Shown here: piece by piece, positions 1 through 64,000 of the stretch
How positions within the stretch are numbered: position 1 is the stretch's first letter
Layout: every line of letters begins with the position of its first letter
Virus record (IMG/VR): IMGVR_UViG_3300045988_118731
Coordinates: 1 to 64,000 of that record
Reading direction: 5' to 3' (one strand)
DNA from: a virus
DNA: 64,000 nt
Program-made: the position numbers and the translations under genes
The notes under the pieces: model-generated
Told to the model about the DNA's origin: nothing
Databases searched by the model: none
The model's input: only the letters and a program-made list of their open reading frames with translations

Positions 1-10
1 AGGATTAGAC

Positions 11-48
11 GGGGTGGGATAGGGGGAGAGGGAGGGGAGAGGGAGGGC
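11..48 (+). repeat. G-tract-rich purine segment (GGGG/GGG runs, potential G-quadruplex) at window start
   Basis: seen directly: ggggtgggatagggggagagggaggggagagggaggg; very atypical for this AT-rich genome. Confidence 0.8.
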
Positions 49-385
49 ACTCCCTACCCACAAAATTAAGACTATCAGTGTTTTAAACATGCACTCCCTA
101 CCCACAAAATTAAGACTATCAGTGTTTTAGACATGTAGTCCCTACCAACAAAATTAAGACTATCAGTGTTTTAGACAGCATTCTGTAGGTTATTCCCACA
201 AAATTAAGACTATCAGTGTTTTAAACATGTAGTCCTTACCAACAAAATTAAGACTATCAGTGTTTTAAACATGTAGTCCTTACCAACAAAATTAAGACTA
301 TCAGTGTTTTAAACATGTAGTCCCTACCCACAAAATTAAGACTATCAGTGTTTTAAACATGTAGTCCCTACCAACAAAATTCAGT
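46..385. repeat. tandem direct repeat array, 44-bp unit x8 (one 50-bp variant unit), core CAAAATTAAGACTATCAGTGTTTTAAACATG
   Basis: core starts at 61,105,149,199,243,287,331,375 (period 44, one 50); only about 12 nt per unit varies. Confidence 0.9.
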
Positions 386-499
386 ATGATATCGTTTTTA
401 AAACAGTATTCTGTAGGTTTCCCACAGAATAAGGGTTAAGGACTGCATTATGTGGGTATTTTTTTTCAAACGGAATGTTTAACAATTAAAACATAAAAC

Positions 500-730
500 A
501 TGAACGTATATGATTTTGCACCTGACTTAGATTTGAGTAAGGAGGAAGAAGGTTCTATTTTTGGGGTGAAAGGAATAGGAGGCAGTGATGGTATAGTATA
601 TGCTAAGGTAGTTAGCTGTGAAGAAGTTAAGGATTACAGTTGTGATAGGTGTATTTTTTATGATTGTTGTAAAGATACATGTTTGTTATCGCGTAGTGAT
701 AGTTGTATAGAAGGGGGATTGGCTTTGTAG
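500..730 (+). CDS. small Cys-rich protein, paralog family member 1 (CDRCIFxxxxC motif)
   Basis: ORF; N-terminal and Cys motif similarity to ORFs 2586..3011 and 23293..23490. Confidence 0.55.
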   Translation: MNVYDFAPDLDLSKEEEGSIFGVKGIGGSDGIVYAKVVSCEEVKDYSCDRCIFYDCCKDTCLLSRSDSCIEGGLAL

Positions 731-830
731 GTACGAACAGGCTGCCATAGAGGGGGAGTAGGCGGCGCCTTGGACTAAGGCCTGCGGTCGTAGGTGGAAC
801 GTAGGTCGGAGCCGGAATAGTTTATCGTGG
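731..830. other. GC-rich island in AT-rich context (possible structured RNA or terminator region)
   Basis: local GC excursion; contains the 12-mer gagccggaatag also found near 13070; small hairpin ccttGGACTaagg. Confidence 0.3.
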
Positions 831-1236
831 AACGTAAAAAGAAAAATAAAGTGGAACAAACAATACATTACATTTGGATAGAATGGGTATCTTCTACAGG
901 TTCGAAAAGTAGTAGGCTAATAGGTAACAGGTCTATGCCGGTATCAGATGCCAAAGGGATGATATTAAGATTGAGTGCCAAAGAAATGCTTAAATACAGA
1001 CCAAGTTGGTTAAAGGACTGCGTTTGTATTAGCGTAAGCGCACAAAACATCAAGACTGGAAAGGTATTATATAGAAGAACTATAAACATAAAGAAGAAGG
1101 AGATAGCGATATGAAAAAGGCATTTAAGATATTTTCTATTATGTTTGTCATAGAAATAGTGCTGATAGCTATTTTAGATGCTATGGCGTAAGTGAGAAAA
1201 ATTTCTTCATTAATTTTCTTATGCTTTAGACAGAAT

Positions 1237-1260
1237 GCTCCCATCTGCGAAGATCGGAGC
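1237..1260 (+). terminator. hairpin with GCGA tetraloop (gctcc-c-atct GCGA agat-c-ggagc)
   Basis: inverted repeat seen in sequence; same loop motif tctgcgaagat recurs in the terminator at 6491. Confidence 0.35.
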
Positions 1261-1270
1261 ATTTGCTTTA

Positions 1271-1315
1271 TGGGATTCATGGTGCGGTAGGTCGGTTCGA
1301 TTCCGGCGATCTCAC
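1271..1315 (+). ncRNA. tRNA-like T-arm plus acceptor-stem element (GGTTCGATTCC T-loop); full cloverleaf not resolvable
   Basis: T-stem gtcgg/ccggc with loop TTCGATT; 3' acceptor gatctca can pair with tgggatt 1271-1277; no D or anticodon arm found. Confidence 0.3.
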
Positions 1316-1338
1316 ACAACATTAAAATAGGGAAGAAC

Positions 1339-1743
1339 ATGTTAAAAGAAGAATTTGAAGAACTAATTAAAAGGGAGGTAAACGAAAATCAGTATAAAAA
1401 CATAGAAACGGCATACGAGGCTTTGCCGGAGTATATGGATAAGATGTATTTAGCAAGTGCTATTTCAAATGATATTGGGAAAGCTATTAATGTCTTATCG
1501 TTTTTAGGATCGTATATAAGCGAGTTAATGGGTTCGATAATAATCGAAAGGCAAAAGGTGGAATCATGTGCCTATGATTTAATAAACAAATCGCATGAGG
1601 AGGATGACTTGAAAGCAAGAGAGATTGCCGTGCGATTAATAGGAGAGAGGGAAACAGTGGCATACACAGTAAAAGAAGGGCTGCCATTGTGGGAACAAGA
1701 TAAAAAGTTTATAATAGAATTAATGAAGGAGGATAGAAAATGA
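1339..1743 (+). CDS. hypothetical protein
   Basis: ORF in tight plus-strand gene chain. Confidence 0.5.
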   Translation: MLKEEFEELIKREVNENQYKNIETAYEALPEYMDKMYLASAISNDIGKAINVLSFLGSYISELMGSIIIERQKVESCAYDLINKSHEEDDLKAREIAVRLIGERETVAYTVKEGLPLWEQDKKFIIELMKEDRK

Positions 1744-2087
1744 AAGACGGTATTGTATTGCATCCAGAGCATGGGTTGAATCCATCCATAGAACTATGCA
1801 TAGTATGCGGTGAAGAGATGGGGATTGCTTTATTAGGGAATAACATCAAAGGGCAGGCGCCGCATCATATATGCACGGGAGAAATATGTGACAATTGCAA
1901 AAAGATAATAGATGACGGAGGTTGTTTTATTATCGAAGTCGAGGATGGATCAGATCGAAAGAATCCGTATCGTACAGGAAGATATTGTGCGATAAAGAAA
2001 GAAGCAGCAAAGAAAATACTTGGACAGGAACATAGTGTTGTGTACATGGAAAAGTCTGCGTACAGTCAAATAATACCACAAAAATAA
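1740..2087 (+). CDS. hypothetical zinc-ribbon protein (CxxC ... CxxC)
   Basis: ORF; CIVCG and CDNCKK pairs; start overlaps previous stop. Confidence 0.5.
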   Translation: MKDGIVLHPEHGLNPSIELCIVCGEEMGIALLGNNIKGQAPHHICTGEICDNCKKIIDDGGCFIIEVEDGSDRKNPYRTGRYCAIKKEAAKKILGQEHSVVYMEKSAYSQIIPQK

Positions 2088-2095
2088 AGAAAGAT

Positions 2096-2410
2096 ATGTT
2101 TACAAAAGAAGAGCGATTATTCATTTGGAAAAAGGTATATGAGATGATTGATTGGCAAGAGGATGGGGAATACATATGTGTTGCGTTAAGAAATGTAGTG
2201 TTTATGTATTTCAAAAAACATAAAAATATTTATGAGTTTCGTTCAGACGAAATGGTGAGAATATATTTCCCGGAATTGGAGGAGAAGATAGGTATGGCTA
2301 CAGAACCAGAGGAAACAAGAACGTTTTATGGGTGGTTTGGTTGTATTAGCCCAGAAACAAAGGAGGTAAGGTTGAATATTGTGAAAGATATTATAAAAGA
2401 ATTAGGATAG
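2096..2410 (+). CDS. hypothetical protein
   Basis: ORF in chain. Confidence 0.5.
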   Translation: MFTKEERLFIWKKVYEMIDWQEDGEYICVALRNVVFMYFKKHKNIYEFRSDEMVRIYFPELEEKIGMATEPEETRTFYGWFGCISPETKEVRLNIVKDIIKELG

Positions 2411-2540
2411 TATTTTTGTTAATCTATTTTATTCATCAAATTAAGTTTTTGGGTTTTGGCATGTCGGTTCGTGAGAATAGGCATGTCTATTTCTGTATCA
2501 TAGAGGAGATGACGCGGCGTGCCGGTATGTATGTGTCGGT

Positions 2541-2565
2541 CCTGGTTCGATTCTGGGCATTTCAC
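2541..2565 (+). ncRNA. second tRNA-like T-arm element (cctgg TTCGATT ctggg + catttca-c), paralogous to 1288-1315
   Basis: T-loop consensus; downstream sequence cacaaacaataaaaca resembles cacacaacattaaaata after the first element. Confidence 0.25.
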
Positions 2566-2585
2566 AAACAATAAAACATAATTAT

Positions 2586-3011
2586 ATGGAAGTAATAACA
2601 TTCGGTCCGGACATGGATTTGTCTTCTAAAGAAGTAGGAGATGTATTTAGATTAAAATTGCATGGCATAGAGTATGATGTCAAAGTGGTTGGTGACGACG
2701 AAGACCCTCTTATGTTCTGCAAAGATTGTATATTTTTTAACGACTCCGAACGGTGTTCACTCTCAGAATCGCAAGACTGGTGTTTGAAAAAGCAAGTTGT
2801 TTACTGTAAAAACATGATGGGGAAATTTAATACGAAAGACGCCAATTTCTTATGGCGTCAAATTGGTAGGATTGATGGGGTGATAGAAACTCTGAACCGT
2901 ACCGAAGGAGAGATGCCGGAAATTATAGCCGGAGTGCTAAAAAGAATAAGAGACGATATAGATAAGTTTGTAGATAATAAAACGAAAGATTATGAGAATA
3001 TACAAGAATGA
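2586..3011 (+). CDS. hypothetical protein, N-terminus paralogous to small Cys-rich family (CKDCIFFNDSERC)
   Basis: ORF; N-terminal similarity to ORFs 500..730 and 23293..23490. Confidence 0.55.
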   Translation: MEVITFGPDMDLSSKEVGDVFRLKLHGIEYDVKVVGDDEDPLMFCKDCIFFNDSERCSLSESQDWCLKKQVVYCKNMMGKFNTKDANFLWRQIGRIDGVIETLNRTEGEMPEIIAGVLKRIRDDIDKFVDNKTKDYENIQE

Positions 3012-3225
3012 TATTATAAAGGCGTCAGCGATAAGCACAGACGACGAAAGGGGATTATTGCTGTGTTCAATAACAGATTCAGGTTTTACGTCTATAGCGG
3101 GTGTAATATCGGCCGTTAAAGACAAGTTACCAAACAAAGATCACAAGAAGATGGTTTTTGAAATCTTGAATGATACGAAAAAAGAGTACGGAAGATATAA
3201 TAATTGCGGAACAAAAGTATTGTAA
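2992..3225 (+). CDS. hypothetical protein
   Basis: ORF. Confidence 0.4.
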   Translation: MRIYKNDIIKASAISTDDERGLLLCSITDSGFTSIAGVISAVKDKLPNKDHKKMVFEILNDTKKEYGRYNNCGTKVL

Positions 3226-3281
3226 TAAAGAGCAGAAAACAATATGTTTATGTAATGTTAGTTTTTTCATTTTTATTGAAA

Positions 3282-3320
3282 GGAGCGCCGGCCTGTGAAG
3301 GTATGCGCTCTTTGTATTTG
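3282..3320 (+). terminator. rho-independent-type terminator (ggagcgc ... gcgctct hairpin + T-rich tail)
   Basis: inverted repeat followed by tttgtatttgtat, after stop of ORF 2992..3225. Confidence 0.45.
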
Positions 3321-3344
3321 TATAATACATAAAACAATAATAAT

Positions 3345-3599
3345 ATGACAGATAATAACATAGATGTGAATATCGTACCTGTAAAGAATGGTGCGAAACG
3401 TGTTGTGGTATCATATTACCATTATTCACGCAAAGATAAAAATCACATAAGTTCTCAAACGGATTACGTGTGGGAGACAAAGAATGAAGAAATGTTTAAA
3501 TACTTTGAGGCCAGGAGGACAAAAGTATTTTATAGTCAGATTCGTGCCATGTGTAGATTCTATGGCAAGAAAAATGTACGTAAATACAAAAAGTTATGA
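3345..3599 (+). CDS. hypothetical protein
   Basis: ORF. Confidence 0.45.
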   Translation: MTDNNIDVNIVPVKNGAKRVVVSYYHYSRKDKNHISSQTDYVWETKNEEMFKYFEARRTKVFYSQIRAMCRFYGKKNVRKYKKL

Positions 3600-4405
3600 T
3601 ATTAAAAACAACAACCAACGAATTTTGTTTCATTAACGTAAGTTTTTATGAAACAGTAGCAGACCCGCGTCATTTCTTTTCACAGGAATATGATGAGATG
3701 CCGGAATATGAAGAAGAATCAAATTTTGATTTTGATTCTTATTGTAATGCGTTCATACCTTATGTGCAAAAATGGGCGGACGAGGTTAAAGAACGTCTTT
3801 TAGTATATGGTGTAAAGGATATAAAGGTGATATCAGTCGGACACCCAAGAGAGTATAACTATGATACTGATTGGATGGAGGTAGAGGTGGAGTTCTGTGA
3901 TGGGTGGCGACAGATGCTGTTATCCAACATTGGTAAGATAATCGATGATGATAGATGTAGAAAATATGCTGAGGTAAATTATAAATCAGTTCAGGGCTAC
4001 ATATTTTTCGGGCCCGGAAATCTAAAGGAGTTTGAGAAAGAAATAATAGAAAAGAATCCAAATTCAGGATATGATCCGGCAGTACTATTAAATATGTATC
4101 TAACTTTGGCTTTTGTAAAAGAATTTGGATTTAAAGCCGGAGAAGCATGGAGTGAAATAACAGAATATGCTTACGAATGTTTGTTGTATTCCGATTTCGC
4201 AACAACAGAAATGCTTATACCGGAAGGTTCGGAGTATTTATTCAATGACGTGCATACAGCAGAAGCCGACGAATTATATCACCATGTTTTGGATAAATAC
4301 GGATGGGCGTGGCGTGATCCGAAATATAAATCAGAAACAGAATTATGTACGATGTTAAAGTGGGCAGAAGAAAAAGGCTTGACCATTGAAGAGTTAAGTA
4401 TTTAA
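3596..4405 (+). CDS. hypothetical protein (269 aa)
   Basis: ORF, overlapping start/stop coupling. Confidence 0.55.
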   Translation: MILKTTTNEFCFINVSFYETVADPRHFFSQEYDEMPEYEEESNFDFDSYCNAFIPYVQKWADEVKERLLVYGVKDIKVISVGHPREYNYDTDWMEVEVEFCDGWRQMLLSNIGKIIDDDRCRKYAEVNYKSVQGYIFFGPGNLKEFEKEIIEKNPNSGYDPAVLLNMYLTLAFVKEFGFKAGEAWSEITEYAYECLLYSDFATTEMLIPEGSEYLFNDVHTAEADELYHHVLDKYGWAWRDPKYKSETELCTMLKWAEEKGLTIEELSI

Positions 4406-4717
4406 TTGTTAAACATAAGGCAGTATTGGTGCGTGAGTATAGGTGCTGCCGTTAAATTATTTTATAATATGAAAAAAGAAGAGATTCAAACTATTTTATA
4501 CACAATCAAAGAAGGAGACAGTATTAAGATCAAAGTACAAGACAAAAGTGAAGAAATAAGACTGCGGGATCATGTAAGAAGAGTGCAGAAATATGGATAC
4601 AGGTTTTGTTTGTCTCATTTACATGATGGAATTTTCTATCTGGAGAAGTTGGAAGAGGGAGATAAAGATAAATACTATAGAGTAATAAACAGAGGAAATG
4701 GAAAGACCGGAGTATAA
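4406..4717 (+). CDS. hypothetical protein (true start possibly ATG near 4470)
   Basis: ORF. Confidence 0.45.
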   Translation: MLNIRQYWCVSIGAAVKLFYNMKKEEIQTILYTIKEGDSIKIKVQDKSEEIRLRDHVRRVQKYGYRFCLSHLHDGIFYLEKLEEGDKDKYYRVINRGNGKTGV

Positions 4718-4991
4718 TAAGCTACGTAAAATGGTTAAGACTACTCCAGGTCTGATAGTGGACGAGGCGCAAAACATGATGCGTGTATCGCTATACGATA
4801 ATGGGGAGCTTAAGAAGGTGGTAGTAGTAATGAAATGCGATTCTTTTTTACAGTCAAAAAGTAACATAGAAAAGATAATGTTATTATCATCTTCTATAGA
4901 AGATAGAAAAAACAAAGAAAAAAATAAAACAAAATCAGAAAATGAACAGAATAACAAAAATAAGAGAAGAAATAGGAGGAAAACAGGTTGA
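4698..4991 (+). CDS. hypothetical protein with K/N-rich low-complexity C-terminus
   Basis: ORF; low-complexity tail lowers confidence. Confidence 0.35.
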   Translation: MERPEYNKLRKMVKTTPGLIVDEAQNMMRVSLYDNGELKKVVVVMKCDSFLQSKSNIEKIMLLSSSIEDRKNKEKNKTKSENEQNNKNKRRNRRKTG

Positions 4992-5325
4992 TTTGACCTT
5001 TTACGGGCGCTTTTGCAGCCTTATCGAAGGTGACAGAAAGATAATACTAAGGGCAATAAAAAACGGTCGTAAGAAGGGCGTAATCGGAGCCATTCAGCCT
5101 GGGAGACATGACAGAATTTGGACCACATGGTCTATCGCTTTTGATGATCTAAAGGTAGGGGATACGGTAGAGTTTAGTACATCTGGAAAATACAATCCCG
5201 GATTTCATGCTACGGAAAAGTATGTAGGGTGTGTAGAATGGATAAAAGGGTCAGAATGTGCGATAAAAACCGGTAAGGGAATGGCGGTAGTATTAATTAA
5301 ACACGTGGAAAGGGTGGTGAAATAA
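4942..5325 (+). CDS. hypothetical protein
   Basis: ORF. Confidence 0.5.
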   Translation: MNRITKIREEIGGKQVDLTFYGRFCSLIEGDRKIILRAIKNGRKKGVIGAIQPGRHDRIWTTWSIAFDDLKVGDTVEFSTSGKYNPGFHATEKYVGCVEWIKGSECAIKTGKGMAVVLIKHVERVVK

Positions 5326-5606
5326 TGGATTTAAGGATGTTTATAGACCTATTTCAGGAGATTGAGGTAGAAAACTTGTTTAAAGCGTTAGATTTATGTA
5401 TGGAATATGTAAGATTAGATTTACATGTGTTTAATGTAGGAGCTCATGTAACGTGTTCATACAGCAATGATCTTGAATCTCTTTCACAGGCAGAAGGTTG
5501 TAATGTGAATATGATAATAGAGGTACCCTACTTATTCGAAGCATTCATGGAATATGCTTCACCGGAAATGAAGTTGTATTATGAAAAACTAACAGAGATA
5601 GTATAA
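5325..5606 (+). CDS. hypothetical protein
   Basis: ORF. Confidence 0.5.
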   Translation: MDLRMFIDLFQEIEVENLFKALDLCMEYVRLDLHVFNVGAHVTCSYSNDLESLSQAEGCNVNMIIEVPYLFEAFMEYASPEMKLYYEKLTEIV

Positions 5607-5607
5607 T

Positions 5608-6081
5608 ATGAAAGAAGAAGTAGAACGGATAAAGAAGTTGGTAGGCATAGATCATAACAGATGGGAGCAACCTTGTACATGTGATAAATGTAAAAACATG
5701 TGTAAAGTTCCTTGTATTGGTACGCCAAAAGACATAGAGGCTATCATAGATGCCGGATACGCTGACAGGTTAAAAGAAACAATGTGGATGGTAGGGTATC
5801 TTGCAGTGAAAGAAAAACCAATAGCGATGATCCAGCCAACAGAGAAAGACGGGTGGTGCGCATTCCGCCAGCCGGGCGGTCTCTGCGAGCTGCATGACCT
5901 CGGACTAAAGCCGACTGAAGGAGTTCTGGCTTCTTGTAAGGTGGTTGAAGAAGACGATATTCCGACATACGAAACATCTGTACTTAGAGCAGTAGCTCAT
6001 GAGTGGGTTAAGGTGGAGAACTTCGCAACTATAATGAGAGTCGTTTTTAAATACTTGCATGAAAATGAACGTGGAAAATAA
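5608..6081 (+). CDS. hypothetical Cys-rich protein (CTCDKCKNMCKVPC)
   Basis: ORF. Confidence 0.5.
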   Translation: MKEEVERIKKLVGIDHNRWEQPCTCDKCKNMCKVPCIGTPKDIEAIIDAGYADRLKETMWMVGYLAVKEKPIAMIQPTEKDGWCAFRQPGGLCELHDLGLKPTEGVLASCKVVEEDDIPTYETSVLRAVAHEWVKVENFATIMRVVFKYLHENERGK

Positions 6082-6469
6082 ATTAGACAAAGTGGTTAAG
6101 ATCCTAAAAGAAAAAGGATTTGTAGTATATAGAAAGGGCGGGAAGGAGCCAGGTGTGTTTTACGCCAAAGAAGGTGACAGTCGAATAGGATTCGTTTATC
6201 CTAACAACGGATATATATACGACAGGATAAAAATATGGTCTTTTTCAAGAATGTACAAACCACATAAGAAAACCGGATCTTCGTGCTTAATGTGTGTCAG
6301 CGACGAATTTACGATAGAAAATGCGATTAAGAACATAGAGGATAGACTGTGGGTGAATTACATAAAAGACGGTAACAGAAAACGACCAGAAGAATATAAA
6401 AATATAAGAGAATTTGTTGGTAGCTTCACTAAATTCTACAGCTCTGTAGAATTAGTTGAAGTAAAATAG
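6059..6469 (+). CDS. hypothetical protein
   Basis: ORF. Confidence 0.5.
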   Translation: MKMNVENKLDKVVKILKEKGFVVYRKGGKEPGVFYAKEGDSRIGFVYPNNGYIYDRIKIWSFSRMYKPHKKTGSSCLMCVSDEFTIENAIKNIEDRLWVNYIKDGNRKRPEEYKNIREFVGSFTKFYSSVELVEVK

Positions 6470-6490
6470 TTTTCCATGTAAGTTAGTTAC

Positions 6491-6527
6491 CGGCACTGGT
6501 CTGCGAAGATAGGTGCCGTTTTTTTTA
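6491..6527 (+). terminator. rho-independent terminator (cggcac ... gtgccg stem, GCGA tetraloop core, T9 tail)
   Basis: hairpin plus ttttttttatt directly after stop of ORF 6059..6469. Confidence 0.7.
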
Positions 6528-6547
6528 TTCAAGAAAAGAGGACAAAT

Positions 6548-6799
6548 ATGGAGAAAAGAGACAAGAAGATGCCTTACGAGGTAGTCATACAGGAAAGAAA
6601 AAGAGTGGATTTGTACGGTAACGTAGTGTATTATATCCATTGGTTTGATAAATATGGGTACAATATCACAAACGAATGGAAATTCTGGAGCAAGGGTCCG
6701 AAAAAGAAATACGATAGAGTTAATCGTTATCTAACGGATAGTTGGTTGAAGGAATACTGTGGGAATAACGATTTAAAGATAAGGAGAATAAAGGAATGA
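6548..6799 (+). CDS. hypothetical protein
   Basis: ORF. Confidence 0.45.
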   Translation: MEKRDKKMPYEVVIQERKRVDLYGNVVYYIHWFDKYGYNITNEWKFWSKGPKKKYDRVNRYLTDSWLKEYCGNNDLKIRRIKE

Positions 6800-7311
6800 A
6801 AAAGATAAAAGTAGACAAAGTGATATTATATTACATGGATCGGGTAGACCCTGACGGGAACCTATACCGGTTCTATGTATATAAAGACATGGCATCTGAA
6901 ATAGAATACTTTTGCACGGAAGAGACAGGTAATATGACTATACCAATCGGAGAAGGAGAGTATGTCAAGATCGTACCAAAAAAAATAGAGAAAATACCGG
7001 TAAGGGGATATAGGAAGCTTACTGGAATATGGAATCGTGAAACATGTAACGGGAAGGGATGGTACAGGCTTTTTAATTATTTCAAATACAAGCCGACCCT
7101 ATGTTATTTTAAAAAAGCGGGACATGATGAAAATGGGAACACAAGATACGAAATATCATTATTTAATAACATTATAAATGTGACAAGGTATTTCAATCTG
7201 TGGAGAATGAAGCCAGGAAAGTATGTTATGGTAACAAACGAGTGTGGTGCCTTGGATGTTATAAAAGAAAAATTCGATAACATAAATATAGTGGAATATG
7301 GATCTGAATGA
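6796..7311 (+). CDS. hypothetical protein
   Basis: ORF. Confidence 0.5.
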   Translation: MKKIKVDKVILYYMDRVDPDGNLYRFYVYKDMASEIEYFCTEETGNMTIPIGEGEYVKIVPKKIEKIPVRGYRKLTGIWNRETCNGKGWYRLFNYFKYKPTLCYFKKAGHDENGNTRYEISLFNNIINVTRYFNLWRMKPGKYVMVTNECGALDVIKEKFDNINIVEYGSE

Positions 7312-7666
7312 ATTGTACAAAGAAATAGAAAAAGCAGAGGTTGATCTGAATGCAAAAAGATTAAAGTACATCAAAGAGGCATTAGTGGAGAACGGTGGAA
7401 GTATAAAGCTAAAATTCAAAGAATTTAAAGAGTTTAAAGAAACTAATGATGCGTTTGACTTCGATGATCAGTTTCCGGTGATAATAGAAATTGCTGGGAT
7501 TCCTATGTATTTAACGGAAGTGTATGTCAAAAAAAACGATTTTCGTATAGTTCTGCTGGATTATGATGATATGACTTTAGGTGATTATGATAATACAGGG
7601 GAAAATGAACAGGTTGCTTATTTTATTAACTATTGTTTAAATCAAGACAAAGATGGGAAAGAGTAG
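7298..7666 (+). CDS. hypothetical protein
   Basis: ORF. Confidence 0.5.
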   Translation: MDLNELYKEIEKAEVDLNAKRLKYIKEALVENGGSIKLKFKEFKEFKETNDAFDFDDQFPVIIEIAGIPMYLTEVYVKKNDFRIVLLDYDDMTLGDYDNTGENEQVAYFINYCLNQDKDGKE

Positions 7667-7841
7667 AAAAGATTATGAGAAGTTTCTTAACTCCATATCT
7701 CCAGATAGAGACGATGAAACATGGATCATTGGAGGAAAGAACAGGTATTGCGGTAGAGAGAATTACGGCACTATGATCAAAAGGTATGATCCTATTGGTT
7801 TTAACGTAGGGTACAGGGAGTGGGCAGAACAGCCAGGGTAA
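7653..7841 (+). CDS. hypothetical protein
   Basis: ORF. Confidence 0.4.
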   Translation: MGKSRKDYEKFLNSISPDRDDETWIIGGKNRYCGRENYGTMIKRYDPIGFNVGYREWAEQPG

Positions 7842-7865
7842 GGTGGAGCCTGCCCTGCCATGAGG

Positions 7866-7900
7866 TCGGCCTGGCTGTCTGTGGCCAGGGTCGTATATTA
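7866..7900 (+). terminator. GC-rich hairpin (cctggc tgtctgtg gccagg) after ORF 7653..7841
   Basis: perfect 6-bp stem within GC-rich patch; weak U-tract. Confidence 0.4.
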
Positions 7901-7972
7901 GTCAGATAGTGAACAATGAAAACGATACAAATATTATGAATTTAGGCAATCATATACCTAAAATAATAGCTT

Positions 7973-8287
7973 ATGACATTTAAAGAATTTATGAAAGAAG
8001 TAGGCTATGACCCAATGACTACCTTTTGGGAAGATTTCAGCATAGCCGACAAGTATGGTATAGCAGGTGTCAAGGATACCTACAAACGTGCATTCAGTGA
8101 ATGGAAAGATGATTATAAGTTTTTCACGGAATTAACGCTTGTATTGAATCATAAAATCTGGCAACATTATGAAAGCAATCGTAAACTGGCTGCACTGTAT
8201 GACCGGTTGTGGCGAGAAGCTGACGAGTATGCCATGAACAACTTTAAGGGAGAAGAACTTGATTATTATTACAGAATAACAGATTAA
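7973..8287 (+). CDS. hypothetical protein
   Basis: ORF. Confidence 0.5.
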   Translation: MTFKEFMKEVGYDPMTTFWEDFSIADKYGIAGVKDTYKRAFSEWKDDYKFFTELTLVLNHKIWQHYESNRKLAALYDRLWREADEYAMNNFKGEELDYYYRITD

Positions 8288-8335
8288 TATTATGACAGCA
8301 GCAGAAAAATTAAGAACTATTTAAAATATAAAGAC

Positions 8336-8689
8336 ATGGAAGACGATCTTATTACAACAAAAGAAGTAGGTGATTATCGCATTAAAGTGTATTATTGCCG
8401 TGATTCAGAATGCCCTATAACTAATTGGGGTTTGTTTGGGTCATTCTTTTTTGAATACTCTGATATGCATCGATTGCATGATGAATGCAATTGGAAAACT
8501 TTCTTCTACGATAACAAGCATAATCTTAGAGATGTTATTGATGCTATTGTAATGAAGCATATAGAACAGAAAGACATTGTAAAATATTTAAAGAAAGGGG
8601 AAGCGAATGGGATCTCATTCACATACAACAGAGGTAGCAATGTATGGGAGTTGAAGCATAAGACAAGTCCATATATAGATCATCTGTAA
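8336..8689 (+). CDS. hypothetical protein
   Basis: ORF. Confidence 0.5.
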   Translation: MEDDLITTKEVGDYRIKVYYCRDSECPITNWGLFGSFFFEYSDMHRLHDECNWKTFFYDNKHNLRDVIDAIVMKHIEQKDIVKYLKKGEANGISFTYNRGSNVWELKHKTSPYIDHL

Positions 8690-8768
8690 TTTTGATTCAA
8701 AATTAATCAAACCAATTCATCTACCTACTAAAGTATGGTGGTTTTGTTGGTTAAATAATCATAAAACT

Positions 8769-9176
8769 ATGAGCATAAAAGTAATAAGATACAGGTTGCC
8801 ATCTTGTTGGGCTTGTCCGTTAATCAATGATGATTACACTGGATTAACGGATGAAGAATGTGAGGAAATCCATAAAATACAAGATATGGAAAGATTGAAT
8901 TTTGAAACATTGTTTCGTATCGTAAGATGGGATTACAACCGTTGCTTTAAGGATGAATCACTGGACAAGGATTTGTTCGTAGAAAAATACGGACGGGTAA
9001 TGGGTGAACATTATTATAACAAGTTTGTCCATGAATTTGACGGAAATATTCTGAAGATGGTTGGTTACTTCAGAGGTTCCGAAAAAGAGGGGCAAGTCTT
9101 CTGCGATATGATAACCGAACGTATTGAAAAATACGAAAAGAGAATGTCATATGATAAAGGTAAGTTAAACAATTAA
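8769..9176 (+). CDS. hypothetical protein
   Basis: ORF. Confidence 0.5.
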   Translation: MSIKVIRYRLPSCWACPLINDDYTGLTDEECEEIHKIQDMERLNFETLFRIVRWDYNRCFKDESLDKDLFVEKYGRVMGEHYYNKFVHEFDGNILKMVGYFRGSEKEGQVFCDMITERIEKYEKRMSYDKGKLNN

Positions 9177-9188
9177 AAAGATATTTAT

Positions 9189-9461
9189 ATGAACAATTCA
9201 ATGGTCGCTCACTTGTGGGCTCATGAACAAGAAGAATCAGCATCAGGGAGCAATTTCTTCTTTGAAGGTACAAGTATTTATTCTTATGGGCATCACTTTG
9301 AAGTCGGGAGAATAGTAAAAAACAAACAAGGGAAGAAAGCATACCTGATAAATGAAGATTATTATTCTGTTACCACGAGCAAACATCAATGCTATGTTCG
9401 TAATGCGATACCAACTTGGGCAATGGTTTTACCTTATCAAAAGAATCCGTTGATAAAATAA
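9189..9461 (+). CDS. hypothetical protein
   Basis: ORF. Confidence 0.45.
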   Translation: MNNSMVAHLWAHEQEESASGSNFFFEGTSIYSYGHHFEVGRIVKNKQGKKAYLINEDYYSVTTSKHQCYVRNAIPTWAMVLPYQKNPLIK

Positions 9462-9500
9462 CGGAGTTTGTAGACACCATATTAAAATCATAGAGAAATT

Positions 9501-9755
9501 ATGAACGAAGTAATTTTAAGCAACATGTTAGGATGTCAGACATATTGTATATCAGACAGTCCTTCGAATAGATACTGTTTTATTGGGCCTATTGAATGTA
9601 ACGGGAAGTTAATAGAAGAGTTTAGGAAGGGAATAATAGTAAAATTGAAACATGTGGAAAAGAGGGTTCTGGATACATTCAAAGAAAATGGGGTTGATCT
9701 GGATAACTATACCCACTGTGTTATAGTAAAGCGGAATTTTTATCTCGCTTGGTGA
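9501..9755 (+). CDS. hypothetical protein
   Basis: ORF. Confidence 0.45.
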   Translation: MNEVILSNMLGCQTYCISDSPSNRYCFIGPIECNGKLIEEFRKGIIVKLKHVEKRVLDTFKENGVDLDNYTHCVIVKRNFYLAW

Positions 9756-9773
9756 CAGTAAAATACAAACAAT

Positions 9774-10451
9774 ATGAACAATTTTATAATAGATACTCCA
9801 GATAATTTCTGGCAAATAAGATGGCTTGACAAATATATGGAAGGTCACAAGGGGTTCATAGCTGGTGGATGTTTTAAGAATATCCTTTCCGGAGAAAAAG
9901 TAAAAGATATTGATATTTTCTTTGAAAGCGACGACGATTTTCAGGAAGCTGTTGATTTGTTCAATGATGAAAAACATCAGAAAGAAGGATGGAAATTTAA
10001 GTACAGGAATGAGAAGGTATGCGCATTCCAGAAAGAGGGAGAAAAGGTATGGGTAGAGTTCATAGAGTCAGAGTTCGGAAAGCCAGAAGAGATTCTCAGG
10101 AGCTTCGACTTTACTGTGGCAAAAATGGCTTACTACAAGGAGCCTAAATACGAAGAAGAGGAATACGAAGAAGAGGAAGATGATTATTTTCCATTCTCAT
10201 CTGCAAGTATAGTAGCATACGAGTACAAACTACTCTACCATGAGAAATTCTTCGAACATCTTCATATGAAGAGACTGGTCATTGATGAAAATATTCCTTT
10301 TCCAGTAAGCACATGGGAACGCTCATATCGGTATAAAGGATATGGTTACAATATGTGCCGGGAGACAAAGAAAAAACTTCTACAGGCTCTTAAAGGTGTA
10401 AATGTAGAGGAGGAAGATGTATCTTTGTATGCTACTGGAGGATGGGATTAA
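9774..10451 (+). CDS. hypothetical protein with acidic YEEEEYEEEEDDYF stretch
   Basis: ORF. Confidence 0.5.
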   Translation: MNNFIIDTPDNFWQIRWLDKYMEGHKGFIAGGCFKNILSGEKVKDIDIFFESDDDFQEAVDLFNDEKHQKEGWKFKYRNEKVCAFQKEGEKVWVEFIESEFGKPEEILRSFDFTVAKMAYYKEPKYEEEEYEEEEDDYFPFSSASIVAYEYKLLYHEKFFEHLHMKRLVIDENIPFPVSTWERSYRYKGYGYNMCRETKKKLLQALKGVNVEEEDVSLYATGGWD

Positions 10452-10909
10452 CCTATAAAACAAAATTGCTTATGAAAACATTAGAACAACTTAAAGAATT
10501 AACATCAAAATGTTTAGACGGTAGAGATTTTAACAGACTGGCTAAATTTGTTCCATATAGCATGATAAAGGATTTCGGTATGGAGCCGAATGAAGAATAT
10601 GACAACGAGGAAAAGTGGAACAGTACTGTAGTTGAATTTACCAGAGAAAATGTCCTGAAACAGCTTGAAGAAGACGTAAGATTCGGTTTTGAAAAGGCAT
10701 TAAATCAGAGAGGAATATCAGCCAGTTTGATGTTTGAATGTGTGATGATGTGGAACTACATTCTGGAAGAAGGTCTTGAAGGCTGGAGTGAGGATGATTA
10801 TGCATTTTATGGACTCCCTCTATTTAAAGCTACGGCTGTAAAATATGGATGGGACAATCCGATAGGGGAAGACAGCGGGAGAGAAAGAAAATATGATTCA
10901 CAATGTTAA
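10442..10909 (+). CDS. hypothetical protein
   Basis: ORF. Confidence 0.5.
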   Translation: MGLTYKTKLLMKTLEQLKELTSKCLDGRDFNRLAKFVPYSMIKDFGMEPNEEYDNEEKWNSTVVEFTRENVLKQLEEDVRFGFEKALNQRGISASLMFECVMMWNYILEEGLEGWSEDDYAFYGLPLFKATAVKYGWDNPIGEDSGRERKYDSQC

Positions 10910-11775
10910 ATCGGTATATTATGAGCACAAGTAAAGAATACAAGGCAGTAAGGAACTATATATTAAATGAACTTCACCTTACCAAAGAAGATATAATCAA
11001 AAACATAGAGCCATTATTGGAAAAACTCGTAAAACGGTGTATGCTTAATACATACGGAGGAAACAATCAGATAGAACATTGGATCAGATGTATGGTAACA
11101 GATGAGCTTAAACAAAGAGATCATAATTTTGTAAGAAGAGCGTGCGAGAGCGTCATCAGGGATCATGTATTAAATGAGTTGAATATAATCGTAAGATCCA
11201 AAAGTGAGAAATGTACATGTGAAAACAGAGTACCATCCGAAGAGGATAAGAAAAAGTCAACTGATGGACTGTATATAATCTACAAAGATGGACATGTAGA
11301 GCCGTTTACCGGCGATAACTCCAAAGATTGTGTACGATACATTGGGTTGAAGCACAGATACATGTCATTTGCAATCTCACTGACGGAACATGATATCGTA
11401 CAATTGCTTGACGATGATAGCCGTGAAGAATCCGGAAGTGGGACATATTACGAACGTGAATGTGATGCGCTGTTTGACATTGACGGACGCGGCAATACGG
11501 AACGCCTTGTAGCCAGAAATCCAAAATTGAGAAATCTGCTGGAAGATGGCGAGTATATACCATCTCTTGGTCAATTAAATTTAATGGCCCATTATATGGA
11601 CGAACTAAACAAAGCATTCACTTATGTTTCGGCATCTCCCCTCTCCTCGACGTGGTATTGGTCCAGTACTGAGAGCAGCCAGGCCGTCGCGTGGTACGTG
11701 GTCTTCTCCAGTGGTCTCACGGGCACCGGCAACAAGCACATCGGAGACATGGTTCGGACGGTAATTGATTTTTAA
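10903..11775 (+). CDS. protein with C-terminal DUF1566 (Lcl C-terminal)-like domain
   Basis: C-terminus WYWSSTESSQAVAWYVVFSSGLTGTGNKHIGDMVRTV fits the DUF1566 signature as recalled. Confidence 0.5.
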   Translation: MLNRYIMSTSKEYKAVRNYILNELHLTKEDIIKNIEPLLEKLVKRCMLNTYGGNNQIEHWIRCMVTDELKQRDHNFVRRACESVIRDHVLNELNIIVRSKSEKCTCENRVPSEEDKKKSTDGLYIIYKDGHVEPFTGDNSKDCVRYIGLKHRYMSFAISLTEHDIVQLLDDDSREESGSGTYYERECDALFDIDGRGNTERLVARNPKLRNLLEDGEYIPSLGQLNLMAHYMDELNKAFTYVSASPLSSTWYWSSTESSQAVAWYVVFSSGLTGTGNKHIGDMVRTVIDF

Positions 11776-11786
11776 AAAGAATTACA

Positions 11787-12584
11787 ATGATAACATCGGT
11801 AAAAATAAAAGACAATACAAAAACTCCATTTGAATATGTTTCGGATATAGAAGCATTTGAAAATGGCAAGAAATTTATTTTCAAGCCAGGAGTGAATGTA
11901 ATTATAGGTAAAAACGGTAGCGGAAAATCAACCTTGCTTAACATCATATCAATGTATGCGTTATGCGAGAAATCCATGTGCTCTGAAATGCCGACCGAGG
12001 CACTGGATTTTCCACCTATATTTGATGACGATGATAAGGTTTTTGATGGGATTGACATATCATCCGATTATGCAGGGAAAGTATTCCGTTTATTGCCATC
12101 GGCGGAGATGAATCGAGATAGTATATTGAAAAACATCAGCAATTTAGATTTGTATGTGAATAATATTCGAAAATCTTATGGAGAGAAAGTGGTGTTATCA
12201 TTGGAATCGCTTTTCAATTTAATGTTCAGTCAGAAGGATTATACGTTTCCAATACAAGATCTTGTAGAATACAAGAAAAAATCAAATGCGTTTTGGATTA
12301 AAAGAATTGATAACCTGTTGAAGTATTATAAAAGAAACCGCATAGCATTAACAAAAAGCAGTTTTGAATACACGGTTCTCATGGATGAGCCAGACAGGAA
12401 TCTTGATATTGATAACATAATGCAAATTTATAATGTATTGTCATTCCATAAACCACAAACACAAATTATAGCCATAGTACACAATCCGGCATTGATTTAC
12501 AAGTTAAGCAAATTAGATTGTGTGAATTTCATAGAGATGACAGAAGGATATCTTAGTAAAACTTGTATATTTATGTCTAATTAA
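11787..12584 (+). CDS. small ABC-type (AAA_21/RecF-like) ATPase
   Basis: Walker A GKNGSGKST, signature-like SYGEKVVLSL, Walker B VLMDEPDRNLD, H-loop IVHN. Confidence 0.7.
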   Translation: MITSVKIKDNTKTPFEYVSDIEAFENGKKFIFKPGVNVIIGKNGSGKSTLLNIISMYALCEKSMCSEMPTEALDFPPIFDDDDKVFDGIDISSDYAGKVFRLLPSAEMNRDSILKNISNLDLYVNNIRKSYGEKVVLSLESLFNLMFSQKDYTFPIQDLVEYKKKSNAFWIKRIDNLLKYYKRNRIALTKSSFEYTVLMDEPDRNLDIDNIMQIYNVLSFHKPQTQIIAIVHNPALIYKLSKLDCVNFIEMTEGYLSKTCIFMSN

Positions 12585-12596
12585 ATATTTTCAACA

Positions 12597-12980
12597 ATGA
12601 GCTATTTTGTATTAATGGGGAGAAGAATCCCAAAGCAAGCCATAACAGGCTTCAGATTCCAAAATGAAACAGACAACATTCGTCCTTTCCTATCAATCAG
12701 GATAAGAGGGAAGGAGGAAATTATACCCTTTAAAGATAAAAGGGAAATACTGTCCGTGAAAGCGCATTTGTGTTCTGTCTTCTCCAAATTTGTGAAAATA
12801 GGTGACTGGTATCTCAAGATGTCGGAAGTTAAGGAGTATAAGCCGGTGACTGCCGAAGATATGAATCCTTACATCTTATTTAAAACATCTAAGTTCGGAA
12901 ACATAAAGGTTCGTTTCCAAAAAGATGAAGATATGAATGCAGAATTATTGGTATTGGATCAACTTTTTGATGTGGAATAA
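12597..12980 (+). CDS. hypothetical protein
   Basis: ORF immediately after ATPase gene. Confidence 0.45.
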   Translation: MSYFVLMGRRIPKQAITGFRFQNETDNIRPFLSIRIRGKEEIIPFKDKREILSVKAHLCSVFSKFVKIGDWYLKMSEVKEYKPVTAEDMNPYILFKTSKFGNIKVRFQKDEDMNAELLVLDQLFDVE

Positions 12981-13115
12981 ATTAGTAATCACCTTTTATA
13001 AATCAAGCTATGACTTGGAAAGAATTGAAAGACTTATTGGACAAAACGACTAACAATTAAACAGAACTGAGCCGGAATAGCTCAAATTACGAAAGAATTT
13101 AACAAAAGGAATAAT

Positions 13116-13415
13116 ATGGAAAGAGAAGATATTGAAAGAGCAGCAGACATATACGCAAATGAAAATCGTAATCGTGGAAATAATGTTAAACCATATTCTG
13201 TAGTGGATTTTATTTCTGGTGCAGAATGGAGCATCAGCAGCGCGTGGCATGATGCAAGCGAAACACCACAACACAGTGGAATGTTGATTGCTATTAAACA
13301 AGATGGAACTCCTATTGTCTGTGGGCCAAATAACTCTAATTGGAAAATAGCTGTTAGAATTTTCCATATCGTAAGATGGGCCTACATCGAAAATTTACTG
13401 CCTATTACATGTTGA
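13116..13415 (+). CDS. hypothetical protein
   Basis: ORF. Confidence 0.4.
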   Translation: MEREDIERAADIYANENRNRGNNVKPYSVVDFISGAEWSISSAWHDASETPQHSGMLIAIKQDGTPIVCGPNNSNWKIAVRIFHIVRWAYIENLLPITC

Positions 13416-13436
13416 ATAATATATTTTCACGAGATC

Positions 13437-13640
13437 ATGACCGACAGAGAACTTCTTGAAGAAAACAATAAGATGTTAAAGGAAATTCTAAGTTTTGTGA
13501 GAAAAGTTGATTCTGTTGAATACAGGGATCATCAAGACTTTATGGAATTTCTTAGAAATGTGGCAGCCGATATATGGGTGGAATATACGGAGCCTGAACA
13601 AAGAGGTAGATTGTTTAATTTAATAAATAAAAAGAAATGA
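13437..13640 (+). CDS. hypothetical protein
   Basis: ORF. Confidence 0.4.
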   Translation: MTDRELLEENNKMLKEILSFVRKVDSVEYRDHQDFMEFLRNVAADIWVEYTEPEQRGRLFNLINKKK

Positions 13641-14302
13641 AAACAGTTTTTGATTTAAGCAGAGATGAGATTGTGGCATTGACAGACGAAGAGATAAGTC
13701 TGTATATAGACAAAGAGCTTGTTGGTAAGGGTATTCCAATTGAAGCTAAAAATTGGAATATAAAGAACGAAAAAGAAGTCGTGTATCCAAGAACGGGAGT
13801 TCCAGTATTTATGTTAAAAGATGTCGGCATCGGTTTTAGAACCATAGAAGGTGCAACTGAGGTGGCTAATTTGCTTGTTAAATATAATGCATTTAAAATA
13901 GAATCAAGGTTTCTGACAGGATCGTATGAACAGTTTTGGATCATAAAAGAAAGTGTTTGCCCGGCTATTAAAGGGGAAGCGGGGTATAGCAAAGAAGAGT
14001 TTGATAAGGTAAACAAGGAAAACCAAGATCCAGAATTGGAAAGTATAAATTCCTTCAATAACACTTTGAAAAATGCCAATGAAATTAAAGACAGGGTGTT
14101 GAAATACGTGTACAACATAAAACAAGAGCGTTCATATAACAATGACCTGGTTGGTATCTTTGAAAGGTATAAAGATATAGCAGACGGTGATATGGAGGTA
14201 GCTATGAATTTTATTAAGGAGGCCTATCCATTCAATGAAGAAACAGAATCGTTTATCAGGAAAAAGTTTGACATGCCTATGCCGGACGAATCAAAAGAGT
14301 AG
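13637..14302 (+). CDS. hypothetical protein
   Basis: ORF. Confidence 0.5.
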   Translation: MKTVFDLSRDEIVALTDEEISLYIDKELVGKGIPIEAKNWNIKNEKEVVYPRTGVPVFMLKDVGIGFRTIEGATEVANLLVKYNAFKIESRFLTGSYEQFWIIKESVCPAIKGEAGYSKEEFDKVNKENQDPELESINSFNNTLKNANEIKDRVLKYVYNIKQERSYNNDLVGIFERYKDIADGDMEVAMNFIKEAYPFNEETESFIRKKFDMPMPDESKE

Positions 14303-14357
14303 TAATTAAGCTAAATTAAATCATTTTGAATCTTTTTTATTATCAAAAGACATATCT

Positions 14358-14633
14358 TTGTCCAAAAAAACAAACAAAATGGAAGAAAAAGAGATAAAAG
14401 AAGCTATGATTGAAGCCCTGACGCACTTAGAGGGGTGTAAGTATTTCGTAGCCACGATAGTAAATGAAGAGGAAAGAAGATTTGATATGAGCCTAAGAAT
14501 GTCACAGCATCAATTGGCGTTAATTATAAAAGGCATCTTATCTAATAATGAGATGATGATGATGGATGTTTTGCAGTGGTGTTCTGAAAGATTTAAAAAT
14601 AGTATAGAGAAAGGAAAGAAATCAACTAATTAA
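14358..14633 (+). CDS. hypothetical protein
   Basis: ORF. Confidence 0.45.
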   Translation: MSKKTNKMEEKEIKEAMIEALTHLEGCKYFVATIVNEEERRFDMSLRMSQHQLALIIKGILSNNEMMMMDVLQWCSERFKNSIEKGKKSTN

Positions 14634-14644
14634 ATATTAATACA

Positions 14645-15115
14645 ATGAATCGCTGGTTTGAAATTACGGTAAAAGCCGAGATTGATAATATCGAGAACGG
14701 CAAAAAAAAGAAAGTAACTGAAAAGTATTTGGTAGATGCCTTGTCTTATACAGAGGCAGAATCAAGATCTTTAGAGATTTTCAAGGATTTATTTCAAGTG
14801 TTCGACATTATTAAAATAAATCCTATTAAAGTGTCGGAAATCTTCTTCAACGGAGAAGCTGAGTACTGGTATAAGTGTAAGGTGAATTACATTACACTGG
14901 ATGAAAAGAAAGGTAAAGAAAAGAAAACGCCATGCTATATGTATGTCCAGGCCGGCAATCCGAAAGACGCTGAGGCTGTGTTAACTAAAGGTATGCAGGG
15001 CACGTTAGGAGACTGGAATTGCGAAGCTATTGCTGAAACGAAGATCATTGATGTATTCAAATACGATCTTCAGAAGGGAGCTGAAAAATTAGGCGAGAAG
15101 AAGAGTGAAGAGTAA
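14645..15115 (+). CDS. hypothetical protein
   Basis: ORF. Confidence 0.5.
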   Translation: MNRWFEITVKAEIDNIENGKKKKVTEKYLVDALSYTEAESRSLEIFKDLFQVFDIIKINPIKVSEIFFNGEAEYWYKCKVNYITLDEKKGKEKKTPCYMYVQAGNPKDAEAVLTKGMQGTLGDWNCEAIAETKIIDVFKYDLQKGAEKLGEKKSEE

Positions 15116-15344
15116 GGCTGATGTAGTTTCCAACATAGCGCTTGTTGTGGCGATAATATCATTGCTTTCAGCAGGCGCTTTCCTTCTGATAGTGATTAAG
15201 ACAGACGAGGTATCTAAATTATTAATGAACGTACCTTATCTACTGGCTTCAGCGGGATTGTTCTTTTCAATAATATCATTATTATTCGAATGGAAAGCAA
15301 GGAAAAGAAGCTATACGTCTGCGAACGATGCGGACGAAAAGTGA
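15105..15344 (+). CDS. small membrane protein (two hydrophobic helices)
   Basis: ORF; hydrophobic segments IALVVAIISLLSAGAFLLIVI and LLASAGLFFSIISLLF. Confidence 0.4.
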   Translation: MKSKADVVSNIALVVAIISLLSAGAFLLIVIKTDEVSKLLMNVPYLLASAGLFFSIISLLFEWKARKRSYTSANDADEK

Positions 15345-15814
15345 TGATAAGAAGTCATGGCTTATGCCAGGCTTGTAGGAGCAAAGAGTTGACTCCGAAG
15401 AAAAAAAACAGAATTACATCCATTAAAAACAGCAGCAAGAAGAAAAAGTTAGAGAACCCGGATTTATCTGGGTTTTTTCGTCTTATGTTGGAGGAGTTGG
15501 GTAGCATTCGAATGTCTATGACTGGTAAGGCTATTCATTTTCCTACAGTATGTAACGTCTGTCACATACTTCCAAAAAGGATATATAAGTCGGTTGCCAC
15601 TTGCAGAGATAATATAGTTTTTCTACATGAATCGGAGCATACGGTATTCGACATGTATCTTGACCGGATGGAATTTGATAAACTTGAAACAGAATTTCCT
15701 TTTGTATGGAAGTATGCGGTAAAGAAGGTGCTGGATATGGAAAGCAGGGGGATGATTAAAGAAAGAGGTAGATTAATTATTGAAATAATTGACAGATATG
15801 AGAAAGCTTTATAA
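15290..15814 (+). CDS. zinc-ribbon protein, possible HNH/His-Me-finger-like nuclease
   Basis: CERCGRK...CQACR and CNVCHILPK...CRDN...HESEH; nuclease assignment is speculative. Confidence 0.45.
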   Translation: MESKEKKLYVCERCGRKVMIRSHGLCQACRSKELTPKKKNRITSIKNSSKKKKLENPDLSGFFRLMLEELGSIRMSMTGKAIHFPTVCNVCHILPKRIYKSVATCRDNIVFLHESEHTVFDMYLDRMEFDKLETEFPFVWKYAVKKVLDMESRGMIKERGRLIIEIIDRYEKAL

Positions 15815-15974
15815 AATAAGAATAGAAGCTGACAATGAAACTATCTTTTATGCTCACATACAAAGAGAGAGTTATGGCAAGGATATAGCTATCGCAGTGA
15901 AAGATAGAGATAAAGATGAAGTGGAAACAGTGTTACATTGTATTAAAGAAGAATTGATTAGAGGAAGATCATGA
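15789..15974 (+). CDS. hypothetical small protein
   Basis: ORF. Confidence 0.35.
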   Translation: MTDMRKLYKIRIEADNETIFYAHIQRESYGKDIAIAVKDRDKDEVETVLHCIKEELIRGRS

Positions 15975-17287
15975 AAGAGAAGATAAAAATATTGACAGAT
16001 TTAGGGTTTGCGCCTATGGTAGAAGGAGAAGGAAATACGTTGTTTAGAATGAACGATGTTGTGATGTCGGTGTCAGATCCTAACCAAACACCAGAGCAGT
16101 TGAAGAAGGAGGTTATGTCTTTAATAAAGAACAGAGACATAGCAGAAAAAGGTGGACAGGTTCCAGTAGTTGAAGAGCCGGCGCCTGAGCCAGAGCAGGC
16201 CCAGAAGGAGGAACCGGAAGCTCAGGCGGAGGAAGCCGCTCCTAACCCTGGAGAAGAAGATTCGAATCCGTTTATAGAAAATCAGGAAACATTAGAGCCA
16301 TTTTATATCTGCGATGAGTTGAAGAAGATTGAGACTCCTAAATTCGTAAGATTGACATTAGACGATAATCGTTTTTATGTAAGGAAGATGGATGATGGGA
16401 CGGCCAAGATATATGCTTCGGTAACAACTTTAATCAAAGATGGGTATGTAGATGATAAGACCGCACTTCAGGAATGGAAGCAAGAGATGAAGATGCTTGG
16501 TCGCAATCCGGAAGAGGTGGCACAGTATGAAGCTGATAAGGGAACGATCATGCACTATATGTACGGATTGTACCTAACAGGTAGAGATATAGTCTTAAAT
16601 CGAAGCTTTATCATCAAAACAGTACAAGAAGGCAAGCTGAAGATATCGAAAAAGAATCTTGACAAATTCTTTGGTAGCATAGATGATCTTGATGATATGA
16701 TTGTCAGAGTTATGAAGTTTGCTAAGTTTTGTTCGGAGTATAAGGTTAAGCCGATGATGATTGAAAGAATATTGTCATTAGAAGATTATTTGGTAGCTAC
16801 GCCGATAGATGCGATGGTTAAAATGACATTCAAATACAAAGAAGAAGGTTATTTTGGAGCCGTGTATCAAAGGGCTACAGGGCAGTTTAAAAAAGGCGAT
16901 CCGAAGAAGGAGGTAAGAGAAGTGGAGAAGGAAGAAGTGGTTATTCTCGACTTTAAATCAGGGGGAATATGGGAATCATACGCATTTCAATTAGAAGCTG
17001 AAAGAAGAATGGTTAAAGCATGGTATGGGATTGATGCACGTATTATGAACTTTTCTCCAAAAAGCACGAGCAGCAAAGGATATACGCTGAAAGAATGGAC
17101 AGAAGACAGTATAGCACTTGAAAAGGCGGATTGCGTGTTCCAACAAGGTATGTTGAATCACCTTAGAAAAGATAAGAAGTTTAAAGTGAGAAAAGGAGTG
17201 CTGAATATCAATAAACCATACAATGAAGAGGATCATACGGTTGTATATGATATTACAGAGGAAATGTCTAAAAGATTTATAATATGA
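15971..17287 (+). CDS. putative PD-(D/E)XK (RecB-family) nuclease with acidic/Pro-rich linker
   Basis: motifs PIDAMVKM and VVILDFKSGG resemble RecB nuclease motifs II/III. Confidence 0.5.
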   Translation: MKEKIKILTDLGFAPMVEGEGNTLFRMNDVVMSVSDPNQTPEQLKKEVMSLIKNRDIAEKGGQVPVVEEPAPEPEQAQKEEPEAQAEEAAPNPGEEDSNPFIENQETLEPFYICDELKKIETPKFVRLTLDDNRFYVRKMDDGTAKIYASVTTLIKDGYVDDKTALQEWKQEMKMLGRNPEEVAQYEADKGTIMHYMYGLYLTGRDIVLNRSFIIKTVQEGKLKISKKNLDKFFGSIDDLDDMIVRVMKFAKFCSEYKVKPMMIERILSLEDYLVATPIDAMVKMTFKYKEEGYFGAVYQRATGQFKKGDPKKEVREVEKEEVVILDFKSGGIWESYAFQLEAERRMVKAWYGIDARIMNFSPKSTSSKGYTLKEWTEDSIALEKADCVFQQGMLNHLRKDKKFKVRKGVLNINKPYNEEDHTVVYDITEEMSKRFII

Positions 17288-17517
17288 GCGATGTTATTAT
17301 TCCTGAAGGAGATTTTGTGGAAATTGTAAAACCGATACATATCAACCCTTTTGGTGATTGTTTTATTAACATCGAAAGGGGTTCAAAATTAAGATTATCG
17401 AAAGATTTGAGAATAGGAGATAAATATGCAATATGTGTACTTGCATCTCATAAGAAATATGGCAAGACCATCGAAATAATAATGCCTATATTGGTCAGAA
17501 ATACAAGAAGAGTATGA
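17284..17517 (+). CDS. hypothetical protein
   Basis: ORF. Confidence 0.4.
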   Translation: MSDVIIPEGDFVEIVKPIHINPFGDCFINIERGSKLRLSKDLRIGDKYAICVLASHKKYGKTIEIIMPILVRNTRRV

Positions 17518-17864
17518 AAAGAAAAATTAGAAGAACAGGAGAGATAATAGACGTAATCACTTTCAGTAGCTCAACTACAAGAAGCGACCATGACAGAATA
17601 CAGTTCTATGGTGATAATGGGAATGTGATAAGTGAGAGTTTAAATTTTTATCTCGATACCCTTCCTGTAAATGACGAAAACAAAGATGTAGACTGGGAGC
17701 AACGTAGATTCGATCTTATCAAGGCTTATTCTATTGAGTTTGTTAAAGCACAAAATAGAAAAGGTGAAATAGATTGCGGAGTATATGTACCAGATGTGGT
17801 GTCATGGTCTATAACTATAGCAGATAGAATCATAGAGGCGATGAGAGGAGTTAAAAATGCTTGA
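17514..17864 (+). CDS. hypothetical protein
   Basis: ORF. Confidence 0.45.
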   Translation: MKRKIRRTGEIIDVITFSSSTTRSDHDRIQFYGDNGNVISESLNFYLDTLPVNDENKDVDWEQRRFDLIKAYSIEFVKAQNRKGEIDCGVYVPDVVSWSITIADRIIEAMRGVKNA

Positions 17865-18870
17865 TTTTAGAAAATACGAAAACGTACCTCGGTTTCAACT
17901 TGACCGCAGGCCGGGCAGGAGCCGACTGAAGCTAACCTGCCCAGCTTGCGGGAAAAGCCGGTGCCTCACTCCTTATATTGATGTGGCAACAGGTCAGGTT
18001 GTTGGAAACGAGTTCGGAAGATGCGATCACGAACGGACTTGCGGTTACGATAAACGACCCACTGGTAAGGATGTAGGTGACAAAGATCTTTGGATTTCGG
18101 GAAATAAGTGTATAAGAGCTTATCGTCCTCCTATAAATCCTGACGTTGTAAATTACATACCTTTTAGCGAGTTTGAGAGGACTGTAGTCCCAGACGATAG
18201 AAACACCGTATTTAGATTTTTATCGTCTCTATGGGGAAAAGAAAGGGTATCTGATGTATTCAGAAGGTATCATGTCGGAACAATGGACTTATGGGGATGG
18301 AAAGGGTGTTGTATATTCTGGCAGATAGACAAAGATTTTGTATGCAGAACCGGCAAGATCATGGACTTTTGTATAAAGACCGACAGCCAGGGGAATGAGA
18401 TTGATGTAAAAAGAGTGAAGGAAAAAGACGGTGACAATGAGCGGCCTCATGTTATGTTTTATCACTCGTTGCATGCAAGAGATTTCTTGTTTAGACAATG
18501 CCTGTTCGGAGAGCATCTTCTAAGCCAGTATCCGGATAAGGTGGTTAATTTGGTGGAATCAGAAAAGACGGCTATTATATGTGCCGTAAATAAACCGGAT
18601 GAGTTATTTGTGGCTACCGGTGGGTTGCAGAATCTAAGGCCGGAAGTGATAGATGTTTTAAAAGATAGAAAGACTGTAGCCTTTCCGGACAAAGGACAAG
18701 CATTTGAGACATGGAGTAAAAAGATAGATGGGATGATGATGAAGTCAAGGATAAAAGTATCAGACTATCTTCAAAGTGTTGAAAATGTAGGAGACGGAGA
18801 TGATGTGGCAGATTTGATAATCAATAACAAGGTAAAAGAAAAATATTATGAGCCTGGACGTTTATATTAA
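17857..18870 (+). CDS. putative DNA primase (N-terminal zinc-binding motif + Toprim-like core)
   Basis: CPACGKS...CDHERTCGY; LVESEKTAII ... VAFPDKGQA Toprim-like acidic motifs; located near DnaB-like gene. Confidence 0.5.
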   Translation: MLDFRKYENVPRFQLDRRPGRSRLKLTCPACGKSRCLTPYIDVATGQVVGNEFGRCDHERTCGYDKRPTGKDVGDKDLWISGNKCIRAYRPPINPDVVNYIPFSEFERTVVPDDRNTVFRFLSSLWGKERVSDVFRRYHVGTMDLWGWKGCCIFWQIDKDFVCRTGKIMDFCIKTDSQGNEIDVKRVKEKDGDNERPHVMFYHSLHARDFLFRQCLFGEHLLSQYPDKVVNLVESEKTAIICAVNKPDELFVATGGLQNLRPEVIDVLKDRKTVAFPDKGQAFETWSKKIDGMMMKSRIKVSDYLQSVENVGDGDDVADLIINNKVKEKYYEPGRLY

Positions 18871-19198
18871 GAACAAGAAGAAAGAAGATCGTGAATGGGT
18901 TGCAAACATTACCCACAACATGAACAAGATGGCACAAAGAATATTCGTATCAGAAAATAAAGAAACGCTATACGATTATGTTTGGAGACCAGAAGAATTG
19001 GGTAGGGAAATAGATACCGATGAGATGAAGAATGTACTTACAAAAGGTATATGTATTATGATCTCTAAGAGAAAAAGTCTTTTGAGATACGAGCCGGAAA
19101 ACGGATGGGGGTCTTATGATTCATTTCTTAAGTTTCTTATCGAATACAAAGAGGCGTGTGAAGATAATCCAGGTTATATAATTGAAGCAAGCAGATAA
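18848..19198 (+). CDS. hypothetical protein
   Basis: ORF. Confidence 0.45.
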   Translation: MSLDVYIKNKKKEDREWVANITHNMNKMAQRIFVSENKETLYDYVWRPEELGREIDTDEMKNVLTKGICIMISKRKSLLRYEPENGWGSYDSFLKFLIEYKEACEDNPGYIIEASR

Positions 19199-19457
19199 TA
19201 TGGAAAATTACAAAAACACTTTAAACGAGGTAGTGGTGATCGAATCGTCACCAGAAACGTATTTTGTTTACGCTATTCGTAATGCTATTCGTATCTCTAA
19301 ATGCGCGTATCCGACAGCCAAGAAAGTAATTTTCAAAAGAGAGGACGTAGAGGTAGAGATCTCAGAAATGGAAACTGAAAGCAGTTTGTATGAAAAGTTT
19401 AAAGAAAAACAAAAGAATAGGGTATGGAACTTAATGAGCGCCAACAACGGATTTTAA
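19182..19457 (+). CDS. hypothetical protein
   Basis: ORF. Confidence 0.4.
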   Translation: MKQADNMENYKNTLNEVVVIESSPETYFVYAIRNAIRISKCAYPTAKKVIFKREDVEVEISEMETESSLYEKFKEKQKNRVWNLMSANNGF

Positions 19458-28358: not shown

Positions 28359-28682
28359 ATGAAAGAAGATCTAATATGTGGAGTAGCGATCCTTTTGTAT
28401 TTAGTTTTATTATACTTGCTCACGACAATTTTCATAAAAACAGGTGAAGCAGTAGATCGTTATAAGATGAAGAAGAAAACTGACAAAATCAAAGTAGGTC
28501 AAAGATACGAACATAAGAACTACTTTGAGGATCCATTTGAAAGAGGCAAGCATGTGATTAAGATATTAGACATAAAAGAAGGGTACGCTCTGTATGTGTA
28601 TGAAGAAAAACTATATATACGTTCTTCTGAGAGTCTTGAATATATTGTTAAAAAATATATTTTAATTACTGATATAAAATAA
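28359..28682 (+). CDS. small membrane-anchored protein
   Basis: ORF; N-terminal hydrophobic helix. Confidence 0.4.
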   Translation: MKEDLICGVAILLYLVLLYLLTTIFIKTGEAVDRYKMKKKTDKIKVGQRYEHKNYFEDPFERGKHVIKILDIKEGYALYVYEEKLYIRSSESLEYIVKKYILITDIK

Positions 28683-28688
28683 GGGGTT

Positions 28689-29075
28689 ATGGAAAAGAAA
28701 GTCACAATCAAAGAAGGGATGGATATTTTTTACAAAAATGCAGGGAAAGATATATGGGTCTATATTGGACTTTTTGGAAATAAAGTGCTATCCATTTTAA
28801 AAAACAAAGGTGTTATTGCATGCGAAAACGATGCTGAATATTGCGTGTTGATGGATGGAGAAGATCATTTTATAAGTATAGCAAAAGACATGAGTCACGA
28901 CTATTGTTGTGAATACGTTGTAGAAAGAGCAGAAGCCTACAGAGACTACCCCTCCAAAGGTGCTACATGCAGTGTATGTCTGTTTGAAGATAATGAGAAT
29001 AAAGCGAGAGAAATGCTAAAGGAGGCGATAATAGAACTTTCAAAAAACAGTAAAATAGATTGCGATGGGCTTTGA
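28689..29075 (+). CDS. hypothetical protein
   Basis: ORF. Confidence 0.45.
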   Translation: MEKKVTIKEGMDIFYKNAGKDIWVYIGLFGNKVLSILKNKGVIACENDAEYCVLMDGEDHFISIAKDMSHDYCCEYVVERAEAYRDYPSKGATCSVCLFEDNENKAREMLKEAIIELSKNSKIDCDGL

Positions 29076-30486
29076 ACTTAGACCTTACCAAAAAGAGGCC
29101 GTAGATGCCGGGCTTAAGTTTCTTACAGGAAAATCTAAGAAGCCTGGCATAATAGTGGCCCCATGCGGAGCAGGTAAGAGCCTTCTGATATCCAAGATAG
29201 CGCATGAGATAAATAGACCGACGTTAGTATTGCAGCCATCAAAAGAGATTCTGGAACAGAATTATGCGAAAGCCATATCATTTGGAGCTAAACCTACCAT
29301 ATACTCTGCCTCATGTGGCGTAAAGGAATTATCGGCTATGACTTATGCTACACTTAAAAGCATAAAGAAAGACGTAGCAAGGTTGAAAGATATAGGGATA
29401 GACACCTTATTGGTGGACGAATGCCACTCGGGGTATTCCCCTGAGGAAGGTTCTGAATTTATGGAGTTTATGAGCGAGTTTCCCGAGGCGAAGGTGCTGG
29501 GCTTCACCGCCACGCCCTGCCGCCTCCGGACCTACAGCTCCATGCTGGAAGGAAACTACAGCAAACTTAATATGCTGACGAAAGACGAACATAACTTCTT
29601 CAAGAAAATAGTTCATGTAATACAAATACAAGAGCTAACTTCTCAAGGTTTTTGGTGTCCACTTAAGTACGAACGATGGTCGTTTGATGAATCGGCTCTG
29701 ATGTTAAACAGTACCGGAGCCGAATACACCAACGAATCTATCAAAGAAAGCATTGTACGAAACGGCTTAAACAACTCTATCTATAAGCGTCTTCTTCAGC
29801 TTATGAACGAGCGTAAGGCCATTTTGGTTTGCATGGATTCTATCGAATCATGTAATAGAATATCCGAGTTCATGAATGCCAGGATGGGAGCCATAACAGG
29901 TGTCGTAACATCGCTAACAACCAAAAAGAAAAGAGAGCAAATCATATCCGATTTCAAAGAAGGTAAGTTAAAGGTCGTGTTTAATTATTCAACGCTTGCT
30001 ACCGGATTTGATTTTCCTGAACTTGATTGTGTGATGTTTGGACGACCAACGTTCTCATATTCAGTATTTTACCAAATTGTAGGTCGAGCCGTCCGCATCC
30101 ATCCTGACAAGAAAGAGGCGCTGATAGTTGATTGCTGCGACAACATGAGGCGTTTCGGCCGGATAGAAGATTTAACGATCGAACAATTTCCTTCTAAGGG
30201 ATGGTGTATGTTTGCCGGCGATCAACTTCTGTCCAATATAAGGATGGGTGATATTATTACCAAAGACGAAATCCTTCGCCGGGCAGCCTCGCTTAAATCC
30301 GTAAATGGAGATGGTAGGAGAGAGGACGATCTTGACAGCATAATAATGTGGTTTGGAAAATATGAAGGAATTAGATTCAAAGACATACCGGTGTCGTATT
30401 TTAGGTTCTTGGCTGAGAATATGGCAGTAAAACCGGGAGATAGGAAAGAAAAGATTATCGAATATTATAATAGGATAAAAGCATGA
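29065..30486 (+). CDS. SF2 DEAH-box helicase
   Basis: motif I APCGAGKS, motif II LLVDECHS, motif III GFTATP, motif VI QIVGRAVR. Confidence 0.8.
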   Translation: MGFELRPYQKEAVDAGLKFLTGKSKKPGIIVAPCGAGKSLLISKIAHEINRPTLVLQPSKEILEQNYAKAISFGAKPTIYSASCGVKELSAMTYATLKSIKKDVARLKDIGIDTLLVDECHSGYSPEEGSEFMEFMSEFPEAKVLGFTATPCRLRTYSSMLEGNYSKLNMLTKDEHNFFKKIVHVIQIQELTSQGFWCPLKYERWSFDESALMLNSTGAEYTNESIKESIVRNGLNNSIYKRLLQLMNERKAILVCMDSIESCNRISEFMNARMGAITGVVTSLTTKKKREQIISDFKEGKLKVVFNYSTLATGFDFPELDCVMFGRPTFSYSVFYQIVGRAVRIHPDKKEALIVDCCDNMRRFGRIEDLTIEQFPSKGWCMFAGDQLLSNIRMGDIITKDEILRRAASLKSVNGDGRREDDLDSIIMWFGKYEGIRFKDIPVSYFRFLAENMAVKPGDRKEKIIEYYNRIKA

Positions 30487-30845
30487 ACAGCAAAAGACGT
30501 AAGAAAATAGAGGATATTATTTCCAATTTGGAAAAGCATAAAACAGATCTTGAGTTTATCAAATCAAAGCTGTCAGAGGTCAGGCATAATCTGGATTCAG
30601 CCAAGGATGATGTTGATATGATTTTAGACGAGGAGACAGAAGCAAGAGACAATACGCCGGAGCCGTTACAAGATACAGAAAGATATTATCAATCAGATGA
30701 GGCTGTAGCTAATATGGAGGCGGTTGTTGATGATATGGAAAGTATTGTAGGGGATTTAGAGAATGCGGTTTCAACCATTGATGATAAAATCGATGAGATA
30801 GAAACTGATATTATAGGAAATTTAGAGGCAGCCATAGGCGCATAG
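30483..30845 (+). CDS. strongly acidic coiled-coil protein (DNA-mimic candidate)
   Basis: ORF; very high D/E content in a helical pattern. Confidence 0.5.
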   Translation: MNSKRRKKIEDIISNLEKHKTDLEFIKSKLSEVRHNLDSAKDDVDMILDEETEARDNTPEPLQDTERYYQSDEAVANMEAVVDDMESIVGDLENAVSTIDDKIDEIETDIIGNLEAAIGA

Positions 30846-30894
30846 TATAAAAAAAATACAATAATAAAATTTAACACAGTATATTTGTATAGGT

Positions 30895-30931
30895 ATAATA
30901 CGATACATATTCTTGTATCGTATTATTTTTT
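30895..30931 (+). terminator. 12-bp perfect inverted repeat (ataatacgatac ... gtatcgtattat) + T-tract; terminator or operator
   Basis: seen directly between acidic gene and KilA-N gene. Confidence 0.55.
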
Positions 30932-30945
30932 ATGTGTTATATTTT

Positions 30946-31680
30946 ATGAAAACGAATGTCACAATGGTATCAAAAGACCGAGAATTATTTGGCGTAATAA
31001 TTAAGCAGGACACTAAAACTTCGTTTATGTCCTTAACAGACCTTCAGGAAGCCTACACGAAGAAGAGGGTTGAGATGGGGTGGAATGAAAAGAGAATAGA
31101 GAATATCCTATCTAATAAGGAGAGTGCGGAACGGGTTTACTATATCCTTGAAAAACAGGGATATAAGATAGAATCAGGATTTCATGGTTTTATACAATCT
31201 GTTGAAAAAGAATCACTTATAAAAGTGATGAAAAAGATGGGAGCCTATAAAACAATGGGTAGAGGAGAGAATAGGAGAACTATGTGTAATCCATATATAT
31301 GGGTGCTTGTAGCTATGGAACTAAACCCTATGTTGTATGCTGAGGTTGTTACGTGGTTAACAGATAAGCTTATCTTAAACCGAATAGAGGCAGGTGATAA
31401 ATACAATGTCTTATCAAGAGCTATATCAAGATTTCCGGATGCCGATTACTCCAAGATGGCTAAAGGTTTAAATTGGATTGTATTTAATGAGCATGAAAGC
31501 ATGATAAGAAATAGGGCTACACAGGAGCAGTTGAAAGAACTTGAAACCCTACAGTCTAATCTTGCATTCTGCATAGAGATGGGAACCATCTCTTCTTTCT
31601 CTAATTTAATGAACATGATGAGGTCTATATATGTAAAGAAATGGGGAGAAGAGGCTGTAACTTCTAAAAACGTAAAATAA
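30946..31680 (+). CDS. KilA-N domain protein (start chosen downstream of hairpin; ORF track start 30913)
   Basis: MGWNEKRIENIL ... NPYIWVLVAMELNPMLYAEVVTWL matches KilA-N/APSES pattern. Confidence 0.6.
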   Translation: MKTNVTMVSKDRELFGVIIKQDTKTSFMSLTDLQEAYTKKRVEMGWNEKRIENILSNKESAERVYYILEKQGYKIESGFHGFIQSVEKESLIKVMKKMGAYKTMGRGENRRTMCNPYIWVLVAMELNPMLYAEVVTWLTDKLILNRIEAGDKYNVLSRAISRFPDADYSKMAKGLNWIVFNEHESMIRNRATQEQLKELETLQSNLAFCIEMGTISSFSNLMNMMRSIYVKKWGEEAVTSKNVK

Positions 31681-31681
31681 T

Positions 31682-31969
31682 ATGGGAGTAAAAGAAATAA
31701 GAGAACTACTTAGACTCTACAATCTCGAACATAGTGTCGTCCAGAACAAAAACTCTGGGCGGTATTCTATTATTCTCCATAACAACATCATAGGAACGAA
31801 CGTGGATGGAGAGAAGGTAGTTGTGTTCAGAACCATTCCGGATGGAAGCAATACGTTCTCTATGGAGCGAAATAGATTCTATGAGGGGTTTGTAGAGGCT
31901 TTTGATGACGATAAGGCGATTGAAGCCGTAAGACAGTATTTTGATAAAAACAGAAATGATAGGGTATAA
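31682..31969 (+). CDS. hypothetical protein
   Basis: ORF. Confidence 0.45.
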   Translation: MGVKEIRELLRLYNLEHSVVQNKNSGRYSIILHNNIIGTNVDGEKVVVFRTIPDGSNTFSMERNRFYEGFVEAFDDDKAIEAVRQYFDKNRNDRV

Positions 31970-32021
31970 GACGAAGATGGATTATATTACTATCGAAATG
32001 AGGTAAAACAACGATAAAACA

Positions 32022-32579
32022 ATGGAAAAGATGGATGATAATACTAAAAATATCCTTTATCCAAAAGGATCTATTTTTCGCATATTGAAAGATGATATAA
32101 TCAGTGCCGAATTTAAAGTCGCCAAAGGAGCTATAGCGGAGGCAGTATCAGACATAGAAGTAAATGATAAATATGCTGAGGTTTGTTGCAATGGGGAGAC
32201 GTTCGTTATAGAAACGGATATTATGGGTATTATTCTTACCAAAGACCCCATAGAAAACAAATCGGTGAAAAATGACATCATAGACGACAAACTACGATGG
32301 GATTTACTTCCTATGGAAGAGATTGAAGACATTGTAAGAGTCTATCATGCTGGCGCAAAGAAGTACGGACCTAACAATTGGCAGAATCTTGATAACGGCT
32401 TTGAACGGTATCGTGCTGCGGCTGCCAGACACCTAATGGAATACATGAAAGGAGAAAGAATAGATTCAGATACAGGGTGTTTTCATCTTGCACAATGTGC
32501 GTGGAACTGTATAGCTATGCTATGGTATGATAAGCACGGGAAAGGGTTAATACCATTAAATAAGGAGGAAAAGAAATGA
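32022..32579 (+). CDS. hypothetical protein; weak resemblance to phage dATP/dGTP diphosphohydrolase N-terminal domain
   Basis: YHAGAKKYGPNNW ... RYRAAAARHL recalled from phage nucleotide pyrophosphohydrolase-like proteins; weak. Confidence 0.45.
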   Translation: MEKMDDNTKNILYPKGSIFRILKDDIISAEFKVAKGAIAEAVSDIEVNDKYAEVCCNGETFVIETDIMGIILTKDPIENKSVKNDIIDDKLRWDLLPMEEIEDIVRVYHAGAKKYGPNNWQNLDNGFERYRAAAARHLMEYMKGERIDSDTGCFHLAQCAWNCIAMLWYDKHGKGLIPLNKEEKK

Positions 32580-32884
32580 CAAAAGAACAAATGATTCAAC
32601 TGTTAGACACAGAGCTTGATGCAATGAACAAACACAGAAGTAATATTGAAAGAATTAAAAAGGAATATTTCGATTCTGTTTATGGATTCAAGAAGGGGGA
32701 TAAAGTGAACGTTCTTTACAAACGTTCGAAAGCACCTCTTGTTGGTTTCTTCAAGAGCGTTCAAATCATGAATACTGGAACAGTTATATTTACAATCCAG
32801 GAAGTTAATAAAGAAGGAAGACCTGGAAGAGGATCTTATTTGGTGTATGAAGGCGATTTAAGTGAAATCAAAAAAGTAGAATAA
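32576..32884 (+). CDS. hypothetical protein
   Basis: ORF. Confidence 0.45.
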   Translation: MTKEQMIQLLDTELDAMNKHRSNIERIKKEYFDSVYGFKKGDKVNVLYKRSKAPLVGFFKSVQIMNTGTVIFTIQEVNKEGRPGRGSYLVYEGDLSEIKKVE

Positions 32885-32885
32885 C

Positions 32886-33407
32886 ATGATCAGAGCAAGA
32901 TTTTATATTAGAAAAGACGACTGCGATAACGATTACCGTCCGGTCAAATGGCCTATAAAATATCCATATTGGTGTAGTGCAGAATCCAGTAATTCATTTG
33001 TATTGGTGGCGTATGCTGAAGATGAAGACAGCATAAAAGAACTGTGGCCGGAGGCGTATGATATTAATGTCTTAGAGAAAGATACCGAAATTAGATTCAC
33101 ATTAAGATTTCCTAAGCCGGAATGGTATGAATTATATGAAGAAATGTATGATACATTTGTGTGGATTACAGACACATGTTTGCAAGATGGTAAGATAAGA
33201 AAAGTAAAAGCTAAAATAGAAGATTATGATGGTACTTTATTAGCCGACACCCCTAACCGGTTCACTCCTTATACGATAGGGTATCAAGCTTTTAAAAATA
33301 AAGAAGAAGCTTTGAAATATGTAGAGGAACAGAGAACGGATTTAATTAAGCATCTTAAGTTGCAAATACACGAACTTGAAAATCTAAAATTTAAATGCGA
33401 TGATTGA
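32886..33407 (+). CDS. hypothetical protein
   Basis: ORF. Confidence 0.5.
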   Translation: MIRARFYIRKDDCDNDYRPVKWPIKYPYWCSAESSNSFVLVAYAEDEDSIKELWPEAYDINVLEKDTEIRFTLRFPKPEWYELYEEMYDTFVWITDTCLQDGKIRKVKAKIEDYDGTLLADTPNRFTPYTIGYQAFKNKEEALKYVEEQRTDLIKHLKLQIHELENLKFKCDD

Positions 33408-33460
33408 ATAATTTGATTATTTTACAAATAACGATTACATTTACGATATAAATCATTCAA

Positions 33461-34650
33461 ATGAGATTAGTTGAAAGGCATATAGTTAAAGACAACCGGT
33501 TTGAGGATATTTGCTTCAAATCCGGCTTGTTATATAATTATGTTCTTTACAACATTCGTCAAGGAATCTTTTCAGGTAACTATTTAAAGGAATTTGATTT
33601 ATCAGACAAACTTTGCAAAGAAAACCAATTCGATTTCAGGAATTTACCTAATCATGTATCCCAACAGGTGATTAAACAGGTATTTAAAAACATAAAATCC
33701 TGGATAAAACTCAAGAAGGATTTTGAAAAGAATCCTTCTAAATACGGAAATCATAGACCTCACCTTCCATCATACAAACAAGGTAAGAAACAAAACATGG
33801 TTGTTTTCACCAACTGCAATTGTAGGGTAAAGGGTGATAATTGTATTTATTTTGTTAAAGATATAATCAAACCTATCAAAACAAATGTAAAGAAAGACGA
33901 ACTAAAACAAGTTAGAATAATCCCTCTACTACATGTTATGTAGTAGAGGTAGTTTATGAAAGAAAGGAAACTGATCTTGGTTTAAACAAAGACAATTTTC
34001 TTTCGATTGATTTAGGATTGAATAATTTATGTTCATGTATTAGTAATGTAGAAACTAATTCTTTCATTATAAACGGACGGGTTATGAAATCAGTAAATCA
34101 GTGGTACAATAAGAAGAAAGCTAAGTTGATGTCTTTTGTTGGTAATAAGGGAACTTCAAATAGAATAAGAAAAATTACTTTGTTTAGAAATTGTTGGATA
34201 GAAGACAAATTGCATAAAATCAGTAGATACATTGTAGACTTTTGTAAATCTAACAATATAGGAACAATCATCATTGGATTAAACAAAGAATGGAAAAACG
34301 AGATAAATATCGGTAAAAGGAATAACCAACATTTTGTTTCTATTCCTCATTCTAAATTGATTGATAAGATTGTTTACAAAGCAAATCTTTTAGGGATAGA
34401 GGTAATTACTCATGAGGAATCTTACACATCAAAGATTGACCATCTTGCTTTTGAACCTCTAAAGAAACAAGAATCCTATTTAGGGAAAAGAAAGAAACGT
34501 GGATTATTCCAAAGTTCCGTTGGAAAGCTAATTAATGCTGATATTAATGGAGCTATAGGAATAGCAAGAAAAGTAGTCGGTGATTCTTTCATTGGAAAGA
34601 TAATCGATAGTGGATTTGTGTTTAATCCGGTTAGAATAAATATTTTGTGA
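33461..34650 (+). pseudogene. second TnpB-like gene, interrupted by 1-nt frameshift near 33920 (ORFs 33461..33943 + 34018..34650); zinc finger likewise lost
   Basis: N-half and C-half are about 75-80% identical to ORF 21438..22631; alternative frame reads PSTTCYVVEVVYERKETDLGLNKDNFLSIDLG, bridging the two ORFs. Confidence 0.6.
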
Positions 34651-34693
34651 TATAAGGTTGAATCTAATGAATAAAATGAATAATTTTAATAAC
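34651..34693 (+). ncRNA. conserved 3' flank of second TnpB-like copy (candidate RE / omega-RNA scaffold segment)
   Basis: tataaggttgaatctaatgaataaaatgaataattttaataac aligns to 22632-22675. Confidence 0.3.
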
Positions 34694-35404
34694 ATTAACT
34701 ACGCAGCAAAAGCCAGAAGAGCTTATTTGATAAACAATTTCGATAAGATTCTTAACAGTCTTAACACGCTTCATTCAACGGTTGAGACCATGACGTTGTT
34801 CGTAAACGACCAGGCTTATAATTACATTCTTAAGCTAAAGGAAGTAATTAAAACCAGTCCTATGTATAAGCACAATATCAAGCGTCTTTTAAATGATATG
34901 GACAAAGAGATAAAGAGGTACAATGCTTCTATCTACTACATAAATAAAGAGCGTAGTGAGGTTATAGCTGATATAACACAAGCGATGGAAGATTGCCTCA
35001 TGCCATACATAGACGATCTGGCCGGCGCTATAAGGACAGCCGTGTGGTCGAGGGGTGTGTCCGAGGAGCGGACGGAAGCGGCGGTACTGTCCCTAATCGT
35101 ATCCTCCTTGGCCACGACATCAGGCAGACTTATCTCAAGTGGATATCAGATCATGAAAGAAATGGGTGGTGGCTGGGGTGGTAATCCATTTACGTTTATG
35201 AGCATTGATAAGATAAGACACTTATCTACATCATTATCTGATGCTATTACCGGTGGGGAAATAGCTCTTGAAGAAAAAGAAGCCAATGATATAACTAAGG
35301 CAATGGATGTTTTTATTGAGAAAATGTCTGATTCGGATATTGTTGATAAGGTGATCAGCATACTCGAAGAGGCAGAATATAAAAATAAGGAGGAGCGATC
35401 GTGA
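34658..35404 (+). CDS. hypothetical protein (start lies inside the conserved TnpB 3' flank)
   Basis: ORF. Confidence 0.5.
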   Translation: MNLMNKMNNFNNINYAAKARRAYLINNFDKILNSLNTLHSTVETMTLFVNDQAYNYILKLKEVIKTSPMYKHNIKRLLNDMDKEIKRYNASIYYINKERSEVIADITQAMEDCLMPYIDDLAGAIRTAVWSRGVSEERTEAAVLSLIVSSLATTSGRLISSGYQIMKEMGGGWGGNPFTFMSIDKIRHLSTSLSDAITGGEIALEEKEANDITKAMDVFIEKMSDSDIVDKVISILEEAEYKNKEERS

Positions 35405-35592
35405 ATTATTTGGATGGGTATGTAGAAGAGATTCTTTCCGAGCCGTACTATGATGATTATGGCTCTGGGATTTTTAGGTGGTGGGTGAAAGTATCTTACG
35501 TTTGTTGTGGCATAGGAGCTGTCACTACCTTAATGTTTGATACGAGAGAAGAAGCGGAAGCTGTAAAAACAGGTTATAAATTTTTATGTTGA
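35401..35592 (+). CDS. hypothetical small protein
   Basis: ORF. Confidence 0.35.
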   Translation: MNYLDGYVEEILSEPYYDDYGSGIFRWWVKVSYVCCGIGAVTTLMFDTREEAEAVKTGYKFLC

Positions 35593-35599
35593 AAATAAT

Positions 35600-35836
35600 A
35601 TGAGGTATTTTATTTTATTGATGGCACTTGTGTTATCATCATGTTCGCATGATGATAGTCAGGTTAATAACGGATGGGTTATATATGATCTATGTCCTTT
35701 AGAAGATGGATGTATAATGTATTATGGTGAAGACGAAAGAATTTCAATATTTTATAATAATAGGCTTATAAAATTCGTTGGATACCAAGGGGAATACAAT
35801 ATCGGAGATTCTATTAAGATCGTAAAAGTTAAATAA
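35600..35836 (+). CDS. putative lipoprotein (signal peptide + lipobox LSSC)
   Basis: MRYFILLMALVLSSCSHDD. Confidence 0.55.
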   Translation: MRYFILLMALVLSSCSHDDSQVNNGWVIYDLCPLEDGCIMYYGEDERISIFYNNRLIKFVGYQGEYNIGDSIKIVKVK

Positions 35837-35837
35837 T

Positions 35838-36326
35838 ATGGAAAAGAATTTAAAACTCATATGTCCAAAATGTGGCACCCCTCACCAGCCTCATTCTCCG
35901 CACACGATGGATGCAGATGGATTTGAAAGGAGTGAGATAAGAACTGTCATGGAAGACAGGGGATGGTGCTACGAATGCTCTTTTTGGCAAAACTTGTACG
36001 ACAAGCACAAAGACGATCCTGGATGGGTTAGGATAGACGGTGTAAGCTGGGTGCTTAAGCCTATGGTGGAAAACGTACCGAGCGGATGGAACAGCCTTGG
36101 ATGTGGTGGAAGAAAAATGTATATCAATATCGAAGGGAAAGGCATTGTTACATCAAATAACTGCTGGTGTCAAGGTGATGTTTCGGACGCATTCAAGGAT
36201 CTTATGCCTGATAATGCTACTTGGGCTACGAAGGAGGAATTTGACAAAGCTCCTGTAGTAGGACATATCATAGAAGGTATTGGTTTAGTTTTCACAGATA
36301 GGGGAGGTCATGAAGTTAATGCTTAG
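35838..36326 (+). CDS. Cys-rich hypothetical protein (last gene of plus block)
   Basis: ORF; CPKCG ... CYEC. Confidence 0.5.
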   Translation: MEKNLKLICPKCGTPHQPHSPHTMDADGFERSEIRTVMEDRGWCYECSFWQNLYDKHKDDPGWVRIDGVSWVLKPMVENVPSGWNSLGCGGRKMYINIEGKGIVTSNNCWCQGDVSDAFKDLMPDNATWATKEEFDKAPVVGHIIEGIGLVFTDRGGHEVNA

Positions 36327-36369
36327 AAACTTATTTCATGTTCTGCTTATACAAGAAAAGATGGTAACT

Positions 36370-36416
36370 ACAACAATCCCCAACCATACAATAGGCGTAC
36401 GGTTGGGGATTGTTGT
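36370..36416. terminator. bidirectional terminator at convergence point (16-bp perfect stem acaacaatccccaacc / ggttggggattgttgt, 15-nt loop)
   Basis: seen directly; lies between the last plus gene (ends 36326) and the last minus gene (ends 36416). Confidence 0.7.
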
Positions 36417-37153
36417 CATATCGTAAAATTAAGTGTTTTTTTTAATACCAGATATTCAGTATGAACTTTACTTCCGCCATCATTTATCAAGTCCAAATGA
36501 ATATAAGCTGTATATGATACATGATGATCACCAGGAGCAAGACGTTCCACATCTGATAAGAACATAGAATTTAAACCTTGGCCAAGCCATGATTCTGGAT
36601 ATGGCAAAGGTTTAAAGTCGGCGTCTGTACATGTTACACTCCAAGTAAGATTAGGATCTGCCCTAACTATTCTATCATGAGGTCCATCAATTACAGGATC
36701 TGGCGTCTTATATTGGTAACTATCATAATTAAGGACAATAGGATCACCAAAGTTTACACCGTATATAGCAGCAGGTGGAGTAAAGCTTGTTATTAAAAGG
36801 GTTCTATTAATCCTATTGGTTGTTCTTAGCGTAAACTCATCAGGTGCTATCACACTTACTCTAAATCCATAATGAGGAGAGGTTGTTAAAGCAATAGCAA
36901 GAACCACCGAATCCTGTTCAAGCAATTTCTCTGTCGTATCAACCTGACTATCGATCTCTTGCCTATCTTCCATTGGAACACCGCCTTGGACTCTTATGGA
37001 ATCCAGCCGTTCTTTTTTAGACAGAAAGATAAATTGCCCGCCCTGTGGAATGGTGCCTACTTTCTTTCCTTCTACGATTACCCCCCCCCCTATACAATTG
37101 CTAACTATCTTATACTCATATAGTTTAGCATTATTTTCAAATCTTCTTCTCAT
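36416..37153 (-). CDS. putative tail fibre / receptor-binding-like protein with N-terminal MRRRF motif and G10 tract at codons about 21-25
   Basis: ORF; CIGGGVIV encoded by ataGGGGGGGGGGta (C10 at 37081-37090 on plus strand). Confidence 0.6.
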   Translation of the reverse strand: MRRRFENNAKLYEYKIVSNCIGGGVIVEGKKVGTIPQGGQFIFLSKKERLDSIRVQGGVPMEDRQEIDSQVDTTEKLLEQDSVVLAIALTTSPHYGFRVSVIAPDEFTLRTTNRINRTLLITSFTPPAAIYGVNFGDPIVLNYDSYQYKTPDPVIDGPHDRIVRADPNLTWSVTCTDADFKPLPYPESWLGQGLNSMFLSDVERLAPGDHHVSYTAYIHLDLINDGGSKVHTEYLVLKKTLNFTI

Positions 37154-37360
37154 AATTTCATAAAATTAATTCGGTAAAGGGGCAGACATAACGTGGATTA
37201 CTCCTTGTACTTGTATCCAAATGATCTCCTTGGATGTTTATATCATAATACCACGAATAGGTAAATTGTGTAGATTGAGTGGATGTCCACATTTTATTAC
37301 TCATTATCGTACCTCCTACCATTAAAAGTCATTCGTTTATTTCATTCGCATACAAAGATA

Positions 37361-37774
37361 TCAAAAAAACTCTCCGGCGCCACCTACATATCCATTTTGA
37401 CCATTTTTAAATAAATAGTTATTAGCTTTATTAAAAGCGTAATTTCCATTACTGGTATCATATTCAAGATACGCATTCTGATTTTCACGCCCCCAATAAT
37501 CCTTTTTAACGGTCTCCATATAAGAACTATTTTGTGCAAATACATTGTCTACTATTCCATTCTTACCCCAACTAAATGTGCCAATATATTCAGTGGCTAT
37601 AACAAAACACACTTTATCTACAAGAGCTATTCCATTGCATAGATCATTGGAATATCCTTTATTAGACCAATTTTCTTTCGTATATAATCCTCCATCTACA
37701 TGTTGGATGTATATGCCTTTATTGATTATAAGCGAGGGATTTACCCCCATCCCTATTTGAAATCTTCGTCTCAT
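37361..37774 (-). CDS. putative fibre-like protein, N/G/Y-rich; likely starts at internal MRRRFQ (ORF track gives 37361..37861)
   Basis: ORF; MRRRF motif shared with 36416..37153 and 52832..53371. Confidence 0.5.
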   Translation of the reverse strand: MRRRFQIGMGVNPSLIINKGIYIQHVDGGLYTKENWSNKGYSNDLCNGIALVDKVCFVIATEYIGTFSWGKNGIVDNVFAQNSSYMETVKKDYWGRENQNAYLEYDTSNGNYAFNKANNYLFKNGQNGYVGGAGEFF

Positions 37775-37987
37775 GATTTTTGTTTGCAAGATAGCAATAA
37801 TTGACAACATAAAAGAAACCGGTTCCCTATCATCTCTGACTAAGAACCGGTAAGAAAACAATTTCAGAAAAAATTTAACCTACATAATCTTTCAAGTAAG
37901 AACAAAAAACGTACAATCTACTCTTTGACGATGCTAATATAACATATTGGAATCATACAAAAACAATGCAAGTCCGATATTCTTCGT

Positions 37988-40900
37988 CTACTTGTAGCTA
38001 ACATCATCATCTCCTTCCGAATCAGGAGTAGCGCCGATGAAGAACATCATTGACTTGTTGTTCGTCTGCTGCCACCAATTATAGGCGCGCGCTACGTCTT
38101 CCGGCGTCTTGATGTTATACCATTGTTTGATAAACGTCTGTTTGGCGAGTTGCCTAAATAACTTAGACTCTCCTTTGTATGTGCCGGATGTTACTTTATC
38201 AAGTGAGTAATTCCTAAGATCAGTAAGATCCTTCAACTTCCGCCCCATGACAAACGGGTCGTTAATGATATCTACAACGTTAAGCTCCATAATAAACGGC
38301 ATCTGTGAAGCTATTTCGTTTATGGTTCTGAATCCGACATAGGATCCAAATTGAGTAAGCCAACTTTCTTCGTTTTCATCATCATCACGCCATCCGGCAA
38401 GAAGCATGGATACGGCTTGCATGATAAGGAACGTGCCGGCATAGACACTGAGACGTTTTATATTGGTTTTCTCTACCTCATTCATATTGTCTTTATTTTC
38501 GTTCCAGGCATCTATGATGTTTTTCATACCAGACTCGGAAGCTAAGCTAAATGTTTTGGCTATCATATTCTTTAACGTAATTGACAGTCCTTCCTCTTCT
38601 TGCATTGTCTGGAAATTGAAGCCACGTCTTTTCCACAGACGTTGAGCCGCCAGCACCAACCATCCTCGGTGGGCGGTCATGAACCTGGCTATCCAGTTGC
38701 GCGATGCGGCAGTTCGGTTTTCTTCATTCAAAGATCCGTTACATATCTGCGACAAGCTACGAACTTGATTTCTGGTTATAGCCATCTGGGTTTCAACTTC
38801 CTCAACAGTAACACCCGATCCTGGCTTTACAACCACCTTCCCATCCACGACGTCTACCATACTCCATAAAGTACGATCTTTTAATGCATTCCATTCTCTT
38901 TTTATGGTACTCTGTTCTTTATTACGTTCTTTTTCCATCTTGAAATCTTGGAACGTGTAGAACCGGCCTTTGTAATAACGAACATTGTCCATAGTAGCAA
39001 TCATAACCTGCGGATCAAGAGGGTAGTTCAGGATTTCCATAAAAGCATACATAGGCGAACGCATTAAGGTCCTGGCCGCTCTATTGTATCCGGCACCATA
39101 CATACGATTTCGGATATTGAATATCCCCATTCTCTCACCTATGACATATAATTTGCTTTTCCTATCTATGTCTCCGGTTTCTGCTATACAAGATGGCGCA
39201 AGACGTGAAAACTCAGCCGATGCGTATTTAAGGGAGTCTTTGCTTATATACTGTCCTACGGCAGATTCCATGATGAGGTTGATATGACCTGTCAGGGCGC
39301 CGGTAGCTGCCACAAACGGAGACAGTGCCAAGTTCATGACCGACATAAATCTTTCAACAGCCATCATAATTCTTGTAAGGTCTACCGTATATCCTCCGAT
39401 GTTCACCGTAAGTTTTTTGGTGTTCATCCTAATGCCATAATAATGATCGTTGAAGAAGTCCCTGAACATCTGATACGCTTGGGTTGCTTCAGCCTTCTTA
39501 CCGCCTTCAAATTGTTTATTCAGTAACATCTGCTCCAGTCCTTGGGCAAGCTCTATAGACTTCTGCTTTTCGTTATATAACGATGACTGCATCATAAGCA
39601 TAGAATAAGAGTAGCCAAAATCGTGAGATACATCATCTTGGTTCTCCAATTCATATATGTAGTATTTGGGTATAGACCTAAGTCTGTCTTCCGGATCATA
39701 TACTTCCCCTTGTCTGGTTTTACCGTATAAAGAATCGTCTACTCTGTCCAGGCACAGATCTGATACAAAATTACGAACCGTATTTTTGAAGTTAATACCC
39801 AATCCTTCTATACGTTCTATATCTTGTTTTGATATCTGTGGAATAGCATACAGGTTCGGGCTCTGCTCTTTGTATAGATCAAGTGATTGTCTTTTTATTT
39901 CCTTGAGTTTTTGAATCATATTCCACTGATCTACGTTTTTAGTAGCAACTTCATTACCGTCAGCATCATACTTGATACCAAAGTCATTGAAATACGATTC
40001 ATCACGATACAGGCTTTTCTTAGGCATGCGATGACCATACCCATGATCTTTTACATAATCAGGATTACGGCCGCTATTTTCGGCTTCAGATTCAGCCACC
40101 CATGCCCTTGCAGGATCGAAAGACAGGTACGATATGTCCATGCCATAATCTTGGGTGGATGTACCGTTTTGTACGTCCTTAACCATCTGCGCCACATCTA
40201 TCTCACCTCGACCTATTTTGTCGATCATGGCCGCATATCCGGTAGGCGCCATGCGTTTATAGTACGAAAAGACCTGGCTCCTGGCAAATTCATTAACAAT
40301 AGCATTGGTCTCTTCTATGCCCTCTTCTCTTGTATTATTTAAAAACAAGCTGGCCATCTTAGCATTAACAGCATTCCTGAAATCTCTACCGTCTAATTCT
40401 TTGCTTATACCAAGCTTTTCTGACAGGTAGTTGGTTTCAGATACGGTAAACAGATATCGGTTATCAGCAGCCTTAAACAGCTTATCCCTTAAAGCCTGAA
40501 TCCTTTTTGCTTTCTTCGCCGTAGTATGACGTTGTACGAACTTCCATTCCACTTCCTTGGAGTCAGCAAGAGCATTTAAATAAGACTGATTTACTTCGTT
40601 TTCGGCCTTACTGCTTTTAGTAAGGTACTTATCAATATCTTCAAGACCCACCATCTTAGCATAATCTATTAAGATAGCGTAATCAGCTTCAATAGCTTCA
40701 GATGCGGCCCTAAAAGCATCTCTTTCGGATGAGGTAAATGTCGCTTCGTTAATTTCTCCGATATCAGCCACATCGCGGTTGTTTCCGATTATTTCCTTGA
40801 TAATGGCCTTATTTTTTTCTATATCTTTCACAATAGAATCCACGTCAGTCGCATCTCTATCACTTGTCGTAGAACTAATGATATCATGCGCCATTTTGAG

Positions 40901-43900
40901 ATACGAAGCCTTGTTATTTGATTCGGTACGTGCCGACTGTTCCGATTCTACATCATTCCAAAACCGATCATTAAATGACAGGTGACCTCCCAACATAAGT
41001 GCCTTCAACGCAGCTTCTCCTCCTGACTCGTTCTGAATCGTTCTTAATTTTTGCAAAAACGATTCTGATACGGAATTAGTGGCATTATTTGATTCTTTTC
41101 TCCAAACTTCATTTATGGCTTGTATTTCTTTGGCCATCTTAAGTTGGTCGCCGGTTTTTTCAACACGTCTGGTCCCTACATATATGTATTCCGAAGCTGC
41201 TTCCTTACGTTGTTTACGAAGCAGTCCTTCTTCTTCGTAGTTACTACTCTTATAGTAGGCAACCTCATCAAAATTACCACCGCTATCAATAAAAGGCTGC
41301 CTCAATATCCGTTTTTGCCGGGATAAGGCATTAAGGTATTCTTTGGTTGTTTGAGAAACCGGATGTCCTAATTCTTCTTCAGCCTTTTTGTATATGGATT
41401 CCATTCTTGTGGCGTAACTTTCACTAAATTCCAATTCTGAATTTTCAGCATCCCACTTTTCCATCTGCTCCGTATAGATCTTTTCCTGCTCGATGGTAAA
41501 AATATCGGTATTAACCCTGTCAGATGAGGGCTTAAATTTAGCGTTTTCAGTAACCGTATTTCCGTCCTTGTCAACTACTTCTCTTTTAAATACGTAATTA
41601 CGATTATTGTCAACCACATCATTGATTTCTCCTTCTGATATTTCTATGTTCATGGCAGCCGCAAACGCACGCATCTGTGCCAGTTTCTTATTACGATCGT
41701 ATTTAGCCATATCAAGAGCACTGCGAAGGTAATTAGAAGTTTTGCCATCTACTTTCTGAAGCAGTTTTTCAAATTCAGATTTGTTAAAACCATGCTTTTT
41801 AGCATATGCCAGGAAGTCGGATATGGCGGGCTGAGCATTCACCATCGCATTGTAATTGTCTTTGGCAATCATAGCTCCAAGAGCGTTATTGAACGGACTG
41901 GAAGAATGCTCTAATATACCGAACCACCTACTTATCCAAGAGACATCATGTTGAACTTTGTCAAAAAATTCTTTTACTCTCTTTACCTTATCTGCCGGCA
42001 CATGAAGTTCGTTCATTAACTTATCAAGCAACGTGCTTTCATCAAGGTCTTGTACTGATTTAATATCAGACTGAATACCATTAATGTCGGCAATGACGGT
42101 ATTAATCCTATTTGTATAATCCTGCTTTTCACGTTCATCAAATTCGGTACTTCTGTTACGGATATATCCTCGAAGATCGTTCATGATCGGAAGAACCTGA
42201 TTGTTGATAATATCTACGTTCTTTCGATCATTGGTATTGAAGTGAAGCTTACCATCTTTGGTATCACCATGAAGGATGGTGTTCACCACATTGCTTAAGT
42301 ATCTGACCTGAGCTTCGGCTGTGGAGATCATGCTGTTCATGGCAGCCGCCATCTCATTCTTGTCTATTTCGGTCTCTACTTTATTTATCTTATCTTCTAT
42401 GGTCTTAAGCTGAGCAAGGGTCATAGACGTAGTTACAGCCCTATCAGAGCTTATCTGACGTAAGTCTCGTAACGTCTTTCTCAGTGCCCGGATCTTAGAC
42501 TCAAGAAACTTGTTCTTGTTCATAGAAGAAAGGGAGTATAATGTAAAGTCATTATCCTTTAACAGAGAGGTGTCAAATCCTTTATCTATGTCAGTAATGG
42601 CAAGATCACGAATGTTTTTAATAACGTTATTCAAATCTTGTCTTTGAGTAGATAAAGCTGATTTAAGCCAGCTTACTATTCCAGAGAGAAGCTGCCGGAC
42701 GCGCCCCAGGAAGGAGGTGGGCTCTACCGGCGCCTGTGCTGTGCCGGCCTGCATCTCCCTGGCGAGGATCTTTCCGAGAATTTCTCTCCTAACAGCATTA
42801 TCAAGCTCAGCTCCTTCATATACTTTACCGTATGTATTATAATACTGACCTGCATACTGGTTCCACTCTTCCGTACCTTCTACATCTTGCAGAACAGCCT
42901 CAACAGCATTCTGATCTCTGTATGCCTCTACAAGGAAGTGGGATGTTTCTTCTACTAAATCAGATAAAGTAGCATCTTCACCAACTGCTATTACGTTATT
43001 GGCAATATCCGCCAATGCCTTAGCAGAAGGTTCGTGCCCGTATTTGGTTTGGTACTTCTCTATATAGTCGGTCATACCTATGACACTAACGCCAAGAGTT
43101 TTCAGTATCTCTACAATAGAATTTCGTTGGTCACGTTCCTGCCTGCTATAATCCGATACGATCTTAGCTTTAGTATCAGCATAAAGATCGTTGTCTTCTA
43201 ATATGAATGAAACTACAAGCGCATCAAAATGATCGTACTTGGCGTCCAATTCATTGTATCTTCCCGACTTAAGATCGTTCTTTATCTGTTCCCTACTAAC
43301 CCTTTCCGTTCCCCCGGTGGCGAGTCTCATAGTTACCTTACTATTATCCAACGAGCTTATGGTTATCATACCCTGGTCGTTCATGGAAACATCGGAACCA
43401 AAATGATTACGGAGCTCGGTGTAGGATAAGGCTGAGTTGAAAAGTCTAATTTGTCCTGTATGACCTTCTCCTGTAAGATAATAGCTCCTTGTTTCAGGAT
43501 CGAATATCTTGGATCCGGACAAAAGATCTTTCTTTATAAGGTAGTTAATTATTCCACCTTTTGTTGATAAAGAAGTAGAAGCAGAAGCGGTCATGACCGG
43601 TATAAAAGACTTGGGATTATTAAGAACATACTTTCCAGCCTTGTAAGTAATGTCTGCCACGCCATCCACGGTAGATTCTTGAACGGTGCCTGATAAGAAT
43701 CCTATTCTGATATCATTCCCGCCAGAGCGAAGAGCTTCTCCGTAATCTTCAAATAATTGACTACGATCGTTCATGAAAAACAAACGAGGCTCTCCGGTCT
43801 GATACGTTACACCCACAGGATTAGAATCTGTCTGTGGTAACTCTTCTGGACTAAATATCTTAAGACCGTCTTTTATAACCATATAATTAACACCCTTATC

Positions 43901-44410
43901 CTGTACCATGGATACGGGAGTAAAGTCCGAAGATATAGCATCTTGTAGATACTGTCCGGCGTCTATTCCCGGTCCTTCCGGTACAGAAATACTTGACGGA
44001 ACCATAGCATCCACCAACATAATATTATCACCCAGATCTTGGCTATAGAATCCGAAGCCTGATTCTTGAATCCCATAAGTTGCATCTGATTTTGATACAA
44101 GAACAGGATTACTCATCTTAGAAGCCTTATCCAGCACCCTTTCTCTATAAGCTTCCGGAATAAGATCGATGTTGGATTTCACCTTATTGTAGGCCTGTTT
44201 ATTGATAGGCACTCTCTTTCTCCAGTCGCCAAAAGCCTTTAAGAACTTATTAGAAAATACGGTTTTAAAAACAGTAGTAGCCCGTTCCCTGTTCTCCATA
44301 AGAGGAATAGATGCTATTTTATCAAATAACATAGACCTGTCCCCTGATCTGGTAGAGACAGAAACAACTTTCTTTTTATTATCTCTTTTAATAATACACG
44401 TTGATGCCAT
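37988..44410 (-). CDS. giant 2140-aa hypothetical virion-associated protein
   Basis: uninterrupted 6.4-kb ORF in an AT-rich genome; no domain recognised by eye. Confidence 0.9.
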   Translation of the reverse strand: MASTCIIKRDNKKKVVSVSTRSGDRSMLFDKIASIPLMENRERATTVFKTVFSNKFLKAFGDWRKRVPINKQAYNKVKSNIDLIPEAYRERVLDKASKMSNPVLVSKSDATYGIQESGFGFYSQDLGDNIMLVDAMVPSSISVPEGPGIDAGQYLQDAISSDFTPVSMVQDKGVNYMVIKDGLKIFSPEELPQTDSNPVGVTYQTGEPRLFFMNDRSQLFEDYGEALRSGGNDIRIGFLSGTVQESTVDGVADITYKAGKYVLNNPKSFIPVMTASASTSLSTKGGIINYLIKKDLLSGSKIFDPETRSYYLTGEGHTGQIRLFNSALSYTELRNHFGSDVSMNDQGMITISSLDNSKVTMRLATGGTERVSREQIKNDLKSGRYNELDAKYDHFDALVVSFILEDNDLYADTKAKIVSDYSRQERDQRNSIVEILKTLGVSVIGMTDYIEKYQTKYGHEPSAKALADIANNVIAVGEDATLSDLVEETSHFLVEAYRDQNAVEAVLQDVEGTEEWNQYAGQYYNTYGKVYEGAELDNAVRREILGKILAREMQAGTAQAPVEPTSFLGRVRQLLSGIVSWLKSALSTQRQDLNNVIKNIRDLAITDIDKGFDTSLLKDNDFTLYSLSSMNKNKFLESKIRALRKTLRDLRQISSDRAVTTSMTLAQLKTIEDKINKVETEIDKNEMAAAMNSMISTAEAQVRYLSNVVNTILHGDTKDGKLHFNTNDRKNVDIINNQVLPIMNDLRGYIRNRSTEFDEREKQDYTNRINTVIADINGIQSDIKSVQDLDESTLLDKLMNELHVPADKVKRVKEFFDKVQHDVSWISRWFGILEHSSSPFNNALGAMIAKDNYNAMVNAQPAISDFLAYAKKHGFNKSEFEKLLQKVDGKTSNYLRSALDMAKYDRNKKLAQMRAFAAAMNIEISEGEINDVVDNNRNYVFKREVVDKDGNTVTENAKFKPSSDRVNTDIFTIEQEKIYTEQMEKWDAENSELEFSESYATRMESIYKKAEEELGHPVSQTTKEYLNALSRQKRILRQPFIDSGGNFDEVAYYKSSNYEEEGLLRKQRKEAASEYIYVGTRRVEKTGDQLKMAKEIQAINEVWRKESNNATNSVSESFLQKLRTIQNESGGEAALKALMLGGHLSFNDRFWNDVESEQSARTESNNKASYLKMAHDIISSTTSDRDATDVDSIVKDIEKNKAIIKEIIGNNRDVADIGEINEATFTSSERDAFRAASEAIEADYAILIDYAKMVGLEDIDKYLTKSSKAENEVNQSYLNALADSKEVEWKFVQRHTTAKKAKRIQALRDKLFKAADNRYLFTVSETNYLSEKLGISKELDGRDFRNAVNAKMASLFLNNTREEGIEETNAIVNEFARSQVFSYYKRMAPTGYAAMIDKIGRGEIDVAQMVKDVQNGTSTQDYGMDISYLSFDPARAWVAESEAENSGRNPDYVKDHGYGHRMPKKSLYRDESYFNDFGIKYDADGNEVATKNVDQWNMIQKLKEIKRQSLDLYKEQSPNLYAIPQISKQDIERIEGLGINFKNTVRNFVSDLCLDRVDDSLYGKTRQGEVYDPEDRLRSIPKYYIYELENQDDVSHDFGYSYSMLMMQSSLYNEKQKSIELAQGLEQMLLNKQFEGGKKAEATQAYQMFRDFFNDHYYGIRMNTKKLTVNIGGYTVDLTRIMMAVERFMSVMNLALSPFVAATGALTGHINLIMESAVGQYISKDSLKYASAEFSRLAPSCIAETGDIDRKSKLYVIGERMGIFNIRNRMYGAGYNRAARTLMRSPMYAFMEILNYPLDPQVMIATMDNVRYYKGRFYTFQDFKMEKERNKEQSTIKREWNALKDRTLWSMVDVVDGKVVVKPGSGVTVEEVETQMAITRNQVRSLSQICNGSLNEENRTAASRNWIARFMTAHRGWLVLAAQRLWKRRGFNFQTMQEEEGLSITLKNMIAKTFSLASESGMKNIIDAWNENKDNMNEVEKTNIKRLSVYAGTFLIMQAVSMLLAGWRDDDENEESWLTQFGSYVGFRTINEIASQMPFIMELNVVDIINDPFVMGRKLKDLTDLRNYSLDKVTSGTYKGESKLFRQLAKQTFIKQWYNIKTPEDVARAYNWWQQTNNKSMMFFIGATPDSEGDDDVSYK

Positions 44411-44433
44411 AATAAAACATTTTTGTTATGAGA

Positions 44434-44441
44434 CAAAGGTA
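44434..44441 (-). promoter_or_regulatory. Bacteroidota-type -7 promoter element TAccTTTG (TAnnTTTG) upstream of giant gene
   Basis: minus-strand tacctttg about 24-31 nt upstream of ATG at 44410; -33 element not clear. Confidence 0.35.
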
Positions 44442-44470
44442 GTTAAAAATCAAGCATATCATAAAAAATA

Positions 44471-44500
44471 AAGCCACCTAACTTCTCAGTCTGATGGCTT
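44471..44500 (-). terminator. terminator for upstream minus-strand small-gene block (aagcca ... tggctt, T-tract on minus strand)
   Basis: hairpin plus rc(aaaaaataa) T-run downstream in minus orientation. Confidence 0.5.
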
Positions 44501-44552
44501 AAAAATGATATGAAAAAAAATTATAATCTGACGAAAAATCGTCAAGTTCGGC

Positions 44553-44912
44553 TTATATGTAATGCATATACCCATCTCGGTGTATAAACCTTCCCGATTC
44601 AAAGCGCTCAATATCTTCAGGGCAAATAGGGCCCGAATCCTCTCTCCTGGCTTCAAACCAAAGCCCCGGCTTACGAAGTCGGCAAGTTATGATATAGTTG
44701 AAGCAATTGTGCGTAAAATGGAAAACAGATCCTACAGGGAAATACCTATCAGCTTGAAATACGATTCTTTTTCGTTTAGTATCAAACGTGATATCTCCTA
44801 CTATCTTAGCCACGTAATAGCTTCTGCCATTTAACGTTTCATCTGTTTGTGGTATCCAATAATAACCTCTTGCCATGCCACAAATATATAAAAAAAAAGT
44901 CGGACAAGACAC
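44553..44912 (-). CDS. hypothetical protein
   Basis: ORF. Confidence 0.5.
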   Translation of the reverse strand: MSCPTFFLYICGMARGYYWIPQTDETLNGRSYYVAKIVGDITFDTKRKRIVFQADRYFPVGSVFHFTHNCFNYIITCRLRKPGLWFEARREDSGPICPEDIERFESGRFIHRDGYMHYI

Positions 44913-45087
44913 ATGTCCGACTTTATATTACTTTGATTCATTTTCAAACCGCTTTATAAGAGAAGCAATATCATCACCACAAACAAACATCATTCGACGT
45001 TCTTCTTTTGGTTTATGAGACACTGGGATGGTTTTGTTTATCTTAATCTGATTCGCCAGACCTCTGCCTAAACGAATATCAACTTTT

Positions 45088-45405
45088 TTACCTTTCATGA
45101 ATTATTTGTTTAAACAGACCAATTCCATCTATTATAATATGACCGCTTTGCATACGACCATTATTAGGATTATGTAGAAAATTGAAACCACTTTCTTTTT
45201 CCTGTCTTTCAAAAGAACTGATATCCTTTCCTCTACGGGCTCTTTCAAAAGCTTTCTTGAACAACTTGCCTCTAAAGGTCTTGACAAGGATCTTGGTAGC
45301 GTTATTGCCGGCTTTTACCATTGCTTTCCTTGCCTGGTCCTCCGAGACAAAACTGCTTCGGAAAATATACGATGCTGCTGCTTGTATGTCCTGCTTGGTA
45401 ATCAT
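45088..45405 (-). CDS. hypothetical protein
   Basis: ORF. Confidence 0.45.
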   Translation of the reverse strand: MITKQDIQAAASYIFRSSFVSEDQARKAMVKAGNNATKILVKTFRGKLFKKAFERARRGKDISSFERQEKESGFNFLHNPNNGRMQSGHIIIDGIGLFKQIIHER

Positions 45406-45752
45406 ATGATAAACATTTCTTTCAGAATACTGATCTTTATTCCGTATATCAATTTCATCTCATCTCTATCATATACGTCAAAAAAGGATTCACTGGGGTC
45501 CTTTGGATTTACGTTCAATTGAATTATGCAATTACCGGTATAAACCTTAATTCCGTAATTATCAGAGTATATATCCTGCATAGTCTCAAATGTCTCAATT
45601 AAATTTTCAACAAGTACTCTGTTAAATGAAAAAGATTCTTTACCATCACCTTTAAATGTGATATGATCTAAATCCCTGTTGTCAAATTCATACTTTAATT
45701 GATTGCCGTCCATCATATCATAAGATATTGACTTTCTGATTATAAATCCCAT
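45402..45752 (-). CDS. hypothetical protein
   Basis: ORF. Confidence 0.5.
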   Translation of the reverse strand: MGFIIRKSISYDMMDGNQLKYEFDNRDLDHITFKGDGKESFSFNRVLVENLIETFETMQDIYSDNYGIKVYTGNCIIQLNVNPKDPSESFFDVYDRDEMKLIYGIKISILKEMFII

Positions 45753-45769
45753 ATTGTTTTATTTTTTAG

Positions 45770-46075
45770 TTAATACAAATCTTCTGAATACAACTGTTCT
45801 CTAATGGCACTCCTATCTACTACCATTTCCTGATTATTGTTTCTAACAAGTTCAGACGCTTCCTCTCTTGTTAAAAACCGGTTCTTGCTTGTCAAAAATC
45901 CTTGAACACTGCGGTTTTTATGGGCTATACCGTATGCCGCAAGTTGAGATAGTATAGAGGGGTGTCTCAATCCACAAAATACGGTTCCAGATGGTATATT
46001 TACTGGACCGTGAGGCTTGTTCTTGTGATCTTGAACCCATATAGCTGCACATACAACAATTTCCTTATCACACAT
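45770..46075 (-). CDS. hypothetical protein
   Basis: ORF. Confidence 0.5.
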   Translation of the reverse strand: MCDKEIVVCAAIWVQDHKNKPHGPVNIPSGTVFCGLRHPSILSQLAAYGIAHKNRSVQGFLTSKNRFLTREEASELVRNNNQEMVVDRSAIREQLYSEDLY

Positions 46076-46078
46076 AAT

Positions 46079-46354
46079 TTACATATTTAAAATACCGTTT
46101 TTACCAATATGCTTCTTTTCTTCTTCAGTAGGCCATTCTTTCTTGAACCTACCATGCCACGTTCCAGGAACCACCACCAGTTTATCATCCTTATCATATT
46201 CAATAGCGGCGCATTCAGAACAAAGAGGCTTGCCTTCATATCCCTTTAGCGACTTATCGTAAATACGATTCTTACAAGGTCTTATAATAGCCCAGTAACA
46301 TGATGTGGCTGTATTATCTATACAGCCACACTTTGAACATACAAACAAACTCAT
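46079..46354 (-). CDS. zinc-ribbon protein (CSKCGC ... CSEC)
   Basis: ORF. Confidence 0.5.
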   Translation of the reverse strand: MSLFVCSKCGCIDNTATSCYWAIIRPCKNRIYDKSLKGYEGKPLCSECAAIEYDKDDKLVVVPGTWHGRFKKEWPTEEEKKHIGKNGILNM

Positions 46355-47091
46355 CCCGCAATCTCCCAGTCATTAGACATAATATCATGTTCGGTTGGAT
46401 TCCAATTTGATGCTACTTTTTGACCTGTATCTATCATCAATATATTTACGTCAAACATACAGATATACTTTTTACCCCAATCGATTCTTTTTATCTTACG
46501 ACCTAATTTAAGCCGTTCTAAAGCCTGTTCGAATGTCATGCCATGACGAGGCAGTTTGAGATACTTTTCAAGTCTGTCGGAGGCTTCATTTGGTGTATGG
46601 CCATCGTATTCGAAAGCGGTTTCTCTTTCAGGAACATCAAACAAATCCCAGTATTTGCTTTCATAGTGATTAGATACCTGACCGGTAGGTAGGATCGCCA
46701 TCACAATAAACCAATCATCAGAACCGAAGCATTTTTCTCCGTCGCTGTGTCTCCTTGATTTGCAAACTTCAACCTGTCCGCTTCTGGCTAATAGATTAAA
46801 GAAGGCAGCGTTATACAACATGCGATACCGATACAATTCATTGAAAGTGTGGTATCCGTCAGAGACTTCTCCCACGTCTACAGGTTCTGCTTTAGGTTCA
46901 GGATGATTCGGATAGCAGTAGTCCACTGATGCTTCTAACACTGACTTTACGTGTTCTATTATCCTCGCAACATCATCATGTTTAAAAAAATGCTTAAATC
47001 TTTCAACGAATTTAATATCTTCTTCGATTGTTGATTCGAACTCTTCTTTTGTCATTACTCTAACCACATCTTTAAAATCTTTTAATTCCAT
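46351..47091 (-). CDS. hypothetical protein
   Basis: ORF. Confidence 0.55.
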   Translation of the reverse strand: MELKDFKDVVRVMTKEEFESTIEEDIKFVERFKHFFKHDDVARIIEHVKSVLEASVDYCYPNHPEPKAEPVDVGEVSDGYHTFNELYRYRMLYNAAFFNLLARSGQVEVCKSRRHSDGEKCFGSDDWFIVMAILPTGQVSNHYESKYWDLFDVPERETAFEYDGHTPNEASDRLEKYLKLPRHGMTFEQALERLKLGRKIKRIDWGKKYICMFDVNILMIDTGQKVASNWNPTEHDIMSNDWEIAG

Positions 47092-47114
47092 GATTTGTTT
47101 TAAATTAATTGTTA

Positions 47115-47750
47115 CTATACTTTCTTTATCCTACAATACAAACCCCACAAAAACTCAGCGGAGAAACTATCCCATACATTATTCTTCTGCCAAAGTTCTA
47201 CTTTGTTAACAAACCAAGACCATGTGGGACCCTCATATGAAGAATCAGATGATGATCCCAATCCGATTTTCTCCATTTCATTCGCCACATCAGAATAAGG
47301 ATCTAAATCGACTCCCCTAATCATGTTAATAATATCATCCTTGTCTAACGTAAATTGAAACCGCTCCTTGTTAGTAGGCGGATCTTGATTCAATTTACCA
47401 GTCGCAAGCCATTCTCCATCATGATACAATTCGGCAAGTTTCTTTACCTTATTTTTAAGAAAAGAATACTCTTGTGTGACTTCTATAAAATCAGCTTCGT
47501 TAGCTTCACCCTCTATGAAGATAACGGTTTTGCTTCCAGGTCTATGATCGTCTAAGCTTGCCGGGATCCCCAATATCGTCCATCCTTTAAACTCAGCTAT
47601 CTTAAAACGCATGACGTCAAATACCTTATAGAAATCATCACAATCTACAGATTCTATTACCTTAATATCCTCTTCTGTGAATTTACCTCGTATCGGAATA
47701 GCGTAATGACCAGGGCAGCCATCGGTTCCGAAATATGCGATTCTAACCAC
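47115..47750 (-). CDS. hypothetical protein
   Basis: ORF. Confidence 0.55.
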   Translation of the reverse strand: MVRIAYFGTDGCPGHYAIPIRGKFTEEDIKVIESVDCDDFYKVFDVMRFKIAEFKGWTILGIPASLDDHRPGSKTVIFIEGEANEADFIEVTQEYSFLKNKVKKLAELYHDGEWLATGKLNQDPPTNKERFQFTLDKDDIINMIRGVDLDPYSDVANEMEKIGLGSSSDSSYEGPTWSWFVNKVELWQKNNVWDSFSAEFLWGLYCRIKKV

Positions 47751-47982
47751 GATATTTACAATATTTTAATTTATTTTGCTAAAACATTCATATAACATGG
47801 CACATCTACCACATCTCTTCTACGAAGTCCCTTATCAAAATAGGAAACCATATAAGTATTTTTACCTTCGTGATCAGGTCTGGGATCAAAACATTCAAAA
47901 ACGAATCTTGTTATACCTTCCAAATGACCAAGCATGAAAACAAATTAGCCACTGTATCTTTTATTAGCCAATTCTTCTACAG

Positions 47983-48210
47983 TCATAATCTGTCCCCTCC
48001 TAATCCTGAATTGATGCTAACGTACTTAACACGGACATCATTTCCACGTCCAAGCTGACCCCAGCCGGGCGATGGCGTTCCCTTGGCCGGAGCAGGGACA
48101 GCCCTAAGCCGAGACCAGTCCTGCTTTTGCCTCATGGCTTCAGCCTCTTTGTAATACCGGTTACACAGTTCTTGATCTTCGTAACCAACGTAATCTTCCT
48201 TATTTTCCAT
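47983..48210 (-). CDS. hypothetical small protein
   Basis: ORF; weak. Confidence 0.3.
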   Translation of the reverse strand: MENKEDYVGYEDQELCNRYYKEAEAMRQKQDWSRLRAVPAPAKGTPSPGWGQLGRGNDVRVKYVSINSGLGGDRL

Positions 48211-48337
48211 ATAGAATACTTTTTCAACAAAAGTACGACATTCATGAATTAATTAGATTTAAAATAAAACAATATGAATTAAAATAAAAACCCGATACGT
48301 TAAAATCGCATCGGGCCTGGTATTGAAAAAAATAGGT

Positions 48338-48631
48338 TCAGATCTTGGGTAAAGATTCGAGCCAATTTTTAACATCTTTATATTTAGGGTCTTTGTCTAT
48401 TCTATCTTTCAGTTCATGCAATGCTGAGTCCATAACCGTATTCGGTACGCCAATCAACTCTCCTATTAAATACAATGGGGTTTTATTCGATTTAGATTCG
48501 TGTGCTATATTCATATCCAAAAAAAAAGTTATGTGAAACAAACCGGCCACGGGTATTCTATTGCCCGCCGACCGGTATAATATTTTTATTCCTTTTTTTC
48601 CAAACGGGAAAAACGGGAATGCGGGAATCAT
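48338..48631 (-). CDS. hypothetical small protein; N-terminal third looks like translated noncoding DNA, real start probably near MNIAHES (about 48511)
   Basis: ORF; composition. Confidence 0.35.
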   Translation of the reverse strand: MIPAFPFFPFGKKGIKILYRSAGNRIPVAGLFHITFFLDMNIAHESKSNKTPLYLIGELIGVPNTVMDSALHELKDRIDKDPKYKDVKNWLESLPKI

Positions 48632-48679
48632 ATTTTTTACTATGGCTCCCGCACCACCGGAAGGACCTGGATCTGGATC

Positions 48680-48973
48680 TCAGGTCAGATCCTTCCAGTT
48701 TATTTTTTCGCCGAGGTAATCTTGCACGGCAAGCCATCTTATAAAGGCTACTCCTTCGGGAGCATCCGGATCATCCAAATACATTAACGTAGCTTTCACC
48801 AACTCGTTCTCACATTTGAAGACCTTCGGAAAACCATCCGAATAGTACATTGCAAAGACATATTGGACATCGCCCCATGTCGCTTTATCCGGCTTCTTCG
48901 CTCCGCACTTTTCAAAAATATCTTTTATTTCCGGCTGCTTCCAGATCCTCTTGGATCCATCGACGTTGACCAT
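48680..48973 (-). CDS. hypothetical protein
   Basis: ORF. Confidence 0.5.
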   Translation of the reverse strand: MVNVDGSKRIWKQPEIKDIFEKCGAKKPDKATWGDVQYVFAMYYSDGFPKVFKCENELVKATLMYLDDPDAPEGVAFIRWLAVQDYLGEKINWKDLT

Positions 48974-49066
48974 CTTCTTTACCGCCTCATCAGCGAGAGC
49001 ATTAGAAAAATGGTAGCCGTAAGTATCTACATATTTCTGATAAGCTGGATCCTCTGCGTCTGCTCC

Positions 49067-49324
49067 TCAATAAGAACGACCTCTGCCACGTCCGCGACCT
49101 CTACGCATCTGAGGTCCGTCACCGTAGTATCTGTCGTCTCCATAGTAATCGGTCGGGTAGGATTCGTAACCCATCCTCCGGTATTCCCGGTCCTCCATTT
49201 CATGACGACGTTCGCGCTCTTCGAGCCTTCTTTCCCTTTCTTCCAGCTCGTTTTCGCGCTCTTCCATTTCCTTCATCTTCTCATGCATACCGTAATGGTC
49301 GTAAATACCACCACCATACCCCAT
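49067..49324 (-). CDS. E/R-rich coiled-coil + RGRGRG-tail ORF overlapping the 3' end of BRO-N gene in +1 frame
   Basis: ORF; possible frameshift continuation of 49273..49839. Confidence 0.35.
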   Translation of the reverse strand: MGYGGGIYDHYGMHEKMKEMEERENELEERERRLEERERRHEMEDREYRRMGYESYPTDYYGDDRYYGDGPQMRRGRGRGRGRSY

Positions 49325-49839
49325 GTACGTCCCATCAGAACGCCGGCTTCTGCCTCTGCCTGCGACTTTTCAGCTATAGCTCTCTGAGCAGCTTCATACT
49401 GATCAGCCCATGCCCTTGCCGCATCTGCTGGATTAGAAAAGTCAGGAACCAAAATTCCCTTGCCGCCTGAACTTGTTTTGTATTCTCCTGTTTTACGAAT
49501 AGAAGGAAGAACCTCAGATGTTACCCATTTCTTAAATCTCTTAGCAGACTCTAATTTTGAAGATAATATAAGAGAATATAAACCAGATTCATTAATTATT
49601 CTTATACTATCTATATATCTGGTTTTCAATATAGATCGTTTTACGCCCCATTGATTATCAGATACTTGCAAAAGCATAGAATCATCATCATCTACATGTC
49701 TTTTTACCGCATCTTTAGCATTTATATATCCAAGAGATTTAGCCACATCTGACGCCACAAACCAAACATCTCCTTTTGGATCTACAATAATTCTAAGCTC
49801 TCCAAAATCCGAACTTTCAAAAACAGAAACTTTATCCAT
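49273..49839 (-). CDS. BRO-N domain protein (antirepressor-like)
   Basis: FGELRIIVDPKGDVWFVASDVAKSLGY ... INESGLYSLILSS ... AKRFKKWVTSEVLPSIRKTGEY matches BRO-N consensus. Confidence 0.7.
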   Translation of the reverse strand: MDKVSVFESSDFGELRIIVDPKGDVWFVASDVAKSLGYINAKDAVKRHVDDDDSMLLQVSDNQWGVKRSILKTRYIDSIRIINESGLYSLILSSKLESAKRFKKWVTSEVLPSIRKTGEYKTSSGGKGILVPDFSNPADAARAWADQYEAAQRAIAEKSQAEAEAGVLMGRTWGMVVVFTTITVCMRR

Positions 49840-50126
49840 GATAAAAAAAATAGGCCCAAAAGAGAATGTCAGATCCCACTATGACAAACCCTAATGAGCC
49901 AAAAATATCTTTCAACATCAAACAACCAGAGGTGGGATCTCGTTGTTCATTGTTTCTGAAACAAAGATAGGAACAGGATCTTAAATAGCAAATATTTTAA
50001 TACTTTTTAAATCAAACCAGGGCCCGCATCACTGCGAACCCTGATCTACACTAATCTAAACTAATACCATGAAAAACTTAAATCTAAAAACTAAAGAACA
50101 CACAAATGTATGAAAATGTATGCTTT

Positions 50127-50324
50127 TCACAAAGAATCTGTATCCTGTTCTTTTGTGTGATTCAAGACATGGGATATAGTTCTGATACTTAATCCGGTTT
50201 GATTTTGTATCAGATTATAAATATAGGATTTTGAAACTACAGTTCTTAATTGACCTAAATCATTCATAATGTTTTTATACATAAGATGAATGCTGTTATT
50301 ACGTTTGATGGTACTGATTCTCAT
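50127..50324 (-). CDS. possible small HTH-like protein in a 700-bp non-coding region
   Basis: ORF only; weak. Confidence 0.25.
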   Translation of the reverse strand: MRISTIKRNNSIHLMYKNIMNDLGQLRTVVSKSYIYNLIQNQTGLSIRTISHVLNHTKEQDTDSL

Positions 50325-50478
50325 TTCCTACCGTTATTAGTTGCGTTCTGTTCTTACTTTTCCCTATTTTCTATAATCCCTTCCTGAAACTAATATCGCA
50401 AACTTAATAAAAATAATCCATAAACAATGAAAATCTAACTTTTCTTATATGTTATTGATATATACACATATATAAGAA

Positions 50479-50504
50479 AAGTGAGACTTTCACAAGCCTC
50501 ACTT
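50479..50504 (-). terminator. terminator hairpin after 751-aa gene (aagtgag ... ctcactt)
   Basis: 7-bp stem; T-rich on minus strand downstream. Confidence 0.45.
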
Positions 50505-50549
50505 CCCAAATTGTGATTATGAAAAAACTATATCATATATATACAAAAA

Positions 50550-52805
50550 TTATTTGCATTCTAATTTATTAAGATCACCTAATTCAGACTTGCTTATGGT
50601 CATGTCTTGTGTCAAGCCAGATCTGTTTTGGTATGGAGCATAATCGGTTTCTACTGCCTTTACCTTTTGGGTAGAATCGTATTTCACCTCCGATTCGGTT
50701 CCTGTTAGATTTTGGTAGATAGAGCCGGAACTACTTTCGCCGACTTTAGTGAACACTGTGTTCCCTATTCTGATAAAATTATTATACAACCCTTCTACGA
50801 TAACATTACCATCCTGCTTAGTTATGTTATGATCCCGAACCTCATTTAAGAGATTAGGATGCTTTGTGAAAAGATCGTGATAGAAATCAGAACCGGCATA
50901 TAACATATCATAATAATCCAAATAGAACAGATCTGTAAAAGAAGGATCGGTACTGCTCATGCTATACTCAAATAGCTGTTCACGATCATTACCTGCCAAA
51001 GATAGTTCAATTTGTTTTAACGTATCCGGATCTGAAACGGTAAGACCCAGCAAATAATCTGGTTTAAAGTCAAGATACTTGTATGCCCCTTCATACACTT
51101 CCGTATTATGAAGCTTATTTTCAAGATAAGATTGGTATAAATCGAATAAGAGTAAAGGATTCTCTTTGTCCTGCTTTCTGTTTATGTATCGGCTAAACTC
51201 CCGTTCTTCATTAACATACGGACTTTCAGGAATAACAAGATGACCAAACGCCAATCTGGTAGCATTCATCTCTTCCGTATTCTGAGAATCGGTATAAGAC
51301 AGGACGTATTTTTTAATAGAATCAGCAAGGGCCTTACTATCTACGTTTTTCACGCGGAGCTTATCTAAAACACCATCTTTAAAACAATATTCAGGATAGA
51401 TACCAGGTGGGAAATAAGTTAGGCTCTGCTTGGCAAGCTCGGCAGCCATATCGTACAAATCACCTAAATTATCTCTTTCTACCTTATGATATAGGTTTCC
51501 ACCAAGATAAAGCAGAGAATGATTTTCAAATGCCGATACCGGATCTATGTCAGATTCCATATAAACGATATTCATATTATCCATATACTCTGGCAAAAAC
51601 ATAACACGGCGATCCCTGCTATCTCCAAGAACGTCATCAATAGCAGAAGCTAAAGTAGGAGCATAAGTATCATCGTTGCGCCTTGCTACATAAATATCAA
51701 GATCCAACATCAAGCTATCAATTTTATTCAGCGATTCTTCTGTTCCGTCATATGCCTTAGACACGCCTACGATATCTATACCAAGACCCACACAAGCCTC
51801 TTCTACGTCCCATATCATACTTCTAAGGTCTTCTTCTGTATCAGCATTAACCCTATTTAGAAAGGCTGATATACGAGCTCGTAATGACTCAGATCCAATA
51901 GGGCTGTAATAAGCATAATCTTGCAACTTTGATAATGACCGTCTCTTCCCTTCTACGATATTATTATCTTCTAAAGCCACAACCGGAACGATGTTCATAT
52001 TCGAAAATTCGTTGAACATCGACAAGGCAAAACTCTTATCCGACTGATATCTTTCAACTAACTCCGGATATGAATCAGATAAAGATCCGAAAGCAGCATC
52101 AAACTCTGAAGCAACACTAATACCTCCTACTGTATTTTTTATAGCCTCATAAACTTCAGCCGGATTGTATGATGCTCTCTTTCCTAATTTATTGAAGACG
52201 CCTTTTTTATACACAACAGGACCGTATGGTTTTTCTACGGTTGTGAAGTAAAACTCTTTCCCAAGATCGTGTTCGTTATTAGAATAGTCTAATAATAGCC
52301 TCATAAAAGAGCTGACCTCATTGAATACAGAAGGATTATCTAATATCCTACTTATTTCCGTCTCATTATACAAGCCGGATCTTCTTAGATTTTCTTCATT
52401 TAGGATAAGATTGCCATCCACATAAAAAGAGCTTCTAACTCTATTAATAAGAGATCGTATGCTATATATGGAATTGGATATCATAACATCTCTTACATCC
52501 TTAACATCCTGAACCGTTAAGGGATCGGAAAAATAAGCCTGACGCTTCATATACGACAGCACATCTTCTAAAAGAGGTTCGCCATTAGGATCGGTATTAA
52601 ACATCTCCCCTGGAGCCGGGTTATTCCAATGACCATAATACGACAAAAAATCAGAGGTGTAAGCCTTAGCCCATACTTGAAGAGCTCGCTCGCTGTTTCC
52701 TAATAATTTTAAGGCACTTTCGTAAAGAACGGAAGGCTCACCGTTAGGAGCCTCAACCCGTTCTATTTTATTTTCCTTCTTTTCTATCTGACATTTGACA
52801 CCCAT
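50550..52805 (-). CDS. 751-aa hypothetical structural protein
   Basis: long ORF adjacent to the giant genes. Confidence 0.85.
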   Translation of the reverse strand: MGVKCQIEKKENKIERVEAPNGEPSVLYESALKLLGNSERALQVWAKAYTSDFLSYYGHWNNPAPGEMFNTDPNGEPLLEDVLSYMKRQAYFSDPLTVQDVKDVRDVMISNSIYSIRSLINRVRSSFYVDGNLILNEENLRRSGLYNETEISRILDNPSVFNEVSSFMRLLLDYSNNEHDLGKEFYFTTVEKPYGPVVYKKGVFNKLGKRASYNPAEVYEAIKNTVGGISVASEFDAAFGSLSDSYPELVERYQSDKSFALSMFNEFSNMNIVPVVALEDNNIVEGKRRSLSKLQDYAYYSPIGSESLRARISAFLNRVNADTEEDLRSMIWDVEEACVGLGIDIVGVSKAYDGTEESLNKIDSLMLDLDIYVARRNDDTYAPTLASAIDDVLGDSRDRRVMFLPEYMDNMNIVYMESDIDPVSAFENHSLLYLGGNLYHKVERDNLGDLYDMAAELAKQSLTYFPPGIYPEYCFKDGVLDKLRVKNVDSKALADSIKKYVLSYTDSQNTEEMNATRLAFGHLVIPESPYVNEEREFSRYINRKQDKENPLLLFDLYQSYLENKLHNTEVYEGAYKYLDFKPDYLLGLTVSDPDTLKQIELSLAGNDREQLFEYSMSSTDPSFTDLFYLDYYDMLYAGSDFYHDLFTKHPNLLNEVRDHNITKQDGNVIVEGLYNNFIRIGNTVFTKVGESSSGSIYQNLTGTESEVKYDSTQKVKAVETDYAPYQNRSGLTQDMTISKSELGDLNKLECK

Positions 52806-52831
52806 AATAATTAACTTTTTTGCAAAGTTAA

Positions 52832-53371
52832 TTATAAAACTGATTTATACAATGACGGATCCCAAACTCCCTCTATATAAATCTCCGGAAAACTCAAACT
52901 GCCATCACGAAGAGTGGTGACTTCCAAGCTGGGAATGTTGAAAACAGTACTGGCACTACCAAACTCACCATTCAACTTGATAGCATTTCCGCTGTTATTA
53001 GCCTCATAATAAAAATAACAATAATTTTCATTAAGACTCGGATCATATTCGTACCAATATGTTAGATCTTGTATATGGTCTTCTATATTACCAATTTTGT
53101 TTTCACCTAATATAAAAATACCATTATTGCTATGATGATAAACCATAGATTCATAACCACCATAATTCCAATTACTATTAAACATTATGTAACTAACATC
53201 GGAATCATGATCTTTTAATACAGGTCCTATATGTATATGAATTTTATTAAACTGACATACATAAGGTCTTTTTCCTCCAAGCCTTTTTATATCTTCATTA
53301 GATAACTTATTATAACATCCTCCCACAAAATTATCCGCAGCATTAAAAAATCTCCTTCTCATACTCAACAC
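52832..53371 (-). CDS. putative fibre-like protein with MRRRF N-terminal motif
   Basis: MLSMRRRFFNAADNFVGG; immediately downstream of the 2213-aa gene, with overlap. Confidence 0.55.
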   Translation of the reverse strand: MLSMRRRFFNAADNFVGGCYNKLSNEDIKRLGGKRPYVCQFNKIHIHIGPVLKDHDSDVSYIMFNSNWNYGGYESMVYHHSNNGIFILGENKIGNIEDHIQDLTYWYEYDPSLNENYCYFYYEANNSGNAIKLNGEFGSASTVFNIPSLEVTTLRDGSLSFPEIYIEGVWDPSLYKSVL

Positions 53372-56300
53372 TCCTTATTTAACTCATTTATCGAATCCGA
53401 ATTATCAGAACCTTCTACAAGATTCTTATTCCTATCTATCTCTTCCTGGCTCATGTTACTCATCATATTTTGTATTTTCCTACCAGATTGAGATAAAGAA
53501 CGGATGAATGCGCTGGAACTTATCTTAACTCCAAGATCTGGTTTTGCCCTAAACGCTTCTCCGGTACTGATATTATATAAATCATACACACCTGAGTTCA
53601 TGTAGAATTTGTATATCCAGTTTCCACCAGCTTTTTTGTATCCTAATTTGGTTAGCTGGGTTACGCTCATACCAAATTTAATGCCATTACGACCCATTAT
53701 CTTCTCCGGTATAGGTTCTACCTTAGCCGGAACAGATGTATATGCTTCATCGCCGCCGTACAGGAAATAAGGGGTTGTCACCCTTGATATGTGAGTAAGC
53801 GACTCTTCGGATATACGAGGTTCGTCTTTCGCAGCCTTAGATCCTTTCCTTAGATTGGATATTCTAATAAAAGGATCGTATGTCAAAAAGGTTAAGCCGT
53901 ATTCTACTTTATAACCTGATACGCCGTTAAGGTCCCTTATAGCCTTAGTCGTATGCGAGTGATTGATGGTGTCTATACCATACCTTGATTCCATATCGGT
54001 CATAATACTATTAACCTCATCTCCCTCTACATAAACCTCTTCTCCTTCCGGGATAGAGGTTATGCCGGCAGCCCTTCTAAGTAGCCATAAAGTAACTTCA
54101 GCAATGTCAGAGAACTTATCTCCGTTCTTCCTATAGTTATCTACTCTTCCTTCTTCAGATCCAGGTAATTCGACATTTCTTTCAATTTCGACATTTGTTC
54201 TGGATTGTCCTTTGCCTTCTCCATCTCCCTTTTTATCGCCATCTTCCTCAGTGCGTACTGCACCGCCTTCTGCACTTCCTTCTTTTCCATCATTTAAAAT
54301 ATTATCTGATTCTGACTCTATAGACTCCACGACAGCATCATACTCTGGTATGCCGCTAAGGAAATCTGCTACGTTATTCAAAAACTCTATTTTTTCCTCG
54401 TTTGTCATATCAAGGCTTTCCACGGGCTCCCATATGGCAGGCAAGTTGTTTGATTTTATTGCAGTAGAAACATCTTCTACAGTTTTATTATCCACCGTAG
54501 GCAAAACTTTAGAAACCAAACTATTGATATCAGATTCCATTTTTTCTACTTCCTCTTTTGTGCCATATTCTTTTAGGGTATCCATGCCATTGACTCTAAG
54601 AGAATAATTCAAAGCCTTGCTTGGAACAAAATCAATATATTTCAAAAAGTTTTTCAACTCTGATATAATTTGTTCATCATATCTTGGCCCAACATAATCA
54701 ACCACCACCTGATCTGTTTGAGAACGAAGCCAAGAAACGTATTCTTCTAAGGTCTTACCACCTTTACTGGAAGGAGTGGATATTTTATCACCTACTGTTC
54801 CTTTAGGTTCTAATCCCATTTCTTCCTTAAGGCTTTTAGGATTACCTCTCTCACGAAGAAACCTCAAATCACCTCCTACAATCTTCCTTGCTATAAAATC
54901 AAAAATATTAGCATAAGACGGCAATCCTTCTTTTTCTATATGAGATTCTATTTCGTTTAACATAAGAGAGAAGTTTTTCCTGGAGGTACGCTTCTTGCCA
55001 GGTAAAGACCGCGCAGCTTGTGCCGCAGGAGTCGGCTGAGCTAATGGCGCCGGCTGAGTCTCCCGGACAGCCCCTTCCTCTGGCATTTCCTCTTCATAAA
55101 CATCCACGTCTTCTTTAGAAGTAACGGTCTTACCCTCATCAGAGAAAGGAAGATCATCCTCTATAAGCGACTTAGGGCTGGAAGATGATTTACCAAACTG
55201 AATCCTGATCTTAGGAGCAACAAACATCTCGCCTTCGAAATCTATTCCAGATTCTACCTCAGACATCACAATGTCTTTAACGCTCCTACTTCCATCTTCT
55301 ACCCACTTAACAACATCAGGAACTGTAGATAATTTTTCTATAGCCTCACGAGCTTTTCTAAGCCCTGAAATAGGATTCAAATACGATACTTGATACGAAG
55401 CCGGATCAAGACCTAACTTGGTTAGATACGCATTAAGATCTTGTATATCATCTTGACCCATCTGTAGCAATTCAGAATCACCGGATTCAAGCAGCATATC
55501 TATAAAAGACATCCATTTCTGCCCTTCCTCTGATTCTACAGAACGTAGACTAACCGGGAAAAGATAATTAAGACCGTTTTTACCCTTGATAACAACTACC
55601 GGAACTCTTATATTTTTGTAATTATTCCCCTTGTCATTTAATATAGAATAAGCAAATGGGAAGCCTGTGTATTTAGATCCGTTCTTAAGCACGACTTTGC
55701 CATTTAATACATATCCGACATCAGATACTTTTTCAGCACCTTTTTCGGTAATAGGGAGATTTTCTACCTGGCCATATCCTTGACCGTTCACCTTCATGTT
55801 AAACACCGGTCTTCCGGGAAGGGTCTGGGCAACAACATGCGTGCCGACGCCGATGGTAGCCGACCGGCCGGCGTCCTTCTTCCACTTGTTAAAAGCCGTT
55901 CTTCTTATTTTACTTATACCATCTATGCCTCCTGTATCAGCTTTTACAACAGAAACGAATCTGTTCCCACTCATGACCTTGATAACCATATTGGATACCA
56001 GTTTATTCTCAGCAGATTCTATTCTTTTTTTATCGCCGGACTGAACAGCGTCATTGTATTCGGTAAAAAGAGACTGATTATAAGTATCATTTACATCTAT
56101 TTCGAGATTAACCTTATCTCCTTTTTTCAAAGAAGATAATGCTTCCTGATCTATTTTATCTACTTCATTCTCTCCGAATCCGACACCCGTTCTGTACGGA
56201 ACCAACTCATCTGAATCAAGACGCTTATAAACCAAAGAATAGGAATTACCCACGTCCTGAATAGACACGTCTGTGTAGCGATTAAGAACACGAGCCGATT

Positions 56301-59300
56301 CTTTGTTTATAGACCATCTCGCATGATAAGGCAGTTCAATTATAGTAGCCGTTTCCCCACCTATGTTAAGAGAATACCTTTTAGTACCATTAGCGTTCGT
56401 TTCAGAGCTTATTTGAATAGGAACCAATGATTTTATAGAAGATATAAATTTATCGGCTCTAAGACCCGCAATTTCATATCTTTCGTTGCCATCGTTGGAT
56501 ATTCTTCTAACCATCAACGTCTCTGGATTCTGGGCGCTATCTATGTTAGCTCCAGGCGTATTATCGGATTCATCTAACTCATTTACAAGAGAATCTATAT
56601 TGGTATCATCCTCCCCAAAATTACTTAACGTAGATTCGGAAATACGACCTTTATCAATAATCCTGTTTTGTTCGATATAAGGAAGGAGATCTGTGATGTT
56701 TCCAACCTGGCCAAGATCTTCTATGGTAAATACCGAATCGGCAAGCTTATCTTCGTCAACCTTCTCCCCTTTATCCCGCCTGTTCATTATATCAACATAC
56801 GAAGAAATAGCATCATCAAGCTCCTTTCTTTGATCTGGTTCCAAATTAGACTTAGCCATATCAATAATAGCTTTATTTTCCTCATACACTGATCTCGGAC
56901 TTGTAAGCCTGTCAGCCTTTTCAGATAATGATTTAATGAGATTAACAGGACTATCACCTAAAGACGATACATAATCATCAAAATCTTGTTTGTATTTATC
57001 ATACACATCTTTTTCCCTTGCAGTAAGAAGATCGGTGTTTCCTGTATATAATTTATCAATTATAGACTGCCTTACGACCGGGACCGTAATAGGATTATCC
57101 ATAGCAGCTTCATAATCTTCATCCGATACAGATTCCGTAAGTGGAGACTCTTTTATATCATCTTCTGCTTCCCTCATCCTATCTTCCCTTACTTTATCAA
57201 GAGCATGCATAAAAGCCTTGATAGTCCAAGCTTCGTCTTCCGAAATCTTACCTTCTGACACAGCTTGATCTACTACCTCATCAGTATCATATTCACCAAC
57301 TTTATTAGGCTCTGCAAAATCAGGAACCTTATCATCCCCCTTATAAGGAGTAGACCATAGAGAAGACAGCGCTTTTGAAAATCCCCTGTTTTCCTCAGCT
57401 AAGAATCTTTTATCAAGCATCTTAGACAAGAAGTTATTCATATTCCTATAGTCCATCAAACTCCTTCGGTATTCATTTACCAAGGATCTCATGGCTTTGT
57501 CTTTGGCCGTAAACTTCTTTTCCTGTCTTGATTTTACATTAAAATAATCATCAAAAGCTATAAGCGTATCATAGGCCTCTATTACATCTTGTGAACTTAT
57601 GGGAGAAAGAGGAGATGATAAAACAGATTCGGTTTTACTTACCAACTCTTCTATCGAAAACTCTTTTCCTATTAACGTTGATAACTCAGATAACGAATTA
57701 TTGTAATTGGTTCTAAGGCTTTCCAATTCTTTGGTTTTTCGTTGTATGGATTCAGCTTGTGGATCTTTTCCATCTACGTTACGAGGACGAGTAGCAAGAT
57801 CTTCTATTTCGGATTCAAGCTCTTCTATCCTTGACTGTATGCCACGAATAGCCATAGCCCGCTCCCTCGCCCTGCCCGACAGCCGGGAAAACGTACTTAG
57901 CGCATCCGCCACGCGAGGCTGCCCCGAAAGAGTTTCTATGACAGAAGCTATGTCTTTCATCCTTGATTCTGATTGAAGGCCAAGGAAGGCATTACGAGCT
58001 ACGTATTTTCTAAATTCGATCTTAGAATCATCACCTATAAGATCTTCGGCAAAACCTTGAGCAGATCTGAAATCAGAAAGACGATTATTATAATTATCGA
58101 TAATAGAATCCTTGTATTTCTTCGCCTCTTCCAAAGACATTCCGTTAGCTTCGGCTATTTCCGAAATAGGCATCATATCAACCATCTGCCTGAAATTTTC
58201 AGCCGAATCCTCTAAGGTCCCCATTTGATTGTCAATAGACATCTTTTCAAACATAGCATCATCAAGCTCCTTACCGGTCATAGACTGAGCGTCGGAACGA
58301 ACTTGAGGCCCTAAACTCATTGACTTTTTCAACGTATTCAAAGCCGCCGTATTAAGATTAGAAGATGCTTTGTTATATTCATTTACTTGCCTTTCCAGCA
58401 ATATCTGATTATTACTATACTCTTTCACTCCAAAGAAGCCTTCCCTCATACCAAACAAAGAACCGATAATAGCACCGATTCCTATTTCAGTCCATCCTTC
58501 TTTAGACGTATATTGTTTTTTAAATCCTTCAGAAATAGCATCAAGAACATCAACGGCCCCGTTCATAGCAACATTGTCATATCTTGACTTAACATATTCT
58601 TCAGCCGTATTCTGGACAGCACCTTGAGACCCTTCTTCCCATAAGCCTTCAGATACCGGTCTTTTCATGATATTGAAAACATTGCCTGCTATCTTCTGTC
58701 CTATATTGGGATTGGTTATTTTAATAGCCATCTCTCCCGGCTTCGCAACTTCCGTCCCTAATCCAAATAAATGCTTGTTGAGCTTCTTTTCCAACCCAGG
58801 TATAGCCTTGCCGCCTAACCCTATATACTTACCAAAAAGAAGCCAGTTGGATAATCCTACGATACCCATATTGGCGGCAAATATAGCACTACCTACATCA
58901 GCATTAGAATTACGAAAAACAGCCATTTCCTCTGCATTGGGATCACGACCATAAATCTTACGATAATAATCCTTAAAATCAGACTCGGATTGCTTCATAA
59001 AAGAATTTGCTTCAACCGATGACTCGAATCCGGCACTGGTAGCCAACAACGTCATGGTCTTAGCCGCCTCCCCTACATTCCTTCCAGTAGCAACCCCTTT
59101 TCTCACATAGTCGTTAAACACGCTTTTAAGGCTTCCTATGCCCCTATTGGCAGCTTGCCTTGCTGCTAACTTAGCTCCGATTCTTCCACCTAATTTAGCG
59201 CCTATGTTTCCTAATGAACCAACCCCAAGTCCTCCGGTCATGTACGCTGATATCATGGCTCCTACAGTAAAAGACATACCATTACCAAGGACGTCATTCC

Positions 59301-60006
59301 ATAAGAAATTACCAGTATCCTTAAAAAGCTTCTGACCAAAATTATAATCTTCTACCTCTTTCTTGTAATAATGGGGAAGAAGCATATCTATTTGCTGGTC
59401 AAGATCACCTACGAACTTATCCATGTTAGTGTTTAACGCAGCTTTGTAACTTCCCTCAGATGCCATATTGATAAGTTTGTCAGGCAATGACACAACTCCT
59501 TGAGCACCATACAATGCAGACTTTAAAGCGAATTTACCTACACCATTCCAAAACTTACTCCATCCGCTCTGTCTTCTGGCATAATAATCCTCATTGTTTA
59601 TACCCGGAATATAGTTGGGGTATTTTGTACGCCATACCCCATCATTACCCATCTGATGACTTTCACGGATACTTACCTTCGGTCCATAGGGATTAAGGGG
59701 CGGCGCGGCAGGTGTAGCCCCCCTGTAGCTGTTACGAGCCAGTGCCTCCGAGTAGCTGTTGCTTATCTCCTTGGCTATATACGGTTCTTCGTATTCGGCA
59801 GCAGCTATCCTTGATGCGTAATCCGGAAATTTAGGTTGGGCATACACACCTTCACCAGGCATATAATTAGGAACCAGAGGCGTTGTCGTCTCTGGTAATG
59901 TAGCCGGAGTGTAATTTTCTTCTTCGGCTAATTTCCTTTGCCTTGCCACATCTTCGTAAGTGGTTTTAGCAGCAGGATTATATCTATCTATATTATTATC
60001 AGCCAT
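53365..60006 (-). CDS. giant 2213-aa hypothetical virion-associated protein (Gly-rich segment GGLGVGSLGNIGAKLGGRIGAKL)
   Basis: uninterrupted 6.6-kb ORF. Confidence 0.9.
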   Translation of the reverse strand: MADNNIDRYNPAAKTTYEDVARQRKLAEEENYTPATLPETTTPLVPNYMPGEGVYAQPKFPDYASRIAAAEYEEPYIAKEISNSYSEALARNSYRGATPAAPPLNPYGPKVSIRESHQMGNDGVWRTKYPNYIPGINNEDYYARRQSGWSKFWNGVGKFALKSALYGAQGVVSLPDKLINMASEGSYKAALNTNMDKFVGDLDQQIDMLLPHYYKKEVEDYNFGQKLFKDTGNFLWNDVLGNGMSFTVGAMISAYMTGGLGVGSLGNIGAKLGGRIGAKLAARQAANRGIGSLKSVFNDYVRKGVATGRNVGEAAKTMTLLATSAGFESSVEANSFMKQSESDFKDYYRKIYGRDPNAEEMAVFRNSNADVGSAIFAANMGIVGLSNWLLFGKYIGLGGKAIPGLEKKLNKHLFGLGTEVAKPGEMAIKITNPNIGQKIAGNVFNIMKRPVSEGLWEEGSQGAVQNTAEEYVKSRYDNVAMNGAVDVLDAISEGFKKQYTSKEGWTEIGIGAIIGSLFGMREGFFGVKEYSNNQILLERQVNEYNKASSNLNTAALNTLKKSMSLGPQVRSDAQSMTGKELDDAMFEKMSIDNQMGTLEDSAENFRQMVDMMPISEIAEANGMSLEEAKKYKDSIIDNYNNRLSDFRSAQGFAEDLIGDDSKIEFRKYVARNAFLGLQSESRMKDIASVIETLSGQPRVADALSTFSRLSGRARERAMAIRGIQSRIEELESEIEDLATRPRNVDGKDPQAESIQRKTKELESLRTNYNNSLSELSTLIGKEFSIEELVSKTESVLSSPLSPISSQDVIEAYDTLIAFDDYFNVKSRQEKKFTAKDKAMRSLVNEYRRSLMDYRNMNNFLSKMLDKRFLAEENRGFSKALSSLWSTPYKGDDKVPDFAEPNKVGEYDTDEVVDQAVSEGKISEDEAWTIKAFMHALDKVREDRMREAEDDIKESPLTESVSDEDYEAAMDNPITVPVVRQSIIDKLYTGNTDLLTAREKDVYDKYKQDFDDYVSSLGDSPVNLIKSLSEKADRLTSPRSVYEENKAIIDMAKSNLEPDQRKELDDAISSYVDIMNRRDKGEKVDEDKLADSVFTIEDLGQVGNITDLLPYIEQNRIIDKGRISESTLSNFGEDDTNIDSLVNELDESDNTPGANIDSAQNPETLMVRRISNDGNERYEIAGLRADKFISSIKSLVPIQISSETNANGTKRYSLNIGGETATIIELPYHARWSINKESARVLNRYTDVSIQDVGNSYSLVYKRLDSDELVPYRTGVGFGENEVDKIDQEALSSLKKGDKVNLEIDVNDTYNQSLFTEYNDAVQSGDKKRIESAENKLVSNMVIKVMSGNRFVSVVKADTGGIDGISKIRRTAFNKWKKDAGRSATIGVGTHVVAQTLPGRPVFNMKVNGQGYGQVENLPITEKGAEKVSDVGYVLNGKVVLKNGSKYTGFPFAYSILNDKGNNYKNIRVPVVVIKGKNGLNYLFPVSLRSVESEEGQKWMSFIDMLLESGDSELLQMGQDDIQDLNAYLTKLGLDPASYQVSYLNPISGLRKAREAIEKLSTVPDVVKWVEDGSRSVKDIVMSEVESGIDFEGEMFVAPKIRIQFGKSSSSPKSLIEDDLPFSDEGKTVTSKEDVDVYEEEMPEEGAVRETQPAPLAQPTPAAQAARSLPGKKRTSRKNFSLMLNEIESHIEKEGLPSYANIFDFIARKIVGGDLRFLRERGNPKSLKEEMGLEPKGTVGDKISTPSSKGGKTLEEYVSWLRSQTDQVVVDYVGPRYDEQIISELKNFLKYIDFVPSKALNYSLRVNGMDTLKEYGTKEEVEKMESDINSLVSKVLPTVDNKTVEDVSTAIKSNNLPAIWEPVESLDMTNEEKIEFLNNVADFLSGIPEYDAVVESIESESDNILNDGKEGSAEGGAVRTEEDGDKKGDGEGKGQSRTNVEIERNVELPGSEEGRVDNYRKNGDKFSDIAEVTLWLLRRAAGITSIPEGEEVYVEGDEVNSIMTDMESRYGIDTINHSHTTKAIRDLNGVSGYKVEYGLTFLTYDPFIRISNLRKGSKAAKDEPRISEESLTHISRVTTPYFLYGGDEAYTSVPAKVEPIPEKIMGRNGIKFGMSVTQLTKLGYKKAGGNWIYKFYMNSGVYDLYNISTGEAFRAKPDLGVKISSSAFIRSLSQSGRKIQNMMSNMSQEEIDRNKNLVEGSDNSDSINELNKEC

Positions 60007-63000
60007 AAATTTTTTGCAAAAAATCGTTCAACTTACTAAACTTGTCATTCATGTTGGGCATGATATTTATTCCTCTCATATACGGATCTCTCATCTGATC
60101 AAGACGCTCTTGAACAGCCTCCTTCACGTATTTTACAAAGAAGTACTGAGGACACTTCTGGTGAATGCTATTCCAGTAATCCGCATACTCATCATTACCA
60201 GGATCCAAAGGAACAAAATCCGAGAACAACAATGCAGGATTTTTAGAATTTTTAGTCCTTTTGTCATAGAAATTGACCGCTACCTCTCTCGAACCCCTGT
60301 CATCCATTCCTTCCAACTGAACTGATATGTTATCAGACATGTCAATAAAATTATCAACAAGGGTTTTAACAACATTCATTTCTTCTGGCTTAAGGTAAGA
60401 ACCATGAACCTTTACTATATCATAAAGATCATTCTTGACATCAGCCTTAGAAGCCAAACGGGGAAGACCATTACGTATGAGATACTTATCATAAGAATAG
60501 CCTTCCTTCTTTCCGGTATCTACAAAATCACAAGTTCCAAAACTTGATTTGTAACCATCTACTGGATAATTGCGCTCCTCAACCGAAGGATCTATACCCG
60601 CCTTAAGAAGCTCGTCATTCGTAATCTCAACCCTTTCTGTAACATAAGAATTTTTACCGGAACCTACTTGAGCAGTCAAGAATCTTCTAACAGTGCCATT
60701 ATCTATCTCGGCATCCATATTAATGGCATTAATAGCAGTAGGATCCAGATTATTTACCTTTCCTGCCATGTAACCAGACAATCTTCTAAACTGAGCCTTC
60801 TGCAAAGACTTTTCCGGTGAATCGGCATTCCAATTGTATCTTTTGTAAGAATCAAGGTAATGATACTGAGATAACTTATCAGAAATCTGATCAGGAGATA
60901 CAGACATTTTTATCTCATCCTGCATCTGACCTGCTATCATATCAGACACTCTACTGTTTTTCTCAGCATATCTTAGCTGGGTAATAGTTAATGGTTCACC
61001 TTCCTGATAATCTTTTAAATCTATATCACCATCCTTATCTATGGTCATATAATCTGATATATTAAAATCAGGATCGCCGTTGAGTTTCTTCATTCCATTA
61101 ATAAGAGCCAATGTACCAGTAGAAGAACCATTATTCTCGCTTGTAATAGCATCAGATATGTTTTTCCCCAACTTGCCGGCACTCGCCTTAGCTCCTAATG
61201 ACGGAGATATAGCACTAAGAATATCTATTCCTCTTGAAGGGTCCATCATGTATTCTCTGAACCCTACGGCATCAGATACACCAGTTGTTATGGCTGTGGC
61301 GAGCAGGAAGGCTCCAGCCTTATCATCTGTATCGGTAAGATTTATAAAAGAATTTCCTTTCATAAACTTAGCATTACGAACTTTACTGATAATATCCTTA
61401 TTTTTTTTAGTAACTATATTATCTATTTGATAATCAGTTATGTTATTTATAGCCTTTGTAGCTCCATTTGCCTTAGAATCAGAAAGAAGTAAAGCATCAT
61501 AAGCTTCAGACAATCTGTTATTTCCTTGTCCAAAATATCCGTTTTTCTGACCTCCATTATTTTTTAAATAAGAATATATCCGTTCTTCAGGAGTCATATT
61601 AGCATACAATCCTGGGTCAGTTTTTTCTTCTTCGTATGATGCTGCAACGATATTACTTCTGTCTGTAGGAGATAATGAATTATATAATTTCAATAAATTT
61701 GCTCTACGCTCTGTGGAAAAAGATGTGAGTTGTTCATAAGGGATATTAGCCAAATTAACAGATCCTATCTTACCCGTTCCAGAATTGATAGCCGTAGGCC
61801 CGTCCATAGGAGCCATCGGCACTCCTACACCGCCTGCTCCTCTTGTGCCTCCGGATGAGCTTTCAGTGCCCATCTTGGAACCGTAAGTACGCATGTATTC
61901 GGTTTCAATCTTAGCCTGTGCAAGTTGCTCTTTTGCCAACGATATTTCAACCATAGACTTAGCATTATCAGTCAAAAACTTTTGCTGAGCCCTATCCTCT
62001 GCCAACCTTGCAAAATAAAGATCATCTTTCTTCCTTTCAAAACTTGTATTGTCGTATCTCCATGCATCAGTCATCTTATCGAAAAGATTATTGGTAACAA
62101 CAAAATTAGCAGCCGCTACCGGATCTGATGAAGCTATTATCATATCTGCCTCCCTCTTGGCTTCTGCTTTCTGATTTTTAGCTTCCTGTATCTGACTGTC
62201 AATACGATCAATAATATCCTTATTATCCCCTACTGATTTCTTTTTTGCTTCCAATGCTCCTATGTGCCTATCGTATCTTTCGACATAAGACCCAATGTAT
62301 TGACTAACCAAATCCGGATTACTGAACACCGGATTGGTAGCTGCCATGTATGATGCTTCTATTCTCATCTGATTCCTCATGTTTTCAGATAAGTTAGCAG
62401 ACACAAAATTCCTTATCTGGGAATCAGTAAGCTCATCTACGTTGACTTCTATGATTCCACCAGTAGGATTACCTTTAACATCATATTCTGTTGTCTGAAT
62501 CTTCTTGCCTTCGTTGTTTTTCCTAAAATCACTGACCAGCTTATTTATCTCCTTAGTATAATCGACATAAGGAGAATAATGAAGACCTCCCAACCTTGAT
62601 CCTGCTTTACCATCTGACCTCCATTTGTAATAAGGGTCCAAAGCATGCCATTCATTAATAGGAGAATAAAGTTCAGGATGATTCTGTTTTATAGATTCTA
62701 TTTCCTTCATAACCCTCTTGCCTTCTTTTGTGCCGGCAATCGCGTTAATGACCGTATCATCTAACACCGAACTTATCTCTCCTTGTATGGCTCTCGTAAC
62801 ACCATCAGAAGAAAGATCCACGCCTTTGAATTTTTGATTGATGTTAGCAATCACACCTGACATCTTATCTTCCATATAAGCGCGGGCTTCAGGCTTATCT
62901 ATCTCTTGACCCATAAGATAATCTACCTGGGTATAGATCTTTTCACGAGCAGCATCAACCTTCTGCTGTTTGTACATCATGACGTCCTTAACAAGATCTA

Positions 63001-63058
63001 TGTTGTAAGGACTAACATACGGGGCATATTGCCTTAAAATACTATACTGTGAAGCCAC
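59999..63058 (-). CDS. 1019-aa hypothetical virion-associated protein (contains a DKDGD pentapeptide)
   Basis: 3-kb ORF, stop overlaps start of the 2213-aa gene. Confidence 0.9.
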   Translation of the reverse strand: MASQYSILRQYAPYVSPYNIDLVKDVMMYKQQKVDAAREKIYTQVDYLMGQEIDKPEARAYMEDKMSGVIANINQKFKGVDLSSDGVTRAIQGEISSVLDDTVINAIAGTKEGKRVMKEIESIKQNHPELYSPINEWHALDPYYKWRSDGKAGSRLGGLHYSPYVDYTKEINKLVSDFRKNNEGKKIQTTEYDVKGNPTGGIIEVNVDELTDSQIRNFVSANLSENMRNQMRIEASYMAATNPVFSNPDLVSQYIGSYVERYDRHIGALEAKKKSVGDNKDIIDRIDSQIQEAKNQKAEAKREADMIIASSDPVAAANFVVTNNLFDKMTDAWRYDNTSFERKKDDLYFARLAEDRAQQKFLTDNAKSMVEISLAKEQLAQAKIETEYMRTYGSKMGTESSSGGTRGAGGVGVPMAPMDGPTAINSGTGKIGSVNLANIPYEQLTSFSTERRANLLKLYNSLSPTDRSNIVAASYEEEKTDPGLYANMTPEERIYSYLKNNGGQKNGYFGQGNNRLSEAYDALLLSDSKANGATKAINNITDYQIDNIVTKKNKDIISKVRNAKFMKGNSFINLTDTDDKAGAFLLATAITTGVSDAVGFREYMMDPSRGIDILSAISPSLGAKASAGKLGKNISDAITSENNGSSTGTLALINGMKKLNGDPDFNISDYMTIDKDGDIDLKDYQEGEPLTITQLRYAEKNSRVSDMIAGQMQDEIKMSVSPDQISDKLSQYHYLDSYKRYNWNADSPEKSLQKAQFRRLSGYMAGKVNNLDPTAINAINMDAEIDNGTVRRFLTAQVGSGKNSYVTERVEITNDELLKAGIDPSVEERNYPVDGYKSSFGTCDFVDTGKKEGYSYDKYLIRNGLPRLASKADVKNDLYDIVKVHGSYLKPEEMNVVKTLVDNFIDMSDNISVQLEGMDDRGSREVAVNFYDKRTKNSKNPALLFSDFVPLDPGNDEYADYWNSIHQKCPQYFFVKYVKEAVQERLDQMRDPYMRGINIMPNMNDKFSKLNDFLQKIYG

Positions 63059-63900
63059 TATTTGGTCCTCCTTCTTCTTTTAATTTCATCATCTTCTTCA
63101 TTTAAACTTCTCAAGTAAGGTGTGGAATAATCACCCATATTCATCACATCCTGATTACCTTGAACGTAAATAATTTGACCACTTGGAAGCATTCTCATAT
63201 TTGGAGCTATGGAAGCTATGGTATTCAACGATGTACGAACATTGAACTTATTCTGTATCTCGCTGTTTATACTATCATAATAACGAGCAAGATTTTCATC
63301 CCTTATAGCCATAGCCTTCAATAATCCAGATTCATAACGTTGCCTTTCCGCTATGTTCTTATCGTCTGTCTGAACATAAGCCATTTCATTGAATCTATCA
63401 GCTTCGTTTATTTGCCTTGCGTTATTGAAATTTACTTCGTTAATGTACTTGGCTATATTGCTTCCGGCTATGGCGTTCATATTAGCCAGAATAGCGGAGC
63501 GCTGGGAGTCGGGCACGTCACCTACTGCGTCCAACTGAGCCGATGTCGCGCGGTTGAGCTCGTTGATATACTGATCAGCAGATTGCAGAACAGGATCTAT
63601 TCTCGGAGCCTGATGCCTTTCCAATCCCTCTATCTCTAATCCGGTATCAAGCATCCTCAACATCTCAGGGAATATAGGACCTGATAAAGCAGGATTGACA
63701 CCTTTTCTTCCTTTTGTATCATCTTCTTCCTCAGCTTCCGTTTCTACAGTAGTATTAATAACAGGATTTTCTTTCTTCACTTCTATCCTGCCTGGAGAAC
63801 CTGGGTTGGGAGATTTAGCGCCGGTTCCTACAGGTTTAGCTTCTATAGGTTTTGATGCCGGATTTACGGCTTCTAAAACAAAGTCTGTTTCTAACATCAA
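63058..63900 (-). CDS. hypothetical protein, basic C-terminus (RRRRTK); in-frame open sequence continues upstream to the window edge, so the true start may lie beyond 64000
   Basis: ORF; frame stays open from 63901 to 64000 on the minus strand. Confidence 0.7.
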   Translation of the reverse strand: MMLETDFVLEAVNPASKPIEAKPVGTGAKSPNPGSPGRIEVKKENPVINTTVETEAEEEDDTKGRKGVNPALSGPIFPEMLRMLDTGLEIEGLERHQAPRIDPVLQSADQYINELNRATSAQLDAVGDVPDSQRSAILANMNAIAGSNIAKYINEVNFNNARQINEADRFNEMAYVQTDDKNIAERQRYESGLLKAMAIRDENLARYYDSINSEIQNKFNVRTSLNTIASIAPNMRMLPSGQIIYVQGNQDVMNMGDYSTPYLRSLNEEDDEIKRRRRTK

Positions 63901-64000
63901 ACCGCTATCTTTTAAAGCAGCAAACTTATTATAATCGGCACCCAGAATCTTCTTAGCTGCATCAGATTTATCACCAAATAAGTCAACATAATTCTTTATC

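Follow-up and report, generated by a model that had tools for sequence, protein, structure and literature searches.

Gene B and its poly-G tract

We analysed a 64-kb stretch of phage DNA, which we refer to as the window and which has a GC content of 37.7%. A block of minus-strand genes in the window includes giant ORFs of 2140, 2213 and 1019 amino acids (aa), for which the PHROG annotation is only "virion structural protein", and ends in a gene that we call gene B. Alleles in which a homopolymer keeps the reading frame are referred to as ON, and those in which it does not as OFF. The features of the locus are as follows.

36370..36416, minus strand: 21-bp perfect hairpin that begins at the last base of the gene B stop codon (dG -35.1 kcal/mol, z = -7.0)
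36416..37153, minus strand: gene B, 245 aa, predicted to be all-beta, last gene of the virion-protein operon, ON in this window
36974..37153, minus strand: N-terminal module of gene B, ~60 aa, with the pattern MRRR..Y.Y.I.SNC.GG.V...G.I..G.F....I.I.GGVP, which holds the tract
37081..37090, minus strand: G10 homopolymer in gene B codons 22-25, a proposed slipped-strand mispairing site
37158..37774, minus strand: gene A, beginning MRRRFQIGMGV..., 205 aa if intact, upstream of gene B
37363..37369, minus strand: poly-T run of gene A (A7 on the plus strand), T7 and out of frame here
37744..37748, minus strand: poly-G run of gene A, G5 and in frame here

The plus-strand sequence acgattaCCCCCCCCCCtatacaa holds a C10 run, flanked by A and T, that reads as G10 in gene B, where codons 21-25 are ATA GGG GGG GGG GTA. 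The gene B product has the N-terminus MRRRFENNAKLYEYKIVSNCIGGGVIVEGKK. An earlier note on this DNA had reported the run near the 5' end of this ORF and had called it unique in the window, and both statements hold. It is the sole G/C run longer than six bases among the 64 kb, and the next-longest is a single C6. From base composition alone, ~0.007 G/C runs of ≥10 bases would be expected; similarly, two overlapping G9 matches were observed compared with a mean of 0.06 in dinucleotide-preserving shuffles. G10 keeps the gene in frame. In G9, a TAA falls immediately 3' of the run and the product is 24 aa long, and G8 or G11 give products of ~44-45 aa. A change of one base in either direction does, as had been proposed, truncate the protein. 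The assignment of gene B to an MRRRF family was also borne out, in that three minus-strand ORFs begin with MRRRF (36416..37153, 37361..37774 and 52832..53362). We considered whether the three proteins are paralogues and rejected this, as there was no detectable similarity beyond the first 5-6 residues. By blastn, there is no second copy of gene B in the window.

The hairpin lies between convergent operons and separates the gene B block from the plus-strand genes. A scan for consensus terminators found none, and we regard the hairpin as a putative terminator-like element that lacks a U tract.

Among GenBank records, that of the human-gut phage csAssE-Sib (OR575929.1, 151 kb) is closest, with ~95% identity on both flanks. 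In that phage, an unrelated 149-aa gene replaces the body of gene B, and homology ends just past MRRRFEN. A search of the literature for csAssE-Sib returned nothing.

Tract length and reading frame in related loci

We fetched 79 related loci from IMG/VR and 36 gut-metagenome contigs from ENA, and 111 of the loci contain the tract site. Of these 111 loci, 39 are in frame (ON), 68 are out of frame (OFF), and four are in frame but end at the locus end. The uninterrupted tracts among them have lengths of G8, G9, G10, G11 and G12. The counts for three lineages are given below.

Main lineage (TAATCG after the tract): G10 ON, n = 24; G9 OFF, n = 30; G8 OFF, n = 12; G12 OFF, n = 1
TGTTAT lineage: G9 ON, n = 4; G8 OFF, n = 4
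TAATCA lineage: G10 ON, n = 1; G9 OFF, n = 5; G11 OFF, n = 1

The earlier note had named the comparison of orthologues in related phages as a check on the tract, and the outcome agrees with its proposal: tract length is polymorphic from G8 to G12, the polymorphism toggles the frame, and ~60% of the loci are OFF. The frameshift at the tract is the sole lesion in 60 of the 68 OFF loci, in which the 220-codon body is intact; most of the eight exceptions run off the end of the fetched locus. Interrupted tracts (found as G5TG4, G5AG4, G6AG3 and G7AGG) are mostly in frame. Seven out of eight are ON, versus 32 out of 99 uninterrupted runs of ≥8 bases (Fisher p = 0.003). The ON share of the uninterrupted alleles, ~1/3, is about that of an unselected random walk over lengths, and this counts against a switch.

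Tract length is without phylogenetic signal. Pairs of loci that are 0.27-0.4% apart over 3.7 kb are often unequal in tract length (L005 with G10 and L069 with G9, L004 with G10 and L035 with G9, and L015 with G10 and L057 with G9, for example). On a neighbour-joining tree with 53 taxa, all of them uninterrupted alleles of the main lineage, tract length has to change at least 21 times, close to the mean of 22.8 changes for shuffled tip states, and the maximum for any nucleotide site on the same tree is 20 changes.

Variation in gene A and hybrids of genes A and B

Gene A is OFF in the window, where the T7 run splits it into two ORFs (37361..37774 and 37158..37322). In relatives, the poly-T run is T8 in 54 out of 69 loci, which is the in-frame length, T7 in seven and T9 in eight; csAssE-Sib has T8. 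The poly-G run of gene A varies as well. Relatives with G4, G6 or G9 are out of frame and those with G8 are in frame. This run lies within the motif ATAGGGatGGGGGTAA, which is the same motif as that around the G10 of gene B, and the motif ATAGGGnnGGGGGTAA is common to genes A and B at their tracts. Some genomes (L121 and L127) carry A/B hybrids that are fused exactly at the shared tract motif, and further A/B chimeras occur in the protein database.

All four combinations of ON and OFF states of the two genes are present (20, 23, 10 and 25 genomes), with no significant association between them (Fisher p = 0.16). Both genes are OFF in 25 out of 78 genomes. The combination in the window is A-OFF and B-ON.

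A conserved N-terminal module holds the tract

We identified 231 homologues of gene B in a metagenome protein collection, and none of the 231 has a name or a Pfam domain. Their N-termini read IGGGV, IGGEV, IGGRV, IGGDV or IGGGEV at the tract, and many of the protein-database homologues have an interrupted tract (IGGEV, G7AGG) and do without the switch, a point against its importance. About 10 of the top 120 homologues are called as proteins of 226 or 227 aa that start with MYRGG, which correspond to out-of-frame alleles read from an internal TTG. We considered the possibility that G9 alleles produce a truncated isoform from this TTG. The codon is missing from the AAC TGT lineages, and we therefore treat the MYRGG proteins as an annotation artefact. 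One distant homologue of gene B is on a contig with CrAss_Ring domains.

We searched 1.84 billion cluster representatives with a profile and obtained 46 matches, from which residues 1 to ~60 emerge as a separable module. Proteins of 190-270 aa begin with this module and continue into unrelated C-terminal bodies. It is also found, sometimes repeated, inside proteins of 590-1268 aa, the majority of them with BACON or viral BACON_2 domains. These large BACON-domain relatives had no PHROG matches, and their contigs are short or uninformative. In five proteins (P0129, P0151, P0153, P0156 and P0157), residues 1 to ~60-73 are conserved and the bodies are unrelated. Pfam searches with the module gave matches below threshold only: PEGA in one of ten members (E = 0.028), DUF2846 and TcaA_3rd_4th. 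A PEGA match in P0145 (E = 7.8e-4) was likewise below the cut-off.

The tract is conserved across deep divergence, as most of the following relatives illustrate; in P0139 it is interrupted.

P0121: 52% identity to gene B; G10; ON
P0122: 41% identity to gene B; G10; ON
P0127: 32% identity; G9TGG; OFF, with the gene called from a GTG right after the run
P0166: 33% identity; G9; OFF, with the true N-terminus in a different frame
P0156: N-terminal module only; G9; in frame
P0157: N-terminal module only; G10; ON
P0129: chimera with 85% identity over residues 1-73 and unrelated beyond; G10; ON
P0139: 32% identity; interrupted (GGT GGG GGT); in frame

The ~60-aa module, MRRR...SNC-x-GGG-V, could be a portable, self-contained switch cassette of gut phages, a conserved adaptor that would bring a poly-G switch to whichever C-terminal host-interaction domain has been recombined onto it. 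Because the hybrids form exactly at the tract, the module would also supply the homology for recombination. We offer this reading tentatively and consider it possible, though on balance doubtful. If it were true, a single phage lineage could shuffle its repertoire of accessory surface proteins and also silence them stochastically, and the tract would not be an isolated case but part of a bet-hedging device that has evolved across the family in abundant human-gut phages.

The gene B protein

We searched gene B, gene A (in both split and intact form), the csAssE-Sib replacement cassette and the third MRRRF ORF against Pfam and PHROGs and obtained no match. A profile search of the PDB with gene B gave nothing below E = 0.8, and tblastn of gene B against 50,697 phage records of INPHARED gave no match. 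The AlphaFold2 model of gene B (pLDDT 84) is all beta. It resembles a generic beta-sandwich only, and it did not match a fold typical of fibres, spikes or receptor-binding tips. What links gene B to the virion is its position, as the last gene of an operon with giant "virion structural protein" PHROGs.

The earlier note had described gene B as fibre-like and had suggested a candidate phase-variation switch, which would act on a determinant of host range if the protein were a receptor-binding protein. The two parts of this suggestion fared differently. The switch is well supported, though indirectly, by the length polymorphism, the intact ORF of OFF alleles and the deep conservation of the tract. 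The label of tail fibre or receptor-binding protein is not, given the lack of a match in Pfam, PHROGs, PDB sequences or INPHARED and the generic fold. No feature of gene B shows a tail fibre or receptor binding, and so the fibre reading is not supported. The gene B family does have a conserved N-terminus and an exchangeable C-terminal domain, a criterion of receptor-binding proteins. Together with near-neutral or diversifying evolution (see below) and occurrence of the module in BACON-domain proteins, the module with its swapped bodies is compatible with a host-interaction protein.

Selection on gene B and alternative explanations

We compared the pN/pS ratios of the genes at the locus. Gene B has a ratio of 0.77 and gene A one of 0.78, versus 0.03 for the adjoining giant virion ORF. 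The variants in gene B comprise 208 non-synonymous and 70 synonymous changes, where 198 and 76 are expected under neutrality, and the amino-acid evolution of the gene B body is near neutral or diversifying. Three hypervariable residues (172, 174 and 219) are in predicted strands. We examined whether a diversity-generating retroelement produces these changes and rejected it, as the window contains no template repeat and the codon changes are not limited to adenines.

The gene B frame is nevertheless preserved outside the tract. Only ~1-2 real nonsense variants were seen versus ~9 expected (Poisson P = 0.006). In a 3-kb alignment, the indels in the gene B body are of 3, 3 and 9 nt, plus one 17-nt insertion in a single locus (L065). 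Since gene B is otherwise intact in OFF alleles, the change at the tract is reversible in principle. The codons used also bear on the question: GGG makes up 14.6% of the glycine codons, and the probability of three consecutive GGG codons is 0.003. Retention of G9 or G10 despite this minority codon is a pattern that selection for mutability would leave. A frame that stays open across deep divergence, combined with the retention of a hypermutable run, is the signature of a contingency locus. On the basis of these sequence comparisons we consider that the G10 run is probably such a locus, in other words a phase-variation site, with a probability of roughly 0.7.

Tract lengths in our dataset are the consensus of short-read assemblies, in which G10 is a hard template, and the polymorphism could in principle be an artefact, with G10 present everywhere and G8, G9, G11 and G12 being miscalls of the reads or the assembler. 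Illumina chemistry and library PCR are error-prone on long G runs, random errors would also leave tract length without phylogenetic signal, and the predominance of shorter lengths would suit a deletion bias. However, deep SPAdes assemblies have OFF lengths as their consensus (G11 at 323x, G9 at 154x, G9AGG at 150x and G9 at 39x coverage), and the same pattern is present in IMG/VR, ENA SPAdes and Logan assemblies. The nearest-neighbour pairs that have diverged by ≤0.24% are equal in tract length in six out of six cases, which argues against random assembly error. Control runs are constant, namely an A8 within gene B (19 out of 19 loci) and a T7 in the giant ORF (76 out of 76), whereas the reading frame of gene A is broken by changes at G5/G6 and T7-T9, lengths at which short-read calls are reliable. 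For these reasons (deep-coverage OFF alleles, concordant closest pairs, stable controls and short-run changes in gene A) we give the artefact a low weight and regard it as the least probable of the explanations. Only slightly more probable, and still very unlikely, is that RNA polymerase or the ribosome slips on the G run, in which case the tract would be a dimmer of expression and not a heritable switch; some full-length protein would then be made from out-of-frame alleles and less from in-frame alleles. Runs of 9-10 identical bases are generally known as sites of RNA polymerase slippage, and the TAA directly after the run in G9 would permit rescue by a single-base slip. Against this, polymorphism of length at the DNA level is sufficient and none of the data require slippage in expression, and the internal TTG start that gene callers use is not conserved.

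The main rival of the contingency-locus reading is that the tract is a non-adaptive hotspot. In this case, genes A and B would be dispensable cargo under relaxed selection, homopolymers would be the first sites to be struck by loss-of-function mutations, and the OFF alleles would be pseudogenes at an early stage. The near-neutral evolution of the gene B body, with variant counts close to the neutral expectation, and the 25 out of 78 genomes with both genes OFF would fit dispensable genes whose tract is a mutational hotspot and not an adaptation. The contrast of the pN/pS values of genes A and B with that of their neighbour favours this account, as do the high frequency of OFF states (>60% of gene B alleles, and both genes in 32% of genomes) and the whole replacement of gene B in csAssE-Sib and its deletion or fusion in other genomes. 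Furthermore, gene A is inactivated at short runs (G5 to G6, and T8 to T7 or T9) that are not normally called phase-variable. Yet plain decay predicts loss of the tract or breakage of the ORF elsewhere, and a second lesion is almost never present in OFF alleles. Nonsense variants are depleted, the body indels seen are of 3, 3 and 9 nt, an open frame is kept in the gene B family down to 32% identity, and G9 or G10 is retained at the same codons even though they are minority codons. Weighing both sides, we judge the hotspot unlikely, although it deserves more weight than either the artefact or slippage in expression.

Proposed mechanism and implications

If the tract is a contingency locus, we envisage that the polymerase slips on the G run during replication of the phage genome, and that progeny genomes would then carry G8-G12. 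Slippage is the presumed cause of the changes in tract length. The 245-aa product would come only from in-frame lengths (G10 in this lineage and G9 in a sister lineage), and with other lengths translation would stop after 24-45 residues. A population would thus always hold heritable variants with gene B ON and OFF, and these would presumably be reversible within that population; gene A, with G and T runs of its own, would vary independently. The gene B product is a modular protein, predicted to be all-beta: a conserved beta-sandwich module of ~60 aa at the N-terminus holds the tract and is followed by a C-terminal body that is exchangeable and evolves fast. Gene B would be dispensable for propagation and nonetheless be kept intact over time. 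Its function is most likely that of a host-interaction or virion-surface accessory protein, one that may be helpful on some hosts and costly on others.

Should the switch be real, a widespread lineage of ~150-kb human-gut phages would be equipped with a heritable on/off device, and in more than half of the samples the natural population would be fixed OFF. Metagenomic gene calls and pangenomes would systematically misreport gene B as truncated, split or absent. A comparison of ON and OFF phages would offer a handle on the function of gene B.

Comparison with known systems

Poly-G and poly-C contingency tracts are found in surface-structure genes of Campylobacter, Haemophilus and Neisseria. The tract in gene B resembles these bacterial loci in several respects: a G/C homopolymer near the 5' end, ON and OFF states set by the frame, an intact ORF in the OFF state, lengths that do not follow phylogeny, and a locked ON state where the tract is interrupted. 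It differs in being virus-borne and copied by whichever polymerase replicates the phage genome. Descriptions of phase variation in the arms race between gut phages and their hosts mostly concern the bacteria, as with the switching of Bacteroides capsules. We searched the literature on crAss-like and other gut phages for homopolymer switching and found no report of it.

A study by Sorensen et al. 2021 (Cell Rep 35:109214) reportedly deals with hypermutable poly-G tracts of Campylobacter phages; its title refers to phenotypic diversity and to the evasion of bacterial resistance. A passage of PMC12823448 cites Sorensen et al. 2021 on the poly-G tracts of Campylobacter phages. The systems are reportedly alike in having long poly-G runs in a phage coding sequence, where a change in length switches the product and makes subpopulations; they differ in phage group and host, ours being an uncultured ~150-kb human-gut phage, and in that our evidence is comparative rather than experimental. 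Since gene B has no tblastn match in the phage records searched, we find no sequence relationship to the Campylobacter-phage system.

Contingency loci were recently demonstrated by experiment in T2 and T4, in which reversible +/-1 frameshifts at mononucleotide repeats are proposed to serve bet-hedging (Gomez, Barrick and Waters 2025, bioRxiv 10.1101/2025.10.21.683753). The nine-base A repeat of T2 agt reverts ~1000-fold faster than a point mutant (bioRxiv 10.1101/2025.10.21.683753). Both there and here, +/-1 frameshifts occur at mononucleotide repeats in phage genes. Whereas the T2/T4 loci are A runs of ~6-9 bases with a known phenotype (escape from restriction), ours is a G10 run in an AT-rich genome and is conserved across deep divergence within a shared N-terminal module. 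Their variants occur at 1e-3 to 1e-4, whereas OFF is here the dominant consensus of natural populations. If the switch in gene B is real, uncultured gut phages would join Campylobacter and T-even phages as carriers of contingency loci. Three aspects are unusual here: the OFF consensus in most natural samples, the conservation of the tract in a portable module, and the double role of the tract as a recombination junction.

With modular receptor-binding proteins of phages, gene B shares the conserved N-terminus and the unrelated C-terminal bodies, but it has no match in sequence or fold to any fibre, spike or anchor domain that has been characterised. A further likeness is to the BACON-domain proteins of Bacteroidota phages, as the same module occurs within proteins of 590-1268 aa.

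Affiliation of the phage

We scanned eight window proteins for crAss Pfam families and found none, and the phage is therefore not assigned to Crassvirales. Distant relatives of its virion proteins are present in the Cellulophaga phages phi17:2 and phi4:1.

Gene replacement and probable recombination at the gene B site

The analysis centers on two neighboring minus-strand genes whose products begin with MRRRF.

36416-37153, minus strand: gene B, 245 aa, carrying the G10 tract (37081-37090)
37158-37774, minus strand: gene A, upstream of gene B; 205 aa if unbroken

In csAssE-Sib (OR575929.1), the nearest GenBank phage to the window, the place where gene B would be (positions 4883-5332, corresponding to window ~36422-37131) is occupied by an unrelated gene of 149 aa. 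Because this replacement gene has an MRRRFEN start identical to that of gene B and is free of the poly-G tract, the gene B site behaves like a cassette slot. Related loci also contain hybrid genes in which the gene B body is joined to the gene A N-terminus (L121, 10001-10693; L127, from 9973), and further A/B deletion chimeras were found; the hybrid and chimeric proteins listed are P0125, P0126, P0137 and P0152. The fusion point of the hybrids lies exactly at the ATAGGGnnGGGGGTAA motif common to both genes. Recombination apparently uses the region of the tract as a junction.

We compared synonymous diversity between these genes and the adjacent giant virion-protein ORF (37991-40153) in the same genomes. 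The pS of genes A and B (36416-37774) was 0.03-0.05 versus 0.16 for the giant ORF, i.e., 3-5 times lower, which suggests a recent spread of the two small genes by recombination.

Three positions of gene B, residues 172, 174 and 219 (window ~36497-36640), take many different amino acids across homologues (~3 bits of entropy). Given that residues 172 and 174 occupy positions i and i+2 of a single predicted strand, the three residues may form a variable surface patch. A search of the window found no diversity-generating retroelement (DGR) template for them.

Homopolymers and a hairpin around genes A and B

Gene A is frameshifted in the window at a T7 run (37363-37369, minus strand), and relatives have T7, T8 or T9 at this tract. 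Another gene A tract (37744-37748, minus strand) ranges from G4 to G9 across relatives. The two therefore look like a second and a third variable homopolymer beside the gene B tract. Length variation was also seen in two further A runs, with A7 to A11 in relatives.

36370-36416: perfect 21-bp hairpin between convergent operons (dG -35 kcal/mol, z = -7)
44513-44520 and 44890-44898: A8 and A9 runs, outside ORFs of 120 aa or more

The hairpin begins at the final base of the gene B stop codon, and the consensus terminator scan did not call it because it lacks a U tract.

Other genes of the window

52832-53362, minus strand: third MRRRF-start ORF, 176 aa, between two giant virion-protein genes
33461-33943 and 34018-34650, plus strand: TnpB-like gene broken into two ORFs, with OrfB_IS605 and Cas12f1-like TNB domains
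24963-26663, plus strand: 566-aa phage protein with SPFH/Band 7 and flotillin domains

The similarity of the third MRRRF ORF to genes A and B ends after the first residues, and this ORF had no family match. Unbroken 404-aa copies of the TnpB-like gene occur at a similar relative position in three related contigs (L201-L203), and one copy adjoins a distant gene B homologue in another (L199). The SPFH/Band 7 and flotillin protein is unusual cargo in a phage replication-side module.
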